Of a stretch of DNA of 64,000 nt, positions 1 to 64,000 are shown one piece after another. The position numbers and the translations under genes were made by a program. How positions within the stretch are numbered: the first letter of the stretch is position 1; each line of letters opens with the position of its first letter. Location: NCBI GenBank assembly GCA_048885525.1, contig JBHLLP010000015.1, positions 1 through 64,000 of the forward strand, written 5' to 3'. The notes below the pieces were generated by a model that saw only the letters and a list, made by a program, of their open reading frames with translations, searched no databases and was not told the origin of the DNA. This DNA is from Candidatus Hermodarchaeota archaeon. GTDB lineage: Archaea; Asgardarchaeota; Lokiarchaeia; Sigyniarchaeales; SOKP01.

Positions 1-92
1 AAATTTTTTGAGTCTAAATAATTATATAATTCCTCTTTTGTGAAACTATCGTTTCCTAATTCTTTTATTAGAGAAGCTTTTTATTTTTTTAT

Positions 93-1256
93 TTAATCTT
101 GGGTTTTCATATCCTTTTTATATTTTTTTTTAAAAGTCTTGTAGTCTCCTTCTGCTCCATTTCCTCCCATAAAAGTTGGTAAGTAATATGCCACATCTAA
201 TTTCCTTGAGAAGATCAAATTCATAAACAATCCTTTTGGCTTCAAGCTTTTATAGAGAGATGTTGCAATATTAGGAGTTTCTCCAGCATTATCAATTATA
301 AGATTCTTTTCTGCGGCTTGAACTCTTTTATATAATGGAAACCATTTCTCATTATTAGATGGTTCTACTCCTACTCCTGGAACCCATTGAATCCCTGTAA
401 TTGAAGGTTCTTGTAATAAATCATCTAAATGTTGTATTTGTCCTGGTCCATCTAAATGATAAACAGCGTAATCCATACTTTCAGCTTGCGTAATGATATC
501 AGGTAATACAAATCTTCTAAAATATTTTGGAGAAAGCATAGCGCTAAAATCAGATTGAATAGGATACCATTTTTTTGGGCACCAAATTGGCATCCAACTA
601 TTACATCCATCCACATAACGTTCGATAATTGTTTGAAGTTTATTGTATACTTTTAATAATTTTTCAAGAATAATTGATCGACACGCATCGATAATATCAG
701 GACGTCGCTTCATTGTAAGAATTAGGTTTGTTGGACCCAGAAACGAAGATAAAATATCCATTACACCCCCAAGATCAGTTAATGCTATAGAGTACTCGTT
801 TCTTGATTTTTTAGCAAAAAACTCTGTTACTTTTAATAAACGAGTATACCAAGGATTGTCTTTATTTACTTTTACATTCTCTAAAAGTGCTATAATTTCT
901 TCTGAAGATGTATCTTTATGGAACCAAACTGTATTTGATTGAAACTTTGGTATTATTCCAAATACTGAAGCCATAATTCCTGGTCCATAATTTGGAAAAA
1001 AACGAGGGATAGCTTCCCCTTCAAAGGACAAACTCCTTAAAATTTTTTCAAATCTTAGAAAAAATTCTTCAAAATTATCCCAATTTTGAGCTAAATACCA
1101 TGGAATTCCAAAATATTCAGAAATGTTATTTATTTTAAGATTTTTTAAATCTAAAATTAGATAATATGCAATACAAGGTCTATCAATTATTTCGTGGTCC
1201 CACCATGCCTTTAAACGCTCTTTAGCTTCATTTATATCTTCTTTATAAATGCTAAT
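93..1256 (-). CDS. Uroporphyrinogen decarboxylase/MtaA-like (URO-D superfamily) protein; probable ATT start
   Basis: Motifs QSDFSAMLSP..F..FVLP, YHLDGPGQ, IQWVPG. The frame stays open 75 codons upstream of the called TTG (1031), giving ISIYKEDINEAKERLKAWWDHEIIDRPCI, up to ATT 1256, 6 nt after AGGTGA. Confidence 0.75.
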   Translation of the reverse strand: MSIYKEDINEAKERLKAWWDHEIIDRPCIAYYLILDLKNLKINNISEYFGIPWYLAQNWDNFEEFFLRFEKILRSLSFEGEAIPRFFPNYGPGIMASVFGIIPKFQSNTVWFHKDTSSEEIIALLENVKVNKDNPWYTRLLKVTEFFAKKSRNEYSIALTDLGGVMDILSSFLGPTNLILTMKRRPDIIDACRSIILEKLLKVYNKLQTIIERYVDGCNSWMPIWCPKKWYPIQSDFSAMLSPKYFRRFVLPDIITQAESMDYAVYHLDGPGQIQHLDDLLQEPSITGIQWVPGVGVEPSNNEKWFPLYKRVQAAEKNLIIDNAGETPNIATSLYKSLKPKGLFMNLIFSRKLDVAYYLPTFMGGNGAEGDYKTFKKKYKKDMKTQD

Positions 1257-1299
1257 TAATCCTCACCTATAATTTAAATAAATTGAATCTCTTAAATTT

Positions 1300-1455
1300 T
1301 CACTTTAAAATATCTAAGTTTTTCTCTTCTGAATTTTTAAAAGCTTGGAAGGATTGACCTTTTTGCTCCAAACCAAAATAATGAACAGGTACCATATCTG
1401 GCTCCCCATCAAGTTCAAGAGCTTTAAATACACGTTCTCTTTTTGATAAGATTAT
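1300..1455 (-). pseudogene. N-terminal remnant of a URO-D/methyltransferase-family gene
   Basis: Translates IILSKRERVFKALELDGEPDMVPVHYFG...ILK*, the typical RERV..AL...EPD.VP start of URO-D proteins, but stops after 51 codons. Preceded by GGGTG. Confidence 0.55.
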
Positions 1456-1670
1456 GGGTAACGCACCCTAATTTAAAGATAATATTATAAAATTAATACT
1501 CCTAATTCGGTGCAATCAAGAATAGAATAATAAATCTGAGATATTTTGATTTTCAGTATCAGTTTTTAACAGTATTGTTAATAACAACACAAGTAAAGAG
1601 TTACAATAAAATTAGAGAATATTTAATTAATTGAATCTTATAATAAACATCTAAAGGTGATAAAGGAATA

Positions 1671-2027
1671 GTGGTTGAATTCTGTCCTGAATGTGGAAAT
1701 ATGTTAAGGAAAAAATCTTGTAAGTGTGGATACCAAGAAGTTCAGACAAAGAATGCATCTAACGCATACATTATTGAGATTTGGGACCCTCCTAATCCTA
1801 AGATTATATATTGTAAATTAACGGCTACATCTCAAGATAAACTTAGAATAATGCTAAGCAAAGGAAATTATCCCGAAAAATTAAAGGAAATTACTAAAAA
1901 AGTAAAAAATCATCAATATACATGTTGTAATTGTGTCTACTACAATGAAGAGATGGTTCACTGTCAAATCAAAAATAAGTTTGTAAAAGAGGAGTCAATC
2001 TGTAAAAGGTTTGAACCCTTTGAGTAA
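1671..2027 (+). CDS. Small Cys-rich protein: N-terminal RpoM/TFS-like zinc ribbon plus C-terminal 4-Cys motif
   Basis: FCPECGNML..CKCGY at the N-terminus; CCNCVYY..HC..ICKRF at the C-terminus; upstream AAGGTGA. Confidence 0.7.
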   Translation: MVEFCPECGNMLRKKSCKCGYQEVQTKNASNAYIIEIWDPPNPKIIYCKLTATSQDKLRIMLSKGNYPEKLKEITKKVKNHQYTCCNCVYYNEEMVHCQIKNKFVKEESICKRFEPFE

Positions 2028-2097
2028 TGTACTGAAATTTGAAAATAATCTTTATATACTTGAAAATTCAAAATAAATTAATTTTATTTGCACAAAA

Positions 2098-2586
2098 TTG
2101 GTGGCAGCTATAATTCAAAACAAAAATACAAACCCTATTAACAGAGCACTTAAAGCAGAAAGTATTATTAAAGAGACTAAGGTTCTTACTATTGCTAGAC
2201 TCTCTAAAATGTTGATAGATTTGTTCAGCTCTGATAGAACATTTAAAAAAATTGGAAAAAGAGCAGGTAAAGAGATTGAATTGTATTTTAAAGAATTAGA
2301 TCAATATATCACTTTTATTTTAACCTCGGAAAAAAATAATTTTGAGTGTTATGTTGAAAGAGCTAAAAATCCTATCTCTAAAGTGATTATAACAGTTAAA
2401 GAAGACGATGTTCTTCAAGTATTTAGTAAAATCGTTAGATCAAAAAACAATATTTTTGGATTAATTGGTCTATTGAAATATATTATTCCTGGAAAGATAA
2501 AGATTAAAGGATCTTATTTTACTTCCCTAAAATGGGTGAGAACCTTAATGATAGGCAATCATAAAATATTTAAAAAGGATATATAA
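2098..2586 (+). CDS. SCP2 sterol/lipid-binding domain protein
   Basis: C-terminal GKIKIKGS motif of the SCP2 fold; acyl-CoA enzyme context. Confidence 0.55.
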   Translation: MVAAIIQNKNTNPINRALKAESIIKETKVLTIARLSKMLIDLFSSDRTFKKIGKRAGKEIELYFKELDQYITFILTSEKNNFECYVERAKNPISKVIITVKEDDVLQVFSKIVRSKNNIFGLIGLLKYIIPGKIKIKGSYFTSLKWVRTLMIGNHKIFKKDI

Positions 2587-2595
2587 GGTGTTTAC

Positions 2596-3747
2596 ATGAA
2601 TTTGCGAGATGATCCATTTTTACAGATTTCTAACTCAATAAATAACCCATATATAACAGAATGGCAAAAAAAAGATAAAAAAGTTATCGGTCACTATTGT
2701 ACATATATTCCAGAAGAATTATTATATGCTGCTGACTTATTACCTTTCAGAATTAGAGCAACCGGTCATGAAGATACTGATTTAGCAGATACATATATGG
2801 TAAGATTTACATGTTCCTTTGTTAGAGCAACTTTAGATATGGCATTGAAAGGAAAGTATGACTTTTTAGATGGATTACTTATATGTAATTCTTGTGATCA
2901 TTCTCGAAGAATGTTTGAATTATTTGATTTAAAAGTTTTTAGAAGGGAGGGATTTACAAAAAATATTCCAAGATTTTATATATCTATGCCCCATGTGATA
3001 ACAAATGAAGGTTATGAATGGTATAAAAACGAAATCGAAGAACTAAAAAAAAATCTTGAAGAAAATTTCATCAAAAGGTTAATATCTGATAGAGATCTGC
3101 GATTATCTATAGAAATACATAACCAAAATCGAGATCTCCTAAGAAAGATTCACGATTTAAGGATTCTTGATTCCCCCAAACTTAATGGAAGTGAAGCTTT
3201 ACAATTATCTATGGCAAACGCATCAGTTCCAAAAGAAATTGCTAATAATGAGTTGAAGAGAATATTTAATCTTCTACAAGAAAAAGAAGGAATTAAAACT
3301 ATTGCTAAACGAATAATGTTGATTGGAAGTGAAGTAGATAATACTAGTATTATTAAACTTATAGAAGGATCTGGTGCAATTTTAGTTTCTGATTTCTTGT
3401 GTTTTGGAACTCGCAATTTTTTAAATGATGTAAAAATAGAAGATGAGGACAGTCCTTTAGAAAGTATTGTGAAAAGGGTATATTATAGAATGTCATGTCC
3501 TAGAATGATGGATGATCATATCCGCAGATTAGAATTTTTGAAAAATGAGATTAATAGAGCCAAAATAGATGGTGTGATTTTACAAAGAATAAATAATTGT
3601 GATCTCTATGGATGTGAGAATATGATGTTACTTCATGAATTGAAGGAATTAAATATACCTATTCTTAATTTTGAGAGAGAATTTTATCAAGCAGATACTA
3701 CAAGGCTGCAAACAAGGATAGAAGCCTTTCTTGAGATGATTTCATAG
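2596..3747 (+). CDS. 2-hydroxyacyl-CoA dehydratase / benzoyl-CoA reductase family subunit (HgdB/BcrC-like)
   Basis: GHYCTYIPEEL.YAA, CSFVR, NSCD, C-terminal TRLQTRIEAFLEM. Confidence 0.9.
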   Translation: MNLRDDPFLQISNSINNPYITEWQKKDKKVIGHYCTYIPEELLYAADLLPFRIRATGHEDTDLADTYMVRFTCSFVRATLDMALKGKYDFLDGLLICNSCDHSRRMFELFDLKVFRREGFTKNIPRFYISMPHVITNEGYEWYKNEIEELKKNLEENFIKRLISDRDLRLSIEIHNQNRDLLRKIHDLRILDSPKLNGSEALQLSMANASVPKEIANNELKRIFNLLQEKEGIKTIAKRIMLIGSEVDNTSIIKLIEGSGAILVSDFLCFGTRNFLNDVKIEDEDSPLESIVKRVYYRMSCPRMMDDHIRRLEFLKNEINRAKIDGVILQRINNCDLYGCENMMLLHELKELNIPILNFEREFYQADTTRLQTRIEAFLEMIS

Positions 3748-3778
3748 AAAAATATTGAAATATAAAAAAGGTAAAAAA

Positions 3779-5068
3779 ATGAATAATAGTTTTGAATTAG
3801 AAAATAGAATTATCCCCGTTAGAATGTTGTATGAAGCTACATCAGTAACCGAAGAGTTGGTTACCGGAATCCTTCCAAAAAACGGAATACCCGCATTAAG
3901 AATTGGTCTTGAAAAATTAAAATTCGCTTTGAATAGGAATCTTGAAAAAGCAAGAAATGGGCTTCCAATTGTAGGATATCATTTTGCTATACCTGCTGAA
4001 TATTTGTTATGCTATGATTGTGTTCCTGTATGTCTTGAAGGAACCGGTTATTCTTTATCGACATTGTTATTACATGGTGTTGAAAAATATTATGATTTAA
4101 TAGGAAATTGGGGGCATCCTTTTCACACATGTAGTGCCCAAAAGGGGCCCATGGGAATGACCTTAGATGATCTCTTTCATTTTGATGCGATAATTATTCC
4201 AACAGCACCTTGTGATAATACATGTGCTTCTTATCCGTTTTTTAAATTAGAAAAAAAGATTCCTTTAATAATAGCAGATATGCCATTTCGAAAAGGTGAT
4301 AAGAGTTATCATTATTTTGCTAAACAGATTAAGAAAAGTTTGTTTCAACTTGGAAAAGAAATTGGTCAAAAACCAGATTTTGAAAAGATGAAAAAACATA
4401 TCGATATTGAAAATCAGGTGCAAAAAATTCGATTAGAAATATTTGAGTTAACAAAAACCATTCCTAGTCCAATATCAAATATATATAACGCAATTTCAGC
4501 TGGGGCATGTATACATATATCTGGAACCCAAGAAAATTTATCCTTTTATAAGGAGATGCTAAAAGTTGTAAAGTACCGATATAAAAACAAAAAACATCAT
4601 GGTGGGGAGGAAAAAATAAGATCTATTTGGCCTTATATGGTCACCTATTTTGATATGTCTCTATGTGAATGGTTAGATAGAGAATTAGGCATGAGTGTAC
4701 TCTTTGACATATTTAATTATAATTTTTCAGATCCGATTAATACTAAATCAGATCTGGATACTCTATTTTATGGCATGGCAAAAAAAGCAATGGAATGGCC
4801 AATGGTAAAGCAATCAACTGATTTTTATTATCCCTTTATTGAAGATTGTTTAAAAATGGCTAAAGAATTTAGTGCTGATTGTTTCATTTTTACCCAAAGT
4901 ATCGGTTGCAAGCAATTTGGGGCAATACCACAATTGTTAAAGGAAGCTCTTATGGATGAACTTGGAATTCCAATGCTTCTAATTGAATTTGATACTGGAG
5001 ATGCTAGGTTAACCTCAATAAAAACTATAAAAGAAAAAATTTCAATGTTCGCTGAAACTCTAATGTAA
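3779..5068 (+). CDS. 2-hydroxyacyl-CoA dehydratase family subunit (HgdA/BcrB-like)
   Basis: TCSAQKG, PCD, GCKQ, GIPMLLIEFD..D.R..F.E motifs; ATG 3779 follows AAGGT. Confidence 0.85.
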   Translation: MNNSFELENRIIPVRMLYEATSVTEELVTGILPKNGIPALRIGLEKLKFALNRNLEKARNGLPIVGYHFAIPAEYLLCYDCVPVCLEGTGYSLSTLLLHGVEKYYDLIGNWGHPFHTCSAQKGPMGMTLDDLFHFDAIIIPTAPCDNTCASYPFFKLEKKIPLIIADMPFRKGDKSYHYFAKQIKKSLFQLGKEIGQKPDFEKMKKHIDIENQVQKIRLEIFELTKTIPSPISNIYNAISAGACIHISGTQENLSFYKEMLKVVKYRYKNKKHHGGEEKIRSIWPYMVTYFDMSLCEWLDRELGMSVLFDIFNYNFSDPINTKSDLDTLFYGMAKKAMEWPMVKQSTDFYYPFIEDCLKMAKEFSADCFIFTQSIGCKQFGAIPQLLKEALMDELGIPMLLIEFDTGDARLTSIKTIKEKISMFAETLM

Positions 5069-5116
5069 AATTTATAAAGAAATTTTAAAACATTTGAAAT
5101 TAATTTCCAATATTTA

Positions 5117-6343
5117 TTAAATATCAACTTCTCTGATAATTAAAATATCTTCACCAGAAAGGTTTTTTCCACAATAAGGCGCCATTTTATTAAAGAATTC
5201 CATAGGATCAGGAAATGCTTCTTCAGGGGTTAATACTCCTCTTTTCTTAATTTTACCCTCTATCAACATAATAGTTGCAATTGCTAATGGAACACCAGTT
5301 AAACCTGCCATATAGCCATATGGATTATGACCTAATGCGACCGCAACCTTTTTTCTTTTTCCATTCTTTATACCAATTGCAATAACAGATAAATTTGGAG
5401 GTCCTCCAAGATATTCTCTTAAGGGTCCTCTCCCCATCAATGCTCTTTTGGTAAGTTCTCTTGCTTTTTTATCTAATGAAATAGCTGTTTCTTGAATTGT
5501 CATTTTATTGTCTTGGATGTTCCGACGGCATTCTCGTATGAATTCAGTAAAAGTTTCTCCAACATACATAATATTTGAGACAGATTTCGCTCTTATAATT
5601 CTTGGAAGCGTCACTGGTTCAGGATGTCCTATATGACAGGCATACATCTCTTTAAAACCCGGGAATGAAAATGGATTAGTCTCTGTAAGTGGTTCAATTT
5701 CTATCATTTTTCCATTTTTAAAAGTTGGAATTTTTTCAAGAGTTTCATATAAAAGATGTACATTAGCAGCATTAGCTACTTTAATTTTGGTTTCTAGATT
5801 TTCTTTTAATTCTTTTGGTTTGATATAATATTTAGGTTTTTCTCCTTGTTTAATGCTAATCCATTCGCCCCAAGCAGTTATTAAATCGTCAATCTCATCT
5901 AGTTTTGAACAAGCATAAATAGCCATAAGATTTGTAATACCCGGACTCGCTCCTATTCCTATAACTGCTGCAATTCCTGCAGTTTTTGCTTTATCATCTA
6001 ATTCAAGAGCTTCTATTGTTGGTTTCCAGTCATCACAAATATCAAGATAAGGCTTTTTTGCCTCGAGAATAGCTTTTAATATTGTCAACTCAAATTTATA
6101 AAATGGACCAATTGTATTAATTACGACATCATGATGAGAGATTAAATCTAACAGTTGATCTTTTTGATTAATATCAATTTGCACTGCGAATAATTTAGGT
6201 GAATTTACCATTTTAACAAAAGTGGTAGCCAAATCAATGTTGATATCTGCAATTGTTATTGAGGACACACTTGGGAATTCTAGAAGAATAGCAACCGCCA
6301 TTCTACCCATATCACCCGCACAACCTAATCCTAAAATTCTCAA
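5117..6343 (-). CDS. Saccharopine dehydrogenase-family NAD(P)-dependent oxidoreductase
   Basis: LGCAGDMG Rossmann motif, NTIGPFY, YLDICDD, GIGASPGITN, HPEPVTLP. Confidence 0.9.
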   Translation of the reverse strand: MRILGLGCAGDMGRMAVAILLEFPSVSSITIADINIDLATTFVKMVNSPKLFAVQIDINQKDQLLDLISHHDVVINTIGPFYKFELTILKAILEAKKPYLDICDDWKPTIEALELDDKAKTAGIAAVIGIGASPGITNLMAIYACSKLDEIDDLITAWGEWISIKQGEKPKYYIKPKELKENLETKIKVANAANVHLLYETLEKIPTFKNGKMIEIEPLTETNPFSFPGFKEMYACHIGHPEPVTLPRIIRAKSVSNIMYVGETFTEFIRECRRNIQDNKMTIQETAISLDKKARELTKRALMGRGPLREYLGGPPNLSVIAIGIKNGKRKKVAVALGHNPYGYMAGLTGVPLAIATIMLIEGKIKKRGVLTPEEAFPDPMEFFNKMAPYCGKNLSGEDILIIREVDI

Positions 6344-6464
6344 GTTTTTACCACCCTTGAATTGTCTATTTCTTATTACATATTAAAGTGCTAAAAAAAT
6401 CAATTTTAATCTGCCAATTAACATTTATAATAAAGAAATAGAAAAAAATTTTCTTAATTATATT

Positions 6465-7643
6465 TTAATCTAAAACTTCAATATCCAGTTGATCAATAAT
6501 TTCCATTAAATCAAGAACCTCCAACTCAAAATTGTAATTATCATTAGCATCACTTAAATTGGTTCTGCAAAATGGACATGTTGAAGATATTACTGTTGCA
6601 CCAGTCTCTTTAGCTTCTTCTAATCTTTCTTTAGAAACTTCTACTGCCCAATCAGGATACCCAATTTTAACACCTCCACCTGCACCACAACACCATGCAA
6701 AATTTCTATTTCTTTTCATTTCTACAAGCTTAAGACCTGGGATTTTTTTGTATATATCTCTTGGAATTTCATAAATTCCCATATGACGCCCAAGGTGACA
6801 AGGATCATGGTAAGTAACTGTTTTACTATACTCCGATTTGAATTTTAATTTATTATCATCAATTAATTGTTTTAACAATTCTATGGTATGTAATACTTTA
6901 AAGTCATATTCTTCTCCAAATCTCTCGAAATCATTCTTTAAAGTTTTATAACAACCAGCACAAGAAGTTATTACATTTTTAGCACCTATATTCTTTATTT
7001 GTGTGATATTATAATTCATATAATCTTTACAAAGAATTATTTGACCAGTTCTTATCATCGGACTTGTACAACAATGCTCATCGATTAATGTAAAACTAAT
7101 ACCGACTTTTTTTAAAAACCTTATAGTTGAATCTCTTAGGTTTTGTTGACGATAATTTGATGTACATCCTATATAATATACCCACTCAGCTTTATCTGGT
7201 AATTCATATTTTTGTTTTAAATCTTGATTATCTGAATTAGGTTCTCCATAAGGATTGCAGCTCTCTTCGCATCGTGAAACAAGAGATTCTTGATTTTTTG
7301 CTGGTCCTATATGTCTTACTGCTAATTCTCTCAGTGCTTCAATCATATTAACGATATTATCTGCATGAGGGGCTTGACATGCATCGATACAAGCACCACA
7401 CGTAGGGCATGCAAATATTGGATCTTTAAGATCTTCATTCCATTCTAATTCTCCAAGCAATAATCCTCTAATAGTTCTTATTCGCCCAGAAGCCCAATAT
7501 GATTCAAATAAAAATTTTTCTCCTGATGGGCATGAACGATCAAAATCCTTATATGAATATTTACATGTTGAACATTTGATACAATAATCAAAAGCCATCT
7601 CCAAGAATTCTTTACCGATTAAACTTTTATCAATTTCAACCAT
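6465..7643 (-). CDS. Fe-S oxidoreductase with 2x[4Fe-4S] and CCG domains (GlpC/HdrD/GlcF-like)
   Basis: CIKCSTC..CP, CPTCGAC..AC, HCC, TSCAGC, YHDPCHLGR, CCGAGGG, CPFC. Confidence 0.92.
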   Translation of the reverse strand: MVEIDKSLIGKEFLEMAFDYCIKCSTCKYSYKDFDRSCPSGEKFLFESYWASGRIRTIRGLLLGELEWNEDLKDPIFACPTCGACIDACQAPHADNIVNMIEALRELAVRHIGPAKNQESLVSRCEESCNPYGEPNSDNQDLKQKYELPDKAEWVYYIGCTSNYRQQNLRDSTIRFLKKVGISFTLIDEHCCTSPMIRTGQIILCKDYMNYNITQIKNIGAKNVITSCAGCYKTLKNDFERFGEEYDFKVLHTIELLKQLIDDNKLKFKSEYSKTVTYHDPCHLGRHMGIYEIPRDIYKKIPGLKLVEMKRNRNFAWCCGAGGGVKIGYPDWAVEVSKERLEEAKETGATVISSTCPFCRTNLSDANDNYNFELEVLDLMEIIDQLDIEVLD

Positions 7644-9122
7644 TTATGTGTTCCACCTTCCTGGATTAAATATATTGTTTGGATCCATACAATTCTTTAT
7701 TTTATCGAATAATTTTAACCAACCTGGATTTATTTTCTTACGCATTTTAGCAGTCATCCAAGTAGGAGTTTTATACGGGATACATCCCATATCCAAACAA
7801 AAATCAGTCATTTCTTCTAATATTTGATGTACTTTCTCTTCTTCTTTAAATTTATCGTAGGGAATTATTGGACGAAAAATACCATAGTGAGCGTATTTCA
7901 TAATTTTCCCATAAATAATAGGACTATGGTAATCATATTTTTGAAAAATCTCATCAATCCTTTCTATTAATACTTCAAATTTATGAGTTGGACAATAACT
8001 TCCAAACCAAGTAATTCCAGATTTTGATACGGTTGCCAAGAGAACTGCTGGTAAATCGTATGCAACTCGAATTTTTAAACTTAATAACTTAGAAAAGTCA
8101 TCAAAATCAGTTAAAACAATTTTTTTTCCTTTTTTATTTAAACTATCAATAATTTCGAATAAATATTTCTTTTTAGCATTAAAAAGATCTTCTGTTTTTG
8201 TAGATATTGACATAATAACAACAAAATTAGGTTCTTCAGGAAACTTTTTTGGATTTTCAATACCTAGATTTAATTTAACAGATTGAATATTAAAAAATGA
8301 CATATCATCAACAACTTCAGATCTTCCTACGTCTCTAAGAAGATCTGCAATATCAGTTAATCCAAATACGATTGCTACATAAGCTTTTTGAAATTGATCA
8401 TTTGGCCATAATTGAACAGCACACTTTGTTACTAATCCTGTCATTCCTTGCCAATTCACAAATAATCCCAACAAGTCAGGCATTGGATAACGAGACCACC
8501 ATGAATCTGGATCTGAATCCCCCTTACCATAAAAACAAGATCCTATTCTTACAATATCTCCTTCTGCTGTAATAATTTCTAAACCATTTATAGAATCTCC
8601 CATTGAACCAATTTTACAGGATAAATTATTCATTCCACTTAAAATAGCATTCCCTACTACCCCAGCATAAGGAGGAGCATAAGGATAACTATATCTTAAG
8701 TTAGGATAATTCTCATCCAAATATTTTTTTAATTGACCGAAAGTCACGCCAGGCTCAAGTAGAACATACATCATGTTTTCATTAACATGTAAAATCCTAT
8801 TCATTTTTTTTCCAAAATCTACTATAATTCCTCCCTGTTCTGGAATAGTTAAACCTCCTACGTTATTACCACTTATATACGGTACAATAGGAATTAGATT
8901 TGTATTACAAAACTTAACTAACTTAATTAATTGATCCCTATTTTCTGGAACAACTATAAAATCAGGCATATGTGGTTCACACTCTGTCATATCATAAGAA
9001 TAGGGATACAAATCTACTTCTTTATCAGAAACGCTTTCTTCTCCAAAAATTTCTACCAATTTCTTATGAACATCATTCTTATTAACTTTTTCAAAAATAT
9101 TTCTTTCCTTTATGACTGTCAT
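7644..9122 (-). CDS. FAD-binding oxidoreductase (VAO/PCMH, GlcD-like)
   Basis: P..IVVP, GIIVDFGKKMNRI, EPGVTFGQL, QGMTGLVTK, terminal DPNNIFNPG. Confidence 0.9.
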   Translation of the reverse strand: MTVIKERNIFEKVNKNDVHKKLVEIFGEESVSDKEVDLYPYSYDMTECEPHMPDFIVVPENRDQLIKLVKFCNTNLIPIVPYISGNNVGGLTIPEQGGIIVDFGKKMNRILHVNENMMYVLLEPGVTFGQLKKYLDENYPNLRYSYPYAPPYAGVVGNAILSGMNNLSCKIGSMGDSINGLEIITAEGDIVRIGSCFYGKGDSDPDSWWSRYPMPDLLGLFVNWQGMTGLVTKCAVQLWPNDQFQKAYVAIVFGLTDIADLLRDVGRSEVVDDMSFFNIQSVKLNLGIENPKKFPEEPNFVVIMSISTKTEDLFNAKKKYLFEIIDSLNKKGKKIVLTDFDDFSKLLSLKIRVAYDLPAVLLATVSKSGITWFGSYCPTHKFEVLIERIDEIFQKYDYHSPIIYGKIMKYAHYGIFRPIIPYDKFKEEEKVHQILEEMTDFCLDMGCIPYKTPTWMTAKMRKKINPGWLKLFDKIKNCMDPNNIFNPGRWNT

Positions 9123-9137
9123 ATATATTATCTCTCT

Positions 9138-9560
9138 TTATTTTGTTTTTTTATTAAGTTCAAAATAATTAACATTAGGTTCATTAGCTACTTTCTGCAT
9201 AGAAGCTAAAAAAATATTATAAAATTTTACCAAATTTCCGCTATCATTACCTAAACCTTCTAATTCCATAATTCCTTTTTGTACTGCAAGGAGTGGATCT
9301 TCTCTTCCATATGCAATGTCTAACATCGCTTGTAATCCAAGCCTCAGTTTAATATCTGCTTCCTTATCTTCTCCAACTTGAAATTGAATATTATCACCTT
9401 TAAAAATGATGGTAACAGAATAAAAAGGTTTTATTTCAAGTACAATTTTTTTATTCCAATCATGTACGTAAGTATAAAACTCTTTATCATCAATTCTAGA
9501 AGACAAAATATTAGATATTGCTAATGAAATAATATCTTCGGGTTCTTGGATTGAAATCAT
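9138..9560 (-). CDS. SCP2 sterol/lipid-binding domain protein
   Basis: ADIKL....MLDIAYGREDPLLAVQKGIMELEG matches the SCP2 fold signature. Confidence 0.7.
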   Translation of the reverse strand: MISIQEPEDIISLAISNILSSRIDDKEFYTYVHDWNKKIVLEIKPFYSVTIIFKGDNIQFQVGEDKEADIKLRLGLQAMLDIAYGREDPLLAVQKGIMELEGLGNDSGNLVKFYNIFLASMQKVANEPNVNYFELNKKTK

Positions 9561-9676
9561 AACATAACTCCCTAATAAATTGAATTTAATATAAGAGTAA
9601 ATTTTACTTAAGATTATAAATATTTAATTATTTTGAAATTAAAATCATTGTTATCTTGTAGATTTTTCTGTAAAAT

Positions 9677-10444
9677 TTGATAAATAAAGAAATTATTGGA
9701 AATATAAGGCAATTTATTATTAACGAAAATAGAAAAGGAAAATTATTAACTTATTACAAAGTTAAATCTGATCTAATTACATATTTTAAAAATCAAGGAA
9801 TTAAGGTTGGTTTAGAAGAAAATAAGGAGATAATTCTCCAAGAAGAGACTCATTTAGAGCTTGGTGGAATGGAAAGACGTTCATTTTCAATAGTTTATCC
9901 AATTAACGACTCAAATCTTATTGATGATGGGAATATTATAATATTAGGACCCGAAACACATCAAATTTTAGAAAAAAATGTTGATTTTGGACTATTTATT
10001 ATAATTGGAGTCAGGAGTCTTTCTAAAAAAGATTATAATGAAATAAAGTCATTGAATTTCTTATCAAATGGAATAGAAGGATTCTCAATAAGAACAATTC
10101 CTCGTAGATTTTGGTGTAGAATTAGTAAAGAAGTCTTTAAGAAGGACTTTTCATTTGAGTTTCTAACAAATGCTATTATTTATCTTTATAGGCAGAAATT
10201 TAAAGATCTAATTGAGAATATAGAAATAATTATTATTTGTTCATATCCCGATTCTATAGAGAATTTTATTGAAATCTCTTCTGATCTTACTGATAAATTT
10301 CGAGAACAATTTAAAGCTAAAATTGATGAATGGAAAAAAAGGATCGATTGTGAATATGATTGGGGCTGTGAAATTTGTCCTTATCAAGAAGAATGCTATA
10401 ATATTAAACAAGTGTTAGTGGAGAGAGAAAGAATTGGAGAATAA
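9677..10444 (+). CDS. Stand-alone acetyl-CoA synthase beta (CdhC)-like domain with C-terminal Cys cluster
   Basis: ELGG, DG.I.ILGPE, IEGF.IR, WCRISK motifs of the ACS/CdhC central domain; C-terminal C-x5-CxxC-x5-C. Confidence 0.7.
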   Translation: MINKEIIGNIRQFIINENRKGKLLTYYKVKSDLITYFKNQGIKVGLEENKEIILQEETHLELGGMERRSFSIVYPINDSNLIDDGNIIILGPETHQILEKNVDFGLFIIIGVRSLSKKDYNEIKSLNFLSNGIEGFSIRTIPRRFWCRISKEVFKKDFSFEFLTNAIIYLYRQKFKDLIENIEIIIICSYPDSIENFIEISSDLTDKFREQFKAKIDEWKKRIDCEYDWGCEICPYQEECYNIKQVLVERERIGE

Positions 10445-11216
10445 GCCTATTGTAATATCAATTGTTGGAAAGGGTGGTTCTGGTAAAACCGTTGTTACTG
10501 CTCTTTTGGCAAAAATTATTTCAAAAAAGCATAAATCTAAGATGTTATTAATCGATGCTGATCCTACACATCCACATTTAAGTTATTCTGTAAATTTAGT
10601 GCCAGAAAAAAGTCTTGAGAAATTGAGAACTGAAGTAATAGATGAAATTTTATCTAGAGCAAAAGATTTTGAAGCAGTAGCAGAAAACATTGACTTTGAA
10701 GTGTACAATGCTATATCTGAAAATAAAGATTTTAGTTTATTTTCTATAGGTCAACCTGAGGGACCTGGTTGTTTTTGTCCATCAAATACTCTATTAAGAA
10801 AGGTTATTGGTTCTATTTCTAAAGATTTTGATTTGGTATTAATTGACTGTGAAGCGGGGCTTGAACAAATTAATCGGATGGTAATAGAAACTGTTGATAT
10901 TCTTTTAATTGTTTCAGATATTTCAATAAGGAGTATTGAAACCGCCGATGCTATTCGAAAAAGTGCAAAGAAATTTACTAAATACAAAAAGCTTGGCATT
11001 ATCTTGAATAGAGTTAAAGGAAATATTGATTATATTCTCAAAAAGCTAAATGATCTTAAATTACCCCTTTTAGTGGAAATCCCAGAAGATAATAATATAA
11101 CTAAATTAGAAGTAATGGGGAAATCACTAATAAACATCTCTGGAAATTCAAAAAGCTATTTAGCTGTTAATAAATTAGCAAAAATAATATTGAATCCAGA
11201 CTTTTTAAATGATTAA
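10434..11216 (+). CDS. cooC: CooC/AcsF-type nickel-insertion ATPase
   Basis: GKGGSGKT, IDADP, GPGCFCP (CxC), DCEAGLEQ. Confidence 0.88.
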   Translation: MENKPIVISIVGKGGSGKTVVTALLAKIISKKHKSKMLLIDADPTHPHLSYSVNLVPEKSLEKLRTEVIDEILSRAKDFEAVAENIDFEVYNAISENKDFSLFSIGQPEGPGCFCPSNTLLRKVIGSISKDFDLVLIDCEAGLEQINRMVIETVDILLIVSDISIRSIETADAIRKSAKKFTKYKKLGIILNRVKGNIDYILKKLNDLKLPLLVEIPEDNNITKLEVMGKSLINISGNSKSYLAVNKLAKIILNPDFLND

Positions 11217-11330
11217 ACATTTTAATTTAGGTATAGCGAATTTTTTATAAAGAAAAATGATTTAATTTTACTTATAATCCAATTTAATATTCCTATAAAA
11301 ACCTATAAAGTTTATGGATTAAAGAAATCT

Positions 11331-13052
11331 ATGACGCTAAATACTAAAAAAGTCCTTATAATTTATTTTTTAATATCCTTATCTTCCTCCATTATTGAAA
11401 TTATCTTTCTAAAATCGTTTTTTTTTAGTTTTTGGATAACTTACATTGGGGTTTTCTTCACAGGGCATTTTATTAGACGAGCGATTAATGATTTCTTTAA
11501 ACAATTTCACATAAAAAAGGTTTTAAGATCCTTAATAACTCCTTGGATTATGTTCGGGCTTGTTATCCTTTATGTACAGCTCTATTTTATATCGGATTTA
11601 TTGACAAGAGGCAAAGGTTACTTAGGATTTAATCCCATAAGTCTTTTTATTTTTTTTTTAGGATTAATTATTTTGGTATTAATATCTATAAATCCTTTTA
11701 TCAGAATTATTGCTGTTGCTTTCCATAGAAGAAAATCAAATTTATTTCCAATAAATAGAGTTGAGTATGTTGCAATGGAACATTTAAAAAGATCAACCGA
11801 AAATCGTCTCATATTTTCTGAATTGAAAAATCGAATAAAAGGAACTTTTAATATCTTTATACCTGACGTATATTTTGACGAAGAAACTTCAATATCTAGT
11901 ATTTATCATTTATGTGGACTTAGATTAGCTGACATTAATGATAATATTGTTAGATTAAATCAAGAAGGTCAAAAACAAGAAAAAATTTGGAATGACACAC
12001 TTAATAATCAAAATGTCAAATTCAATAAGATTTTAACTAGTAGTAGTGTTCTTATAAAATCATTTATTGGGTTATTCATATTAAGTCTTCTTAAAATTTT
12101 TATAGGATTATTTAATTCCGAATCACTAACAGCAGAGGGATTTGAGAATTTTCTAGACTGTATTGCTGTTATATTAATCGGAATTGGTATTAAATACAAG
12201 AAAGAAAAACTTGTCAACATTATTTTAATTAGCTTAATGGCTTTCGCTGGTGGTTCTGTTTTATATAGTTCAATTGAATCCTTAATACTTGGCCCTACTC
12301 AAATTTCAAATTCTCTTATTATTATAATAATCGCTATGATATCAATTTTCCTGAACACATACATGAGAGCACTGAAAAATTTCGTTGGAAAGAAGAGTAG
12401 GAATTCCTCGTTGGTAGCGAGTGCTATAGATTCGAGAGTTAACATTATGATTTCTATTGGAATAATTATAGGTGCGTTATTTTCAGATTTCGGTAGAACT
12501 ATTAATGCCCCATTTCTTTATTACTTAGACCCAATTATAGCAATTGTCATATGTTTCTTTATCTTTAAAGAAGTAATTGAAATTTTTCAAGAATTTATTA
12601 CTGGAAAAGAAGAAGATATCGAATTAAGAAGTTTTCAAATGACTTATGAAGAAAATTTTAAGGAATACATTGTTAAGTGGATTCTTACAGTTTTTTATAA
12701 CATTGAGCAAAAATCTTTTACTAGTGAACAATTAGACCAATTATTTCAAGATTCCTTAAGTAAAGGAGATACAATATATACAGATTTATCTCATTTTGGC
12801 TTACACACATTTAAAGAGGAAGGATTAGCTTCTATAATTAATAATCTTATTGATCTTGGTCTTTTAATTCAAATTAATAGCAATAACATAAAAATAACAG
12901 AAAAAGGAAATTACATGTATGAAAATTTATATTCAAAACCACTTTTGGATGATATTAAGGATCCTTTCGATTTCTTTTTCGAACAGAAATATGATTTTGA
13001 TAGTTTAATAAATAGAAAGCAAGAATTATTAGAGAACTATTCAATTATTTGA
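11331..13052 (+). CDS. Cation diffusion facilitator (CDF) transporter fused to winged-helix-like segments
   Basis: S.SL.AEGFENFLD, SSLVASAIDS, YLDPIIAIVI CDF motifs; two soluble segments ending in L..EG / ITEKG wing motifs. Confidence 0.7.
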   Translation: MTLNTKKVLIIYFLISLSSSIIEIIFLKSFFFSFWITYIGVFFTGHFIRRAINDFFKQFHIKKVLRSLITPWIMFGLVILYVQLYFISDLLTRGKGYLGFNPISLFIFFLGLIILVLISINPFIRIIAVAFHRRKSNLFPINRVEYVAMEHLKRSTENRLIFSELKNRIKGTFNIFIPDVYFDEETSISSIYHLCGLRLADINDNIVRLNQEGQKQEKIWNDTLNNQNVKFNKILTSSSVLIKSFIGLFILSLLKIFIGLFNSESLTAEGFENFLDCIAVILIGIGIKYKKEKLVNIILISLMAFAGGSVLYSSIESLILGPTQISNSLIIIIIAMISIFLNTYMRALKNFVGKKSRNSSLVASAIDSRVNIMISIGIIIGALFSDFGRTINAPFLYYLDPIIAIVICFFIFKEVIEIFQEFITGKEEDIELRSFQMTYEENFKEYIVKWILTVFYNIEQKSFTSEQLDQLFQDSLSKGDTIYTDLSHFGLHTFKEEGLASIINNLIDLGLLIQINSNNIKITEKGNYMYENLYSKPLLDDIKDPFDFFFEQKYDFDSLINRKQELLENYSII

Positions 13053-13065
13053 TTCTTTTTTATAT

Positions 13066-15468
13066 TCAAACTTTTAACGTTTTTATCTTCCATGCACCAA
13101 TTCTTACATTATTTGAATCTACAGATGATAATATATTATAATTAAAATCGATCTCTTTTACCTGGTTTTTCATTAATTTCCCACTTATTTTAATTGAACA
13201 CTCTTTATTATATGGATTAAATAACCTTAGAAAGTAGTCATTATCACGCCTCCAAAGATTCACAACAGAAATAGGGGGTTCTATTGATAAGAATTTATCA
13301 GAAATATTTGTAAAATGAAAATTCTCCTCAATATTAATTGCTAAAAATTTGTAATAATAGGAATTTACATAATACAAGGGAGAAATTGAATCATTTTCAT
13401 CTGTTATTGATATGGCAAATTCATATTTTCCTTTCCTTGAGATAATATTTCGAATTTCAAAACTTTCACGATTAATTTCAAATATCTGACTGTTTTTTTG
13501 AATATAAATAATACCTTGAGCTGAACCTTTTAACCACATAAAATCTAAAGTTTGAATTTTCGATCTTTTTGTCTCTTCAATCCCAAAAGGATAATTTATG
13601 ATTGATTTTTTTATTTCAAACTTCGGTATAAGTATTATTTCTTGTAATGATTGTGAATCTATAAAAAATTCAAGTCTATTTACTTCTCTATATTGAACTA
13701 AATCAATTTTGAAGGCTTGATTTTTTAAATTTCCAATTATTATATTTCTTTCTTCGACGATATCTTTAAAATGGTCTTCTAAGTGTAATTTATAATCTTG
13801 TTTGGTTTTAAATTTTAATTCAAAAACATCTGTTTTGTTAAATTTAATTTGGATTGTCTTTAAATCATTTAGGATCTCTACTTTATAAAAAAAGGATAAT
13901 TCTTTTGTAGTTTCTTGCATTTTTTCTTCAGGGTATGATAAAACTTTATAGCCATATCCAGAAATATTCTCAACAGCCTTAAAAGTTAAATCTTGATTAG
14001 AATAAATTGAGATTATATCATATCTGGTGTAGGGTGTTGGATTAAACACTAAAAATCTTTTAGATAATTGTTTAGATCCGTTTATTTTCTGTCCTAATTC
14101 ATTAGCTATATATGAAAGTGACTTAATGATAAAAATTCGGCATTTTTCCTGTATTTCCTCATGGATTTGAATACTTAGGTCTGAAATTGATATATTAGAT
14201 GTTTTCTGTTCTAACTTTTCAAATTCTTCATTACCTAATTGAAGTTGAGTATAATCTCCTGATCGTATATGAGGAACAGCATAACAATCATGAGCTTGAA
14301 TAAGTAGAAGATTCTTCCAAAGATCTTCAAAAAATCTATCATTACTTTTAATATTGACAAAACCTAAAATAAAATTAATAAATTCTGCAGATAACAGTAA
14401 TATTTCAGAATTTTTATTGTGAAGAAACAGTTTAGCCGGTAAAAATATATGACCACCAAGTAAAAATTCATCTCTACAATATTTATATTCACCATTTTTA
14501 TCAATTAATTTAAAGAATTCAGAACACCGTAAAAATCTACCAAAAATCTCTGAAATATTGGAAACACGCCAAACTACTTCTTGATAGGGTTCAGGATTCC
14601 TGAAATCCTCAAGATTAGAATAGATAACGTATTCCATAAAAGGACGCGCAACTGCTTGAAATAAAAGGTTTGGAATTTCTTTAAAGAAGGTTCCATGCCA
14701 ATATTCTCCATTAAAAACACCAGATTGATCAACTATTGCATCAATAGAGCTATTATCTAATCCAATCCAATTTATATATGCTGAATTAGATGTTGGATTA
14801 ACTCCTAATAATCGAGTTCTCAAAGAAGAATATTCAATATTAAATCCCTTTAGAATTTGAGGTATTTGCGGATGGATTGAGCTTTCTGAACAATAGTATA
14901 TATTAGAATCTAAACCTAATTTTTTTAGTTCCTTGAAGCCATATTCAAATTGTTTTATATTTGATTCAGGGCCGATAATTAAATTATAAGGTTGTGAAAA
15001 AGAAGGATTAATAATTTCAAATTTCCCATGTTTAAAAATACGCAAGAACTCTCTTATTTTATCTGGATATTCCTCGTTTAACCATTCTAGACAAGAGATA
15101 GCAATTTCAAGATTATAAGGCATATTAGTTTCTACAGCTAATTTCATTTTTTTTAACAATGTATCCATTGCCAACTTTGGAGAGTCAAATTCACAAAATC
15201 CAGTGTCGTTAATAATGATACCTCCATGCCCTCCAACAATGAAGTAAGTGTCTATAAACAAATCTTGTTTTATAAATGTATTTAATTTACGAATAATGCT
15301 TTTGTATAATTTAAGTTGCTTTTCTTCTTCCTTTATAACCTCTAATCTATGAACCTTCTCTAAAATCTTATTAAAATTGGTTTTTTTCTTTCTAATTATA
15401 TTTTTTTCAACAAATTTTTCAACTAGATCAATTACCTTACCCAATGCTAATATGTCTTCTGATTTCAT
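13066..15468 (-). CDS. Glycoside hydrolase family 38-like (alpha-mannosidase-like) protein
   Basis: GKFEII..S..QP...GPESNIKQF..G, PQIPQIL, WIGLDNS, LLIQAHD, VFNP, LRLFNP. Confidence 0.75.
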   Translation of the reverse strand: MKSEDILALGKVIDLVEKFVEKNIIRKKKTNFNKILEKVHRLEVIKEEEKQLKLYKSIIRKLNTFIKQDLFIDTYFIVGGHGGIIINDTGFCEFDSPKLAMDTLLKKMKLAVETNMPYNLEIAISCLEWLNEEYPDKIREFLRIFKHGKFEIINPSFSQPYNLIIGPESNIKQFEYGFKELKKLGLDSNIYYCSESSIHPQIPQILKGFNIEYSSLRTRLLGVNPTSNSAYINWIGLDNSSIDAIVDQSGVFNGEYWHGTFFKEIPNLLFQAVARPFMEYVIYSNLEDFRNPEPYQEVVWRVSNISEIFGRFLRCSEFFKLIDKNGEYKYCRDEFLLGGHIFLPAKLFLHNKNSEILLLSAEFINFILGFVNIKSNDRFFEDLWKNLLLIQAHDCYAVPHIRSGDYTQLQLGNEEFEKLEQKTSNISISDLSIQIHEEIQEKCRIFIIKSLSYIANELGQKINGSKQLSKRFLVFNPTPYTRYDIISIYSNQDLTFKAVENISGYGYKVLSYPEEKMQETTKELSFFYKVEILNDLKTIQIKFNKTDVFELKFKTKQDYKLHLEDHFKDIVEERNIIIGNLKNQAFKIDLVQYREVNRLEFFIDSQSLQEIILIPKFEIKKSIINYPFGIEETKRSKIQTLDFMWLKGSAQGIIYIQKNSQIFEINRESFEIRNIISRKGKYEFAISITDENDSISPLYYVNSYYYKFLAINIEENFHFTNISDKFLSIEPPISVVNLWRRDNDYFLRLFNPYNKECSIKISGKLMKNQVKEIDFNYNILSSVDSNNVRIGAWKIKTLKV

Positions 15469-15538
15469 TTTCTAATCTTAGTTTGATTGAGAAGTAATTA
15501 AATTTAATTAAAAAAGAAAATAATAAATAAATTTTATG

Positions 15539-16948
15539 TTACATTCCAATTTTAGATTTCTTTTCTGCATGTATTTTAGTTATTTTTTCTTTAACATCTT
15601 TCAAACGATCACCATGAAGTGGATATTTAAGCATTGTTAAAATAATAACTGATAACGCTATTGCTGGAAAAACAAATCCTAATAATCTCAATCCCATTAT
15701 CTGCTCTTGTGAAATTGTAGTCGGTTCAAAAATCCTCCATCCTACATTAGTGAACACAAGACTAATTGAAAGAAAGACAAAAATATATCCAACTCTTAAG
15801 AAGAATATATAAATTCCAAAATAACTAGCATCACGTTTCGTACCAGTGTTCACTTCATCTTCATCGATTATATCAGAAACAATAAGATCTTTTGAATAAA
15901 GGGATCCTGCTAATCCTATACCTGCTAAAAAGAAAATAATTAATCCAGACCATCTATCTGAAATAAACATGAGAGGTGCTAAAGTTACGATCCATACTGC
16001 TGATGATATCATCCACATTTTCCTTACTCCCATTTTAGCAGCAAGAGGTTTCCATAAAAATGTAATGAATAATGCTGCAGATAAAAAGGTTAAACCTAAT
16101 AATATTGATATGAACCAAGAATCACCTTCACCAATACCTAATACATATTTCCCATAAAGCGGTAATATTGTTGGAAGTATTGTATCAACGAAAAAATCTC
16201 CCATAAAAGCTGGAATTGCCCATCGAAAAGATTTATTTTTCATACATATTTTAAATGAGGTAAAGAAACCTGGAACATCTTTATGGTCTTGTTGGAATTC
16301 CTCTCTTTCGCGTGGTGAGAATTTCAAAAAAATTAAGCCAACAATTATAATAATTACAGTTAAAATTATCCCAAAAATCGCATATTCAGTTAAGTAGGAT
16401 GGATCTGAATAGTCTGGAATGAAAAATCCGGGTAAAATAAAAGCAAAAATTAAACCAAAAATTGCAAAAACTTGACGAATGTTATTTGCTTTTATCCGTG
16501 ATTCTTTTGTAATAAATATTTCAGGGAGCATAGATGTGAGATTAATGTCATATGTAGTATAGCACATCTCAAAAATGAGAATAATGATGATGAAATATAC
16601 AAAATTGCTTGTTTGGTCGGCAATTCCATATGAGAGTGGTGGAAAGAATAAGAAGAACATTACAAGACTTAGTGGACCAAGTGCAATCATAATGTAAGGT
16701 CTTCTACGACCCCATTTTGTATGTGTCCTATCACTAATATATCCTAATAGGGGATCATTGAAAGCATTCCATATAGACCATATTAAAAATCCAATTGATA
16801 TTAATACTACATCAAGTCCAACTACAGCATAATAGAATGTAAATATTAAAAAGGTAAACGCTTGATATGCTGTAATTAGGGAAATTTGTCCAAAGCTATA
16901 GAAAGCAGCATCTTTATTTGAATATTCTTTAGGTAGGTTCTGTTCCAT
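15539..16948 (-). CDS. MFS sugar:cation symporter (GPH/MelB family)
   Basis: NDPLLGYISDRTHTKWGRRRPY, DIIDEDE..TG.KR; about 12 TM segments. Confidence 0.93.
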   Translation of the reverse strand: MEQNLPKEYSNKDAAFYSFGQISLITAYQAFTFLIFTFYYAVVGLDVVLISIGFLIWSIWNAFNDPLLGYISDRTHTKWGRRRPYIMIALGPLSLVMFFLFFPPLSYGIADQTSNFVYFIIIILIFEMCYTTYDINLTSMLPEIFITKESRIKANNIRQVFAIFGLIFAFILPGFFIPDYSDPSYLTEYAIFGIILTVIIIIVGLIFLKFSPREREEFQQDHKDVPGFFTSFKICMKNKSFRWAIPAFMGDFFVDTILPTILPLYGKYVLGIGEGDSWFISILLGLTFLSAALFITFLWKPLAAKMGVRKMWMISSAVWIVTLAPLMFISDRWSGLIIFFLAGIGLAGSLYSKDLIVSDIIDEDEVNTGTKRDASYFGIYIFFLRVGYIFVFLSISLVFTNVGWRIFEPTTISQEQIMGLRLLGFVFPAIALSVIILTMLKYPLHGDRLKDVKEKITKIHAEKKSKIGM

Positions 16949-17190
16949 TTTAAACCCATTTTAATTTAAATTTTAATAAAAAACTTTAGATTAAGCTTAT
17001 ATAAATACCTATCGAATAAAATGAAGTATATGACAAAGATGTGATATACTATTTACCCCGGCAGTTGATTACTACAAGGAAAAATGCCCGCTTTTGGAGC
17101 TTCTCCTTATTACTGATTACAATTTTGATTATTATTGTTACAACCATCTATATAAAAAAGCATCAATAAACAAGTTATAAATTTGAATAA

Positions 17191-17222
17191 TGTTCGAAAA
17201 GTGCACCTCAAATCTTAATAAT
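17191..17222 (+). promoter_or_regulatory. Putative operator plus TATA upstream of LVIVD gene
   Basis: TGTTCGAAAAGTGCACCTCAAA then TTAATAAT at 17215; near-identical copy at 18371. Confidence 0.6.
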
Positions 17223-17269
17223 TTATACTTATATAAACTAAATTAAACATTCAATTGCATATCAAAAAA

Positions 17270-18361
17270 ATGAATTCAAAGAATTTCCAGTTTAAAACAA
17301 TTTTACTTATTGCTATTATTTCTTTTATGATTTTATCAGGTCAAAAAAAAGTGGTTGCCGTTTCAAATATATATCCTCAAAAGATCGGGCAATTCGAAAC
17401 ATTAAATGCTTGGGATGTGGTTGTAATCGATGATATAGCCTACATCGGAGGAACTGAAGAGGGGTTGCAAATTATAAATGTTTCTAACCCTCGCAATCCA
17501 ACCGAGTTGGGGCATATTGACCTCGGAGTAACTCACAGTATCGATGTTATTAATGGGGTTGCTTATTTAGCAAATTATTTTAGTGGTTTGCAAATAGTTA
17601 ATGTATCAAATCCTTTAAATCCTATTAAGATAAGTGATTTCTATAATGGGGGACATGTTTCTGATGTTTTCACTGTTGGAGATCTTGTTTATTTAGTGAG
17701 TTTAGAAAATGGACTTGAAATTATTAACTGCAGCGATATTAGACATCCAACTAAAATTAGTGAATATAATGATGGTGGATCGCCTAACACGGTTTTTATT
17801 AAAGGAGAATTAGCATATATAGCAGAATACCATGCTGGTTTGGAAATTGTAAATATCTCAGATCCATATAATCCTTTCGAAATCGGAGGATGCTTTAATG
17901 GAGAAGGTGCTTACAGTGTTGACGTCATAGGAGACATTGCTTATTTATGTTACAGTTCAAATGGTTTAGAGATCTTGAATGTTAGTAATCCTAGCCTTCC
18001 GACTACTTTAGGATCATTCAACAATGGAGGTATTTTATACTTTGCTTACATTTTAGATGATGTAGCTTTTTTATCAGATGATGTAGATGGGCTTGAAATC
18101 GTTAATATTAGTGATCCCTCTAATCCTTGGAAGATAAGCGGATTTGATGATGAAGGCCACACGAGGAACTTATTTGTTGATAATAATTTTGTGTTTTTAA
18201 CTGATTTAGACGATGGTTTAGAAATCTTTGAGCTTTTAGATATTCAATCAAGTCATAATCAAAATTACCTATACTCGATAATATTAATTATTATTTTGAC
18301 AGGTGGAGTTATAGTGATAGGTTCGTTTTTAATAAAAGTTAAACACAATAGAAAAGCGTGA
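17270..18361 (+). CDS. LVIVD-repeat beta-propeller surface protein with signal peptide and C-terminal TM anchor
   Basis: About 7 repeats of AY.....GL(E/Q)I.N(V/I)S.P..P; hydrophobic N- and C-termini with a basic tail. Confidence 0.9.
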   Translation: MNSKNFQFKTILLIAIISFMILSGQKKVVAVSNIYPQKIGQFETLNAWDVVVIDDIAYIGGTEEGLQIINVSNPRNPTELGHIDLGVTHSIDVINGVAYLANYFSGLQIVNVSNPLNPIKISDFYNGGHVSDVFTVGDLVYLVSLENGLEIINCSDIRHPTKISEYNDGGSPNTVFIKGELAYIAEYHAGLEIVNISDPYNPFEIGGCFNGEGAYSVDVIGDIAYLCYSSNGLEILNVSNPSLPTTLGSFNNGGILYFAYILDDVAFLSDDVDGLEIVNISDPSNPWKISGFDDEGHTRNLFVDNNFVFLTDLDDGLEIFELLDIQSSHNQNYLYSIILIIILTGGVIVIGSFLIKVKHNRKA

Positions 18362-18370
18362 ATTCAAATT

Positions 18371-18402
18371 TGTTCTAGAAGTGCACCTTAAACGTTTAAA
18401 AA
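18371..18402 (+). promoter_or_regulatory. Putative operator plus TATA upstream of ICMT-like/wHTH genes
   Basis: TGTTCTAGAAGTGCACCTTAAA then TTTAAAAA at 18395, the same offset as in the 17191 copy. Confidence 0.6.
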
Positions 18403-18455
18403 TCAAATTATTTCTTATTTTATAAATAAAACTCACAATTAAAAGGTAAATTTAA

Positions 18456-19046
18456 ATGAATCTTAATGTAAATAAGGTAAGAGATAGATTAAGTTCGACT
18501 TTAACTAGTATTTCTTCTATTTTAATTCCAATCTTCCAATATGTTCCAGCTACGGCTATATGGTTTGGTATTATGAGCGTACCATTGTTCACATATTTAA
18601 TGTTCTTCTTTCTAAGTCCTGAAATTATAATATCTGATATTAGATTTTTATTTAGCAGTCATGAAATCTATATAATAATATTAGGATTTTCATTCTATAT
18701 GTATTCTCTAATATATCAATTAACTCATAGAAAGCAATTAATTAGAACTGGACCATATAAATATGTACGACACCCTCAATATATTGCTTTAATCATTATG
18801 ACTTTTGGTATGACATTAATAGTCTTCCAAACTAGTCCAATAATCGAGTTCGATTTAAGCATTGATGCATATGCTTTTATATTTTTAATTTGGATTGGTG
18901 AAGTGGTAGCTTATATCATTTTAGCTAAGATCGAAGATTATTCCTTAAAATCTAAATATGGGGATGAATATATAGATTATGCAAATGGAGTATCTTTTAT
19001 GATTCCATTCTTAAAATTATATCGAAGAAAATCTCAAAAAGAATAG
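18456..19046 (+). CDS. Isoprenylcysteine carboxyl methyltransferase / PEMT-family membrane protein
   Basis: LIRTGPYKYVRHPQY, ED..L..KYG.EY..Y. Confidence 0.85.
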   Translation: MNLNVNKVRDRLSSTLTSISSILIPIFQYVPATAIWFGIMSVPLFTYLMFFFLSPEIIISDIRFLFSSHEIYIIILGFSFYMYSLIYQLTHRKQLIRTGPYKYVRHPQYIALIIMTFGMTLIVFQTSPIIEFDLSIDAYAFIFLIWIGEVVAYIILAKIEDYSLKSKYGDEYIDYANGVSFMIPFLKLYRRKSQKE

Positions 19047-19067
19047 TGTTTAATAGGTTTTAAGATA

Positions 19068-19790
19068 TTGAACAATAATAAAAAATCTAAAAAATTAACT
19101 TATTTTTTCTTATTAAAATTTATTCTTCTCTTTTTTTCTGTTATAATCTTATCAGTTGTTCTATATCAATTAATTCAGTCATTAGATGAATTTTTCGGTC
19201 CTATTGAGGAGTTTTCTGTTGGAATAATTTTAATTTCAATTTTAATAGCAGTAATTTTATTATTATCTGTTTTTGAAATATTAACAGTAAAAGAGTATAG
19301 AGGGTATTTTATTAGAAAACCTTTTATTCAACGAGGAAAATCTTATTTGACTCTCACCAACATCTTTGAAAATGAAAACCGTATGAACATAATAAAACAG
19401 ATTCTTAGTAATCCAGGTATTCATCAAAACGAATTATTGCGAAATTGTGATTTACAAAAAGGACAATTGCAATGGCATTTAGATGTCTTACTGAAGAATC
19501 GTATTATAAAAAAGGAGAAATATGGTCAATATTCGATATATTTTCCAATCACATCCTCTATTGAATCAATTGAAAAATTTAAAAATTGGCCTATAAAATC
19601 AGAAACTACTGAAAAAGTGTTAAATATTATTCAAAAAAATCCAGGAATTAATTCTTCAAAGATCGCGAGAATTTTAAATCTTTCACGTAATACAATAAAA
19701 TATCATATTGATAAACTTATTGACGAAAATTTAATCGATCTTAAAAGAAATGGGCGAAAATTAGAATTATTTCAAAAAATTGAGAATTAA
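19068..19790 (+). CDS. Membrane-anchored double winged-helix transcription regulator
   Basis: Two N-terminal TM helices, then tandem NPGIH..EL..QWHL.VL and NPGI..S.IAR.L.LSR.TI.YH wHTH domains. Confidence 0.85.
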   Translation: MNNNKKSKKLTYFFLLKFILLFFSVIILSVVLYQLIQSLDEFFGPIEEFSVGIILISILIAVILLLSVFEILTVKEYRGYFIRKPFIQRGKSYLTLTNIFENENRMNIIKQILSNPGIHQNELLRNCDLQKGQLQWHLDVLLKNRIIKKEKYGQYSIYFPITSSIESIEKFKNWPIKSETTEKVLNIIQKNPGINSSKIARILNLSRNTIKYHIDKLIDENLIDLKRNGRKLELFQKIEN

Positions 19791-20668
19791 ATCCTTATTA
19801 ATTTTGGAAATTTATTTTGTTTTAATAATTCTTTTTGAATTATGTCTTCTAATAGTTCTTCTCTTTCACTTCCAGAAAGAATTTCTAATTTTCTGATATT
19901 TAATGGATCCACCTTTTCTCTTAGTAATTCAATTTCTTTCTTCGAAGGAGGTAAAGTTCCTTCTATTTTATCCGGAATAATCAGTTCAAATCCAGTTGAA
20001 TTTTTTATAGTCTCAGGTTCAATCCCTGGATGAATTGACTTTAATCTCATCCTTTTTGTTTTGTTTTCAAAATCTAAATATGCTAGATTAGTAATCACGC
20101 ATTGGGGACCTGAACCACCACATATAGAAGGCTTTCCATCTGGAAATCCTACTCCAGAGATGAAGGATATATCTTCAGTGGGTACAAATGTTCTTTTATC
20201 ATGTCTTGGAGTATAAAGAAAAGAACCACGAGAATAAAACATACTAAAATCAAGAATGCCCGCAGCTCCGGGAAGTCTAATTTTAGGTTTATTCCAATCA
20301 CCTATACATATATTATTACTATTCCCGTATTGATCTATTTGAGCTGGTCTAAAGAATTCAATAGTTGTAAGTTTATCAGAAGGAAGAGATTCTAGCGTAC
20401 ATTCTACGCTGTCTTGGAATCGATAAGCTCGAGCCGTATTCATTTCAAGATACAGTAGGCTTACTTGACGAGGTTCTAATACAAAGGTATTTCCCATTAT
20501 ATAATGATATATTGCATCAGGAGCATGAGTTACTTTTGCTAATGTAAAAGCTGCCCATACCATAGGTGTTGCAACCCCAACAATCATGACATCATCGTTT
20601 CTGACTTCTCTTGACATTAAAACAGTCATCATCTCATCAATAGTATAATCTTTTGAATAATCACTCAT
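19787..20668 (-). CDS. CoA-transferase family I subunit B (GctB-like)
   Basis: AQIDQYGNSN, RLPGAAG, VITNLA, SIHPG, TGFEL. Confidence 0.9.
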   Translation of the reverse strand: MSDYSKDYTIDEMMTVLMSREVRNDDVMIVGVATPMVWAAFTLAKVTHAPDAIYHYIMGNTFVLEPRQVSLLYLEMNTARAYRFQDSVECTLESLPSDKLTTIEFFRPAQIDQYGNSNNICIGDWNKPKIRLPGAAGILDFSMFYSRGSFLYTPRHDKRTFVPTEDISFISGVGFPDGKPSICGGSGPQCVITNLAYLDFENKTKRMRLKSIHPGIEPETIKNSTGFELIIPDKIEGTLPPSKKEIELLREKVDPLNIRKLEILSGSEREELLEDIIQKELLKQNKFPKLIRI

Positions 20669-20680
20669 TAATTTAACCTC

Positions 20681-21541
20681 CTATATTAATATATTAGAAA
20701 TAGTTTGTATTCCCCCTGTTTCTTCTAAATATTGAATAGGTGTTTTATTAGTTATGAATTTTTTTTTATAATTTTCAAAATTAGTTTTTAAATAACATTG
20801 AATATGAAGAGGATCAAATGTATAAATTGGATAACATGAGGTGGGATGTGCTCCAAATGGAACTTTAACAACAGCACTAGTAGTTTGAATAGGTAATTGA
20901 GCTTTTCCTGGCAAGTAGCGAATATCCTCTGTTTCAACTAATTTTTCGCAAACAATAATAGTTTTTTTTGCGGTTTTTCCCATATCAGCGTCCATCCATA
21001 CAGCTCCAGCAATATTACCATTCCCAAATTCGTCAGCATATGGTACATGAATTATTGCGACATCTAAATCGATCTTAGGTACTGTCATTACCTGTATTCC
21101 AGAGCCAAGAGGATCTTCAATTTGTTTAATATCATTTCTTACTTTTGGCATATCTGTACCAATAAGTCCTTTCAAAGGCATGAAAGGAACCTTCAAATAT
21201 GAAGCTCTTAATCCTAAAGCGATTGTAGCTTCACTTTCTTCTGATATTTTAATCGAACTAGATTCTACAGCCCTTCTGTAATTTGGTGCCATTCCGAAAA
21301 TCTCCATTCCAACAAAACAAGAACGTACCTCTGAAACGCAACCTCCAGCAATTAACATATCAATTTCAATACCGCCAACAAATGTACATAAAGATAAATC
21401 CTTTTTATTTTGTCTAACTATTTCTCTACATGCACTAATTGGCTTTCTCCAAAAAGAAAGCCCCCCAAATCCTACAAGATCTCCATCTTGAACATAATTA
21501 GAAATTGCATCCTCTAAAGACATTAATTTGCTCTGAATCAT
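20681..21541 (-). CDS. CoA-transferase family I subunit A (GctA-like)
   Basis: KLMSLEDAI..V.DGD, PFMP, DVAIIHV..AD..GN, PFGAHPTSC. Confidence 0.9.
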   Translation of the reverse strand: MIQSKLMSLEDAISNYVQDGDLVGFGGLSFWRKPISACREIVRQNKKDLSLCTFVGGIEIDMLIAGGCVSEVRSCFVGMEIFGMAPNYRRAVESSSIKISEESEATIALGLRASYLKVPFMPLKGLIGTDMPKVRNDIKQIEDPLGSGIQVMTVPKIDLDVAIIHVPYADEFGNGNIAGAVWMDADMGKTAKKTIIVCEKLVETEDIRYLPGKAQLPIQTTSAVVKVPFGAHPTSCYPIYTFDPLHIQCYLKTNFENYKKKFITNKTPIQYLEETGGIQTISNILI

Positions 21542-21746
21542 TCTAAATCAACTTCTTAATTCAAATTTTTAAAAAGGCTTTTTTGAATTTAATATAGAAA
21601 ATATAATTATTTTTCAAATTAAAAGTAATAATATTTAGTAAATTATTGGAGGGATTTTCTTTATACTCTAAATTCTCTTTTTACTAAATGTTCCTTATTA
21701 AAAAACTAATAATCAATATCTTTTTTCCAAAAGATTGAAACAATAA

Positions 21747-22514
21747 TTAATTTTTTTTAACTTTATCCAATTCCTTTTTCAGTTTTACAAAATATTCTGG
21801 TGTAGATATTTGATATGGTATGGGATATCTTGTCCCTGCTTTATGTGTCTCCTCCATACCGACTATTATTTCATCAATTATACCAATTGGTATTGAAGCA
21901 ATTAAATCATTATCTGTGGCATTTCCATATCGACGATCGCCCAAGCAAGGAAAAGCTATTTGTAAATCATTGGTGAGAAGTGTATTTGATATTGTATCTG
22001 CGCATACACCATCACAGAAAGTAGACATTGAAATTCTACCACCCTTTTTCCATAAATAACCTTGAATGATTCTCATGATTTGTGCGGAATTAGCCCATAT
22101 GAGGATTATATCAGGATCAAAATCAATGCGATGCAGAGCACCTGAAAGAATGGCTTTATATTTTCCATATGGAATTTTAGGTATGGTTTGTGTAGTTTTT
22201 TTTGCGGCTTCCTTTGTTTCATTATATCTTCCCAGAAAAAAAGCGCCTTCTTCAAATAATTTATGAGATTCCTCAAAACCTAAAGAAATATCAGCAAGTG
22301 GACATATATTATCTTCTTTATTACAACCCATCGTCCATCCATAATATCTGGAAAAACTGAAAAGTTGGCATATTACCATTTCAGTTTCTGGTCTTTTTAG
22401 GAATTTTATATTATTTAAATCATTTGGATCTTCTAATAATTTTACCGCAACTGGAAAAGTAGCTAATCTAAGATACTTATTCAGCTGATTATTTAATTTT
22501 TCATATTTACCCAT
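21747..22514 (-). CDS. DUF169 family protein
   Basis: PVAVKL, CQ....R, CP....LG, GVCAD, PCLGDRRY. Confidence 0.85.
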   Translation of the reverse strand: MGKYEKLNNQLNKYLRLATFPVAVKLLEDPNDLNNIKFLKRPETEMVICQLFSFSRYYGWTMGCNKEDNICPLADISLGFEESHKLFEEGAFFLGRYNETKEAAKKTTQTIPKIPYGKYKAILSGALHRIDFDPDIILIWANSAQIMRIIQGYLWKKGGRISMSTFCDGVCADTISNTLLTNDLQIAFPCLGDRRYGNATDNDLIASIPIGIIDEIIVGMEETHKAGTRYPIPYQISTPEYFVKLKKELDKVKKN

Positions 22515-22596
22515 GGAATCACATATCTTTAGTATTTAAAAAATAATTAAATGATAGAGTATTTCAAAATATAATAAATTAATACTTTAGAAAAAG

Positions 22597-23139
22597 ATGG
22601 ATACAACCAGAAAGAGATTAAAACAAGGATTAGTTCAAGTATACTTTGGACGAGGAAAAGGTAAGACCACTGCCGCAATAGGGCAAGGTGTACGTGCAAC
22701 AGGACATGGATTTAAAGTATATATGATTCAATTTATGAAAGGAAATTATAAGTACGGTGAAATTGAAGCTATTAAAAATATACCGAATTTTGAATTGAAA
22801 CAATTTGGTAGTCCTGATCTAATTGCAGAACCGGGAGAATTTGATATAAATGAAGGAAAAAAAGCTCTTGCTTTCGCTGAAGAGACTATTATGAGTGATA
22901 AATATGATATTGTCATTCTTGATGAAGTAGGAGTTGCCATATCAATGAATGTAATACCTGTTGAACCAGTTTTGGATCTTATAAAAAGGAAGCCAAAGTT
23001 TGTAGAATTAATACTTACAGGAGGACCAAAAATGCATCCTAAGATAAAAGAGATAGCTGATTTGGTTACTGAGATGAGAATGATAAAACATTACTATTCT
23101 TCTCAAGGAATCACCGGTAGATATGGTATAGAATATTAA
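22597..23139 (+). CDS. cobO: Cob(I)alamin adenosyltransferase (CobO/BtuR/CobA type)
   Basis: VYFGRGKGKTTAA.G, IQFMKG, ILDE, ELILTG, ADLVTEM..IKH, GIEY. Confidence 0.93.
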   Translation: MDTTRKRLKQGLVQVYFGRGKGKTTAAIGQGVRATGHGFKVYMIQFMKGNYKYGEIEAIKNIPNFELKQFGSPDLIAEPGEFDINEGKKALAFAEETIMSDKYDIVILDEVGVAISMNVIPVEPVLDLIKRKPKFVELILTGGPKMHPKIKEIADLVTEMRMIKHYYSSQGITGRYGIEY

Positions 23140-23230
23140 TATAGACAAATTTAACCTTTATATAAACACATTATATGGAAAGAGAACAGATTTTTATTAA
23201 AACTATTGATTATTAAAAATCATAAAAAAT

Positions 23231-23596
23231 ATGTCACCTTTAAGTTTTAAAAAACTAATTGCTGTTTGTGGCTTAGATTGTGCTCAGTGTAAGATCTACT
23301 TGGCCCCCTTTAATCCTAAAATTACTCAGCAATTAATTAGAACCTTTAATAATATTTGGGATAATGTAAAACCTGAAGATTTCCATTGTAGTACATGTAG
23401 AGGTGAAATTTCCGATTGCTGGACAAAAGAGTGCTGGATACGAAATTGTTGTATAAATAATAAAAAGTTAGAATTTTGTTATCAATGCCAAGATTTCCCT
23501 TGTGAAGGCTTAAAAGAGAGGGCAAATAAAAGTAAAAGATATAAAGCTGCCTTAAATAATCTAAAAAAAATGAAGAAGAAGGGAAGGAAGGATTAG
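23231..23596 (+). CDS. DUF3795 Cys-rich protein
   Basis: CGLDCAQC..Y, C..CR, C.IR.CC, FCYQCQDFPC. Confidence 0.85.
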   Translation: MSPLSFKKLIAVCGLDCAQCKIYLAPFNPKITQQLIRTFNNIWDNVKPEDFHCSTCRGEISDCWTKECWIRNCCINNKKLEFCYQCQDFPCEGLKERANKSKRYKAALNNLKKMKKKGRKD

Positions 23597-23720
23597 TTCA
23601 TAATAATGTTCAAATTATAGAGTATTTTCTTTCTAATCCTGCAAAATCAAAATATTATTGTTCAATTACATATTTTTCATTTATTATCTCAAAATTAAAA
23701 TTATCTTTATTAGAGAATTA

Positions 23721-24941
23721 ATGGAACTTGATAATATAGATAAAAATAAACGCAGAAATCTAGTTGCTTTAGCCATCACCAAATTAATTCATGGATTTGG
23801 AGTGGGGATGTTTGCTATAGTCTATCAACCATATTTACTTGAACTTACAAATTCAATCGTATTAACGGGGCTATTTATTTCATTTGGATTAATAATACAA
23901 TTTATGCCAATGCCATTAATAGGGAGATTATCTGATAATTTTAACCGTAAATTCATCCTTATTTCAAGTGTACCTATAAATATTTTAGGTCTAATATTTT
24001 TAGTTTTAGCTAATGTAAATAGTATCTATTTTGTTATTTTTGGAATAATATTTTATTTTTTAGGTTTCATACTTAATAATTTAAACTCTCAATTCTTAGT
24101 TGCAGAAAATAGTAATAAATCTAAGGGAAGAACTTTTGGGTTTATGTTTTTTTCCTATTTTACTGGGAATATTGGTGGAACATTTTTTATAATTCTAGGA
24201 GAAGGTCTCAATTCTAGATTTTATTTGACATTTTTTGTTCTATTGTTAATTTGTGAAGAGATATTCTTCACATTCTTTCTTACTGGTCAAATTAAAAATA
24301 ATCCAAATCAAAAACTTCAAATTAATAATAATATTAAGAGGAAAGAAAACATGTGGGTAAAGATATTTACGACAAAAACATTAAGATCAATTTTAATATT
24401 CTTTACATTAGATGTTTTCGTTTATAGCATTTCTTATTCAATATATCCTGGTGGACTGAATGATTTTTATAGTCTTACCAAAGAAGAAATTGCTTTCATT
24501 TCATTATGGTTTAATATTGGAAATTTGATTTTTCAAATTCCCGCTGGACATATAACAGATAAAATTGGTAATAAAAAAGTATTAATCCTAAGTCAATTCT
24601 TTGGATTTGGTTTTTTTTTCATGAACATATTATCTGTTATCCTTTGGATGAATTTTATTAGGCATACTTTGATCCTCACACTAAGTATTGGATATTTTTT
24701 ATTTGCTTTATCTGTTTGTACTTTTATACCAGCTGAGCAAATAATATTAACAAATTTAGGCGAGGATCAGAAATCTGAATCTTATGGGATAGTTTCATTT
24801 TTTAGAGGTATTGGACTGATTCCTACTGGAATTATAGGAGGTTTACTTGTCGAATATATTCATTATATCTCACCATTTATCTTTAGTACCATAGGACTTC
24901 TATTTGAGATATTATTCATCATAAAATATCTTCATGAGTAA
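23721..24941 (+). CDS. MFS transporter
   Basis: GRLSDNFNRK and GHITDKIGNK motif-A copies; about 12 TM; ATG 23721 preferred as start. Confidence 0.88.
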   Translation: MELDNIDKNKRRNLVALAITKLIHGFGVGMFAIVYQPYLLELTNSIVLTGLFISFGLIIQFMPMPLIGRLSDNFNRKFILISSVPINILGLIFLVLANVNSIYFVIFGIIFYFLGFILNNLNSQFLVAENSNKSKGRTFGFMFFSYFTGNIGGTFFIILGEGLNSRFYLTFFVLLLICEEIFFTFFLTGQIKNNPNQKLQINNNIKRKENMWVKIFTTKTLRSILIFFTLDVFVYSISYSIYPGGLNDFYSLTKEEIAFISLWFNIGNLIFQIPAGHITDKIGNKKVLILSQFFGFGFFFMNILSVILWMNFIRHTLILTLSIGYFLFALSVCTFIPAEQIILTNLGEDQKSESYGIVSFFRGIGLIPTGIIGGLLVEYIHYISPFIFSTIGLLFEILFIIKYLHE

Positions 24942-25048
24942 TCTATATTTTTTAGATTTAAAATCATAAGAATTAAAATTTTTCTTTAACTCAAAAAATT
25001 AGAATTTTTAAAATAATAAAGTGAATCAAAAAATAAAATGATGAAAAT

Positions 25049-26308
25049 ATGGGAAAATTAGCAAGAAGAGTGGCCATGATTGGAGCGGGTATGAGTAAAT
25101 TTGGAGCACATTTTCCTCATAAAAGAAATCCAGATTTATGGATTGATGCCTGGCTTGATGCAGTAAGTAGAGTTGATAATGGTATTGAACCTAAAGACAT
25201 TGATGCTTGTTATGTTGGAAATTATTCTTCAGATCTATTTAATCACCAAGGACATTTAGGGCCTCAAATGGCAGACTTAGTAGGATTAGTACCTAAACCA
25301 GCAGGTCGATTCGAAGGGGCATGTGCTAGTAGTGGAATTGCCCTTAGACAAGCAATTTTAGCAATTGCATCAGGAGTTCACGATGTTATTGCAGTAAGTG
25401 GAGTTGAATGTATGACAGAACAACCTACAGTGAATGTTACAGATGTATTAGCTACAGCTTCAGATAGTTTATTTGAATATCCTGCTGGAGCAACATTTCC
25501 TGGTTTATACGCGACTTTAGCTTCAGCTCATTTCCACAAATATGGAACCACGGTGGAAGATTTAATGAGAGTTGGTATTAAAAATCATGAAAATGGTAAG
25601 GAAAATCCTTATGCTCAAATGCAAAGTTCTATTAAAGATATGATGAATAGTAAGATTGCAAAAATTGAAAAATCAGGCGGAGAAGTTCCAGATTGGAAGG
25701 ATGAATTTGATTATCTTAAAAGTAGTTCAAATCCTATTATTGCTTACCCTTTAAGGTTATTCGATTGTAGTCTAATTACTGATGGAGCTGCATGTGTATT
25801 TTTAGCAGCTGAAAATGTGGCAAAAAATTTTACTGATACTCCAATTTGGATTAAAGGTACTGGTCAAGGTAGTGCAGCATTATCTTTACATGATAGAGAT
25901 GATTTAACTAGTTTTATTGCATCTAAAGAAGCAGCGCGACAAGCATATGAAATGTCGGGATTAAAACCTAAAGACATTCAGGTTGCTGAAGTTCATGATT
26001 GCTTTACTATTGCAGAAATAGTAGCATTAGAAGATTTAGGATTTTATGAAAAAGGGAAAGCTGTTGATGCAATTAGAGATGGGGAAACTAAACGAGATGG
26101 TTCATTGCCAATAAATACGAGTGGAGGTTTAAAAAGTAAAGGTCATCCTGTGGGTGCTACTGGCGCAGCATTTTGTGTAGAAGCGTTCAAACAAATGAGG
26201 GGTATTGCTGAAAGAAATAGGCAAGTAAAATTTGATGTAGAAAGAATGTTAACTCATAATTTAGGTGGTTCAGGAGCTACATGTGTGGTGACAATTTTTG
26301 AAAAATAG
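25049..26308 (+). CDS. Thiolase (archaeal/SCP2-type acetyl-CoA acyltransferase)
   Basis: EGACASS catalytic Cys, EVHDCF, KGHPVGATG, HNLGG. Confidence 0.95.
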   Translation: MGKLARRVAMIGAGMSKFGAHFPHKRNPDLWIDAWLDAVSRVDNGIEPKDIDACYVGNYSSDLFNHQGHLGPQMADLVGLVPKPAGRFEGACASSGIALRQAILAIASGVHDVIAVSGVECMTEQPTVNVTDVLATASDSLFEYPAGATFPGLYATLASAHFHKYGTTVEDLMRVGIKNHENGKENPYAQMQSSIKDMMNSKIAKIEKSGGEVPDWKDEFDYLKSSSNPIIAYPLRLFDCSLITDGAACVFLAAENVAKNFTDTPIWIKGTGQGSAALSLHDRDDLTSFIASKEAARQAYEMSGLKPKDIQVAEVHDCFTIAEIVALEDLGFYEKGKAVDAIRDGETKRDGSLPINTSGGLKSKGHPVGATGAAFCVEAFKQMRGIAERNRQVKFDVERMLTHNLGGSGATCVVTIFEK

Positions 26309-26319
26309 AGGTGTAAAAA

Positions 26320-26742
26320 ATGACTGAAAGTGAAAGAGATTTTACAATAAAAAGTTATATAGATTATTTATCTGAAAAGAAATTAATGGGTTCAAAATGT
26401 AAAGGTTGTGGTGCTACCTATGTTCCTGTAAGAAAATTGTGTACTAAATGCGCTAAAGCAAACATGGAATGGGTGGAAATGTCAGGAAATGGCAAAATTG
26501 CAGCTTTTACGAGTATAACAGTTGGCACTCCATTTTTTGTGGAAAAAGGGTATAATAGAAATAAACCTTATTGTTTTTCAGTAATAAAACTAGACGAAGG
26601 TCCAATGGTAAGCGGACAGTTAATAGGAGTAGATGAGAGTAAACCTGAAACAATTAAGATTGGGACACCTGTTAAAGCCACATTTATTGAAACGGATATT
26701 AAAGGTGAAACAAGGGTTGATCTTGGTTTTGAACCCATTTAA
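26320..26742 (+). CDS. DUF35 zinc-ribbon/OB-fold thiolase partner
   Basis: CKGCG..Y.P.R..CTKC, SGNGKI..FT, IGTPV; directly downstream of the thiolase. Confidence 0.92.
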   Translation: MTESERDFTIKSYIDYLSEKKLMGSKCKGCGATYVPVRKLCTKCAKANMEWVEMSGNGKIAAFTSITVGTPFFVEKGYNRNKPYCFSVIKLDEGPMVSGQLIGVDESKPETIKIGTPVKATFIETDIKGETRVDLGFEPI

Positions 26743-26779
26743 AAATATAATTTTTTTTTCCTTTAATTTCAGAATATCC

Positions 26780-28810
26780 TTAACCTAAATATTCAAATTT
26801 AGTTTGAAGTTGAATATTTCGTGAAGAACTCCCTATTAATATGATGAATTCTCCTTTTTCTGCAATCCATTTCCCATTTATTTCACTAAAAAAAGAAAGA
26901 TCACTTTTATCTATTTCAAATTCAATCATTGATCTTTCTCTTGGTTTAAGGGATACTCTTTTAAATCCTTTAAGTTCTTTAAAAGGTCTCTCTTCACTGG
27001 ATTCAACATCTCGTATATATAGTTGAACAATTTCTGTACCTGAATAATCACCTGAATTTACAATGTCAACAGAAATAATAAGAGATTCACTACTAGTAAT
27101 TTTTTCTTGAGAAATTATAAGATTTTCATAGTCAAATTTAGTGTAGGATAATCCATGACCAAAGGGAAAAAGGGGTTCAATATTTTTTGTATCAAAATAG
27201 CGATAACCAACAAAAATTCCTTCATCATAAAAAACTTTTTCATCGCCGGGATAAGTTTTTTTGGATTTATGTGCCGGTGAATCAGAGAGTTTTTTTGGAA
27301 ACGTTATAGGAAGTTTGCCCGAAGGATTTACATCACCAAAAAGTATAGCAGCAATCGCATTTCCAGACTCCATACCACCGTACCAAGCTTGTATCACAAC
27401 TGGAACCCTGTTAATCCATTCAATCATAGATACTGGACTTCCCGAAATTAAAACTACTATTGTATTTAAACTTTCTTTAACTGTTTTTTTAATAAGATCA
27501 ACTTGTTCTGGAGGCAAACTAAAAGAATTTCTGTCATCACCTTCCACATCCATTCCTTTCATATGTTTGAGTCCAACAAAAATTAGAGATATATCTGCTT
27601 TAGAAGGTGAATCAATTATATCAATTTTACCTTGGCATTTCTTTTTTAACCCTTCAAGTGGTGTAATCTCGTAAGGAGGAAAATTGTCAGAGCTTCCACC
27701 TCCTAGATATGTCTGTAAATTCGCATTTGGCCCAATTACAGCAATTTTCTTAATTTTCTCAATATCTAAAGGAAGAATATTTCTATTATTTTTTAAAAGG
27801 ATTATACCTTCTTCAGCAATTTTACGGGATAAAGCTTGATGTTCAGGAGTATTACGACTTCCTTTTGGCAAAATACTCTCATCATCAAAAAGACCCGTAA
27901 GAAACATTACTCTCAGCAATCGTTTTATATTGTTATTCAATGTTTCTTTTGAGAATTTACCGTCTTCATAAGCCTTTTTCAATCTGGATTTCATATACTT
28001 ATTTTGCATTGGCATTTCTAAAGTTAAACCTGCATTTACGCAACTTTCTGTACTTGATGTACGAAGTGTTGCCATCCAATCTGATACAACAAAACCTCTA
28101 AATCCCCAATTATTCCTCAATACTTCTCTAAGGAAGTGTTTATGCTCAGAACCATATATTCCGTTTATTTTATTATAACTACTCATTATTGACCATGCAT
28201 CTGCTTCTTCTACAGCTGCTTTAAATGCTGGAAAATATATCTCTTGAAGCGCCCTTTCACACACCTCCGAACTTACAGTAAATCTATTTATTTCTTGATT
28301 ATTACAGATAAAATGTTTTACACATGCTGCAATTCTTTGACTTTGAACTCCTTTTACCATAGCATTCGCTAATTTTTTATTTAAATATGGATCTTCTGTT
28401 TGATATTCAAATGTTCGACCACACATAGGTGTTCTTTGAATATTTATTCCTGGAGCAAGTAGCATTTGGCCCCCAACATCCCGGACTTCTTGTGCTATTG
28501 CTATTCCAAATTGCTCAGATAATTCTGGATTCCAAGTAGCAGCTCTGCAAATAGCTGAAGGAAAATAAGTGGATTGTATTTTACCTTGACTATCAACCCT
28601 AACTCCATGAGGGCCATCATGCATAGCAAATGGTTTTATCCCTAATCTTTTTATTGGTTTTGTATACCAGTTTCGCCTTCCTGCACATAATTTAAACTTT
28701 TCTTCTAATGTTAATCTTTCTAATAAATCTTCTACTCTTTTCTCAAGATCAAGATTACTATCCATAAATGGAAGTTCAGATAAATTTAGTTCCTCAGTTT
28801 TTTTACTCAT
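26780..28810 (-). CDS. GH3 beta-glucosidase with fibronectin-III C-terminus
   Basis: DGPHG, GRTFEY..EDP, KHF, GFVVSDW, NPSGKLP.TF, PFGHGLSYT.F. Confidence 0.95.
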   Translation of the reverse strand: MSKKTEELNLSELPFMDSNLDLEKRVEDLLERLTLEEKFKLCAGRRNWYTKPIKRLGIKPFAMHDGPHGVRVDSQGKIQSTYFPSAICRAATWNPELSEQFGIAIAQEVRDVGGQMLLAPGINIQRTPMCGRTFEYQTEDPYLNKKLANAMVKGVQSQRIAACVKHFICNNQEINRFTVSSEVCERALQEIYFPAFKAAVEEADAWSIMSSYNKINGIYGSEHKHFLREVLRNNWGFRGFVVSDWMATLRTSSTESCVNAGLTLEMPMQNKYMKSRLKKAYEDGKFSKETLNNNIKRLLRVMFLTGLFDDESILPKGSRNTPEHQALSRKIAEEGIILLKNNRNILPLDIEKIKKIAVIGPNANLQTYLGGGSSDNFPPYEITPLEGLKKKCQGKIDIIDSPSKADISLIFVGLKHMKGMDVEGDDRNSFSLPPEQVDLIKKTVKESLNTIVVLISGSPVSMIEWINRVPVVIQAWYGGMESGNAIAAILFGDVNPSGKLPITFPKKLSDSPAHKSKKTYPGDEKVFYDEGIFVGYRYFDTKNIEPLFPFGHGLSYTKFDYENLIISQEKITSSESLIISVDIVNSGDYSGTEIVQLYIRDVESSEERPFKELKGFKRVSLKPRERSMIEFEIDKSDLSFFSEINGKWIAEKGEFIILIGSSSRNIQLQTKFEYLG

Positions 28811-28922
28811 TATAACCACTTTTTTTATTAATAAAATCTAAAAAAAAATTAAGATTTATCTATACATAGAAAATAATTTGAAGAAGATTTTTTATATATA
28901 TCCTTCCCTATGGTGAATTTTA

Positions 28923-30119
28923 ATTCAAAGGAAATTTAGAAAATTAATTCCATTAATCATTATTTTAGTAGGAATAATTCTGTTTTTTATATTCTATTTT
29001 TTCCCTAACAATTTAAAAATTCAAAATCTTAATATTGAATTAAAGTTTAGTGGTGAAAATTCTTATTCTTTTATCGAAGATCAGTTAGACATTGGTTTTA
29101 GAATACCAGGAACTATTGAACGTATTAATTGTGCTAATTATTTTATATCCAAATTTGAAGAAATTGACAGTAATTTCACTTATAATCTTCATAATTTTAC
29201 GACTCATTTAACTGAATGTCAAAATATACTTTTTAAATTAAATGAAGCCAGAACTAACATAATAATATTAGGAGCTCATTATGATTCTCGTGCTAAAGCA
29301 ACAAAAGATCCTATAATTGCAAATAGAAGCAATCCGGTTCCAGGTGCAAATGATGGAGCAAGTGGCTGCGCTGTTTTAATTGAGCTCGCAAATGTGCTTT
29401 ATTCAGAGCGAGATAATTTATCTTGTCAAGTATGGTTTCTATTTTTTGATGCCGAAGATCAAGGATTGGATAATGCATATGGGATGGATGGATGGGATTG
29501 GTGTGAAGGATCCCAGAAATTTGTTTCAGATATTAATAATTTTTATAACTCTGAGATAGAGAATTTTGAATGTATGATTCTATTAGATATGGTGGGAGGG
29601 GAAAATCTAAAATTTATCAATGAACAGTACTCAACTTCTTCTTTATTAGATGAATTATTTTCAATAGGTAGACATTTAGGTTATACTCATCAATTTCCTT
29701 CGAATCCTGAGAGTGCCTCAATAATAGATGATCATAGACCGTTCTTAAGCGCAGGCATCCCTTCAGCAGATTTAATAATAAATTTTTGGGATAATCCTGG
29801 GTGGCCTTATCATCACACTACACAAGATGATCTTTCTCATATTTCAAACTATAGCCTTGAAGCTACAGGAAAAACAGTTGAGCAATTTATTTACAATAAT
29901 TATCTTGATGATCCATTTAATCTTTATCAAGGTAATTATCCATGGAGTCAAGATATAAATGTACCAAATATAGAAATAATTATAATAATTATCGTAGCTA
30001 TTGTTGGAGTTTCTATTGTTATATTGATTTTTACTAGAAATACTTCAAATAATGAAGTTGAATCAGGAATACGCAAAAAATCCAATTCCTTCTATTTTAT
30101 TATTGTTCCACACTGGTAG
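28923..30119 (+). CDS. M28-family zinc peptidase / glutaminyl-cyclase-like membrane protein; probable ATT start
   Basis: Frame open 157 codons upstream of the called GTG (29394), containing a signal anchor, GAHYDSR and PGANDGASG. Downstream FFDAED, LLDMVG, DDH.PF, HHT..D; C-terminal TM. Confidence 0.85.
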   Translation: MQRKFRKLIPLIIILVGIILFFIFYFFPNNLKIQNLNIELKFSGENSYSFIEDQLDIGFRIPGTIERINCANYFISKFEEIDSNFTYNLHNFTTHLTECQNILFKLNEARTNIIILGAHYDSRAKATKDPIIANRSNPVPGANDGASGCAVLIELANVLYSERDNLSCQVWFLFFDAEDQGLDNAYGMDGWDWCEGSQKFVSDINNFYNSEIENFECMILLDMVGGENLKFINEQYSTSSLLDELFSIGRHLGYTHQFPSNPESASIIDDHRPFLSAGIPSADLIINFWDNPGWPYHHTTQDDLSHISNYSLEATGKTVEQFIYNNYLDDPFNLYQGNYPWSQDINVPNIEIIIIIIVAIVGVSIVILIFTRNTSNNEVESGIRKKSNSFYFIIVPHW

Positions 30120-31066
30120 CAAAATTTTTCAGTCAGTTCTAATTTCATTCCACAAAATCTGCAAATAATATGAGTTTCTTTTAGTTTTTCTTCTTTTTTC
30201 TCTTGAATTGTAGGGATTGTTCTTATATCTTCAGTTTTCACTTGAGGAGCTTTAATCACCGGTTCCTCATATGATTTTGGTTGTTCTATCTTTGAGCTTG
30301 GGGGAATTTCTTGTTCTTGTGGCATGATAACTATTTTTGGTTCTCTTTCTTTTTTGATTGTTATCACTGGCTTTACAATTTCCTCTTGTTCAATTTCTGG
30401 CAGAACTTTCTTAAGTTGAGCTCCACAATTAACACAAAATTGATTCTTCAAGTCTAAGATTTTATGACCACAGCTATGACAAAGGTTAATTATTTCACTA
30501 GACGGTCTACCTTTATAGGGATTGATTGTAGGGATCGATTTTAATTCTTCAGTTTTTAATTGAGAAGCTTTTAGTAAATGGTTTATTCGATCTTTTTTTG
30601 CTTTTAATCGTTCTTTAAAGAATTTCTCTTGCAAATTTGAGTATTCCTTATAATTCTCTACTGTTGTTTTTCTTAAACTATTCTTAGTTCCACAAACTTC
30701 ACAAACGTCCTTATTTATAATGGTAAATTCCCCACAATAAAGACAAAAAAAAGGATGATCTTTTAAAAAAGACTCTATATCTCCTTCTTTTAAATCCAAT
30801 ATACTCGGATGAGATTCTTCCGGTCCTAGCTTTTGTTCTCTTATTTGAGCTTGGCTAGGTGATCGTTTTTCTATAATGTAATGCTGAAAATCCTTTTTTT
30901 TAGCTAATCTTAAACTATATCTATTTCCACAACCTTCACAATATTCTCTATGTGTATCTGTAAATTTCTTGCAGCTATCACAAATATAAGGTTGGGCCTT
31001 TAAGAATGCTTTCCTATCTTGTATTAAAGGTTTGTGATCTTCTGTTGACCATTTTTCTGAAAAAAT
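30092..31066 (-). CDS. Multi-zinc-ribbon protein (four CxxC...CxxC modules); start uncertain
   Basis: Frame open 89 codons upstream of the called start, adding FLKAQPYICDSC..YCEGCG..SLR, a repeat of FLKDHPFFCLYC..VCEVCG..SLR. Confidence 0.75.
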   Translation of the reverse strand: MFSEKWSTEDHKPLIQDRKAFLKAQPYICDSCKKFTDTHREYCEGCGNRYSLRLAKKKDFQHYIIEKRSPSQAQIREQKLGPEESHPSILDLKEGDIESFLKDHPFFCLYCGEFTIINKDVCEVCGTKNSLRKTTVENYKEYSNLQEKFFKERLKAKKDRINHLLKASQLKTEELKSIPTINPYKGRPSSEIINLCHSCGHKILDLKNQFCVNCGAQLKKVLPEIEQEEIVKPVITIKKEREPKIVIMPQEQEIPPSSKIEQPKSYEEPVIKAPQVKTEDIRTIPTIQEKKEEKLKETHIICRFCGMKLELTEKFCYQCGTIIK

Positions 31067-31176
31067 ATTTCACCATAAAAACTATTATTTATGGAATAAA
31101 AATGGATTATTAGTTTTTTAAATAATTTAGAATTTAAATATTTCTGTAAACATTAAATAAGGAATTTTGAAATAAA

Positions 31177-31800
31177 TTATTTCTTAATCCCTAAAATTGC
31201 TCGATGTCTCTGTCTATCATTGTAAATTTCTAATATATTAAATGAACCAAAAACCTCATGAATTTCCTCCATAGTAAAAAAATGGTGTGGAAGTCCTTTT
31301 TCTTGTCCTGCTTGAGGTATATAAGTATTTTTCTCAATTTCCTTTAGCTCCCACTCTTCTAATCTAGATGTGCCTTCCAATCTAGGGAAAGTTATAAATA
31401 TAATACCACCTTTTTTTAAAACCCTATCAATTTCGTTTACTGTGATTAATATATCTTTCATTCTATTATGATGAATAACCTGAATTGATATAATGGCATC
31501 AAAAAAATTATCTTCATAGGGAAATTTTTCTTCCATTCTATGAAGGATTATTTCAGTCTTCAGACCTTCCTCTGAAAGCCACTTTTTAGCAATTGAAATT
31601 CCTTTAGGTGAAGAATCCATACCATAGATTTCAAATCCCTTTTTTGAAAAATATAAAAGATGGCGACCCGTTCCAGACCCAATGTCTAATATTTTCTGTA
31701 CTCCCCTCTCTTTAAAGAGTTTTGCAATTTTATCCATATCTTGATGAGGTTCAGTGAAAACTTTACCCTTTTCAGAGAAAATTTTATCCCAATCTGGCAT
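31177..31800 (-). CDS. Class I SAM-dependent methyltransferase
   Basis: ILDIGSGTGRH, FFDAII, RVLKKGG; ATG at 31800. Confidence 0.9.
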   Translation of the reverse strand: MPDWDKIFSEKGKVFTEPHQDMDKIAKLFKERGVQKILDIGSGTGRHLLYFSKKGFEIYGMDSSPKGISIAKKWLSEEGLKTEIILHRMEEKFPYEDNFFDAIISIQVIHHNRMKDILITVNEIDRVLKKGGIIFITFPRLEGTSRLEEWELKEIEKNTYIPQAGQEKGLPHHFFTMEEIHEVFGSFNILEIYNDRQRHRAILGIKK

Positions 31801-31824
31801 AAAAAGTATCAAACCTTTAAAAAA

Positions 31825-32790
31825 TTAATCGTAATTACAGTCCCAGAAATATCTTCCATGCTCCTTTTTAAAAGCTTCTGCTACTTCATCTACTTGAGGT
31901 CGAATAAATTCATAACCATCTTTAATACATTCATAATTAACTGGTAATACATCTAAGATCTCACCATCAACTTGACAAATATAAGGATTAGGCTCTTCAG
32001 AATCTAACATCTCAACTCTTACTTTTTTACTGGTGTATTCATAGATATTCGGATGAGGTAAAAGAGTAGCTTTATACATTCTGTTAAAATGTTTAAGTAA
32101 TTTGAATTTACCAATATCTACAATATTTACATGAAAAAGACCATCATTTACTTGAGCTCTCTGGCAAATGTACATAAAACCTCCATAACTAGGACCATTA
32201 GCACATGCTAAAAGATTAGCATATCCCTCAAAAGCGTCATTATCCATAGTTACCTTAATTTGTTTATTCTTCCAAGGTAATAACGCTATAAGAGTTTGGG
32301 TAAAATAACTTTTCCCTCTTTTAGCCTTATTAAATCTCCTAGTTACATCACTGTCGAAACCCTGACTCCCAATCCCTAAGAAGTAACGTTCAATACCTGA
32401 GTCAGTTTTTGCATAACCAATATCTGATTTACTACTATTATTTTCAGCAATTATCTCACAAGCTCTTTTTATATCAGGACGAATTCCAATAGCAGCAGGA
32501 ATATCATTTCCAGATCCCATAGGAATAAACCCACATAAGGCATTAGTATTCGAAGTTATAACTCCATTCATGACTTCATTACAAGTGCCATCTCCTCCAG
32601 CACCAATAACTTTATATCCATCTTTTGCTAATTGCCTTCCTAATTCTATTGCATGTCTCATATATTCAGTATCAAACAATTTGTATGAAACATTTAACTC
32701 TTTAAGACATTTTTCCATAAAATTAATATCTCTTTTTGCCCCTTTCCCTTTACCAGCCTCAGGATTATAAATTATTGCATAATCTTCCAT
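31825..32790 (-). CDS. Diacylglycerol/lipid kinase family (YegS/DAGK)
   Basis: NPEAG, GGDGT.NEV.NG, IPMGSGND, NG..YGG, QVDGE. Confidence 0.92.
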   Translation of the reverse strand: MEDYAIIYNPEAGKGKGAKRDINFMEKCLKELNVSYKLFDTEYMRHAIELGRQLAKDGYKVIGAGGDGTCNEVMNGVITSNTNALCGFIPMGSGNDIPAAIGIRPDIKRACEIIAENNSSKSDIGYAKTDSGIERYFLGIGSQGFDSDVTRRFNKAKRGKSYFTQTLIALLPWKNKQIKVTMDNDAFEGYANLLACANGPSYGGFMYICQRAQVNDGLFHVNIVDIGKFKLLKHFNRMYKATLLPHPNIYEYTSKKVRVEMLDSEEPNPYICQVDGEILDVLPVNYECIKDGYEFIRPQVDEVAEAFKKEHGRYFWDCNYD

Positions 32791-32978
32791 TCTTATCAAA
32801 TCTGATATTATAGATGACTTAAAATAAATTAAAAATGCTTTAATCACTATTTTAAATTCTGAACTATTTAAAACTATATTTAAATTTCAAAATCTATGAG
32901 TTTAACTTTAAGCTTAGATTATAATATTCTTTCTAATTTGTTGTAAAATAATATCTAGAAGAAAAATTAAACAAAATC

Positions 32979-33770
32979 TCAGTGTGCTCTCCATTCATGG
33001 CCACATTCGGCGCAAGAGTGTTTTTTACCATAAATTTTTGGATAATCCATGAGAATCACGCTTTTATCATCCATTTCATGAATAAGACCTTCATTTCCAC
33101 AATTAGGGCATTTTCTACGTCCATCAGCATTTTCGACCACCGATAAACTATTATTTTGAGAAATCAAAGATAAATTATCTCCAATAGTCTTTAAAACAGA
33201 TTCTTTGCTCTCTGATGGAGTTTGATTTTTAATTGATAATTCCGCTTTATTTAATAAATAATCCTCATTAACCATTATCATATATCCCTTAACTATTGAA
33301 TGAAATTCATCTTTCTTTGGCAACCTGTCATATTCTTTAATGAAATTATCTACAAATCTTTTAATTTCTTCAATTTTTATGGTGTATCCTTTTAATTCGA
33401 TTAATCTCTTGATTTCTTTAATAATTTCCTCTTTTGAAAGTTTTGGTTTCTTAATTTCATGGACAAATGTTGAGTTATTCAATTTCTTTTTAAATTCACT
33501 CCATAATTGACTAACTTGAGCATCTGTTAATTTTCCCTTAATTTGTATATATACTCTATTATTGGGTTCTTTTAAAACTGTAATTCTATTATTCTTTCGT
33601 TGCTCATCATCATTAATACTATCAAAATAGTTTATTCTAAGTAAGGATCTTCCCAGCTTTTCAGAGGTAGTTGACAGAGATAACTTTTTTTCTAAAACAT
33701 TTTCTACAATCTTTTGGATATCATCGTTGTTTTTATCTCTTATGTCGAATGAATGACTTCTTTCCAACAT
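32979..33770 (-). CDS. Hypothetical protein with C-terminal zinc ribbon
   Basis: C-terminal CPNCG...CAECGHEW; long ORF with ATG start. Confidence 0.7.
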   Translation of the reverse strand: MLERSHSFDIRDKNNDDIQKIVENVLEKKLSLSTTSEKLGRSLLRINYFDSINDDEQRKNNRITVLKEPNNRVYIQIKGKLTDAQVSQLWSEFKKKLNNSTFVHEIKKPKLSKEEIIKEIKRLIELKGYTIKIEEIKRFVDNFIKEYDRLPKKDEFHSIVKGYMIMVNEDYLLNKAELSIKNQTPSESKESVLKTIGDNLSLISQNNSLSVVENADGRRKCPNCGNEGLIHEMDDKSVILMDYPKIYGKKHSCAECGHEWRAH

Positions 33771-33988
33771 TATAGCGTTCTTAACCCTATTTAAGATTGG
33801 TTTTTTTCATTCAATCTGGATAATTTTATTCTAGATTTTTTTATTTAAAATGTTTCTCTTTTAATATAATTCAAATTCTAAACTAATAGATGGAAAATTT
33901 CAATATTCTAAATTTGATTTAATATGTTAAGAAAATTTATATTGATATTTTTATTTAATTTGACCATAGAACAACTGATTTTTTTGTT

Positions 33989-34693
33989 ATGGAGAAAAAA
34001 GATTTAATACCCGCAATTAATAAGAAAAAGATTAAGAAAAAGGAATATTCGTCAAAAAGGAAAATTATCACCACGGTTGTATTAATTATCTTAGCGTTTT
34101 CAGGATCCTTTTTAATTTATTTTATATTGCAATTGGCTTTACATACTAACACTCCTATGGTTGTTGTGGTTTCTGAATCCATGGAACCAAACCTATTAAA
34201 AGGTGATCTATTATTTTTAGAAGGAAGAGATCCATCCCAAATAAAAAATGGTACTATAAGTGGAAAAGAAGGTGATGTTATTGTCTTTGACGCTCGAAAT
34301 TTACCCGGATGGATAAAGCCTCCTAATGATCCAATTGTTCATCGTGTTATTGATAAATGGTATGATGGTGCCTGGTTTTTTCGAACTAAAGGAGATGCAA
34401 ACCCAACAATTGATGATGCTCCTGTTCCTGCTAATAGGATTTTAGGTGTTGTAATAGGAAGAATCCCCTATATTGGATGGGTAAAAATAGTCCTTACAGA
34501 TACAGGATTATTAATTCCACTATTAGTTATTGTCTCAACTTTATTGATAATAAGTATCATATGGGATATTGTAAAAAAGGATGATAATGGTAAAGAGAAA
34601 AAGAAGGGAGAACAAAACTTAATCTATAATCCAGAAGCTAAAACTGATAAATCAGTAAGACAAATTGAAATCAACTTTACAAAAAATGAATAA
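33989..34693 (+). CDS. Signal peptidase I, Sec11/SipW type (S26B)
   Basis: VVSESMEP, GDVIVF, IVHRV (Ser-His dyad), TKGDAN, IPYIGW. Confidence 0.93.
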   Translation: MEKKDLIPAINKKKIKKKEYSSKRKIITTVVLIILAFSGSFLIYFILQLALHTNTPMVVVVSESMEPNLLKGDLLFLEGRDPSQIKNGTISGKEGDVIVFDARNLPGWIKPPNDPIVHRVIDKWYDGAWFFRTKGDANPTIDDAPVPANRILGVVIGRIPYIGWVKIVLTDTGLLIPLLVIVSTLLIISIIWDIVKKDDNGKEKKKGEQNLIYNPEAKTDKSVRQIEINFTKNE

Positions 34694-34833
34694 TTCTTCT
34701 CATATTGTAGCGAAGCATTTTTCATCCATCTTATAAAAAATTTAATATAAATTTATAAACAAATCTACTAAATATTTACTTACAACAATTTTAAAACATG
34801 AACATAATTAAAAACTAAATTTGGTGTAAAAAA

Positions 34834-35052
34834 ATGGGATGGACTCCTCCAAGCAAATTTACTGTAATTTTAACCCTTCTATTGATGGTTTTTGGAATTT
34901 TTATCTTACTTGATCTTGAGGCGCTATTTTGGACCAGTTTATTACCTGCATTTAATATCGGAACGTTTGATGGATGGTTCATTATTGCATTGATACTATT
35001 TTTCCTCACTTGGTTTCTTTTCTTTATGGGAGTAAAGCTGAAAGGATTATAG
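34834..35052 (+). CDS. Small two-TM protein (paralog 1)
   Basis: MGWTPPSKF...GVKLKGL; GGTGT SD; paralog at 35242. Confidence 0.85.
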   Translation: MGWTPPSKFTVILTLLLMVFGIFILLDLEALFWTSLLPAFNIGTFDGWFIIALILFFLTWFLFFMGVKLKGL

Positions 35053-35241
35053 TTCTTAGACTTTTTAAAACATTTTTTTTAATTTTTACTTACAATAACT
35101 CTTTTTAATAAAAGATGAGCCTTACTTTATTATCCCTTTAGAAATTGATATACATTTATAATTAGATAAATCAAATAACATCATATTAAATTTTAATTAG
35201 GAAAAAAAGAAAAAATTTAAAAAAAAATCGGTGTTTAGAAA

Positions 35242-35472
35242 ATGGCATGGACCCCACCAAGTAAATTTATTGTAGTTTTAACCTTTCTTTTAATGGCCTT
35301 TGGAGTATTTATCCTACTTGATATGTCTGTTATATTTTGGAATGATCTTATATTACCTAGTGTCTATCTTCCTGGATTATCAAATTTCCAATCGTGGATG
35401 CTGATTGCTATGATATTATTCTTTTTCGCTTGGTTTCTATTTTTCCTCGGTGTAAAAGTAAAAGGTATGTGA
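35242..35472 (+). CDS. Small two-TM protein (paralog 2)
   Basis: MAWTPPSKF...GVKVKGM; GGTGT SD. Confidence 0.85.
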   Translation: MAWTPPSKFIVVLTFLLMAFGVFILLDMSVIFWNDLILPSVYLPGLSNFQSWMLIAMILFFFAWFLFFLGVKVKGM

Positions 35473-35610
35473 TTTATTAATTTTTAATCTCTTTTTTTTC
35501 ATTTTTATTTGGAAATATCCCTTTTGAATCAGATTATTTCAGATTATATAAAATCTTTATTAATTTGACAATAAAATTTAAAACATTTCTAAAATTTCAA
35601 GAAAATGTTA

Positions 35611-35640
35611 TTACCGTAATTTATTAAGAAATTACGATAA
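35611..35640. promoter_or_regulatory. Inverted repeat enclosing a TATA-like box upstream of alba
   Basis: TTACCGTAATTT-ATTAAG-AAATTACGATAA, 11 of 12 arm positions pair; overlaps TTTATTAA. Confidence 0.5.
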
Positions 35641-35727
35641 AACTTCAATACGTAATACGCAAACGCAAAAAAACTTAAAAAAGTAAGGAAATACAATAAA
35701 AATTAAAAAACAAATGAGGAAATTAAA

Positions 35728-36006
35728 ATGGCTAAGGAAGAAAACGCTGTGTTTGTTGGACGCCGTCCTACCATGAACTATGTGATGGCAACTATGATGA
35801 TCCTTAATAAAGGTGAGGAATGTACCGTTAAAGCTCGAGGTAGAGCTATTTCACATGCTGTTGATGTATGTGAAATTTTAAGAAATAGATTCCTAAAAGG
35901 TACAGAGTATAAAGACATCAAACTTTCCACAGAACAGCTTGAAGGAGAAAATGGGCAGAATAACAATGTTTCAAGCATTGAAATAGTACTTGCTCCTCCA
36001 AAATAA
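35728..36006 (+). CDS. albA: Alba (Sac10b) chromatin/RNA-binding protein
   Basis: [33 protein letters not shown]. Confidence 0.96.
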
Positions 36007-36425
36007 ATAGTGAAATTAACTTTACTTCGCTGAATCAAAATAACACAATTTTTACTTTTTTTTTTAATATTTTATTCTTAAATATTGTATTATCTTAACA
36101 ATCTAATAACAATTTTAAGAAAAAAAACAAAAATATGACAATAAATTAATTAAATTTTGCTTGTGAAAGAATACGAGAAGCAATTTTATTAATCAGTTAT
36201 TATTTCAAAAGATATTATCTTGTTAATATATCTTTTTATAGTTTATGAATGTCCCATTCTTGTCAGTTTCCTTGAAATATAAAGGAAATTATGATTTTTT
36301 TAGTAAAATCACAAACATTTAATAATACAGTTAGGAAAATAATAATTAACAAAACATTATTTATTTCAATTTTAAATCCTATTTTAAATAAATTTTTAAA
36401 AAATTCTAAAAGAGGAAGATAAAAA

Positions 36426-36626
36426 ATGGCGAAAAAAGCTGCAAAATCTGAACCTTTGTTTGTAAAGTCAAAGGTTAGAGAATATATTAAAGGGAAAGGG
36501 TGTAATACTAGTAGTGGTGTCCTTGATGGGGACACTTTGAATGGACTCATTATGGAGATGTTAGATCACGCTGTAAGACGAGCACAAGCTAATAATCGAA
36601 AGACAGTAAAGGCAAGAGATTTATAA
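36426..36626 (+). CDS. Histone-fold protein, alpha3-truncated type
   Basis: LFVKSKVREYIK..NTS...RRAQANNRKTVKARDL*; RxTxxxxD histone motif at the extreme C-terminus. Confidence 0.88.
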   Translation: MAKKAAKSEPLFVKSKVREYIKGKGCNTSSGVLDGDTLNGLIMEMLDHAVRRAQANNRKTVKARDL

Positions 36627-36645
36627 ATTCACTTGCCAACATAAC

Positions 36646-36657
36646 TTTTTTTTTTTA
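36646..36657 (+). terminator. Oligo-T terminator after the histone gene
   Basis: Run of 12 T about 20 nt after the stop, between convergent genes. Confidence 0.5.
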
Positions 36658-36686
36658 TTATCTATTTCTTTAAGAAATTATATTAT

Positions 36687-38780
36687 TTAGATAATTATTG
36701 AAGGTTTTTCAAACTTAGCTTGACTTATTCCAGTAGATAAGTCTTTTTCAACAATTATTTTAGATGTGGATATATCATGTGGAATTGCTGTATGAGTTAT
36801 TAGAAAAATTTGAGAAAAAGATTTAGATTTAATCAAGTGTTTTAGAATACGCTCTCTTCGAGTTTCGTCCAAAGCAGCTAAGGGTTCATCCAAAAGCAGA
36901 AAATTAACTTTGGGATTTCTTCTAGGGGAATCTTTAGTAGGACGAATCGAACTCATTAATTCTGATATTGCAAGACGTAATGCAATTCCTAAAGCTGTTA
37001 GATCTCCACCTGAAAGAACCTCGGTTGATTCATATTCTCCATTATAATTATCTCTGATTTTTAAAGACAAACCAGTTTTTCTCGTTCCGCTCAAATCAAG
37101 TAGTAAATCACTATATTGACCAGATGTAAAATCTTTAATATATTTATCGGTAGTAAGAGCTATATTTTTCACTAAACGTTTTACAACCATATATTCAGTG
37201 ACAAATCGCCGTACAAATTCTTTTGCTTTATTAATATGATCTATATCAACTTCATATTCTCCGATTTTTTTTTTTAAATCTTTCATTTTTTGAATTTCAT
37301 TATGTAAAATTCCTATTCTTTCTTTATTACTTTGAAGTTTTAGCTGTTTTTCCTTAATATCATTTAAAAGAGCTTTTAACTCTGTAGAGAATTTTTCCTT
37401 TTCAATTGATAATTTTTTGATCCCTTCAATACTCGAGTCTTTAAATTTAGATCCATTTTTCGAGAGGAAATTATTTAACTCGATTTCAATTTCTTTTGAT
37501 TCAGATTCATATTTTTTATAATTCTGGAAATCTTCTTTAAGACCTTGATAAATTGTTGTATCTTCTTTGAATTTATCTAATCGCTCTTGAATTAATTTAA
37601 TCTCTGTGTCAAAATTCGTTAAAATTTTAGTAATAGAATCAATCTTATCTTGATTTATTTTAATTTCATCATTGAATTTCATAATCATTTCATCATAATG
37701 TTCTTTTGTTAACTCATTTTGACAAGTTGGACATTGTGCAATTTCTTTTCCCTCTTTCATTTTCGTAAACTTTAAACTTTTCTCCATTTTTTTCATAGAT
37801 TTTTTTATATCTTCTATTCTTCCCTTCGTTTTCCCTAATCCTTTAAATGTTGCCTTTCTTTTCTCCTCTAATTCATCTTTATTTCTTTTTAATATAATGT
37901 TTTTCTCTTTTAATGTACTGATTTTATGAATAATTGTATCTTGAGAATCAAAATCATCAAAATTAAGATCTGTTTTCTTGATTTTTGCTTTAAAATCATT
38001 TTCATATGATAAATATTTATCATCTGCAATTGTCTTTTGATTATATAAATTTTCTAACTCTGAGATTAATTTATTTGAAGGAAAATCCTTAATTATCTGT
38101 TCATAATCTTCTTTTTTTTCCTTTTTTTCTGTGATTTGTTTTTGAAATTGAACATTTTCTTTTTCAATACGGGTAATATCTTCATTAATTCGTTCAATTG
38201 GAACTCTTGATTTCTCAAGATTTTCTTTTTCATATTTCTTTCCTTTAGACTCACTATCTAAAAAATTAAGAGCATCATCAATTATATTTAACCGAAATAA
38301 GTCAATTAACATCTCTCGTAATTCCGCTCCCCTTTTGTTAGCCAATTCTTCTACTTCGCCTTGACGTACAAAGACAGTACTCATTGCTTGCTCTGAAGAA
38401 ATTTCAAAAAATTTTTCGACATTAAAACGTTTTACTTCTTGATAAATTGTTTTATTCTCTGGTAATTCGAATAGCTTTGTAATTATACTTCCTGTTCTAC
38501 CCCATTTTCGATAAATATAATATTTTACTTTATCCAGTGTGAAATACACATAGATCTCTGACTTTTTGGCTCCATATGTTATAAATGAATCTGCATTTCT
38601 TCCTTTAAAGACCCTAGGTCCAAAAAATGCAAAAAGAATTCCCTCTAAGATAGTTGATTTGCCATATGAATTTTTCCCACTTATAAGAATTAGTCCTTCA
38701 GGTAATTCTTCAGCACCTTTAGGCAAGTTCAACTGTTTGTAACCCATGAAATTTTTAAAAGTAAGCTTATTGATTAACAT
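36687..38780 (-). CDS. rad50: Rad50/SbcC ATPase
   Basis: Walker A GKNSYGKST, Q-loop VRQGE, zinc hook CPTC, LSGG signature, LLDEP, ITH. Confidence 0.92.
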   Translation of the reverse strand: MLINKLTFKNFMGYKQLNLPKGAEELPEGLILISGKNSYGKSTILEGILFAFFGPRVFKGRNADSFITYGAKKSEIYVYFTLDKVKYYIYRKWGRTGSIITKLFELPENKTIYQEVKRFNVEKFFEISSEQAMSTVFVRQGEVEELANKRGAELREMLIDLFRLNIIDDALNFLDSESKGKKYEKENLEKSRVPIERINEDITRIEKENVQFQKQITEKKEKKEDYEQIIKDFPSNKLISELENLYNQKTIADDKYLSYENDFKAKIKKTDLNFDDFDSQDTIIHKISTLKEKNIILKRNKDELEEKRKATFKGLGKTKGRIEDIKKSMKKMEKSLKFTKMKEGKEIAQCPTCQNELTKEHYDEMIMKFNDEIKINQDKIDSITKILTNFDTEIKLIQERLDKFKEDTTIYQGLKEDFQNYKKYESESKEIEIELNNFLSKNGSKFKDSSIEGIKKLSIEKEKFSTELKALLNDIKEKQLKLQSNKERIGILHNEIQKMKDLKKKIGEYEVDIDHINKAKEFVRRFVTEYMVVKRLVKNIALTTDKYIKDFTSGQYSDLLLDLSGTRKTGLSLKIRDNYNGEYESTEVLSGGDLTALGIALRLAISELMSSIRPTKDSPRRNPKVNFLLLDEPLAALDETRRERILKHLIKSKSFSQIFLITHTAIPHDISTSKIIVEKDLSTGISQAKFEKPSIII

Positions 38781-38787
38781 CGATAAA

Positions 38788-40095
38788 CTATACCTCTTTT
38801 TCTTTTTCCATTATTCGTAATGCTTTTTTTAAAGCGCTCATCCCAAATTCAGTTAACTTGTCTAGATTGTATTCTGTTTTATCTTCACTCAGTTTTTCTC
38901 TCACAAAAGTTTTAAATTCATCTTCTGGTTTTTCAAGAATATAATCCAAAATCAACCCCGTACTTATATCATCTTCTAAAGTTTCAGACATATCCGAGAT
39001 TTTCCACAGTAATTGTAATATATTATGTTTATCTGGTTGAGAAAAAATATTTCTTCTAATTTTCGACATCATTTCATTAATTTGCCAATTCCTTTCAAAT
39101 GTCATCTCACCTTCAATATTTACTTTTAACCTAGCAGCTGTCTTATGATTAAATTCTTCTTCTCCGATATGGCGTTTTAATTCATTCAAAACTTGATTTT
39201 CTATATCATTAATAGAATATTTAGCTTTAGCATCAATAACAATAATTTCAAATGGTCTAGTTAATAATTCATCTGTGGATACTCTATCCACAGTTAATTC
39301 TCTTGTACTTTTATCAATGTTAACAATCAGATAACCTTGATTTTCGTATCTTTCTTTAAAATTCATTGGTAATAAACCTCCAGAATAGTAGTGATTTCTC
39401 GATAATTGCTTGAATCCATGCTCATGACCTAAAGCCACATAATCATAGCCAAAGTCATCGGAATTAACTTTGTTATGTAATGTATTGTCGCTAGCAGAGC
39501 CATGAGCTACAGCAATGTTAATATAATTATTATCTTTTGGTTGTTGATTAATTATCCAATTGTCATAAGCAGATTGGTAAGTCTCAAAACTTTTAAATTC
39601 AAAATATGGAAATAAATAAAATCTTACTTTTTTATCAGGGAATTCCAATGATAATGAACTATTTAATTTGATTGCTTCTATTAGATCTCTTTCTTTAAAG
39701 TAAAATAGATTTGGATATTGATCTTTATTAAGATGTGATTCTAAGGGCGTATACTCATATCCTCTAAAAATTCCATGATTTCCTTCGATATATATAAATG
39801 GAACTTGATTATTTGTTTTTTCGAAAAAGATTTTTAATCCCTTTATTAAGGTTCTTCTTGCTGGCTCAGGGGGTGGATATGAACTATATTTAGAAGGGTG
39901 ATGAAAGATGTCTCCACAGTGAACTAAAAAATCAATGTCATTTATGTTAGATATTTCATCCATTACTGCCAAAAAGCAATCATAAATCTCTTGTTCATAA
40001 GGTTTTGAGTAATTATCAATTGCCCATTTGTTTATTGTACCTCTCCTCGCTCTATATCCAAGATGAGTATCTGCCATATGAATTAATTTTACCAT
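38788..40095 (-). CDS. mre11: Mre11/SbcD nuclease
   Basis: ADTHLG, GDIFH, GNH, AHG, YVALGHEH, YSG phosphoesterase motifs; adjacent to rad50. Confidence 0.92.
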   Translation of the reverse strand: MVKLIHMADTHLGYRARRGTINKWAIDNYSKPYEQEIYDCFLAVMDEISNINDIDFLVHCGDIFHHPSKYSSYPPPEPARRTLIKGLKIFFEKTNNQVPFIYIEGNHGIFRGYEYTPLESHLNKDQYPNLFYFKERDLIEAIKLNSSLSLEFPDKKVRFYLFPYFEFKSFETYQSAYDNWIINQQPKDNNYINIAVAHGSASDNTLHNKVNSDDFGYDYVALGHEHGFKQLSRNHYYSGGLLPMNFKERYENQGYLIVNIDKSTRELTVDRVSTDELLTRPFEIIVIDAKAKYSINDIENQVLNELKRHIGEEEFNHKTAARLKVNIEGEMTFERNWQINEMMSKIRRNIFSQPDKHNILQLLWKISDMSETLEDDISTGLILDYILEKPEDEFKTFVREKLSEDKTEYNLDKLTEFGMSALKKALRIMEKEKEV

Positions 40096-40107
40096 TATAT
40101 CACCTTT

Positions 40108-41313
40108 TTATTCTCCTAATACTTTATGCCTCCATGATTCAGAATATTTTTTAGTTCTCTCATCAAATTTTAATTCCATAAACTTACTTTCTAATTTGTT
40201 ATATTCAGAAACTAATAATGTACTTGCTTCGTGAGCTCCTTTTAAACATAAAGGATAACCTCTGGGGGAATAAGGCATTATATTCTGTAATATATATTTT
40301 GCATCTTTTGTATCTAAGAAATCTGGTATGTCAAATCTTAAAGCTGCGCTATTTTTTTGTATTCTAGCGATATATGCCTTACTTTTAGTATACGCTGAAA
40401 GGTCTGGCATTTCTACCAAAAAACTTTTTTCTTTCATAATTTCTGACCAAATTGGCAAAATAAAATTACCTTGTGCATCCCTTAATCTACAAGTTTTGGA
40501 AATTGTATAATAATGTATATTATAAGATTCAACAAATTTAAAAAAGAATTTAGTAAAAGCTTGCGGTGGAAAAATATGATGCCGAAACATTTGAATTCCA
40601 TCACCTAGGAATACTACGTTTTCAACTTTTCCCCAATTACTTTCCTCTTTTATTCTTATAAGTGATTTCAAAATTTCATCAGCAGTTCTTATTCTATCAA
40701 CTACATGCGCTATAGAAGGATAATAAAATGCATGGTTATCTATAGCACTCTTTATTTTATTACTAAAAGTAGTTTCATACCATTCTTCTAATTCATCAAT
40801 AAAATTTTTCAAATCTCCAATATAGAAGATCTTTTTAATTGTTTTAACGAAATTTTCAATAACAGTTTGATAAATAATTAGTTTATGTTCGTTATCTTCA
40901 ATATAAGTAGAAATTGGTTTATACATTATTTTTTCAATATTATACTTTCCATCTGTGAGAGTAACTTGACCTTCTCCAAACTTAAATGATCCTAATATAG
41001 CATAAGTTCCAGACTTTGTGTTTGAGCTCTCATCAAACCCGATAATTTTAAATCCCTTATCTACATAATCAATTAAACTTTCTTCAATTCTGATATAAGG
41101 CATTTCGCTAAAGTGGGCTCCTGTATTTCTGAGTTTTTCTTCAGCACTACTAGTGGGATCGGGATCTTCTAACTCTTTTTTTTCTTCTTCTGTCCATGTA
41201 ATCTTATTAGATTTTATAAATTCCTTAAATTGTTTAATGTCGGGATCAAAAGATCCTTCCGGTCTATTATTAATCGACTCTTCCAATGATATTAATTCAA
41301 AATCGAATGAAAT
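40108..41313 (-). CDS. nurA: NurA-like 5'-3' nuclease; start ATT 41313 or TTG 41286
   Basis: IIGFDES, VFLGDG, ISKT, GYPLCLKGAH NurA motifs; lies between herA and mre11. Confidence 0.75.
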   Translation of the reverse strand: MSFDFELISLEESINNRPEGSFDPDIKQFKEFIKSNKITWTEEEKKELEDPDPTSSAEEKLRNTGAHFSEMPYIRIEESLIDYVDKGFKIIGFDESSNTKSGTYAILGSFKFGEGQVTLTDGKYNIEKIMYKPISTYIEDNEHKLIIYQTVIENFVKTIKKIFYIGDLKNFIDELEEWYETTFSNKIKSAIDNHAFYYPSIAHVVDRIRTADEILKSLIRIKEESNWGKVENVVFLGDGIQMFRHHIFPPQAFTKFFFKFVESYNIHYYTISKTCRLRDAQGNFILPIWSEIMKEKSFLVEMPDLSAYTKSKAYIARIQKNSAALRFDIPDFLDTKDAKYILQNIMPYSPRGYPLCLKGAHEASTLLVSEYNKLESKFMELKFDERTKKYSESWRHKVLGE

Positions 41314-41340
41314 TTAAATCACCCAATTTAATTATCAAAA

Positions 41341-43092
41341 TCAAGGTAGTCCTGTTGGTGGAGGACCTGGACTCATATCTTTCATTTTTTTAGAAAAATC
41401 TTCATAAAAGAATTTTGATTTAGTTTCAAAATAATCATCATATAGAGGAATTTTAAGTTTTTGGAAGTTAGTGAGCCAAATTCCTGAGATTAATGCAATT
41501 CCAACTGTACCAGTAAGAGATTCAAGATCACTTTGTTGAACTCCACCACCAATACTCCGTGCAGCTACTTGTTTTTCTTTGTCAGATCTCAATGGTAAGT
41601 TAATTACAGTATTCATATTAGATAATATTGTGTCATCTATAGGGGAATATTGTTGAGAAATAACTTCTAGAGCTAAATTAAACTTTCTTCCTTGACGAGA
41701 AATATCTTTGAACACATTACTAAATCTCATCATTTCAGGTCTCAATATACTAGGTGCTTCTTCAATTGTAAATATAATTATGGGTAAATCAGTTGGGTCT
41801 TTAACTTCCTTTCCACTTTTGATGTATAATTTATCAATTGAGTTTTCATAGTTTTTATAGAAATTTTCGGGTAATGTTTGTTTAAGTTTTGTTTTTAATG
41901 TGTTAATATCCGTAGATGATTTTAATGCCTTTCTAATATCAAAAAGGGTTCTAGCTAACACGCTATTGAACAAAAATTGCTCTAAATCTGAGATCATAGA
42001 CACATTAAATATAATTATTCCACCTTTTTCTAGCTTTTTCACAATCTCTGGTAATTTGCTACTTGCATTAGATCGAAACATCTCAGAATATTCTAACCAA
42101 GCAAGTCTCCTTCTAACGGCTGCCATAGTAGCATCACTATGTCCTCCACGTAAAGGAGAATATCCTTCTGTTAAAAGATTCTCAATATAATTTTCATGGT
42201 TCTCATTATATGCTGAATGAACAGCTCCTACTTGTAAATCATTAAAAGTTCCTGTCGCGTATAAGTCAACAGGTTTTATTTCTTGATAGTTAATAATACA
42301 AGGTTGAGCCATACTTTTTATTGGAGCCGGAGGTATTCCTTTATTAGGATAAAGATAAAACCAACTTCCAATAAGCTTTTTGTTATAATCTACGGCTTTG
42401 CAAATATCATTGACTCCATATTTTAAACATCCTAGAGCATATTCATCATGCATATCAATCGCTAACATAGAGATTTTCGTTCCCTTTCCATTTAAAATAA
42501 CATGGGCATTATGCTGCAAGAGACCATCAAGAAATACTTGGTTTAAATTCGATTTCCCAGTACCTGTTGCTCCGGCAATGAAAAAATGATACATAAGATA
42601 TTTATAGGGGAAATAGACATTTACATTGGCTTCGGAAGCCAATGAACCCATATACACACCATCTGGAGTAAATATGGTCTCTAAATAGTCAGCTTTATCA
42701 TCTTGAATTTCAGAGATTTCCATGGAATGGGGTTTTAATACTCCTTTTTCCATAATATCTTCAATAAGAAAGAAAACATTTGAAGTGAAATTATTTTCTT
42801 TTTTAGACTTTTTATCTCTCTCCGTGAGAATTATCGGGCGTCCTTGAATCACATATTGTAATTCAGTCTCAAGCTCTGCGGTAATGTATTCTGTCATTTT
42901 AACATTCTTTAACTTTTGCCGAGTCATTATATAATCTTGAATAGTGTATTCTTTTAGGATTTGGATTATTATTGTATAATCTTTTTTTTCAGTTTCATCT
43001 TTAGCCTCTAATTTAACAAACCCATGAAGATGTACATATTTCTCATGAAATATTTCAATAACACTTTCTGTTGGATTTATTCTAATTATCAT
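41341..43092 (-). CDS. herA: HerA/FtsK-family ATPase
   Basis: HFFIAGATGTGKS, IDMHDEY, IEEAP, ISRQGRKF, ISQ. Confidence 0.9.
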   Translation of the reverse strand: MIIRINPTESVIEIFHEKYVHLHGFVKLEAKDETEKKDYTIIIQILKEYTIQDYIMTRQKLKNVKMTEYITAELETELQYVIQGRPIILTERDKKSKKENNFTSNVFFLIEDIMEKGVLKPHSMEISEIQDDKADYLETIFTPDGVYMGSLASEANVNVYFPYKYLMYHFFIAGATGTGKSNLNQVFLDGLLQHNAHVILNGKGTKISMLAIDMHDEYALGCLKYGVNDICKAVDYNKKLIGSWFYLYPNKGIPPAPIKSMAQPCIINYQEIKPVDLYATGTFNDLQVGAVHSAYNENHENYIENLLTEGYSPLRGGHSDATMAAVRRRLAWLEYSEMFRSNASSKLPEIVKKLEKGGIIIFNVSMISDLEQFLFNSVLARTLFDIRKALKSSTDINTLKTKLKQTLPENFYKNYENSIDKLYIKSGKEVKDPTDLPIIIFTIEEAPSILRPEMMRFSNVFKDISRQGRKFNLALEVISQQYSPIDDTILSNMNTVINLPLRSDKEKQVAARSIGGGVQQSDLESLTGTVGIALISGIWLTNFQKLKIPLYDDYFETKSKFFYEDFSKKMKDMSPGPPPTGLP

Positions 43093-43248
43093 TTTTATCT
43101 TTATTCTTATCTCTTATGAACTAATAATATTATTCAATCTAAATAAATAAAAAATTGTATTAATCCAAGCTTACATTTATTATTAAGTCTTTTGAACATA
43201 TTATTTGTTGTTATAAATAAAATTCTAGGACCTAACAAATTTAGTAGT

Positions 43249-45384
43249 CTATAATAGATCTAATGCTGATTTGAATAAATCTTGCTTATCAATTTGTCTT
43301 TTTTTTTTATTAGATTTAAATTGAACTGACGACCTTTTGTAAACCTTCTGTTTTAATTCTGAAATAAATTGGGAGATTCTTACTACTTGAGGCCCTCTGT
43401 ATGTATTTTTAATCGATGGGGAAATAAGATATAATTGATCTTTTGCCCTTGTTATTGCAACATAAAATACTCTACGTTCTTCTTCGAATGCCTCTTGATC
43501 TCCTATGCTTCTGTTTGAGGGAAATGAATCTTCACATAACATAGGAATAAATACAACTCGCCACTCAAGTCCTTTGGCTCTATGTATTGTAGATAATATC
43601 AATGGATTTTCTTCCTCTCTTTGTTCCCCCGCATGGACAGTCTTAGACTCTAAATTAGATAAATTTAAACTTAAATTTTCTAAGAATTTTCGAATAGTAG
43701 GAAAACTTTGGGCATAAATACTTAGTTGTTTTAAATCGTCTATGCGATCTTGCCAATTATCGTATTTTGACTTTAAATGATCCTCAAGAATTTTTACTAA
43801 ATCTCCAATGACCTCAGAGGGATTGTCATCAGGAGAAAAATCGATCAGTTTTTTTACATAAGATATTAAATTTTTTATTCCCTCCTTAGAAATACGAGAT
43901 CCTTTTAATTTCTCAGCGTAAAACATTTTATTGATTAAAGAATCGATTGGATGTTCTATATTAGATATTGCTTCAAATATTTTTGAGCCCGAAGAAGTTC
44001 CTATCCCCTGAATAATTGAAAATATTCTAGACCATGATACTTCGTCATGAGGGTTCTCAATTATTCTTAAATGAGCTAACATATCTTTAATATGGGCTCT
44101 TTCAAAAAAAGCCACTCCCGCACGAACTTCATAAGGTATATTCTTTGCTTGTAATTCGATTTCAATTCTTAGAGTATGAGACGCTGCTCTAACCAATATT
44201 GCCATTTCTTCTAAATCAAATCCATCTGAGCGTAATTTTAAAATCTGGTTAGCAACGAATCGTGCTTGATCTATATCATCTCCTAAATTTACTTGATATG
44301 GCAACACACCTTTAAGACGTGTGGGTCGCATATATTTTTTAAATTGATTTTCATTATGTTCTATTGAGTTATTTGCTAAATTTAATATCTCAGGTATACT
44401 TCGATAATTATATGTTATAGTATATCTCTTGCAATTCTTATATCTTTTTTCAAAATTGAGAATATTTTGAAAGTTTGCCCCTCTGAATGCATAGATGCTT
44501 TGAGCGTCATCTCCTACTGCGATAATATTTTGATTTGGATTCTGTTTTACTATTTTATATATTATTTCATCTTGAATATAGTTAGTATCTTGGTATTCAT
44601 CCACAAGAACAAATTTTATATTCTTGGCAATTAATTGAGCTACGGTTCTTTCATCTAATAACTGATTCCAATATATTAACAAATCATCGAAGTCAACTAA
44701 ATTATCCTGAGCTTTCTTCTCTCGATAAATCTTAAAAACTTCTTCTAATTTTTTAATGACATTTTCACTATCGAATTGAGAATATTTCCAAAGAATAACA
44801 TCTTTAATTGATTTATTACAATTAATAGAAAATGATAAAATATCTTTTGCTATCCTAGAAGTAGGAAAACGCTCTTCGATTTCTTGTACATTTGATTTCT
44901 CGATTGACAGTTTCATTAACGCTCGTGCGTCAGTTTCATCCATTATAATATAATTTGCTTTCAAACCTAACGTTTTTGCATATCTTCGAATAAATCGATT
45001 TGCAATTGAATGAAAAGTTCCACCCCAAATTCCTTTTGGACGCTTTCCTAAAAGTGTTTCCACACGTTTTACCATTTCATTTGCTGCCTTATTAGTAAAA
45101 GTTACAAGCATGATTTCAGTTGGTCTTATTCCTGACAACAATAATTTTGCAACTGAATAAGTAATTGTTCTCGTTTTGCCACTTCCAGCACCTGCTATAA
45201 CTAACATTGGTCCTTTAATGTTATTAATGATTTTAAGTTGTTCCTCATTTAAATCTTCTTTAAAATTGATTTCATTATATTCTTCAAGAACTTCTGGTAT
45301 TTCTTCTTCTAAAGATTCTGCATAATCCTCCTCATAAAACTCAAATACGTATTCCTCTTCTACTTTATCTTTTTGCTGATTCAA
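43249..45384 (-). CDS. uvrD: UvrD/Rep/PcrA SF1 helicase
   Basis: AGAGSGKT, TFTNKAA, TFHS, DEYQD, VGDDAQSIYAFRGA, NYRS, TIHRAKGLEW, YVAITRAK. Confidence 0.96.
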   Translation of the reverse strand: MNQQKDKVEEEYVFEFYEEDYAESLEEEIPEVLEEYNEINFKEDLNEEQLKIINNIKGPMLVIAGAGSGKTRTITYSVAKLLLSGIRPTEIMLVTFTNKAANEMVKRVETLLGKRPKGIWGGTFHSIANRFIRRYAKTLGLKANYIIMDETDARALMKLSIEKSNVQEIEERFPTSRIAKDILSFSINCNKSIKDVILWKYSQFDSENVIKKLEEVFKIYREKKAQDNLVDFDDLLIYWNQLLDERTVAQLIAKNIKFVLVDEYQDTNYIQDEIIYKIVKQNPNQNIIAVGDDAQSIYAFRGANFQNILNFEKRYKNCKRYTITYNYRSIPEILNLANNSIEHNENQFKKYMRPTRLKGVLPYQVNLGDDIDQARFVANQILKLRSDGFDLEEMAILVRAASHTLRIEIELQAKNIPYEVRAGVAFFERAHIKDMLAHLRIIENPHDEVSWSRIFSIIQGIGTSSGSKIFEAISNIEHPIDSLINKMFYAEKLKGSRISKEGIKNLISYVKKLIDFSPDDNPSEVIGDLVKILEDHLKSKYDNWQDRIDDLKQLSIYAQSFPTIRKFLENLSLNLSNLESKTVHAGEQREEENPLILSTIHRAKGLEWRVVFIPMLCEDSFPSNRSIGDQEAFEEERRVFYVAITRAKDQLYLISPSIKNTYRGPQVVRISQFISELKQKVYKRSSVQFKSNKKKRQIDKQDLFKSALDLL

Positions 45385-45399
45385 TTTTACATGCTATTG

Positions 45400-46467
45400 T
45401 TATTTTATTATTAACTTATGTAGTAAAGCTTTACTCCACTCTAATATATCGGGGAAATTGGCTCTTTTTTCTGCCATAAATTTTTCTCTATTAAAGGAAA
45501 TATATTTCTTTCCATCTCGTGTAACAATATTTGAAAATTTATATATAGGTTCATATGATAAGAGTTTTATATCAAAAGTCTCTCCAAATTTTTCAAAGGA
45601 AACTGGTGAATTGTTTACAATAAATTACAGGACTTGTAAAGCTATTATATCTATAAATTCTAAATCCCTTAACTCTTTACCAACAATTTCTTCCCAGCAA
45701 TCCTTATATAACTTAACAAATAAATCATGCCTTCTTTCAACTTCTTTAATTGAAATTTCTTTTGTAAGAATGATTTCAGAAATTCTTTCCCTCCAATCTG
45801 TAGGCAACCATTCAAGCGAGTAGGAATAATTTAAAGCCCACTTTTCATAAGGAGGGTATTCATTATTAGCTAAAAAAACCAAACCAATTAATCCTGATAT
45901 TGCGCTACTTATTAATTGATTAGCTGCTAAAAGATCACCCCTCTTAATCCATTGTGATATAACTATATTCCCCACATAAACACATTTTCCAAAATATTCT
46001 GAGATGCAACGTACTTTTTCTGATGAAGAAAAAACATCTTTTTCATTAAATAAATCCTTAACCTTATTATCTGGATCAAATAGTATTTCATTATAGGATG
46101 CATCCCACTTTTTAATTAAATCCCAATTTTCTTTAACTTCCTGTTCAAATGATAAGAACTCCACATCGATATAATTACCCTTCCATAATGCATCACTTTG
46201 AGGAATAGGCCCCATACCTATAATCCAGTCATTATAAATATGATCTTCAAGATATACATTCAGATCAATTTCAGATAATTCGTCAGCATATCCTCTACTA
46301 AGACCTCCGCAAAGAGTTATCCCTATTACTCCATTTTCTTTTGCGAGATCATTTGCGATCTTTTTTGCTTCTTTAAGCATCTCATCATATTTTCCCTTTG
46401 AGGAAATCTTGCCATAGGGCCTTTTTACCCTGTTTCTAATGCCAACTGTTTCCTTAAATAATTCCAT
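45400..46467 (-). pseudogene. Pol-beta-type nucleotidyltransferase (DUF4037-like) with one internal TAA at 45625-45627
   Basis: GGLSRGYADELSEIDL (GS/DxD-type motif), PYEKW. After TAA the frame continues 74 sense codons to TAA at 45402-45400. Confidence 0.65.
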
Positions 46468-46569
46468 AATTAAACAATAATATTTTATTCAAAAATATTT
46501 AATAATTCAATAAAATTGATACTTTCACTTAATAAATTAAATAATATTACCTAAAAATAAAAAATTAAC

Positions 46570-46863
46570 TTATACCAGCCCAACTAGCACTTTAAACGCA
46601 ACAGTTTCTTCTTTTTCATCAACAGTACTAATTGAAAAGGTTATATCGTATTTGTCTCTTATATGTGGTGCTGCTTGTGCTGAAATGAATTTCATGCGAG
46701 TATTTGTGTTTTTTCCTTCCCAAATCCAGACTTTTTTATTATGTACGTCTACAAACAATAGAATTTCATCAGAATCTAATAATTCAAATAAAGGAACATT
46801 TTCCTTGACTTCTAATTTTTCAAAATCTTCTAATTCTTCCTTAAATTGATATACAAATATCAA
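46570..46863 (-). CDS. Single-domain gelsolin-like protein
   Basis: LLDSDEILLFVD..NKKVWIWEGK....RMKF.SA..A..I......VDE..E...F matches the gelsolin repeat pattern. Confidence 0.85.
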   Translation of the reverse strand: MIFVYQFKEELEDFEKLEVKENVPLFELLDSDEILLFVDVHNKKVWIWEGKNTNTRMKFISAQAAPHIRDKYDITFSISTVDEKEETVAFKVLVGLV

Positions 46864-47078
46864 AATTTAATCGCTTGAATTTCTTCTTTGTAATATTATA
46901 ATATTATTCTATCTTGTTTGTTTATAAATCTTTAATATATAGAAATCCATATCTTTATAAATTCCATAAAATATAGAGATTCTAATTTAAGATTTTTCTT
47001 TAGATCATAAATATTACAAAGATAATTTAAAATTTAACAAGGTAATTGTTTAAATAAGATAAACTTTTATTAGGTTTC

Positions 47079-47447
47079 TCAAAAATCTTTTTGAAATCTT
47101 CTTCTTCTTAATGTTGAAATGAGGTGACCTCTTGATAAAAGTTGGATCCCAAATTGCGAACTATATTCTCTAGAAAAGTCAGTAATAACATTACAAATCA
47201 TGATTCCACCTTCGATATTAGTATCAATACAAGCTTTATGAAGTTGCCTTAACTGTGTGATAGAAATTTCTCTCTTCCAATCTCTGATGAAAACTCCAAA
47301 TGTACTAAGTCTATTTTTTATAATCGCATCAAAAGTCCAAGCCTTACCAGATTGTCCTTTTTTTTGTACTGGACCATTTAAAAACTCATATTTCTCTGAA
47401 AATACATTTCTAGCTAATTCTATTAAGTCCTTATCTCCTAATGACAT
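47079..47447 (-). CDS. Stand-alone Mrr_cat/PD-(D/E)XK-fold protein, probably inactive
   Basis: G.SG...FD, then GGIMIC..IT.......GIQLL; ATG 47447 follows GGGTGT. Confidence 0.7.
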   Translation of the reverse strand: MSLGDKDLIELARNVFSEKYEFLNGPVQKKGQSGKAWTFDAIIKNRLSTFGVFIRDWKREISITQLRQLHKACIDTNIEGGIMICNVITDFSREYSSQFGIQLLSRGHLISTLRRRRFQKDF

Positions 47448-47622
47448 GAACACACCCAATTTTTTCTAAAAAGATAACCTAATATGTATTACTTATATGA
47501 TATTTCAATATTTATCTGAATATTATTTAAGATGGTGTATTACGTAGAAAACATATTTAAAATACAATACAGACAGCAGTTAAGTAAATGCCGACAAAAA
47601 TAGCTGAAATTTATTAGAGAAT

Positions 47623-48441
47623 TTAGTCTAAAATTGTGTTAAATTCTAATAATTTAAAGAAAGGATATTCTCCCTCAGAATCAGGATTTCTTTTTACATA
47701 ATTTAATAAATTTTTTTTTAAAAAATCAAGCAATCTTTTTGATATCTCTTCACATATAGATTGACATTCTAAGAAATTCTTATTTAAAATAAATTCACAT
47801 TTGTTATCTTTTTCTTCACAAAATTTTTTCACTTGTAATGTTAGTCCTTGGGCAGGTAAAATTGAAATACAATCCCAAGTATCCTTAAAACCAGATAGTT
47901 GACTTGGAGGTGTACATTTTAATAAGCTTCTTAAATTATTTTCACAAAAATTATTATTTAATCTTGTGTTAATGGCTCTAACTTCTTTTTTAGCTTCAAG
48001 TTTACAAAGAAAGACATAATATTGTAATAACTCTTCTGCTTTTCTAGCTTTTTTAGTATTTATTATTTTCCATCCATTGGCTCTTTTACAGCTGATATCT
48101 TTAAGTATAGGATTAGAAAAATTAGTAGGGTAAATCCAACATTGAGGAGGTTTAATCCCTGAATTATGAACTAGACAACCATTTATTTTTTTATCATATA
48201 GGAAACATTTTCCCTTCATATCATCGAATCTTAATTTAAAGCTAAACACATCACCTCTAGTGAAATCATTTTTATTTGCATATCCTTGTTTTATATACTC
48301 TTCTGCCAGAATTTTGGGGACATTGATCTTGATTGAACAACAATCACCATGACAAATAGATATGCAGTTAGGACCTTCAATTGCTGATTTCATTAGCTTG
48401 TTATATTCTTTAACAATTTGCCAGAATTTGTCGTTAACCAC
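47623..48441 (-). CDS. YkgJ-like (CxxCxxCC) Fe-S/zinc-binding protein
   Basis: CISICHGDCC, C.LY, CLVH..KPPQCWIYP. Confidence 0.8.
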   Translation of the reverse strand: MVNDKFWQIVKEYNKLMKSAIEGPNCISICHGDCCSIKINVPKILAEEYIKQGYANKNDFTRGDVFSFKLRFDDMKGKCFLYDKKINGCLVHNSGIKPPQCWIYPTNFSNPILKDISCKRANGWKIINTKKARKAEELLQYYVFLCKLEAKKEVRAINTRLNNNFCENNLRSLLKCTPPSQLSGFKDTWDCISILPAQGLTLQVKKFCEEKDNKCEFILNKNFLECQSICEEISKRLLDFLKKNLLNYVKRNPDSEGEYPFFKLLEFNTILD

Positions 48442-48631
48442 AGTATTCTAAATTAATTTTTTTATTATTTTTATTCAAAATGATTTATTATGATTTAAAA
48501 TTCATATATAAAATATCTTTCTATGTAAATAACTTTAAATTAGCATAATTTTTTTATTTAGTAAATTTTGATAACAAATTTAGTATAAGAGTTTCTAATT
48601 TTAAATCATACAAATAAGAGAAGATTATCGA

Positions 48632-50743
48632 ATGTCAGAAAACTTAGTTGTTATAGACATAACTGATCGTGAACGAATTGTTCTCGATGGATCACAAAAT
48701 ATCAAAGAAATTTCAGGTAATGGAACACTGGTAATAAAAAATCCAACCCAAAGAAGTAGATTATGGAATTTGATATGCAACGTTAAAGAAAATGTAAATA
48801 CTTCATTGGAATCGAAGGAACTTACAGTAGGAACTTTAAATCCTGCTCAAGATTATAGAAAAGAATATCAGATTAGAGAATTAAAAAATTCTTCTTTAAA
48901 GGTTGAGGAAATATATGATACAGATAAAACAAATGCTACTAAAGTAAATAATGCATTTCTATATAAAATAGATAACAAATGTAGTTTAAAACTCATATTG
49001 ACAAATCCTCTAAACTTACCTATCTTAGATATTAAAGTGAAAAGGGATTTGCCACCATATATTCAAGAAATTGAAATGAGGAGTCCAAGTAATGGAGATG
49101 CTAATTTAAAAGAAGAGGATGGAAAACGAATCCTTGCTTGGGAGTTAATATCTTTAGAAGCAAATAATAGTGCTGAACTTGAGATTTTCTTTACAGTAAA
49201 TATAAAAGAATTATCTAGCCAAGAGCTTGGAGTCTTAACTGTTAATTATTTAATTAATAATTATAAATTGACAATGATGAATCCGGAGGTTAGAGGTTTA
49301 ACAGATTCGATGAGTGGAATTGAAAGAGATGAAGGGTCTCAACCTGGGATGTGGGATTGTAATGTTGAATTTATTAATGAATCTGGATTCCAAGTGAAGC
49401 TTGAAGATGTAAAAGTATCGCAAACAATACCAACTGGAGTAGAAATAGTAGTTTCTCAAACACCTGATAGAGTCTTAAGTCCCGATGAATCATGGGATTA
49501 TGATTTCCAAGTTGAAGCTAAGGATGTACCAGAATTGAGTTCAGAAATTGGATTTACACCATTATTTGTGGTGATTACAAGAGTTATCGGTGAAATTGTA
49601 AAAGAATCTACTATTTATGAAGTTTTAAGTGCAACTATTGATAAAGCTATAAATCCACTCGAAGTAGACGCGTATGCTAATACTGATATGGAAATCACAA
49701 ATACTATAGTAAATATTGGATCATCTCCAATTGATAAGTTTCTCTTATCAGATGAGCTTCCTTCTGATTTTCTTCCTCCTTTAGTTAAAGAAATAAAAAT
49801 TTTCTTGGCTGATATTGATATAAGTTCAAGAGAAGAATTCGTTCAAAAGATACTAATCGATCCTAGTGATCAAGATTTTTCTAAAAAACATCAAATTTAT
49901 GTCGAATTATTCAATCTTTCTAATGAATTTCTACCCGGGAAAAAGATCGAGATTACATATCCTCTTTTAGCAAGAAATCCGCGACCTCCTACTGAAACAA
50001 AATATATGACTCCTGTTAAAATAGAAATTAATAGTCCAGTAGAGGGTCAAAGCTTTATTAGAGAAACAGATGAAGAACCAGAATTAAAAGTTAGATATGT
50101 TAAACGTAAATTAAAAACCCTTAAAAGCATTAAACCAGGGTTAACTGAGGGAGAATTTAGCATTGGAGTAAGAGTTCAAAATAAAGGAGATGTTGAGTTA
50201 GAAAACGTACTTGTCAAAGATATTATTCCCTCTAGTTTTAGCTTAACTGAATTTACACCTCCTCTTGGTGCAACTCATGAAGTAGTGCAAGTAGGAGCTG
50301 TATCAGAATTACATATAAAAATTGGGGAGATAAAAGGCGGCGTATCGGTTAGTATAAACTATAATTGTTCTGGTTCTGGCGATTATCCTAGATCAGAACC
50401 TGTTGTTATTGTTGAAGGAAGAGGTGCTGGAGAATCATCAAGTTCCTCAGAAGCGCCTTCAGCTGAAAAAGAAACCCCAAAAGCTCATGTAACAAGCTCT
50501 CAAGCTGGCAAAATACATGAACTATTCATTGAAATATATAAAGCTATTGATCGCGCCCCTACTGGTGAAATGTTAGGAGATATATTAGAAAGGAGAAAGG
50601 ATGAATTCCCACCGGGACCAGTTCTTCATCAAATTTTAACATATGCTAAAGAAATGAAAGCTCTTGGAAATAAAATAGTCGTTGGTTCATTGCGAGATGA
50701 AGTAATGAATAGATTAAAAGAATTTAAGAGTAAGTATGCTTAA
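48632..50743 (+). CDS. Cytosolic multi-beta-sandwich protein with mu-homology-like N-terminus and helical C-terminal domain
   Basis: 703-aa ORF, no signal peptide or TM; repeated N.....DV.V.D..P Ig-like units; Ser-rich linker before a helical tail. Confidence 0.6.
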   Translation: MSENLVVIDITDRERIVLDGSQNIKEISGNGTLVIKNPTQRSRLWNLICNVKENVNTSLESKELTVGTLNPAQDYRKEYQIRELKNSSLKVEEIYDTDKTNATKVNNAFLYKIDNKCSLKLILTNPLNLPILDIKVKRDLPPYIQEIEMRSPSNGDANLKEEDGKRILAWELISLEANNSAELEIFFTVNIKELSSQELGVLTVNYLINNYKLTMMNPEVRGLTDSMSGIERDEGSQPGMWDCNVEFINESGFQVKLEDVKVSQTIPTGVEIVVSQTPDRVLSPDESWDYDFQVEAKDVPELSSEIGFTPLFVVITRVIGEIVKESTIYEVLSATIDKAINPLEVDAYANTDMEITNTIVNIGSSPIDKFLLSDELPSDFLPPLVKEIKIFLADIDISSREEFVQKILIDPSDQDFSKKHQIYVELFNLSNEFLPGKKIEITYPLLARNPRPPTETKYMTPVKIEINSPVEGQSFIRETDEEPELKVRYVKRKLKTLKSIKPGLTEGEFSIGVRVQNKGDVELENVLVKDIIPSSFSLTEFTPPLGATHEVVQVGAVSELHIKIGEIKGGVSVSINYNCSGSGDYPRSEPVVIVEGRGAGESSSSSEAPSAEKETPKAHVTSSQAGKIHELFIEIYKAIDRAPTGEMLGDILERRKDEFPPGPVLHQILTYAKEMKALGNKIVVGSLRDEVMNRLKEFKSKYA

Positions 50744-50841
50744 TTTTTCTTAAATTATCTAAAAACAATTTTATTTTTTTATATTTTATTGTAAATATTA
50801 GAATCATAGAATTTTATTTAAAAAAAGTGAAAGAGATATTT

Positions 50842-51198
50842 TTATAAATATATATTTAACTTATCTACATCATCTTGAATTATTGATATACGCTTCTTTT
50901 TCCCTTCTTCATCTTCAAATCCTTGAATATCTTCTTCTAAATCCAATTGTTCTTCTTCATATGCTTGTTCAATCATCATTCCATACCTCATAGCGGCAGC
51001 AACTAATTCAGGAATTAAGGAAATCATTGCTCTGAAACTAAAAATTCCAGATAACACTGAAAGTCTATTTATCATTTCACCGAATGGATCCTGATCCATT
51101 TCTGGTTTTTTCATTATATCCATTATTCTTTTAAATAACACTTCGTAGAATAATTCTCGCTCTTCCTTACTTAACTTTTCTTCTTCCTCTTCCATCAT
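50842..51198 (-). CDS. Small acidic helical protein with C-terminal HbYX-like tail (IYL)
   Basis: GAGGT SD before ATG; acidic linker; ends DKLNIYL. Confidence 0.75.
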   Translation of the reverse strand: MMEEEEEKLSKEERELFYEVLFKRIMDIMKKPEMDQDPFGEMINRLSVLSGIFSFRAMISLIPELVAAAMRYGMMIEQAYEEEQLDLEEDIQGFEDEEGKKKRISIIQDDVDKLNIYL

Positions 51199-51298
51199 GA
51201 ATACCTCGACTTTTATATAATATTGTTAAATTAAGAATTAAATTTAATTGATTTCAAATAGAATTAATTTATAGAAAAGATATAAAAATATAATATTT

Positions 51299-52375
51299 AT
51301 GAATGCTCGTGAGCGTTTTCTTGCTATTTTTGACGATATAAAACGTAAAGAGTTAGATAAAATTCCTACTCATGTACAATATGTAAGAGAGGAATTTATT
51401 TCCAAATATCGTAATGAAATTATGAACGATTATCAGGGAAGATTATTTAATAACATATATTTTGATATACCTTATATTTTAGGTTTTGAATCTATATTTG
51501 CACCGTTTCCTTTAAGCTATAAGATTAATTCGATCAGAGTGCGAGATTCCCAAGGAAAATTTACTAAAATTAAAGAAAATGGACAATCAATAAAACAAAA
51601 AACAACTTATTATGAAGGAGGCTTCATTAATACAACTGAAATTTTGGATGAATTATGGACAAATTTAAAAATTGTTGATAAAAGTAATTCTATTACGAAA
51701 TCTATTAATTATTATGAAAAATTAGCTCCCTATATATTTCCAGTATTAACGGTCGATGGGATTTTTGATAGAGTCTGGAAAAGTATGGGAATGACTATTT
51801 TTGCTAAAAATTTTCAAAAAAATACAAAACTCTACAAAAGTTTAATAGAATTTTATGCTGAATTAACAAAAATAAATATTAAAGGCCTGATTAACGCAAC
51901 GGGAGACAGAGGGAAAGTAGTCGCATTATTGGATGATGTTGCTTTTAAAGGTCGTTCCATGATATCTAAAGATAGATGGAATCAAGATTTTTTGCCTTGC
52001 TATAAAGAGATTCTCTCAATAATTTTAGACGCAAAAATGATTCCTATTATTCATACTGATGGCGATCCCACGGAATTAATTCCTTCATTTCAGAATGCAG
52101 GATTTAGAGGACTGCAAGGATGGGAGGGTGGTGCTGATCCAAAATATATTAATGAAAATTTCCCAGAATTTGTCATAATAGGATTTGGTGATGTAAGTTA
52201 TGTCCTTCCTTTTGGAGATCAAGAGCAAGTTCAAACTCATGTAAAAGAATTGATTAATATCCTAAAAAATAACAGGCGCTTCATTATAGGTCCAAGTACT
52301 GTTATTTTTCAAAAGATACCACTTAGAAATGTAAAAATTTTCATAAATGAAGTAACGAAATATGGCACATACTAA
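51299..52375 (+). CDS. URO-D superfamily protein
   Basis: MNARERF, DDVAFK...MIS, HTDGD, GWEGGAD, FIIGPS. Confidence 0.88.
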   Translation: MNARERFLAIFDDIKRKELDKIPTHVQYVREEFISKYRNEIMNDYQGRLFNNIYFDIPYILGFESIFAPFPLSYKINSIRVRDSQGKFTKIKENGQSIKQKTTYYEGGFINTTEILDELWTNLKIVDKSNSITKSINYYEKLAPYIFPVLTVDGIFDRVWKSMGMTIFAKNFQKNTKLYKSLIEFYAELTKINIKGLINATGDRGKVVALLDDVAFKGRSMISKDRWNQDFLPCYKEILSIILDAKMIPIIHTDGDPTELIPSFQNAGFRGLQGWEGGADPKYINENFPEFVIIGFGDVSYVLPFGDQEQVQTHVKELINILKNNRRFIIGPSTVIFQKIPLRNVKIFINEVTKYGTY

Positions 52376-52483
52376 ATAATTTCGGTAATAACAGCAAATA
52401 GATAAAAATAAATTATTTTACCTATAGTCGATTATTTAGTATAATTTAAAATTTTAAAGTTGTATAATATTTTGGAAAATAGC

Positions 52484-53128
52484 ATGATAATTATAATCAT
52501 AACTTTATTCATTTTCTTTCTAATAAACATTATTGTTTATTGGCAAATCGTTTTGAAACAGAAAATTGGTTTCAATAAATTTAATAAATTATATAAGAAA
52601 GCTTTCCCCATTATATGGTTTATTTCTACAACCCTTATCCCAATCATAAATTCCAGTTTTTTCCAACCGTTTTTCGAAGAGAATATTAGTTATTTTCATC
52701 AATATTGGTTGTGGTTTATGTTAATAGGTATAATCATAATTATTTTTGGAATCAAAATCCTTTCATTAATTAAAAAATTATTAAAAGCCGCAAATATTGA
52801 GGAAACCGGTCATAATTTAATAAAGACTGGTGTTTATGAGATAGCAAGACATCCTCAATATTTTTCATGGATTTTAATCTATTTAGGTATCACATTTATC
52901 TTAGATTCTTTTATAGCTATAATAACAATACCAATCTTACTGATTTTAACAGAACTTTTATGCTTTTTGGAAGAAAAATATTTACTCATTCCAAAATTTG
53001 GAGAAAATTATGATAGATACAAGAAAAAGACACCATATAAGTTGATTTCACCTCCTTATAATTATATATTTATAATTATGGGGCTTATAGTAGCTTATAT
53101 AGGATTTTTAAATATTATTAATATTTAA
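52484..53128 (+). CDS. ICMT/PEMT-family membrane methyltransferase
   Basis: LIKTGVY...RHPQY, EEKYL..KFGE.Y..YKKKTP. Confidence 0.85.
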   Translation: MIIIIITLFIFFLINIIVYWQIVLKQKIGFNKFNKLYKKAFPIIWFISTTLIPIINSSFFQPFFEENISYFHQYWLWFMLIGIIIIIFGIKILSLIKKLLKAANIEETGHNLIKTGVYEIARHPQYFSWILIYLGITFILDSFIAIITIPILLILTELLCFLEEKYLLIPKFGENYDRYKKKTPYKLISPPYNYIFIIMGLIVAYIGFLNIINI

Positions 53129-53150
53129 TCTATTAAAGAGGTGATGTTTA

Positions 53151-53657
53151 ATCAAAATAGCGATTTTGGCTACAGATGGATATGAAGATCTCGAGCTGCA
53201 TTATCCACTCATTAGATTGATTGAAGCGGGGTATGAAACTGAAGTGTTAAGTTTACAAAAAAGAGAAATTAAAGGAAAATACGGATATCCCATCAAACCT
53301 GATAAATTAGTAAGAGAAGCCAATCCTGATGATTATGATGGTGTGATAATACCTGGAGGCACAAAAAATCCTGATTATTTAAGGAGAGAGAAAGAAGTAC
53401 TCGAATTCGTTTCCAAAATCAATGAAAAGGGAAAATTAATAGGTGCTATTTGTCATGCTGGTTGGGTTTTAATTTCTGCAAAAATTATAAGAGGTCGTAA
53501 AGCAACTAGTTATTTTGCAATAAAGGATGATATGATAAATGCTGGTACTATATTTGAGGACTCTCCAGTTGTAATAGATAATAATTTGATTACTTCGCGT
53601 ATGCCAAGTGACTTACCTGATTTCATGAGAGCAGTCTTGAATTTTCTAGAGCGTTAA
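53151..53657 (+). CDS. pfpI: PfpI/DJ-1 family protease/deglycase; probable ATC start
   Basis: (M)KIAILATDGYEDLELHYP, IPGG, AICHA, TSR.P.DL; ATC 6 nt after GAGGTGA. Confidence 0.92.
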   Translation: MKIAILATDGYEDLELHYPLIRLIEAGYETEVLSLQKREIKGKYGYPIKPDKLVREANPDDYDGVIIPGGTKNPDYLRREKEVLEFVSKINEKGKLIGAICHAGWVLISAKIIRGRKATSYFAIKDDMINAGTIFEDSPVVIDNNLITSRMPSDLPDFMRAVLNFLER

Positions 53658-53684
53658 GAAAATCTAAAATAAAGTTTTGATTAT

Positions 53685-54908
53685 TTAATATAAACTTTTA
53701 ACCCGATGCATATCTTCTTTAAGAATTTCTAAGAAGATATTTATTTGTTCAATTTGCTTGTTAATTATTTCAATTTTTTTATCAATTATCTCTGAATCTG
53801 ATAGATCTTTTTTCTCCAAATCTTTCCTTACAATATTATACGTTCTTATTTGATTTAATATATTTTGCATTCTCTTTATTTTTACTTGAAATAATTTCTT
53901 GTATTTTTTAAGATCTTCCAGCTTTGTTTCAATACTGTCGATAAAATTGAAGCAAATATCAACATTTTCTTCTTTCTTTAAATTATTCGCGATTAATTCA
54001 ATACTCTTTAAATAAGTAATTACTAATTTTTGTTGTTCCTTATCAATTGATTCACCTTTAAAACTAGGTTCAGAACTTATCTCCTCCAATATATCTGAAG
54101 TATATTTTATATTAATTTTTTTTGAGAATTGGTTTATAGTCTCATTTATTTTAATCGATTCATCTGAAATTCCAGAATCATCAAGATCAATTATTAATTC
54201 TAATTCATCCAATTCTACCTTAGTAATTAATGGAGAAAATTTTACCTGCAATTTTTTCCTTCCATAATAATCGTTGTTTTGCCGGATAATTTGAGTATAC
54301 ATTTGTATAAATTCTTGTCCAATAGGTGCAAATAAAACTCCTCCATTTTCATCGAGTTGACATAAAAGAGGATTAATCTTCGATTGTTCAATTGCGCCCG
54401 TTACTAATATTTTCTGCCAAGGGCATAATTCTGGCATTCCCAAAAGAGGATTTTTTACTATTATTGAAATTTGATCATCTAGTTTTAATTTCTTTAGGTT
54501 TTCAGATGTAAATTTAGCGATTTCAGAATTTGCCTCAAGAATTATAATCTCTCCCTTGGGTGCTAATTTATGAGCTAAGGCTGCTATATATCCACTTTTT
54601 GCTCCCAAGATTAATAAATCGTCATTTTCAGTTAGAGAAAGCCCTTGAAGCATGATTGTTATCATATGGGGCGCAGAAATCGTTCTATAATTATTAGGAT
54701 TTTGCTCATCATAATAGAATAAATTTGGCACATCTTCATAAAGTTTAACTATATTTATGAATTTCTCTGGAATAAACTTCTCTAAAGGCACATCCATAAA
54801 TGCCTTAATTAATCGTTTATCTTTTAAGATATCATTTATAATTAAAGAATCTAATAAACGTTTTTTCTTTAATTTCAGTCGTTCCTTGATTCTTTCGTTT
54901 CTGTCCAA
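53685..54908 (-). CDS. Protein-L-isoaspartate O-methyltransferase-like domain with C-terminal coiled coil
   Basis: AF..VP.E.F, TISAPHM, (ILGAK)SGY.AAL, ILVTGA, QL..GG....PIG, F.PL; helical C-terminal extension of about 170 aa. Confidence 0.8.
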   Translation of the reverse strand: MDRNERIKERLKLKKKRLLDSLIINDILKDKRLIKAFMDVPLEKFIPEKFINIVKLYEDVPNLFYYDEQNPNNYRTISAPHMITIMLQGLSLTENDDLLILGAKSGYIAALAHKLAPKGEIIILEANSEIAKFTSENLKKLKLDDQISIIVKNPLLGMPELCPWQKILVTGAIEQSKINPLLCQLDENGGVLFAPIGQEFIQMYTQIIRQNNDYYGRKKLQVKFSPLITKVELDELELIIDLDDSGISDESIKINETINQFSKKINIKYTSDILEEISSEPSFKGESIDKEQQKLVITYLKSIELIANNLKKEENVDICFNFIDSIETKLEDLKKYKKLFQVKIKRMQNILNQIRTYNIVRKDLEKKDLSDSEIIDKKIEIINKQIEQINIFLEILKEDMHRVKSLY

Positions 54909-55004
54909 ATTTTATCAACTTTTTATATTAAAAAAATAATATAAAAACAAGTTATTATACTTTTTTATAATAAATCTTAACTGTCTTATTACGATTCTAA
55001 TCAT

Positions 55005-55592
55005 ATGATGGTCCTTGATGTTGAAACATTGAAAGATGCTAAAATAACATTAACTCTTATCTTTATTAATATATTGATTTTTTTCCTATTTAATTTGGCA
55101 GCCCCCACAGAATTTCTCCTCATTTTTGTCCAAATTAATAGAAATATAATAGAAAATTATGAGATATGGAGATTATTTACACCTATGTTTTTTCATGCAG
55201 ATCCAATACACTTATTTTCCAATATGATTGCTCTCCTGTTTTTTGGAGCAACAGTAGAAAATAATAGCTTCATATCGAAAACACAATATTTGTTTATTTA
55301 TTTTGCTTCAGGTATTATTGGTAATACATTTTCATTACTACTACTCCCATTAAATGCAATTAGCTTAGGAGCATCAGGAGCTATTTTTGGACTATTAGGG
55401 GTTGCTTTTATAATGATTGCAACAGATTTTCAACCCCTCTTGCTTTTTGCTTTATTTTATCTTGTTTTTTTTATTATTTATTCATTTACTCCTGGTATTA
55501 ATTATTGGGCTCATCTATTTGGATTATCAGGAGGTTTACTCTTTGGCTACTTATTCTATACTCGCAAAAAGAAAAATAGATTTATTTCCTGA
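55005..55592 (+). CDS. Rhomboid intramembrane serine protease
   Basis: WRLFT.MF.H, HLFSNM, GASGAIFG, AHLFG..GG. Confidence 0.95.
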   Translation: MMVLDVETLKDAKITLTLIFINILIFFLFNLAAPTEFLLIFVQINRNIIENYEIWRLFTPMFFHADPIHLFSNMIALLFFGATVENNSFISKTQYLFIYFASGIIGNTFSLLLLPLNAISLGASGAIFGLLGVAFIMIATDFQPLLLFALFYLVFFIIYSFTPGINYWAHLFGLSGGLLFGYLFYTRKKKNRFIS

Positions 55593-55668
55593 ATTTTTTT
55601 AATAACAATATCACATTTAAAATTCTAGAATGATTCATTACTGTGATTTATTCAATCATTCCTTAATA

Positions 55669-56337
55669 TCACTTACTTTTTTTTTTTTTTCTCCTCATTG
55701 CTACCTCCATTGAAAAATCTTTTGGACAATCAACATTGATAGAGCATATTTCACATTTTGGTCTGATTGGTATACATATTTGTTGTCCAAATCTTACAAA
55801 TAATCTATTCAATTTTAGCCAAAGTTCTTTAGGAATTGTATTTTTTAACTCTTTTTCTGTTTGTAGAGGATTCTTCGTTTTTACCCATCCTAATCTATTG
55901 CTTATTCGGTGTACATGCGTATCTACTGGAATAGCAGGCACATTAAATGCATACACTAATACACAATTAGCTGTTTTACTACCTACACCGGGTAAACTCA
56001 TCAATTCTTCATAATTTTCAGGAACACTACTATAGTATTTTTCTATTAAAACTTTTGATACTTCTTTTACTCGGGCAGCTTTAACTTTATAAAATCCTGA
56101 GGATTTAACAAGTTGCTCAATTTCTTCAATATCTGCTTCAGCGATTTCTTTTGGAGTCTTATATTTAGCAAATAATCTCTCAGTTGCAATTCTAGTATTC
56201 GCATCTTTAGTACGTGCTGATAATATTGTAGAGATTAAAATTTTAAAAGGATCCTGCTTCTTTTTAGCTAATTCATCTAAATGAGCTTCTCCTTCCAATT
56301 GTATTTCAATTTTATCTAATATCTCACTATAATTCAT
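55669..56337 (-). CDS. nth: Endonuclease III
   Basis: LPGVG.KTA HhH motif, VDTHVHR, C-x6-CxxC-x5-C Fe-S motif. Confidence 0.95.
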   Translation of the reverse strand: MNYSEILDKIEIQLEGEAHLDELAKKKQDPFKILISTILSARTKDANTRIATERLFAKYKTPKEIAEADIEEIEQLVKSSGFYKVKAARVKEVSKVLIEKYYSSVPENYEELMSLPGVGSKTANCVLVYAFNVPAIPVDTHVHRISNRLGWVKTKNPLQTEKELKNTIPKELWLKLNRLFVRFGQQICIPIRPKCEICSINVDCPKDFSMEVAMRRKKKKSK

Positions 56338-56343
56338 ATTTCC

Positions 56344-57750
56344 TCATTTTTTTTCTAATACATAAATCTTTCTTTTTACAATTTGACCCTTTTTAGCATC
56401 TATCAATGTCCTTACATGTTGTTTGCGAAACTGAAGTTTTGGATTAGATTTATTATTTAACCTATTAAGATCTAACATTGGAATAATTCTAAAATTATTC
56501 CTAGTAGCAATTTTCTCTATATTTACTTGAATATCGTTTCCATCTAAAGTACTAATAATAGGAGATATAAAACAAATTCTTGAATCAGGTTTTAAAATCT
56601 TATAAGCTTCGCGGAAGAACTCATTATATAATGGTTCTAATTCGTTATCTATTAATTCTTTAGCTTGAGTATAATATGGTTTTTTTGTATAAAATGGTCC
56701 TAATTCCGGTTCAGTACATATGCCATCAAAAAAGAAAGGTTCAAATATTTTAGATAAATTTCTTGCATCATGTTCTAAAATTCTTTTATCTGTAAAAGGA
56801 GGTATTTCTTCTTCCAATAACTCCAGCAACCAATGTATATTACGAATAGTATTACTTACTTTCTGACCATCAATATCAGATCCATATATTTGAAAATCCT
56901 GTAAAATAGCAAATAAAGCGATTGTACCATTTCCAATAAATGGATCGATAATTTTCTTACTTTCTCTTTTTTCATATAGATTCAAAAAATTTAATAATAT
57001 TAATACCAATTTGGGAGAAATTGCACTTTTAAACTCTGTAAATGGTCTTTTCTCATCAATCCTCTTTTTGAAGTTCGGATCGTCAGTCGTATATGTTCTT
57101 GCAATATAGACTCCTTCTTCAGTAAACCCAAAAACAATTTCTGCTCTGTGTTCTTTAAGTAAATCGTACTTAATTAAATGATGTGGAAATATGGGATTTA
57201 AATTACCTGCTTTAATATTTTTTTCAGGATATTGATAATATAATACCTTTTCAGAACCTCTTTTTTTCAGAATTTCCATTATTTCTTTATTTAGAAACGG
57301 TAAGAAATGTTTTATTAATATCTCAGAATAATATTCTTCATCATAAAGATTGGGATAAATTGAAACAGCAAAAAACATACTTTCGTAAATTTTCGGAAAA
57401 ATGCTATTTTTTCCAATAATTAAGTTATCAATAATATCTATAATCTTTTTTCTTGTTCTTTCGACATCTTTAAATTTTGTTATTTCGACTGGAAAGGCAT
57501 CTCGGATGGTATTAATATCAATAAAATCAAAAATTTTTGCGATCTTCTGGCATCCACCTAAAACAAATTGAACCTCCATGAGTTTATTAATATAATGTTT
57601 ATCTTGGTGTAATTTTTCAAATTCTACTACTGCTATATTAGCAGAATAATCGATTATTTTTCCTTTGTTTTGAGAATGATTAAGATAATGATCTAATTCT
57701 GCGATGGATAGCTGCCAATTTGAGCCTAGAATAAATAAAAATCTTTCCAT
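56344..57750 (-). CDS. Trm11-like (tRNA m2G10) SAM-dependent methyltransferase
   Basis: ISPKL, DPFIGNGTI, GSDID, DAR, ICTEPELG. Confidence 0.7.
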   Translation of the reverse strand: MERFLFILGSNWQLSIAELDHYLNHSQNKGKIIDYSANIAVVEFEKLHQDKHYINKLMEVQFVLGGCQKIAKIFDFIDINTIRDAFPVEITKFKDVERTRKKIIDIIDNLIIGKNSIFPKIYESMFFAVSIYPNLYDEEYYSEILIKHFLPFLNKEIMEILKKRGSEKVLYYQYPEKNIKAGNLNPIFPHHLIKYDLLKEHRAEIVFGFTEEGVYIARTYTTDDPNFKKRIDEKRPFTEFKSAISPKLVLILLNFLNLYEKRESKKIIDPFIGNGTIALFAILQDFQIYGSDIDGQKVSNTIRNIHWLLELLEEEIPPFTDKRILEHDARNLSKIFEPFFFDGICTEPELGPFYTKKPYYTQAKELIDNELEPLYNEFFREAYKILKPDSRICFISPIISTLDGNDIQVNIEKIATRNNFRIIPMLDLNRLNNKSNPKLQFRKQHVRTLIDAKKGQIVKRKIYVLEKK

Positions 57751-57827
57751 AATAAAAATAAATCAATATATAAGAAATAAAATAATCGATTCAATTTCTA
57801 TTTTTTGAGTTAAAGAAATATTATATT

Positions 57828-59075
57828 TTATTGTTTTTTCCTCAACCAAGCTCTAAATGCTTTTGTAGTTTTACCATGCCAAATAGCCTTTTTAGGATAA
57901 GCTTTCTCAAACTCCTCTATATCTTCTTCTGTATATTCTAATGGAGTTTGTTCATCCTCCTCATCTTCTTCCTCCTCATCAAAATCTATGGAAATTTCAT
58001 ATTTTTCTCCAGTAATATCCTCTAAAGCGCTCATTATATCTTCAAGATCTTCTTTCTTTCTTACAACCACAGGTACTTTTTCCAATACTTTATCTTCTTT
58101 AATTTCTTCTTTTTCAGATTCTTTTATTGTTTTTTCATATGCTTTTCTTTTTTCTAATCTTTCAACTCTTATTTTTTTTATTTCTTTAATAATCTCGTCA
58201 TAATTATCCTTGAAATATTTTAGACTTACGTTAATAAGATCTGAAACATTATCCCATTTATCTTCTTTAACAATACCTTCTGCCCAATAATATAAATCTA
58301 AATTAAGTTCTATCGTAACTGCTTTTCCTTCGGATTCCAAACTACCGATTAAAAAACTTAAAATATTGGCTATTAATATATCATTATCTAAAGCGGAAAA
58401 ACCATATTCATGGGCAAGAGAAGAAAAAATACTAAGATTCCCAAACCCTACAACTTTACCCTTAAAATATTCTACAGCAACCATCAATGGAACTTTAGGG
58501 CTATCTTCTTCTATCCAATACTCGCCATCATAACGCTTACGCCAACTATTTAATCCAGATTTTAAAATCCAATCTATTTTTATATTTTCCTCAACATTAA
58601 GGAAATCTAAAATTTTGATTGAACACGAACTTGAAAAAACGATTTTTTTTATTTGGTTTGTTATAACATGAGGTTTAAATTTTGTTATAATAGGTCTTTT
58701 CTGAAGATTGACATAATTTACTGAATCATATATCTCATCAGAAATAAACTCAAATCCAAATTTACGTGTTAAATCATTTAGATTAGTGTTATTTGTAGAA
58801 TTTCCTCCACTTGAGCTATTTATTAAGAGGCTTCCTCCATTTTTCACATATTCTTCAAGAATGTTAATTTCAGTCTCGTCCAGATTAATATTCCTAGGAG
58901 TAGATAGAATTATCACATTATATTTTTCTAAATTGGCTAAAGAATAAAACCCAGTTTCAATTTTCCCCAATTTATAGCCAGATGTGAATAGAAATTGAAC
59001 AAATTCACCAAAACTAGATGATTCTACGTTTAAAATATTATTATGAGAATAATCTAAGCCAATAACTATATCCAT
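57828..59075 (-). CDS. GIFT (GldG/IFT52)-like domain + RHH-like segment + acidic tail
   Basis: D.SH, L..Y.VIIL..P, E...L.EYV..GG.LL, NLN.L...FG, GKVV..G, DN.....N.L; then VTIEL...NVSDLIN. Confidence 0.7.
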   Translation of the reverse strand: MDIVIGLDYSHNNILNVESSSFGEFVQFLFTSGYKLGKIETGFYSLANLEKYNVIILSTPRNINLDETEINILEEYVKNGGSLLINSSSGGNSTNNTNLNDLTRKFGFEFISDEIYDSVNYVNLQKRPIITKFKPHVITNQIKKIVFSSSCSIKILDFLNVEENIKIDWILKSGLNSWRKRYDGEYWIEEDSPKVPLMVAVEYFKGKVVGFGNLSIFSSLAHEYGFSALDNDILIANILSFLIGSLESEGKAVTIELNLDLYYWAEGIVKEDKWDNVSDLINVSLKYFKDNYDEIIKEIKKIRVERLEKRKAYEKTIKESEKEEIKEDKVLEKVPVVVRKKEDLEDIMSALEDITGEKYEISIDFDEEEEDEEDEQTPLEYTEEDIEEFEKAYPKKAIWHGKTTKAFRAWLRKKQ

Positions 59076-59178
59076 GAAATTCAACTATTAATATATTAAT
59101 TGTAAATCTAAAAAAAATTGGTTCTCTCTTTTTACATCTATATAAGATATATTTCTTCTATTCTATAAATAAAATTAT

Positions 59179-60036
59179 CTAAATTTTAATCACAATTATA
59201 TCTAAAACAACATGAAATAAATTCGGACCATAGCTTTTAACAAATCTATGCGACTTTAATTCACATTTATAACTTTCTTTATAAGCGATTTCATTAAATT
59301 CTTCGAATAACTCGATATATTTATCTTTTTCTACCACCCCTTCATAATGAAACACGGTTCCATTATCATTAACTAACGTTAATGCCTCTTTAACGTAATT
59401 TTTTGGTGCTGGAAAGACTCCCATTATTACTCTATTAGCTCTAATCCCAGATTCACTAATTTTTATAACTTCAACCTTACAATCCCCATTTATAGGTACA
59501 ATTTTATCTTCTAAATGATTTATCTTAATATTTTCAACTAAAAATTTGTAGGATTCAGGGTTAAGCTCAATACTATATACTTTTTTTACAGAAGAATGTT
59601 TTGCGATTGGTAAAGAAAAATATCCTATTCCTGCAAACATATCTACAACAATCTCTCCATTTTGGATAATAGTTGTGAGATATTTTCTTTCATTGACATT
59701 TCCCTTACTGAACATAATTTTTGTTATATCGAATCGATAAATAACTTCATGCTCTTTATGTTCTACAATAGGATAGTCTATTCCCGTAACAAATTCAATA
59801 TTCTCTGGTTCTCTAAAAGTCCCTCTTATTACACCAGTATTAATATAAATAGATTTAATATTTGGGAATAAATCTAAACAGATTTTTCCGATAAGTTTCT
59901 TCTTATCCATGATTTTTGGATTGAGTTTTAATAGAATAATTTGCCCTAAAGTTTGGAATCCTCGAGGAAGTAAAGAAAGTTCATCCTCAGTTAATTCATC
60001 TTTCAATTGTTCCTTAAGTTTATCTTTAAAACCCAT
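59179..60036 (-). CDS. Trm5/Tyw2 (Met-10) family tRNA-modifying transferase
   Basis: MFSKGN..ER, VDMFAGIGYFS, ELNP, GDC, RVIMG, VKSYGP. Confidence 0.9.
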   Translation of the reverse strand: MGFKDKLKEQLKDELTEDELSLLPRGFQTLGQIILLKLNPKIMDKKKLIGKICLDLFPNIKSIYINTGVIRGTFREPENIEFVTGIDYPIVEHKEHEVIYRFDITKIMFSKGNVNERKYLTTIIQNGEIVVDMFAGIGYFSLPIAKHSSVKKVYSIELNPESYKFLVENIKINHLEDKIVPINGDCKVEVIKISESGIRANRVIMGVFPAPKNYVKEALTLVNDNGTVFHYEGVVEKDKYIELFEEFNEIAYKESYKCELKSHRFVKSYGPNLFHVVLDIIVIKI

Positions 60037-60171
60037 TTATACTCAAAAATGTAAATATTATTGATTCAAACTAATATATAATCAAGTTAAATTATTATAG
60101 GATAGCAAATCAATCTTATTATAACAAATAAGATTATAACAAACTTTTTACAAATAAATGTTGAGAAAAAT

Positions 60172-62046
60172 ATGCCAAAAAGTTTAGATGATCCAGAATT
60201 TTTAGTAGATGAGAAAAAAGTGTGGTTTATACCTCCAGAAGAAGGAGGTTATTGGCCTGAAGGTGTACCGAAACAGTTAAGAGAGGTCGAAGAGGTAGAG
60301 ATATTGCCAATGTGGGAATATTTTCAACACGCTGCTGATTTATATGGGACACGGGACAATGATATATGTATTTTTGTGTATGGGCCATATATAGAACGTG
60401 TAAAATTAAGAACTTTATTTGATTATGCAAAATGCTTTGGAACTTTTCTCCATAAAAATCTAGGAATTAGAAAAGGTGATGTTGTGGCAATTGATCTCCC
60501 AAATTCTATCAATTTTGTAGTTGCATATATGGGCTGTCAGTATATAGGTGCAATTGCACAGGGTATTAATCCTACTTATAGACCAATGGAGCTTTTGCAT
60601 TCCTTGAATATGACTAAAGCAAAAGTATTTGTTATGATGGATATGCTATATATAGCTGGCCCTAAGGATGTTCTCCCAAAAACAGATGTGAAGTTTGTGA
60701 TACCTTCAAATTTTGTAGATTTTATGACTGCTGACGAGGCTATAATCGAAAAATTAGGAATTCCCAATGCAAGAGATAAAATTCCCGATGAAACTGAAAA
60801 TTATAAAGTATATTGGATGGATAATATTATAAATGAAACACAACCCGAAGAGATTGAGGTTGATATTGATCCATGGACAGATCCTGCGGTATATCTTATG
60901 ACTGGAGGTACTACTGGACTACCTAAAGTTGCGATGCTTTCACATGCTAATCTCAGTGCTAATCTAAATATGGTTAAGGATTGGACAAAACTTGGACCAG
61001 GTGTAATAACTATAGGAGCAATTCCCTTCTTTCATAGCTTTGGTATGACATGTGTCATGAATGCAGCTCTAGGTATTGGAATGATTATGCTTCTATTTCC
61101 AAAACCACCTGCAGATGATGTTCTATGCGAAGCCGTAAATAAGATAGATGCTCCTGAAGGAATAATATATACAGGAGTCGAAATGTGGTTTAAAAGATTT
61201 ACAGATTTTGTAGATGAAATGGGCGTTGAAGAATTTAAAAAGAAATATGATTTATGGGAGAAGCTGAGATATGCCACTCAAGGAGCAGGTCCATTGCATT
61301 CTTATGTCCAAGAGCCTTTTGAGTCAGTATTTTGCCCAATACGCGCTGGTTATGGTTTAACAGAAAGTTCACCTATACATAGTGTTGCTCCTTTTTGGGG
61401 TCCAACTAAGAATGGAAAACTAGGATTACCAATACCAGGAGCAGATTGGGCTATATTTCCTTCTGATGATTTTGAGGCAGGACCTATTTGTGATGGAACT
61501 AAAGAAAGAGGAGGTTTTGGTATTGAAAACACAGGAGAAATTTGCTTAGCAGGACCTCATATTATGTTAGGATATTTAGGAGAACAAAAAGAGCAAGAAG
61601 ATAATTTGAAATATTGGGGCGGGAAGCGCTGGTTACTTACAGGTGATATTGGGTTTATGGACGAACACGGATGGGTTGAGATACGAGATCGCAAAAAGTC
61701 CTTAATTAAAGTTTCAGGACACTCTGTATTTCCAAAAGAGGTAGAAGAATTATTAGGTCATCATGAAATGGTGGATGAAGTAGCTGTTGCGGGTTTACCT
61801 GATGAAATGACGGGAGAAGCGGTAAAAGCGTGGGTTACACTTAAAAAAGGTTTTAAAGTTGATCGCGATATTAATAGTGAACAATTAAAGGAGTGGGCAC
61901 TTAATAATATGGCGAAATGGAAAAGTCCTAAATATATTGAATTCGTCAGAAAGATGCCAGTTAGTGCAACTGGAAAAGTTCAACGACGAGAGCTTCAAGA
62001 AAAAGACTTGGAAAAATTAAATCAAGCAAAACCTATAAAAGGATAA
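60172..62046 (+). CDS. Long-chain acyl-CoA synthetase (AMP-binding)
   Basis: TGGTTGLPK, PFFHSFG, GYGLTE, TGDIG, DRKK.LIK.SG, TGK. Confidence 0.95.
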   Translation: MPKSLDDPEFLVDEKKVWFIPPEEGGYWPEGVPKQLREVEEVEILPMWEYFQHAADLYGTRDNDICIFVYGPYIERVKLRTLFDYAKCFGTFLHKNLGIRKGDVVAIDLPNSINFVVAYMGCQYIGAIAQGINPTYRPMELLHSLNMTKAKVFVMMDMLYIAGPKDVLPKTDVKFVIPSNFVDFMTADEAIIEKLGIPNARDKIPDETENYKVYWMDNIINETQPEEIEVDIDPWTDPAVYLMTGGTTGLPKVAMLSHANLSANLNMVKDWTKLGPGVITIGAIPFFHSFGMTCVMNAALGIGMIMLLFPKPPADDVLCEAVNKIDAPEGIIYTGVEMWFKRFTDFVDEMGVEEFKKKYDLWEKLRYATQGAGPLHSYVQEPFESVFCPIRAGYGLTESSPIHSVAPFWGPTKNGKLGLPIPGADWAIFPSDDFEAGPICDGTKERGGFGIENTGEICLAGPHIMLGYLGEQKEQEDNLKYWGGKRWLLTGDIGFMDEHGWVEIRDRKKSLIKVSGHSVFPKEVEELLGHHEMVDEVAVAGLPDEMTGEAVKAWVTLKKGFKVDRDINSEQLKEWALNNMAKWKSPKYIEFVRKMPVSATGKVQRRELQEKDLEKLNQAKPIKG

Positions 62047-62309
62047 TTAGATTTTATTTTCTTTTTTTTTTATTTTATTTATTAATTTTATTGTCAAGTA
62101 AAACATACCCGAAAAAATATTTATTTATTTGTCCTTATTAAGAACAACAGCCTAATTCTTTATGTCCAAACAATTTAATCTTTAACATTAAGAAATTTTA
62201 CTAGAGTAAAACCTTATATTATTTTAAGATAAAACTATACAAATTTTTAAATTTAGAAACTCTAATTTGTTATTATTAAAAAGAAAAATATAGGAGTTAA
62301 ACAAAAAGA

Positions 62310-62867
62310 ATGTCGCTTAAAAGCACAAGAGAATTCTTGCTCCAAGAAAAATTTTTCTCAATTCGAGATAAAGTTAAGGTGATGAGCATTGATAAGAAAG
62401 AATTGGGGATCTTCATTGCAAAAATAATCTCAATAGGAAAAAATTACCGGTTATATGATATCGATGATCAAGAAAACGCTATTTTAACAGTAAAAGAAAA
62501 AGTCATTTCATTACGGTCAACATATTCATTCTATAAAGGTGAGAAAGATGATGAGAACCTAATTGGCAAGTTAAAACGAAAGTTAATCTCAATCAAACCG
62601 AAATATTGGTTTGAAGATCCTGATGAAAATAAACTGTTCACAATGAAAGGAAATATTTGGCAATTAAAGTATAAAATCTTTCTTGAAGAGAAAGTGGTTG
62701 CTGAAATAAGTAAAAAACTGTGGAAAATAAAAGACACTTATGGTATAAGATTAGATCAGAGTTTAGATGATGATAGTGCCATGTTGGTTCTTGGAATTGT
62801 AGTAATGTTGCATCATGAAAAAGAAGAAGAGGAAGAACGTCGGAGACAACAACAGAGATTTCATTGA
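62310..62867 (+). CDS. LURP-one/scramblase (tubby-like) family protein
   Basis: KFFSIRD, KGNIW..Y.I, VAEISKK...DTY, LVL..V. Confidence 0.85.
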   Translation: MSLKSTREFLLQEKFFSIRDKVKVMSIDKKELGIFIAKIISIGKNYRLYDIDDQENAILTVKEKVISLRSTYSFYKGEKDDENLIGKLKRKLISIKPKYWFEDPDENKLFTMKGNIWQLKYKIFLEEKVVAEISKKLWKIKDTYGIRLDQSLDDDSAMLVLGIVVMLHHEKEEEEERRRQQQRFH

Positions 62868-62878
62868 AATAAAAAAAC

Positions 62879-63568
62879 TTATTCCATCCTTTCACCACAT
62901 TTGGGGCAGAATTTATATGCTATATCATGAACAACTAAACAATTAGGACATTTATATCCTTGAAATGCTTCAGCTTGTTCAGGGCTAGCACTTGGTTTTA
63001 TTAGTGAGATTGTTTTAGGTTGAACAGAAGGTAAGGAAGATACAGCTTCAGTAGAATATTTAGCATTAGGATTTGCTTTTCTCCAATAGTTGTCTATTAT
63101 AGTTCTAATCATTTCTTCACTAGCCCAATTCTTTGGGCTCGTCATAAAAGATATTCGTAATTTATATTTCCTATTATCATTGGAAAAGATTTTAGCGGTA
63201 TTCAAACCCAGAAATGGTGAAGGAAAATAAGAAATATCTTCAATATCAATAAATTTTATGTATATTGAATAAGAATGTCCTTTCCAATTTATTCCATCAG
63301 GTGTGATTTCAATGCTTCTACCAGATGTTATTATCCAAAAAATTATATCCAAGACAATAATTCCAAAGAATAAAAATCCCGCTATTATAATGAAATAAGG
63401 TTTATTGGGTGGTAAAATGAATAAAAAAATAATTATAATAGCTATCAAAAGTACATTAAAAGCACATAAACCTAATGGAATCCATTTTGTTCCTTTAAAA
63501 GCAAAAACATATCCCTTATCTAAATCTTTTTTAAACATTTCTTTACTATATTCATTAGGAATACTCAT
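62879..63568 (-). CDS. Two-TM protein with PH-like domain and C-terminal zinc ribbon
   Basis: Two TM helices, IEITPDGI..I.F.DI (bacterial PH-like), CPNC...FCPKCG. Confidence 0.7.
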   Translation of the reverse strand: MSIPNEYSKEMFKKDLDKGYVFAFKGTKWIPLGLCAFNVLLIAIIIIFLFILPPNKPYFIIIAGFLFFGIIVLDIIFWIITSGRSIEITPDGINWKGHSYSIYIKFIDIEDISYFPSPFLGLNTAKIFSNDNRKYKLRISFMTSPKNWASEEMIRTIIDNYWRKANPNAKYSTEAVSSLPSVQPKTISLIKPSASPEQAEAFQGYKCPNCLVVHDIAYKFCPKCGERME

Positions 63569-63677
63569 TTTCTACCCTCGTATTAATTAAAAGATTTAAA
63601 TTCATCTTAGGTGAATATAAAATATAATTTTATTTAATATTTATATTAATTACTCTCATTTTTTTCATTCTTTCAAG

Positions 63678-64000
63678 TTATTCGAATAAATCCAATAAGG
63701 AACCACACTCGGGGCAGTATCTAAATGGCATTTTAAGTTCTATTCCACAATGGGGACAAAATATTGCATCTCTTCTACCATCTTGAACCTTTTCGAACGC
63801 ATCAATAAAAATTTTTTCATATTCTTTAATAGGGCTTTTCTGAAACAAAATTGGTTTTACACCAAATTGAAGAATCCAATTATTAACGATCCTTTCCATC
63901 TTAGTTTCTGTTCCTGATAATGAATCCCCTAAATATTCAAAACATACACGAACATGCGTAATATCCTGCTTATTAGGGTCCATTACAAATTTAAGATAAT
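63678..64000 (-). CDS. Zinc-ribbon protein, 5'-partial
   Basis: FCPHCG...YCPECG at the C-terminus; frame open to the window edge. Confidence 0.7.
   Translation of the reverse strand, partial: YLKFVMDPNKQDITHVRVCFEYLGDSLSGTETKMERIVNNWILQFGVKPILFQKSPIKEYEKIFIDAFEKVQDGRRDAIFCPHCGIELKMPFRYCPECGSLLDLFE

Follow-up and report, generated by a model that had tools for sequence, protein, structure and literature searches.

Apparent translation starts at ATT, ATC and ATA behind Shine-Dalgarno motifs in an uncultured Loki-type archaeon

To judge from their sequence, about 1-2% of the ordinary genes of an uncultured Loki-type (Promethearchaeota) archaeon and of its genus, five of them in the stretch of DNA analysed here, almost certainly begin at ATT, ATC or ATA (collectively ATH), preceded at a distance of approximately 6 bases by a GGTGA Shine-Dalgarno (SD) motif. 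The reading that we prefer, at a probability of roughly 0.88, is that ribosomes would start on these genes at AUU, AUC or AUA, the codon being placed by the SD and read by initiator Met-tRNA. The stretch of DNA (the window) comprises positions 1 to 64,000 of contig C15, with 29% GC, of a metagenome-assembled genome (MAG) in 87 contigs that is designated G000; the relatives with which it is compared are MAGs labelled Promethearchaeota, Loki group.

An earlier note on the window had pointed to three clearly coding genes without an ATG, GTG or TTG (henceforth, canonical) codon before the conserved N-terminal sequence, and to the TGA of the SD being in frame with each of them, so that no upstream start would be available. 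Sites 1-3 read as described on both counts, and two of the cases that the note had ranked as weaker join them. In all five window genes, the ATH codon is preceded, at a distance of 0-2 codons, by an in-frame TGA or TAA, and no canonical codon follows for the next 5-157 codons. The spacer between SD and start codon is 6 bases at sites 1-3, 5 in the nurA-like gene and 3 in the gene starting at 31066. The features are as follows.

1263-1268 (- strand): SD of site 1, AGGTGA, with the TGA (1265-1263) in frame
1254-1256 (- strand): ATT start codon of the URO-D-fold gene (site 1); spacer GGATTA, its 6 bases being the modal spacer of ATG genes
93-1256 (- strand): URO-D/MtaA-fold coding sequence, 387 aa plus stop, starting at ATT
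28912-28916 (+ strand): SD of site 2, GGTGA, TGA in frame; position conserved in at least 18 genus orthologues
28923-30119 (+ strand): M28 peptidase gene (site 2), ATT start, 398 aa; spacer ATTTTA; N-terminal signal anchor
53138-53145 (+ strand): SD of site 3, GAGGTGAT, TGA in frame; spacer TGTTTA
53151-53657 (+ strand): DJ-1/PfpI gene (site 3), ATC start, 168 aa; spacer 6
40108-41313 (- strand): nurA-like gene, ATT start at 41313; GGTGA at 41323-41319, spacer 5, TAA directly before ATT
30092-31066 (- strand): zinc-ribbon protein gene, ATT start at 31066; GGTGA at 31074-31070, spacer only 3

Start sites in the window

The first canonical codon of the site 1 gene, TTG 1031, is 75 codons downstream of the ATT and would leave a protein of 312 aa, which is what the public record contains, as against 387 aa from ATT. 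The codon aligned with the ATT is ATG (loci L027, L029 and L030) or TTG (L028) in orthologues from sister species, the N-termini of which read MSTYKEDIN, (L)SIYKEDIY and MSIYKEDIV, compared with ISIYKEDIN here. Measured against the closest orthologue, dN/dS is 0.15 for codons 2-76 and 0.16 for the remainder of the gene. An AlphaFold model of the protein, built with 13 orthologues, reaches pLDDT 87 on average; residues 1-30 score 86-95, with a helix at 8-19 and a strand at 28-34 in that range, and the extension as a whole, residues 1-75, belongs to the modelled fold at 86-95. Foldseek matches the model over its whole length (~360-390 columns) to 4ay7, an MtaA-like methyltransferase, and to 6w2o, HemE, at a probability of 1.0 and TM of 0.55-0.63, and an Atlas feature search with the protein also indicates URO-D. 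The label of URO-D gene that had been given to this frame is therefore sound at the level of the fold (model and Foldseek) but not at the level of sequence: the protein has no Pfam match, URO-D (PF01208) included, even at E <= 10, and no sequence match among PDB chains, whether searched as a single protein or as a 13-sequence profile.

The ATT of site 1 is confined to one species, sister species having ATG or TTG. It recurs without gaps in GCA_048886605.1 (99.57% identical, 11 SNPs in 2531 bases) and without an indel in the Logan assembly of SRR30758827 (99.96% identical), both of them near-identical strains, and AGGTGAGGATTAATT is identical at site 1 in the two records. A very recent loss of function at this one site is a residual possibility.

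At site 2, the first canonical codon is GTG 29394, which is codon 158 and thus 157 codons downstream of the ATT. The Pfam Peptidase_M28 domain (PF04389; 115.5 bits, cut-off 21.3) occupies residues 101-322, so that a canonical start would split it. Residues 1-30 form the charged-then-hydrophobic segment that is typical of a signal anchor. In 18 or more of the 21 genus orthologues, GGTGA (or GGTGG) is followed by 5-6 freely varying bases and ATA or ATT; orthologues of more distant families start with ATG. The public protein is 297 aa long, as against 398 from ATT, and has been called from codon 102, an internal ATA that is rendered as M; for the orthologues, public calls range from 296 to 401 aa, with starts scattered inside or after the membrane anchor. 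At least one annotation pipeline, in other words, accepts ATA as a start and yet picks the wrong one. These two public records (312 and 297 aa) bear out the prediction that standard gene callers would shorten N-termini in this lineage. A TATA-like run lies upstream of site 2, at 28890-28901; a transcription start near the ATT could put the SD outside the mRNA, but the conservation of GGTGA argues against it.

At site 3, the first canonical codon, TTG 53166, is only 5 codons downstream of the ATC, and the Pfam DJ-1_PfpI profile (PF01965; 184.6 bits, cut-off 26.6) matches from its position 2 to 163 at residues 2-163 of the protein. Five other species have ATT at the aligned codon, immediately preceded by TAA in three of the five, and the remaining species have ATG with one residue more. 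The downstream TTG reads TTA in two of the ATT-bearing orthologues.

The nurA-like gene, whose protein has a Pfam NurA match, and the gene starting at 31066 were thought to be weaker cases; both turn out to be real. Among 34 species-level genomes, the start codon of the nurA orthologue is ATT in 25, ATA in 4, ATC in 3 and ATG in 2, each of them 5-7 bases behind an SD-like motif of the GGTG/GAGG type. The first canonical codon of the 31066 gene is a TTG 90 codons downstream of the ATT, and four orthologues show GGTGA, 6-7 bases, and then ATT-Ser. A CxxC...CxxC motif at approximately residues 29-46 falls within the N-terminal extension, the sole Pfam match of which is a zinc-ribbon stretch, 25-47, below cut-off. 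The alternation of ATG, TTG and ATH at the same aligned position, for which the earlier note had suggested looking, is thus found. The position of the starts, the optimal spacing of the SD, the conservation of the arrangement and the interchange of ATG and ATH between species can be regarded as established.

A third weaker case, at 1455, does not survive. It is a 50-codon open frame without canonical start (1304-1455, - strand), immediately 5' of the URO-D-fold gene; its similarity is confined to the N-terminus of URO-D-like paralogues on contigs C52 and C21 (37-40% identity), and it is probably what remains of a truncated paralogue. Two further frames in the window may have ATH starts. At 1668-2027 (+ strand), ATA 1668 follows AGGTGAT by 7 bases and is immediately 5' of GTG 1671; at 36263-36559 (- strand), ATC 36559 is 6 bases after GTGAT and 3 codons before ATG 36550. 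In each frame, either codon could be the one that is used.

The genome-wide count

Since the assembly of G000 yielded no 16S rRNA gene, the anti-SD was deduced from the k-mers that are overrepresented 5' of confident ATG starts, which give GGAGGTGAT as the SD consensus. Only ~13% of those ATG starts have an SD match of at least 5 bases; their spacers, counted after the A of GGTGA, peak at 6-7. The SD that the canonical ATG genes of the window had been said to share with the ATH genes is there: GGTG-type motifs lie shortly upstream of the genes at 2596, 26320, 34834, 35242 and 40095. (The genes at 34834 and 35242, on the + strand, are adjoining, encode small membrane proteins with the N-termini MGWTPPSKF and MAWTPPSKF, each behind GGTG, and look like a tandem duplication.)

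Simply counting GGTGA plus whatever triplet comes next is confounded by GGT-GAx, which is common inside genes, and counts were anchored at the 5' ends of open reading frames (ORFs) instead. The count was made in ORFs of at least 100 codons, on codons that precede the first canonical start by 5 codons or more; an SD match had to comprise at least 5 bases. Among 4413 ATH codons, an SD is placed at spacer 6 in 32 and at spacer 7 in 22; the corresponding numbers for eight AT-rich control codons are 7 and 23 of 10775 (Fisher p = 1.4e-12 for spacers 5-7). The spacer profile of ATH codons peaks at 6-7, as it does in ATG genes, whereas that of the control codons is flat; the same genome-wide ORF count gives no spacer peak for CTG or for second-position near-cognates. 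When the count is restricted to the 9 codons that follow the upstream stop, an SD accompanies 40 of 1695 ATH codons as against 47 of 10104 others (odds ratio 5.2, p = 1.3e-12), an excess of the kind that the earlier note had expected a count against controls to reveal. With looser criteria, the excess levels off at 44-48 of 3654 ORFs. Roughly 45-50 ATH-started genes, or ~1-2% of all genes, are thus detectable in G000, by a procedure that relies on the SD itself and has ATH starts without SD outside its reach. The proposal that this lineage routinely initiates at AUU and AUC is supported in this sense and extends to AUA, with 'routinely' coming to ~1-2% of genes rather than to a general habit.

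A Pfam scan of 20 further candidates from the genome placed the beginning of the domain before the first canonical start in 12, among them the proteasome alpha subunit, ribosomal proteins S10 and L10e, a Ras-like GTPase, ThiF, CorA, AFOR, a polyferredoxin and a rubrerythrin.

The three sites of the window had been described as sharing GGTGA-N3-TTA-ATH. Of this motif, GGTGA, 6 bases and ATH are retained; TTA is rejected as a component, since spacers vary freely among orthologues and the commonest triplet before the genome-wide candidates is AAA. The TTA common to the three sites is, on that comparison, a coincidence.

How far the habit extends beyond this genome can be gauged from the ratio of ATH to ATG sites with an SD:

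G000 (this genome, 3.58 Mb): 0.41
G006 (same genus, 0.4 Mb): 0.82
G032 (other family, similar GC, 0.8 Mb): 0.14
G038 (other family, similar GC, 0.4 Mb): 0.17

On these small samples, ATH starting looks commoner in the genus than in G032 and G038, two genomes of a neighbouring family, and is not confined to the genus: a few good ATH candidates are present in G032 and G038 too.

Some individual genes outside the window deserve mention. In a polyferredoxin gene (C7:30876-31313, + strand), the first Fe-S motif is upstream of any canonical start; an ATT lies 7 bases behind GAGGT, with the Fer4 domain running from residue 8, and a start at that ATT explains the upstream motif with no need for a BHB intron. 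Three paralogues with ISIDWAKAE-type N-termini, one at C24:27753-28598 (- strand) and two on C36 (+ strand, ATT at 29049 and 29891), have their ATT behind GGTGA or GGTGG; the C24 paralogue has only sub-threshold matches of coiled-coil type in Pfam. A second set, the pair on C59 and C82 (IPRRYYAKSKK), has ATT starts in both members. That paralogues share their ATT starts implies that the weak start persists through gene duplication.

How ATH codons might be read, and what else they might be

In the mechanism that we favour, an SD of the GGAGGUGAU type in the mRNA would pair with the 3' end of 16S rRNA and thereby set the codon ~6 bases downstream in the P site, where the ordinary initiator Met-tRNA (anticodon CAU) would pair with the first two bases and tolerate the mismatch at the third, so that the protein would begin with Met. 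The dependence on the SD, Met as the first residue and a weaker or regulated translation at ATH codons are all inferred, the model for the mechanism being bacterial AUU starts. The initiator-type tRNA-Met of G000 (C32:9579-9689) has the normal CAU anticodon and contains an intron; its ends, 5' AGCGGGG ... CCCCGCT 3', read as an A1:U72 pair, and GGG:CCC adjoins the anticodon loop. No unusual initiator tRNA was found among the 34 tRNAs that ARAGORN identifies even with intron search, an incomplete set.

Were translation to begin instead at the first downstream ATG, GTG or TTG, with the open stretch above it serving as an untranslated leader, then the M28 domain would be halved, and the first barrel strand of the URO-D fold and strand 1 of DJ-1 would be lost. 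Public callers do make that choice at site 1 (312 aa) and, at site 3, the TTG in question is a mere 5 codons away; against this, that TTG is TTA in two orthologues that have ATT, the extension of site 1 is under purifying selection equal to that on the rest of its gene, the downstream codons have no SD before them, and leaders with 75-157 stop-free codons are not to be expected at 29% GC. We consider downstream starting very improbable. The notion that the ATH sites are base-call or indel errors of metagenome assembly, or belong to recently inactivated pseudogenes, draws on the fragmentation of the MAG into 87 contigs, on the 1-base shift that would suffice to put the GTG of GGTGA in frame and on the species-specificity of the ATT at site 1, but it has to contend with an architecture that, for four of the five genes, is the same in 5-34 species assembled independently, with the ATT of site 1 recurring free of indels in GCA_048886605.1 and the SRR30758827 Logan assembly, and with intact reading frames at a dN/dS of ~0.15. 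It is scarcely credible.

Recoding might take either of two forms: readthrough of the TGA from an upstream start, or initiation at the GTG or ATG of the SD itself and a subsequent frameshift. ARAGORN does find a tRNA-Sec (TCA) in G000, and site 2 has an in-frame TTG 12 codons upstream of the TGA as well as an out-of-frame ATGGTG overlapping its SD. A search of the orthologues found neither a conserved shift site nor any coding sequence conserved 5' of the stop. The sequence upstream of the TGA is not conserved, and orthologues have other stops in it; in nurA and in three orthologues of site 3 it is TAA that immediately precedes the ATT; most orthologues have no ATG overlapping the SD of site 2; and the free variation of the 6-base spacer implies that there is no conserved slippery site. 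The chance that recoding is the explanation is close to nil. It could also be argued that a strong SD starts translation at any triplet 6 bases downstream, or that an elongator Ile-tRNA provides an N-terminal Ile, the more so as every detected case has a strong SD and the identity of the first residue is deduced from the DNA. At spacer 6, however, and counted per occurrence, AT-rich control codons are ~12 times rarer than ATH codons (0.6 versus 7.3 per 1000), CTG and second-position near-cognates lack the peak that indifference to the codon would give them, and orthologues have ATT, ATA, ATC, ATG or TTG at the start position and no other codon; initiation of this kind is improbable. Reading of AUH codons by initiator Met-tRNA behind an SD is what we are left to prefer.

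A weak start codon on the aIF1 gene

The gene for aIF1 (SUI1; C32:32281-32595, - strand; loci L254-L283 in the comparison) lacks a canonical start upstream of its zinc knuckle. In 22 genus orthologues its ATT is invariant and the 19-base leader, AAAGGTTGTGATAAGAGAG, is nearly so; seven orthologues of other families have ATA, GTG or TTG, and none of them has ATG, which is thus absent from the order as sampled. In a second aIF1 paralogue (C2:79571-79882, + strand), GGAGGTGA contains in-frame GTGs and ATA comes after it.

Genes for initiation-fidelity factors that have a weak start and are autoregulated by the level of the factor are represented by infC and eIF1. The conserved weak start of the aIF1 gene is no more than suggestive of a comparable feedback; to tie ATH starts to the fidelity of aIF1 and aIF2, as the earlier note did, is speculation. 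A fuller version, in which the genus has evolved a relaxed third-position discrimination in the P site, and in which the level of aIF1 feeds back on its own synthesis and on that of an ATH regulon of ~50 genes, is possible but we are inclined to doubt it. If it is true, the closest relatives of eukaryotes would have an archaeal equivalent of the autoregulation seen with bacterial infC and eukaryotic eIF1.

Relation to known start codons

Bacteria provide the nearest precedent: AUU, AUA and AUC starts are known from E. coli infC and pcnB, and ATT, ATC and ATA are listed in NCBI table 11. There, as here, a third-position near-cognate, presumably read by the initiator tRNA, lies behind an SD; its usage is rare and gene-specific, and the weak codon is found on the gene for a fidelity factor, infC in bacteria and aIF1 in the present case. 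The differences are that the archaeal machinery is eukaryote-like (aIF1, aIF1A, aIF2) and that ATH starts appear at ~1-2% of genes, housekeeping genes among them, and conserved across a genus.

Among archaea, a review names AUG, GUG and UUG only as start codons (PMC7531240). Archaea have SD-leadered mRNAs beside many that are SD-less, and the ~13% of ATG starts with an SD in G000 fits what that review remarks about Prometheoarchaeum (PMC7531240). Ribosome profiling of Haloferax volcanii brought to light near-cognate sites that the authors set aside (PMC7261190); those are alternative sites, whereas the ATH codons described here are the sole conserved starts of housekeeping genes. A search of the literature on ATH starts in Asgard archaea and Lokiarchaea found a single case and no systematic description: for the tubulin AtubA of a MAG of the Kariarchaeaceae (Heimdallarchaeia), an ATT start has been inferred (Sci Adv 2026, PMC13394414). 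AtubA resembles the present genes in its Asgard origin and in an upstream ATT, at plausible distance from a ribosome-binding site, that restores the first beta strand; it differs in being a single gene, referred to in the methods of a paper and belonging to another Asgard class, without genome-wide or comparative analysis (PMC13394414).

Consequences for annotation and for the study of start-codon fidelity

Gene finders that are limited to ATG, GTG and TTG, or that choose an arbitrary internal ATA, will have the N-termini of dozens of genes wrong in each genome of this genus, and the predicted proteins thereby lose signal anchors, P-loops and first beta strands, with distorting consequences for structure prediction, for localisation calls and for comparisons of eukaryote-like proteins. 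One published case has already needed its start corrected by hand (PMC13394414). The rule for re-annotation that emerges is simple: GGTGA, 5-7 bases and then ATH, immediately behind an in-frame stop.

Beyond annotation there is the matter of stringency in start-codon selection, in which prokaryotes and eukaryotes differ sharply. An archaeon that combines initiation factors of eukaryotic type with tolerance of AUH codons behind an SD, and that has such a codon on its aIF1 gene, would offer a natural system for examining how the fidelity of initiation is set and regulated.
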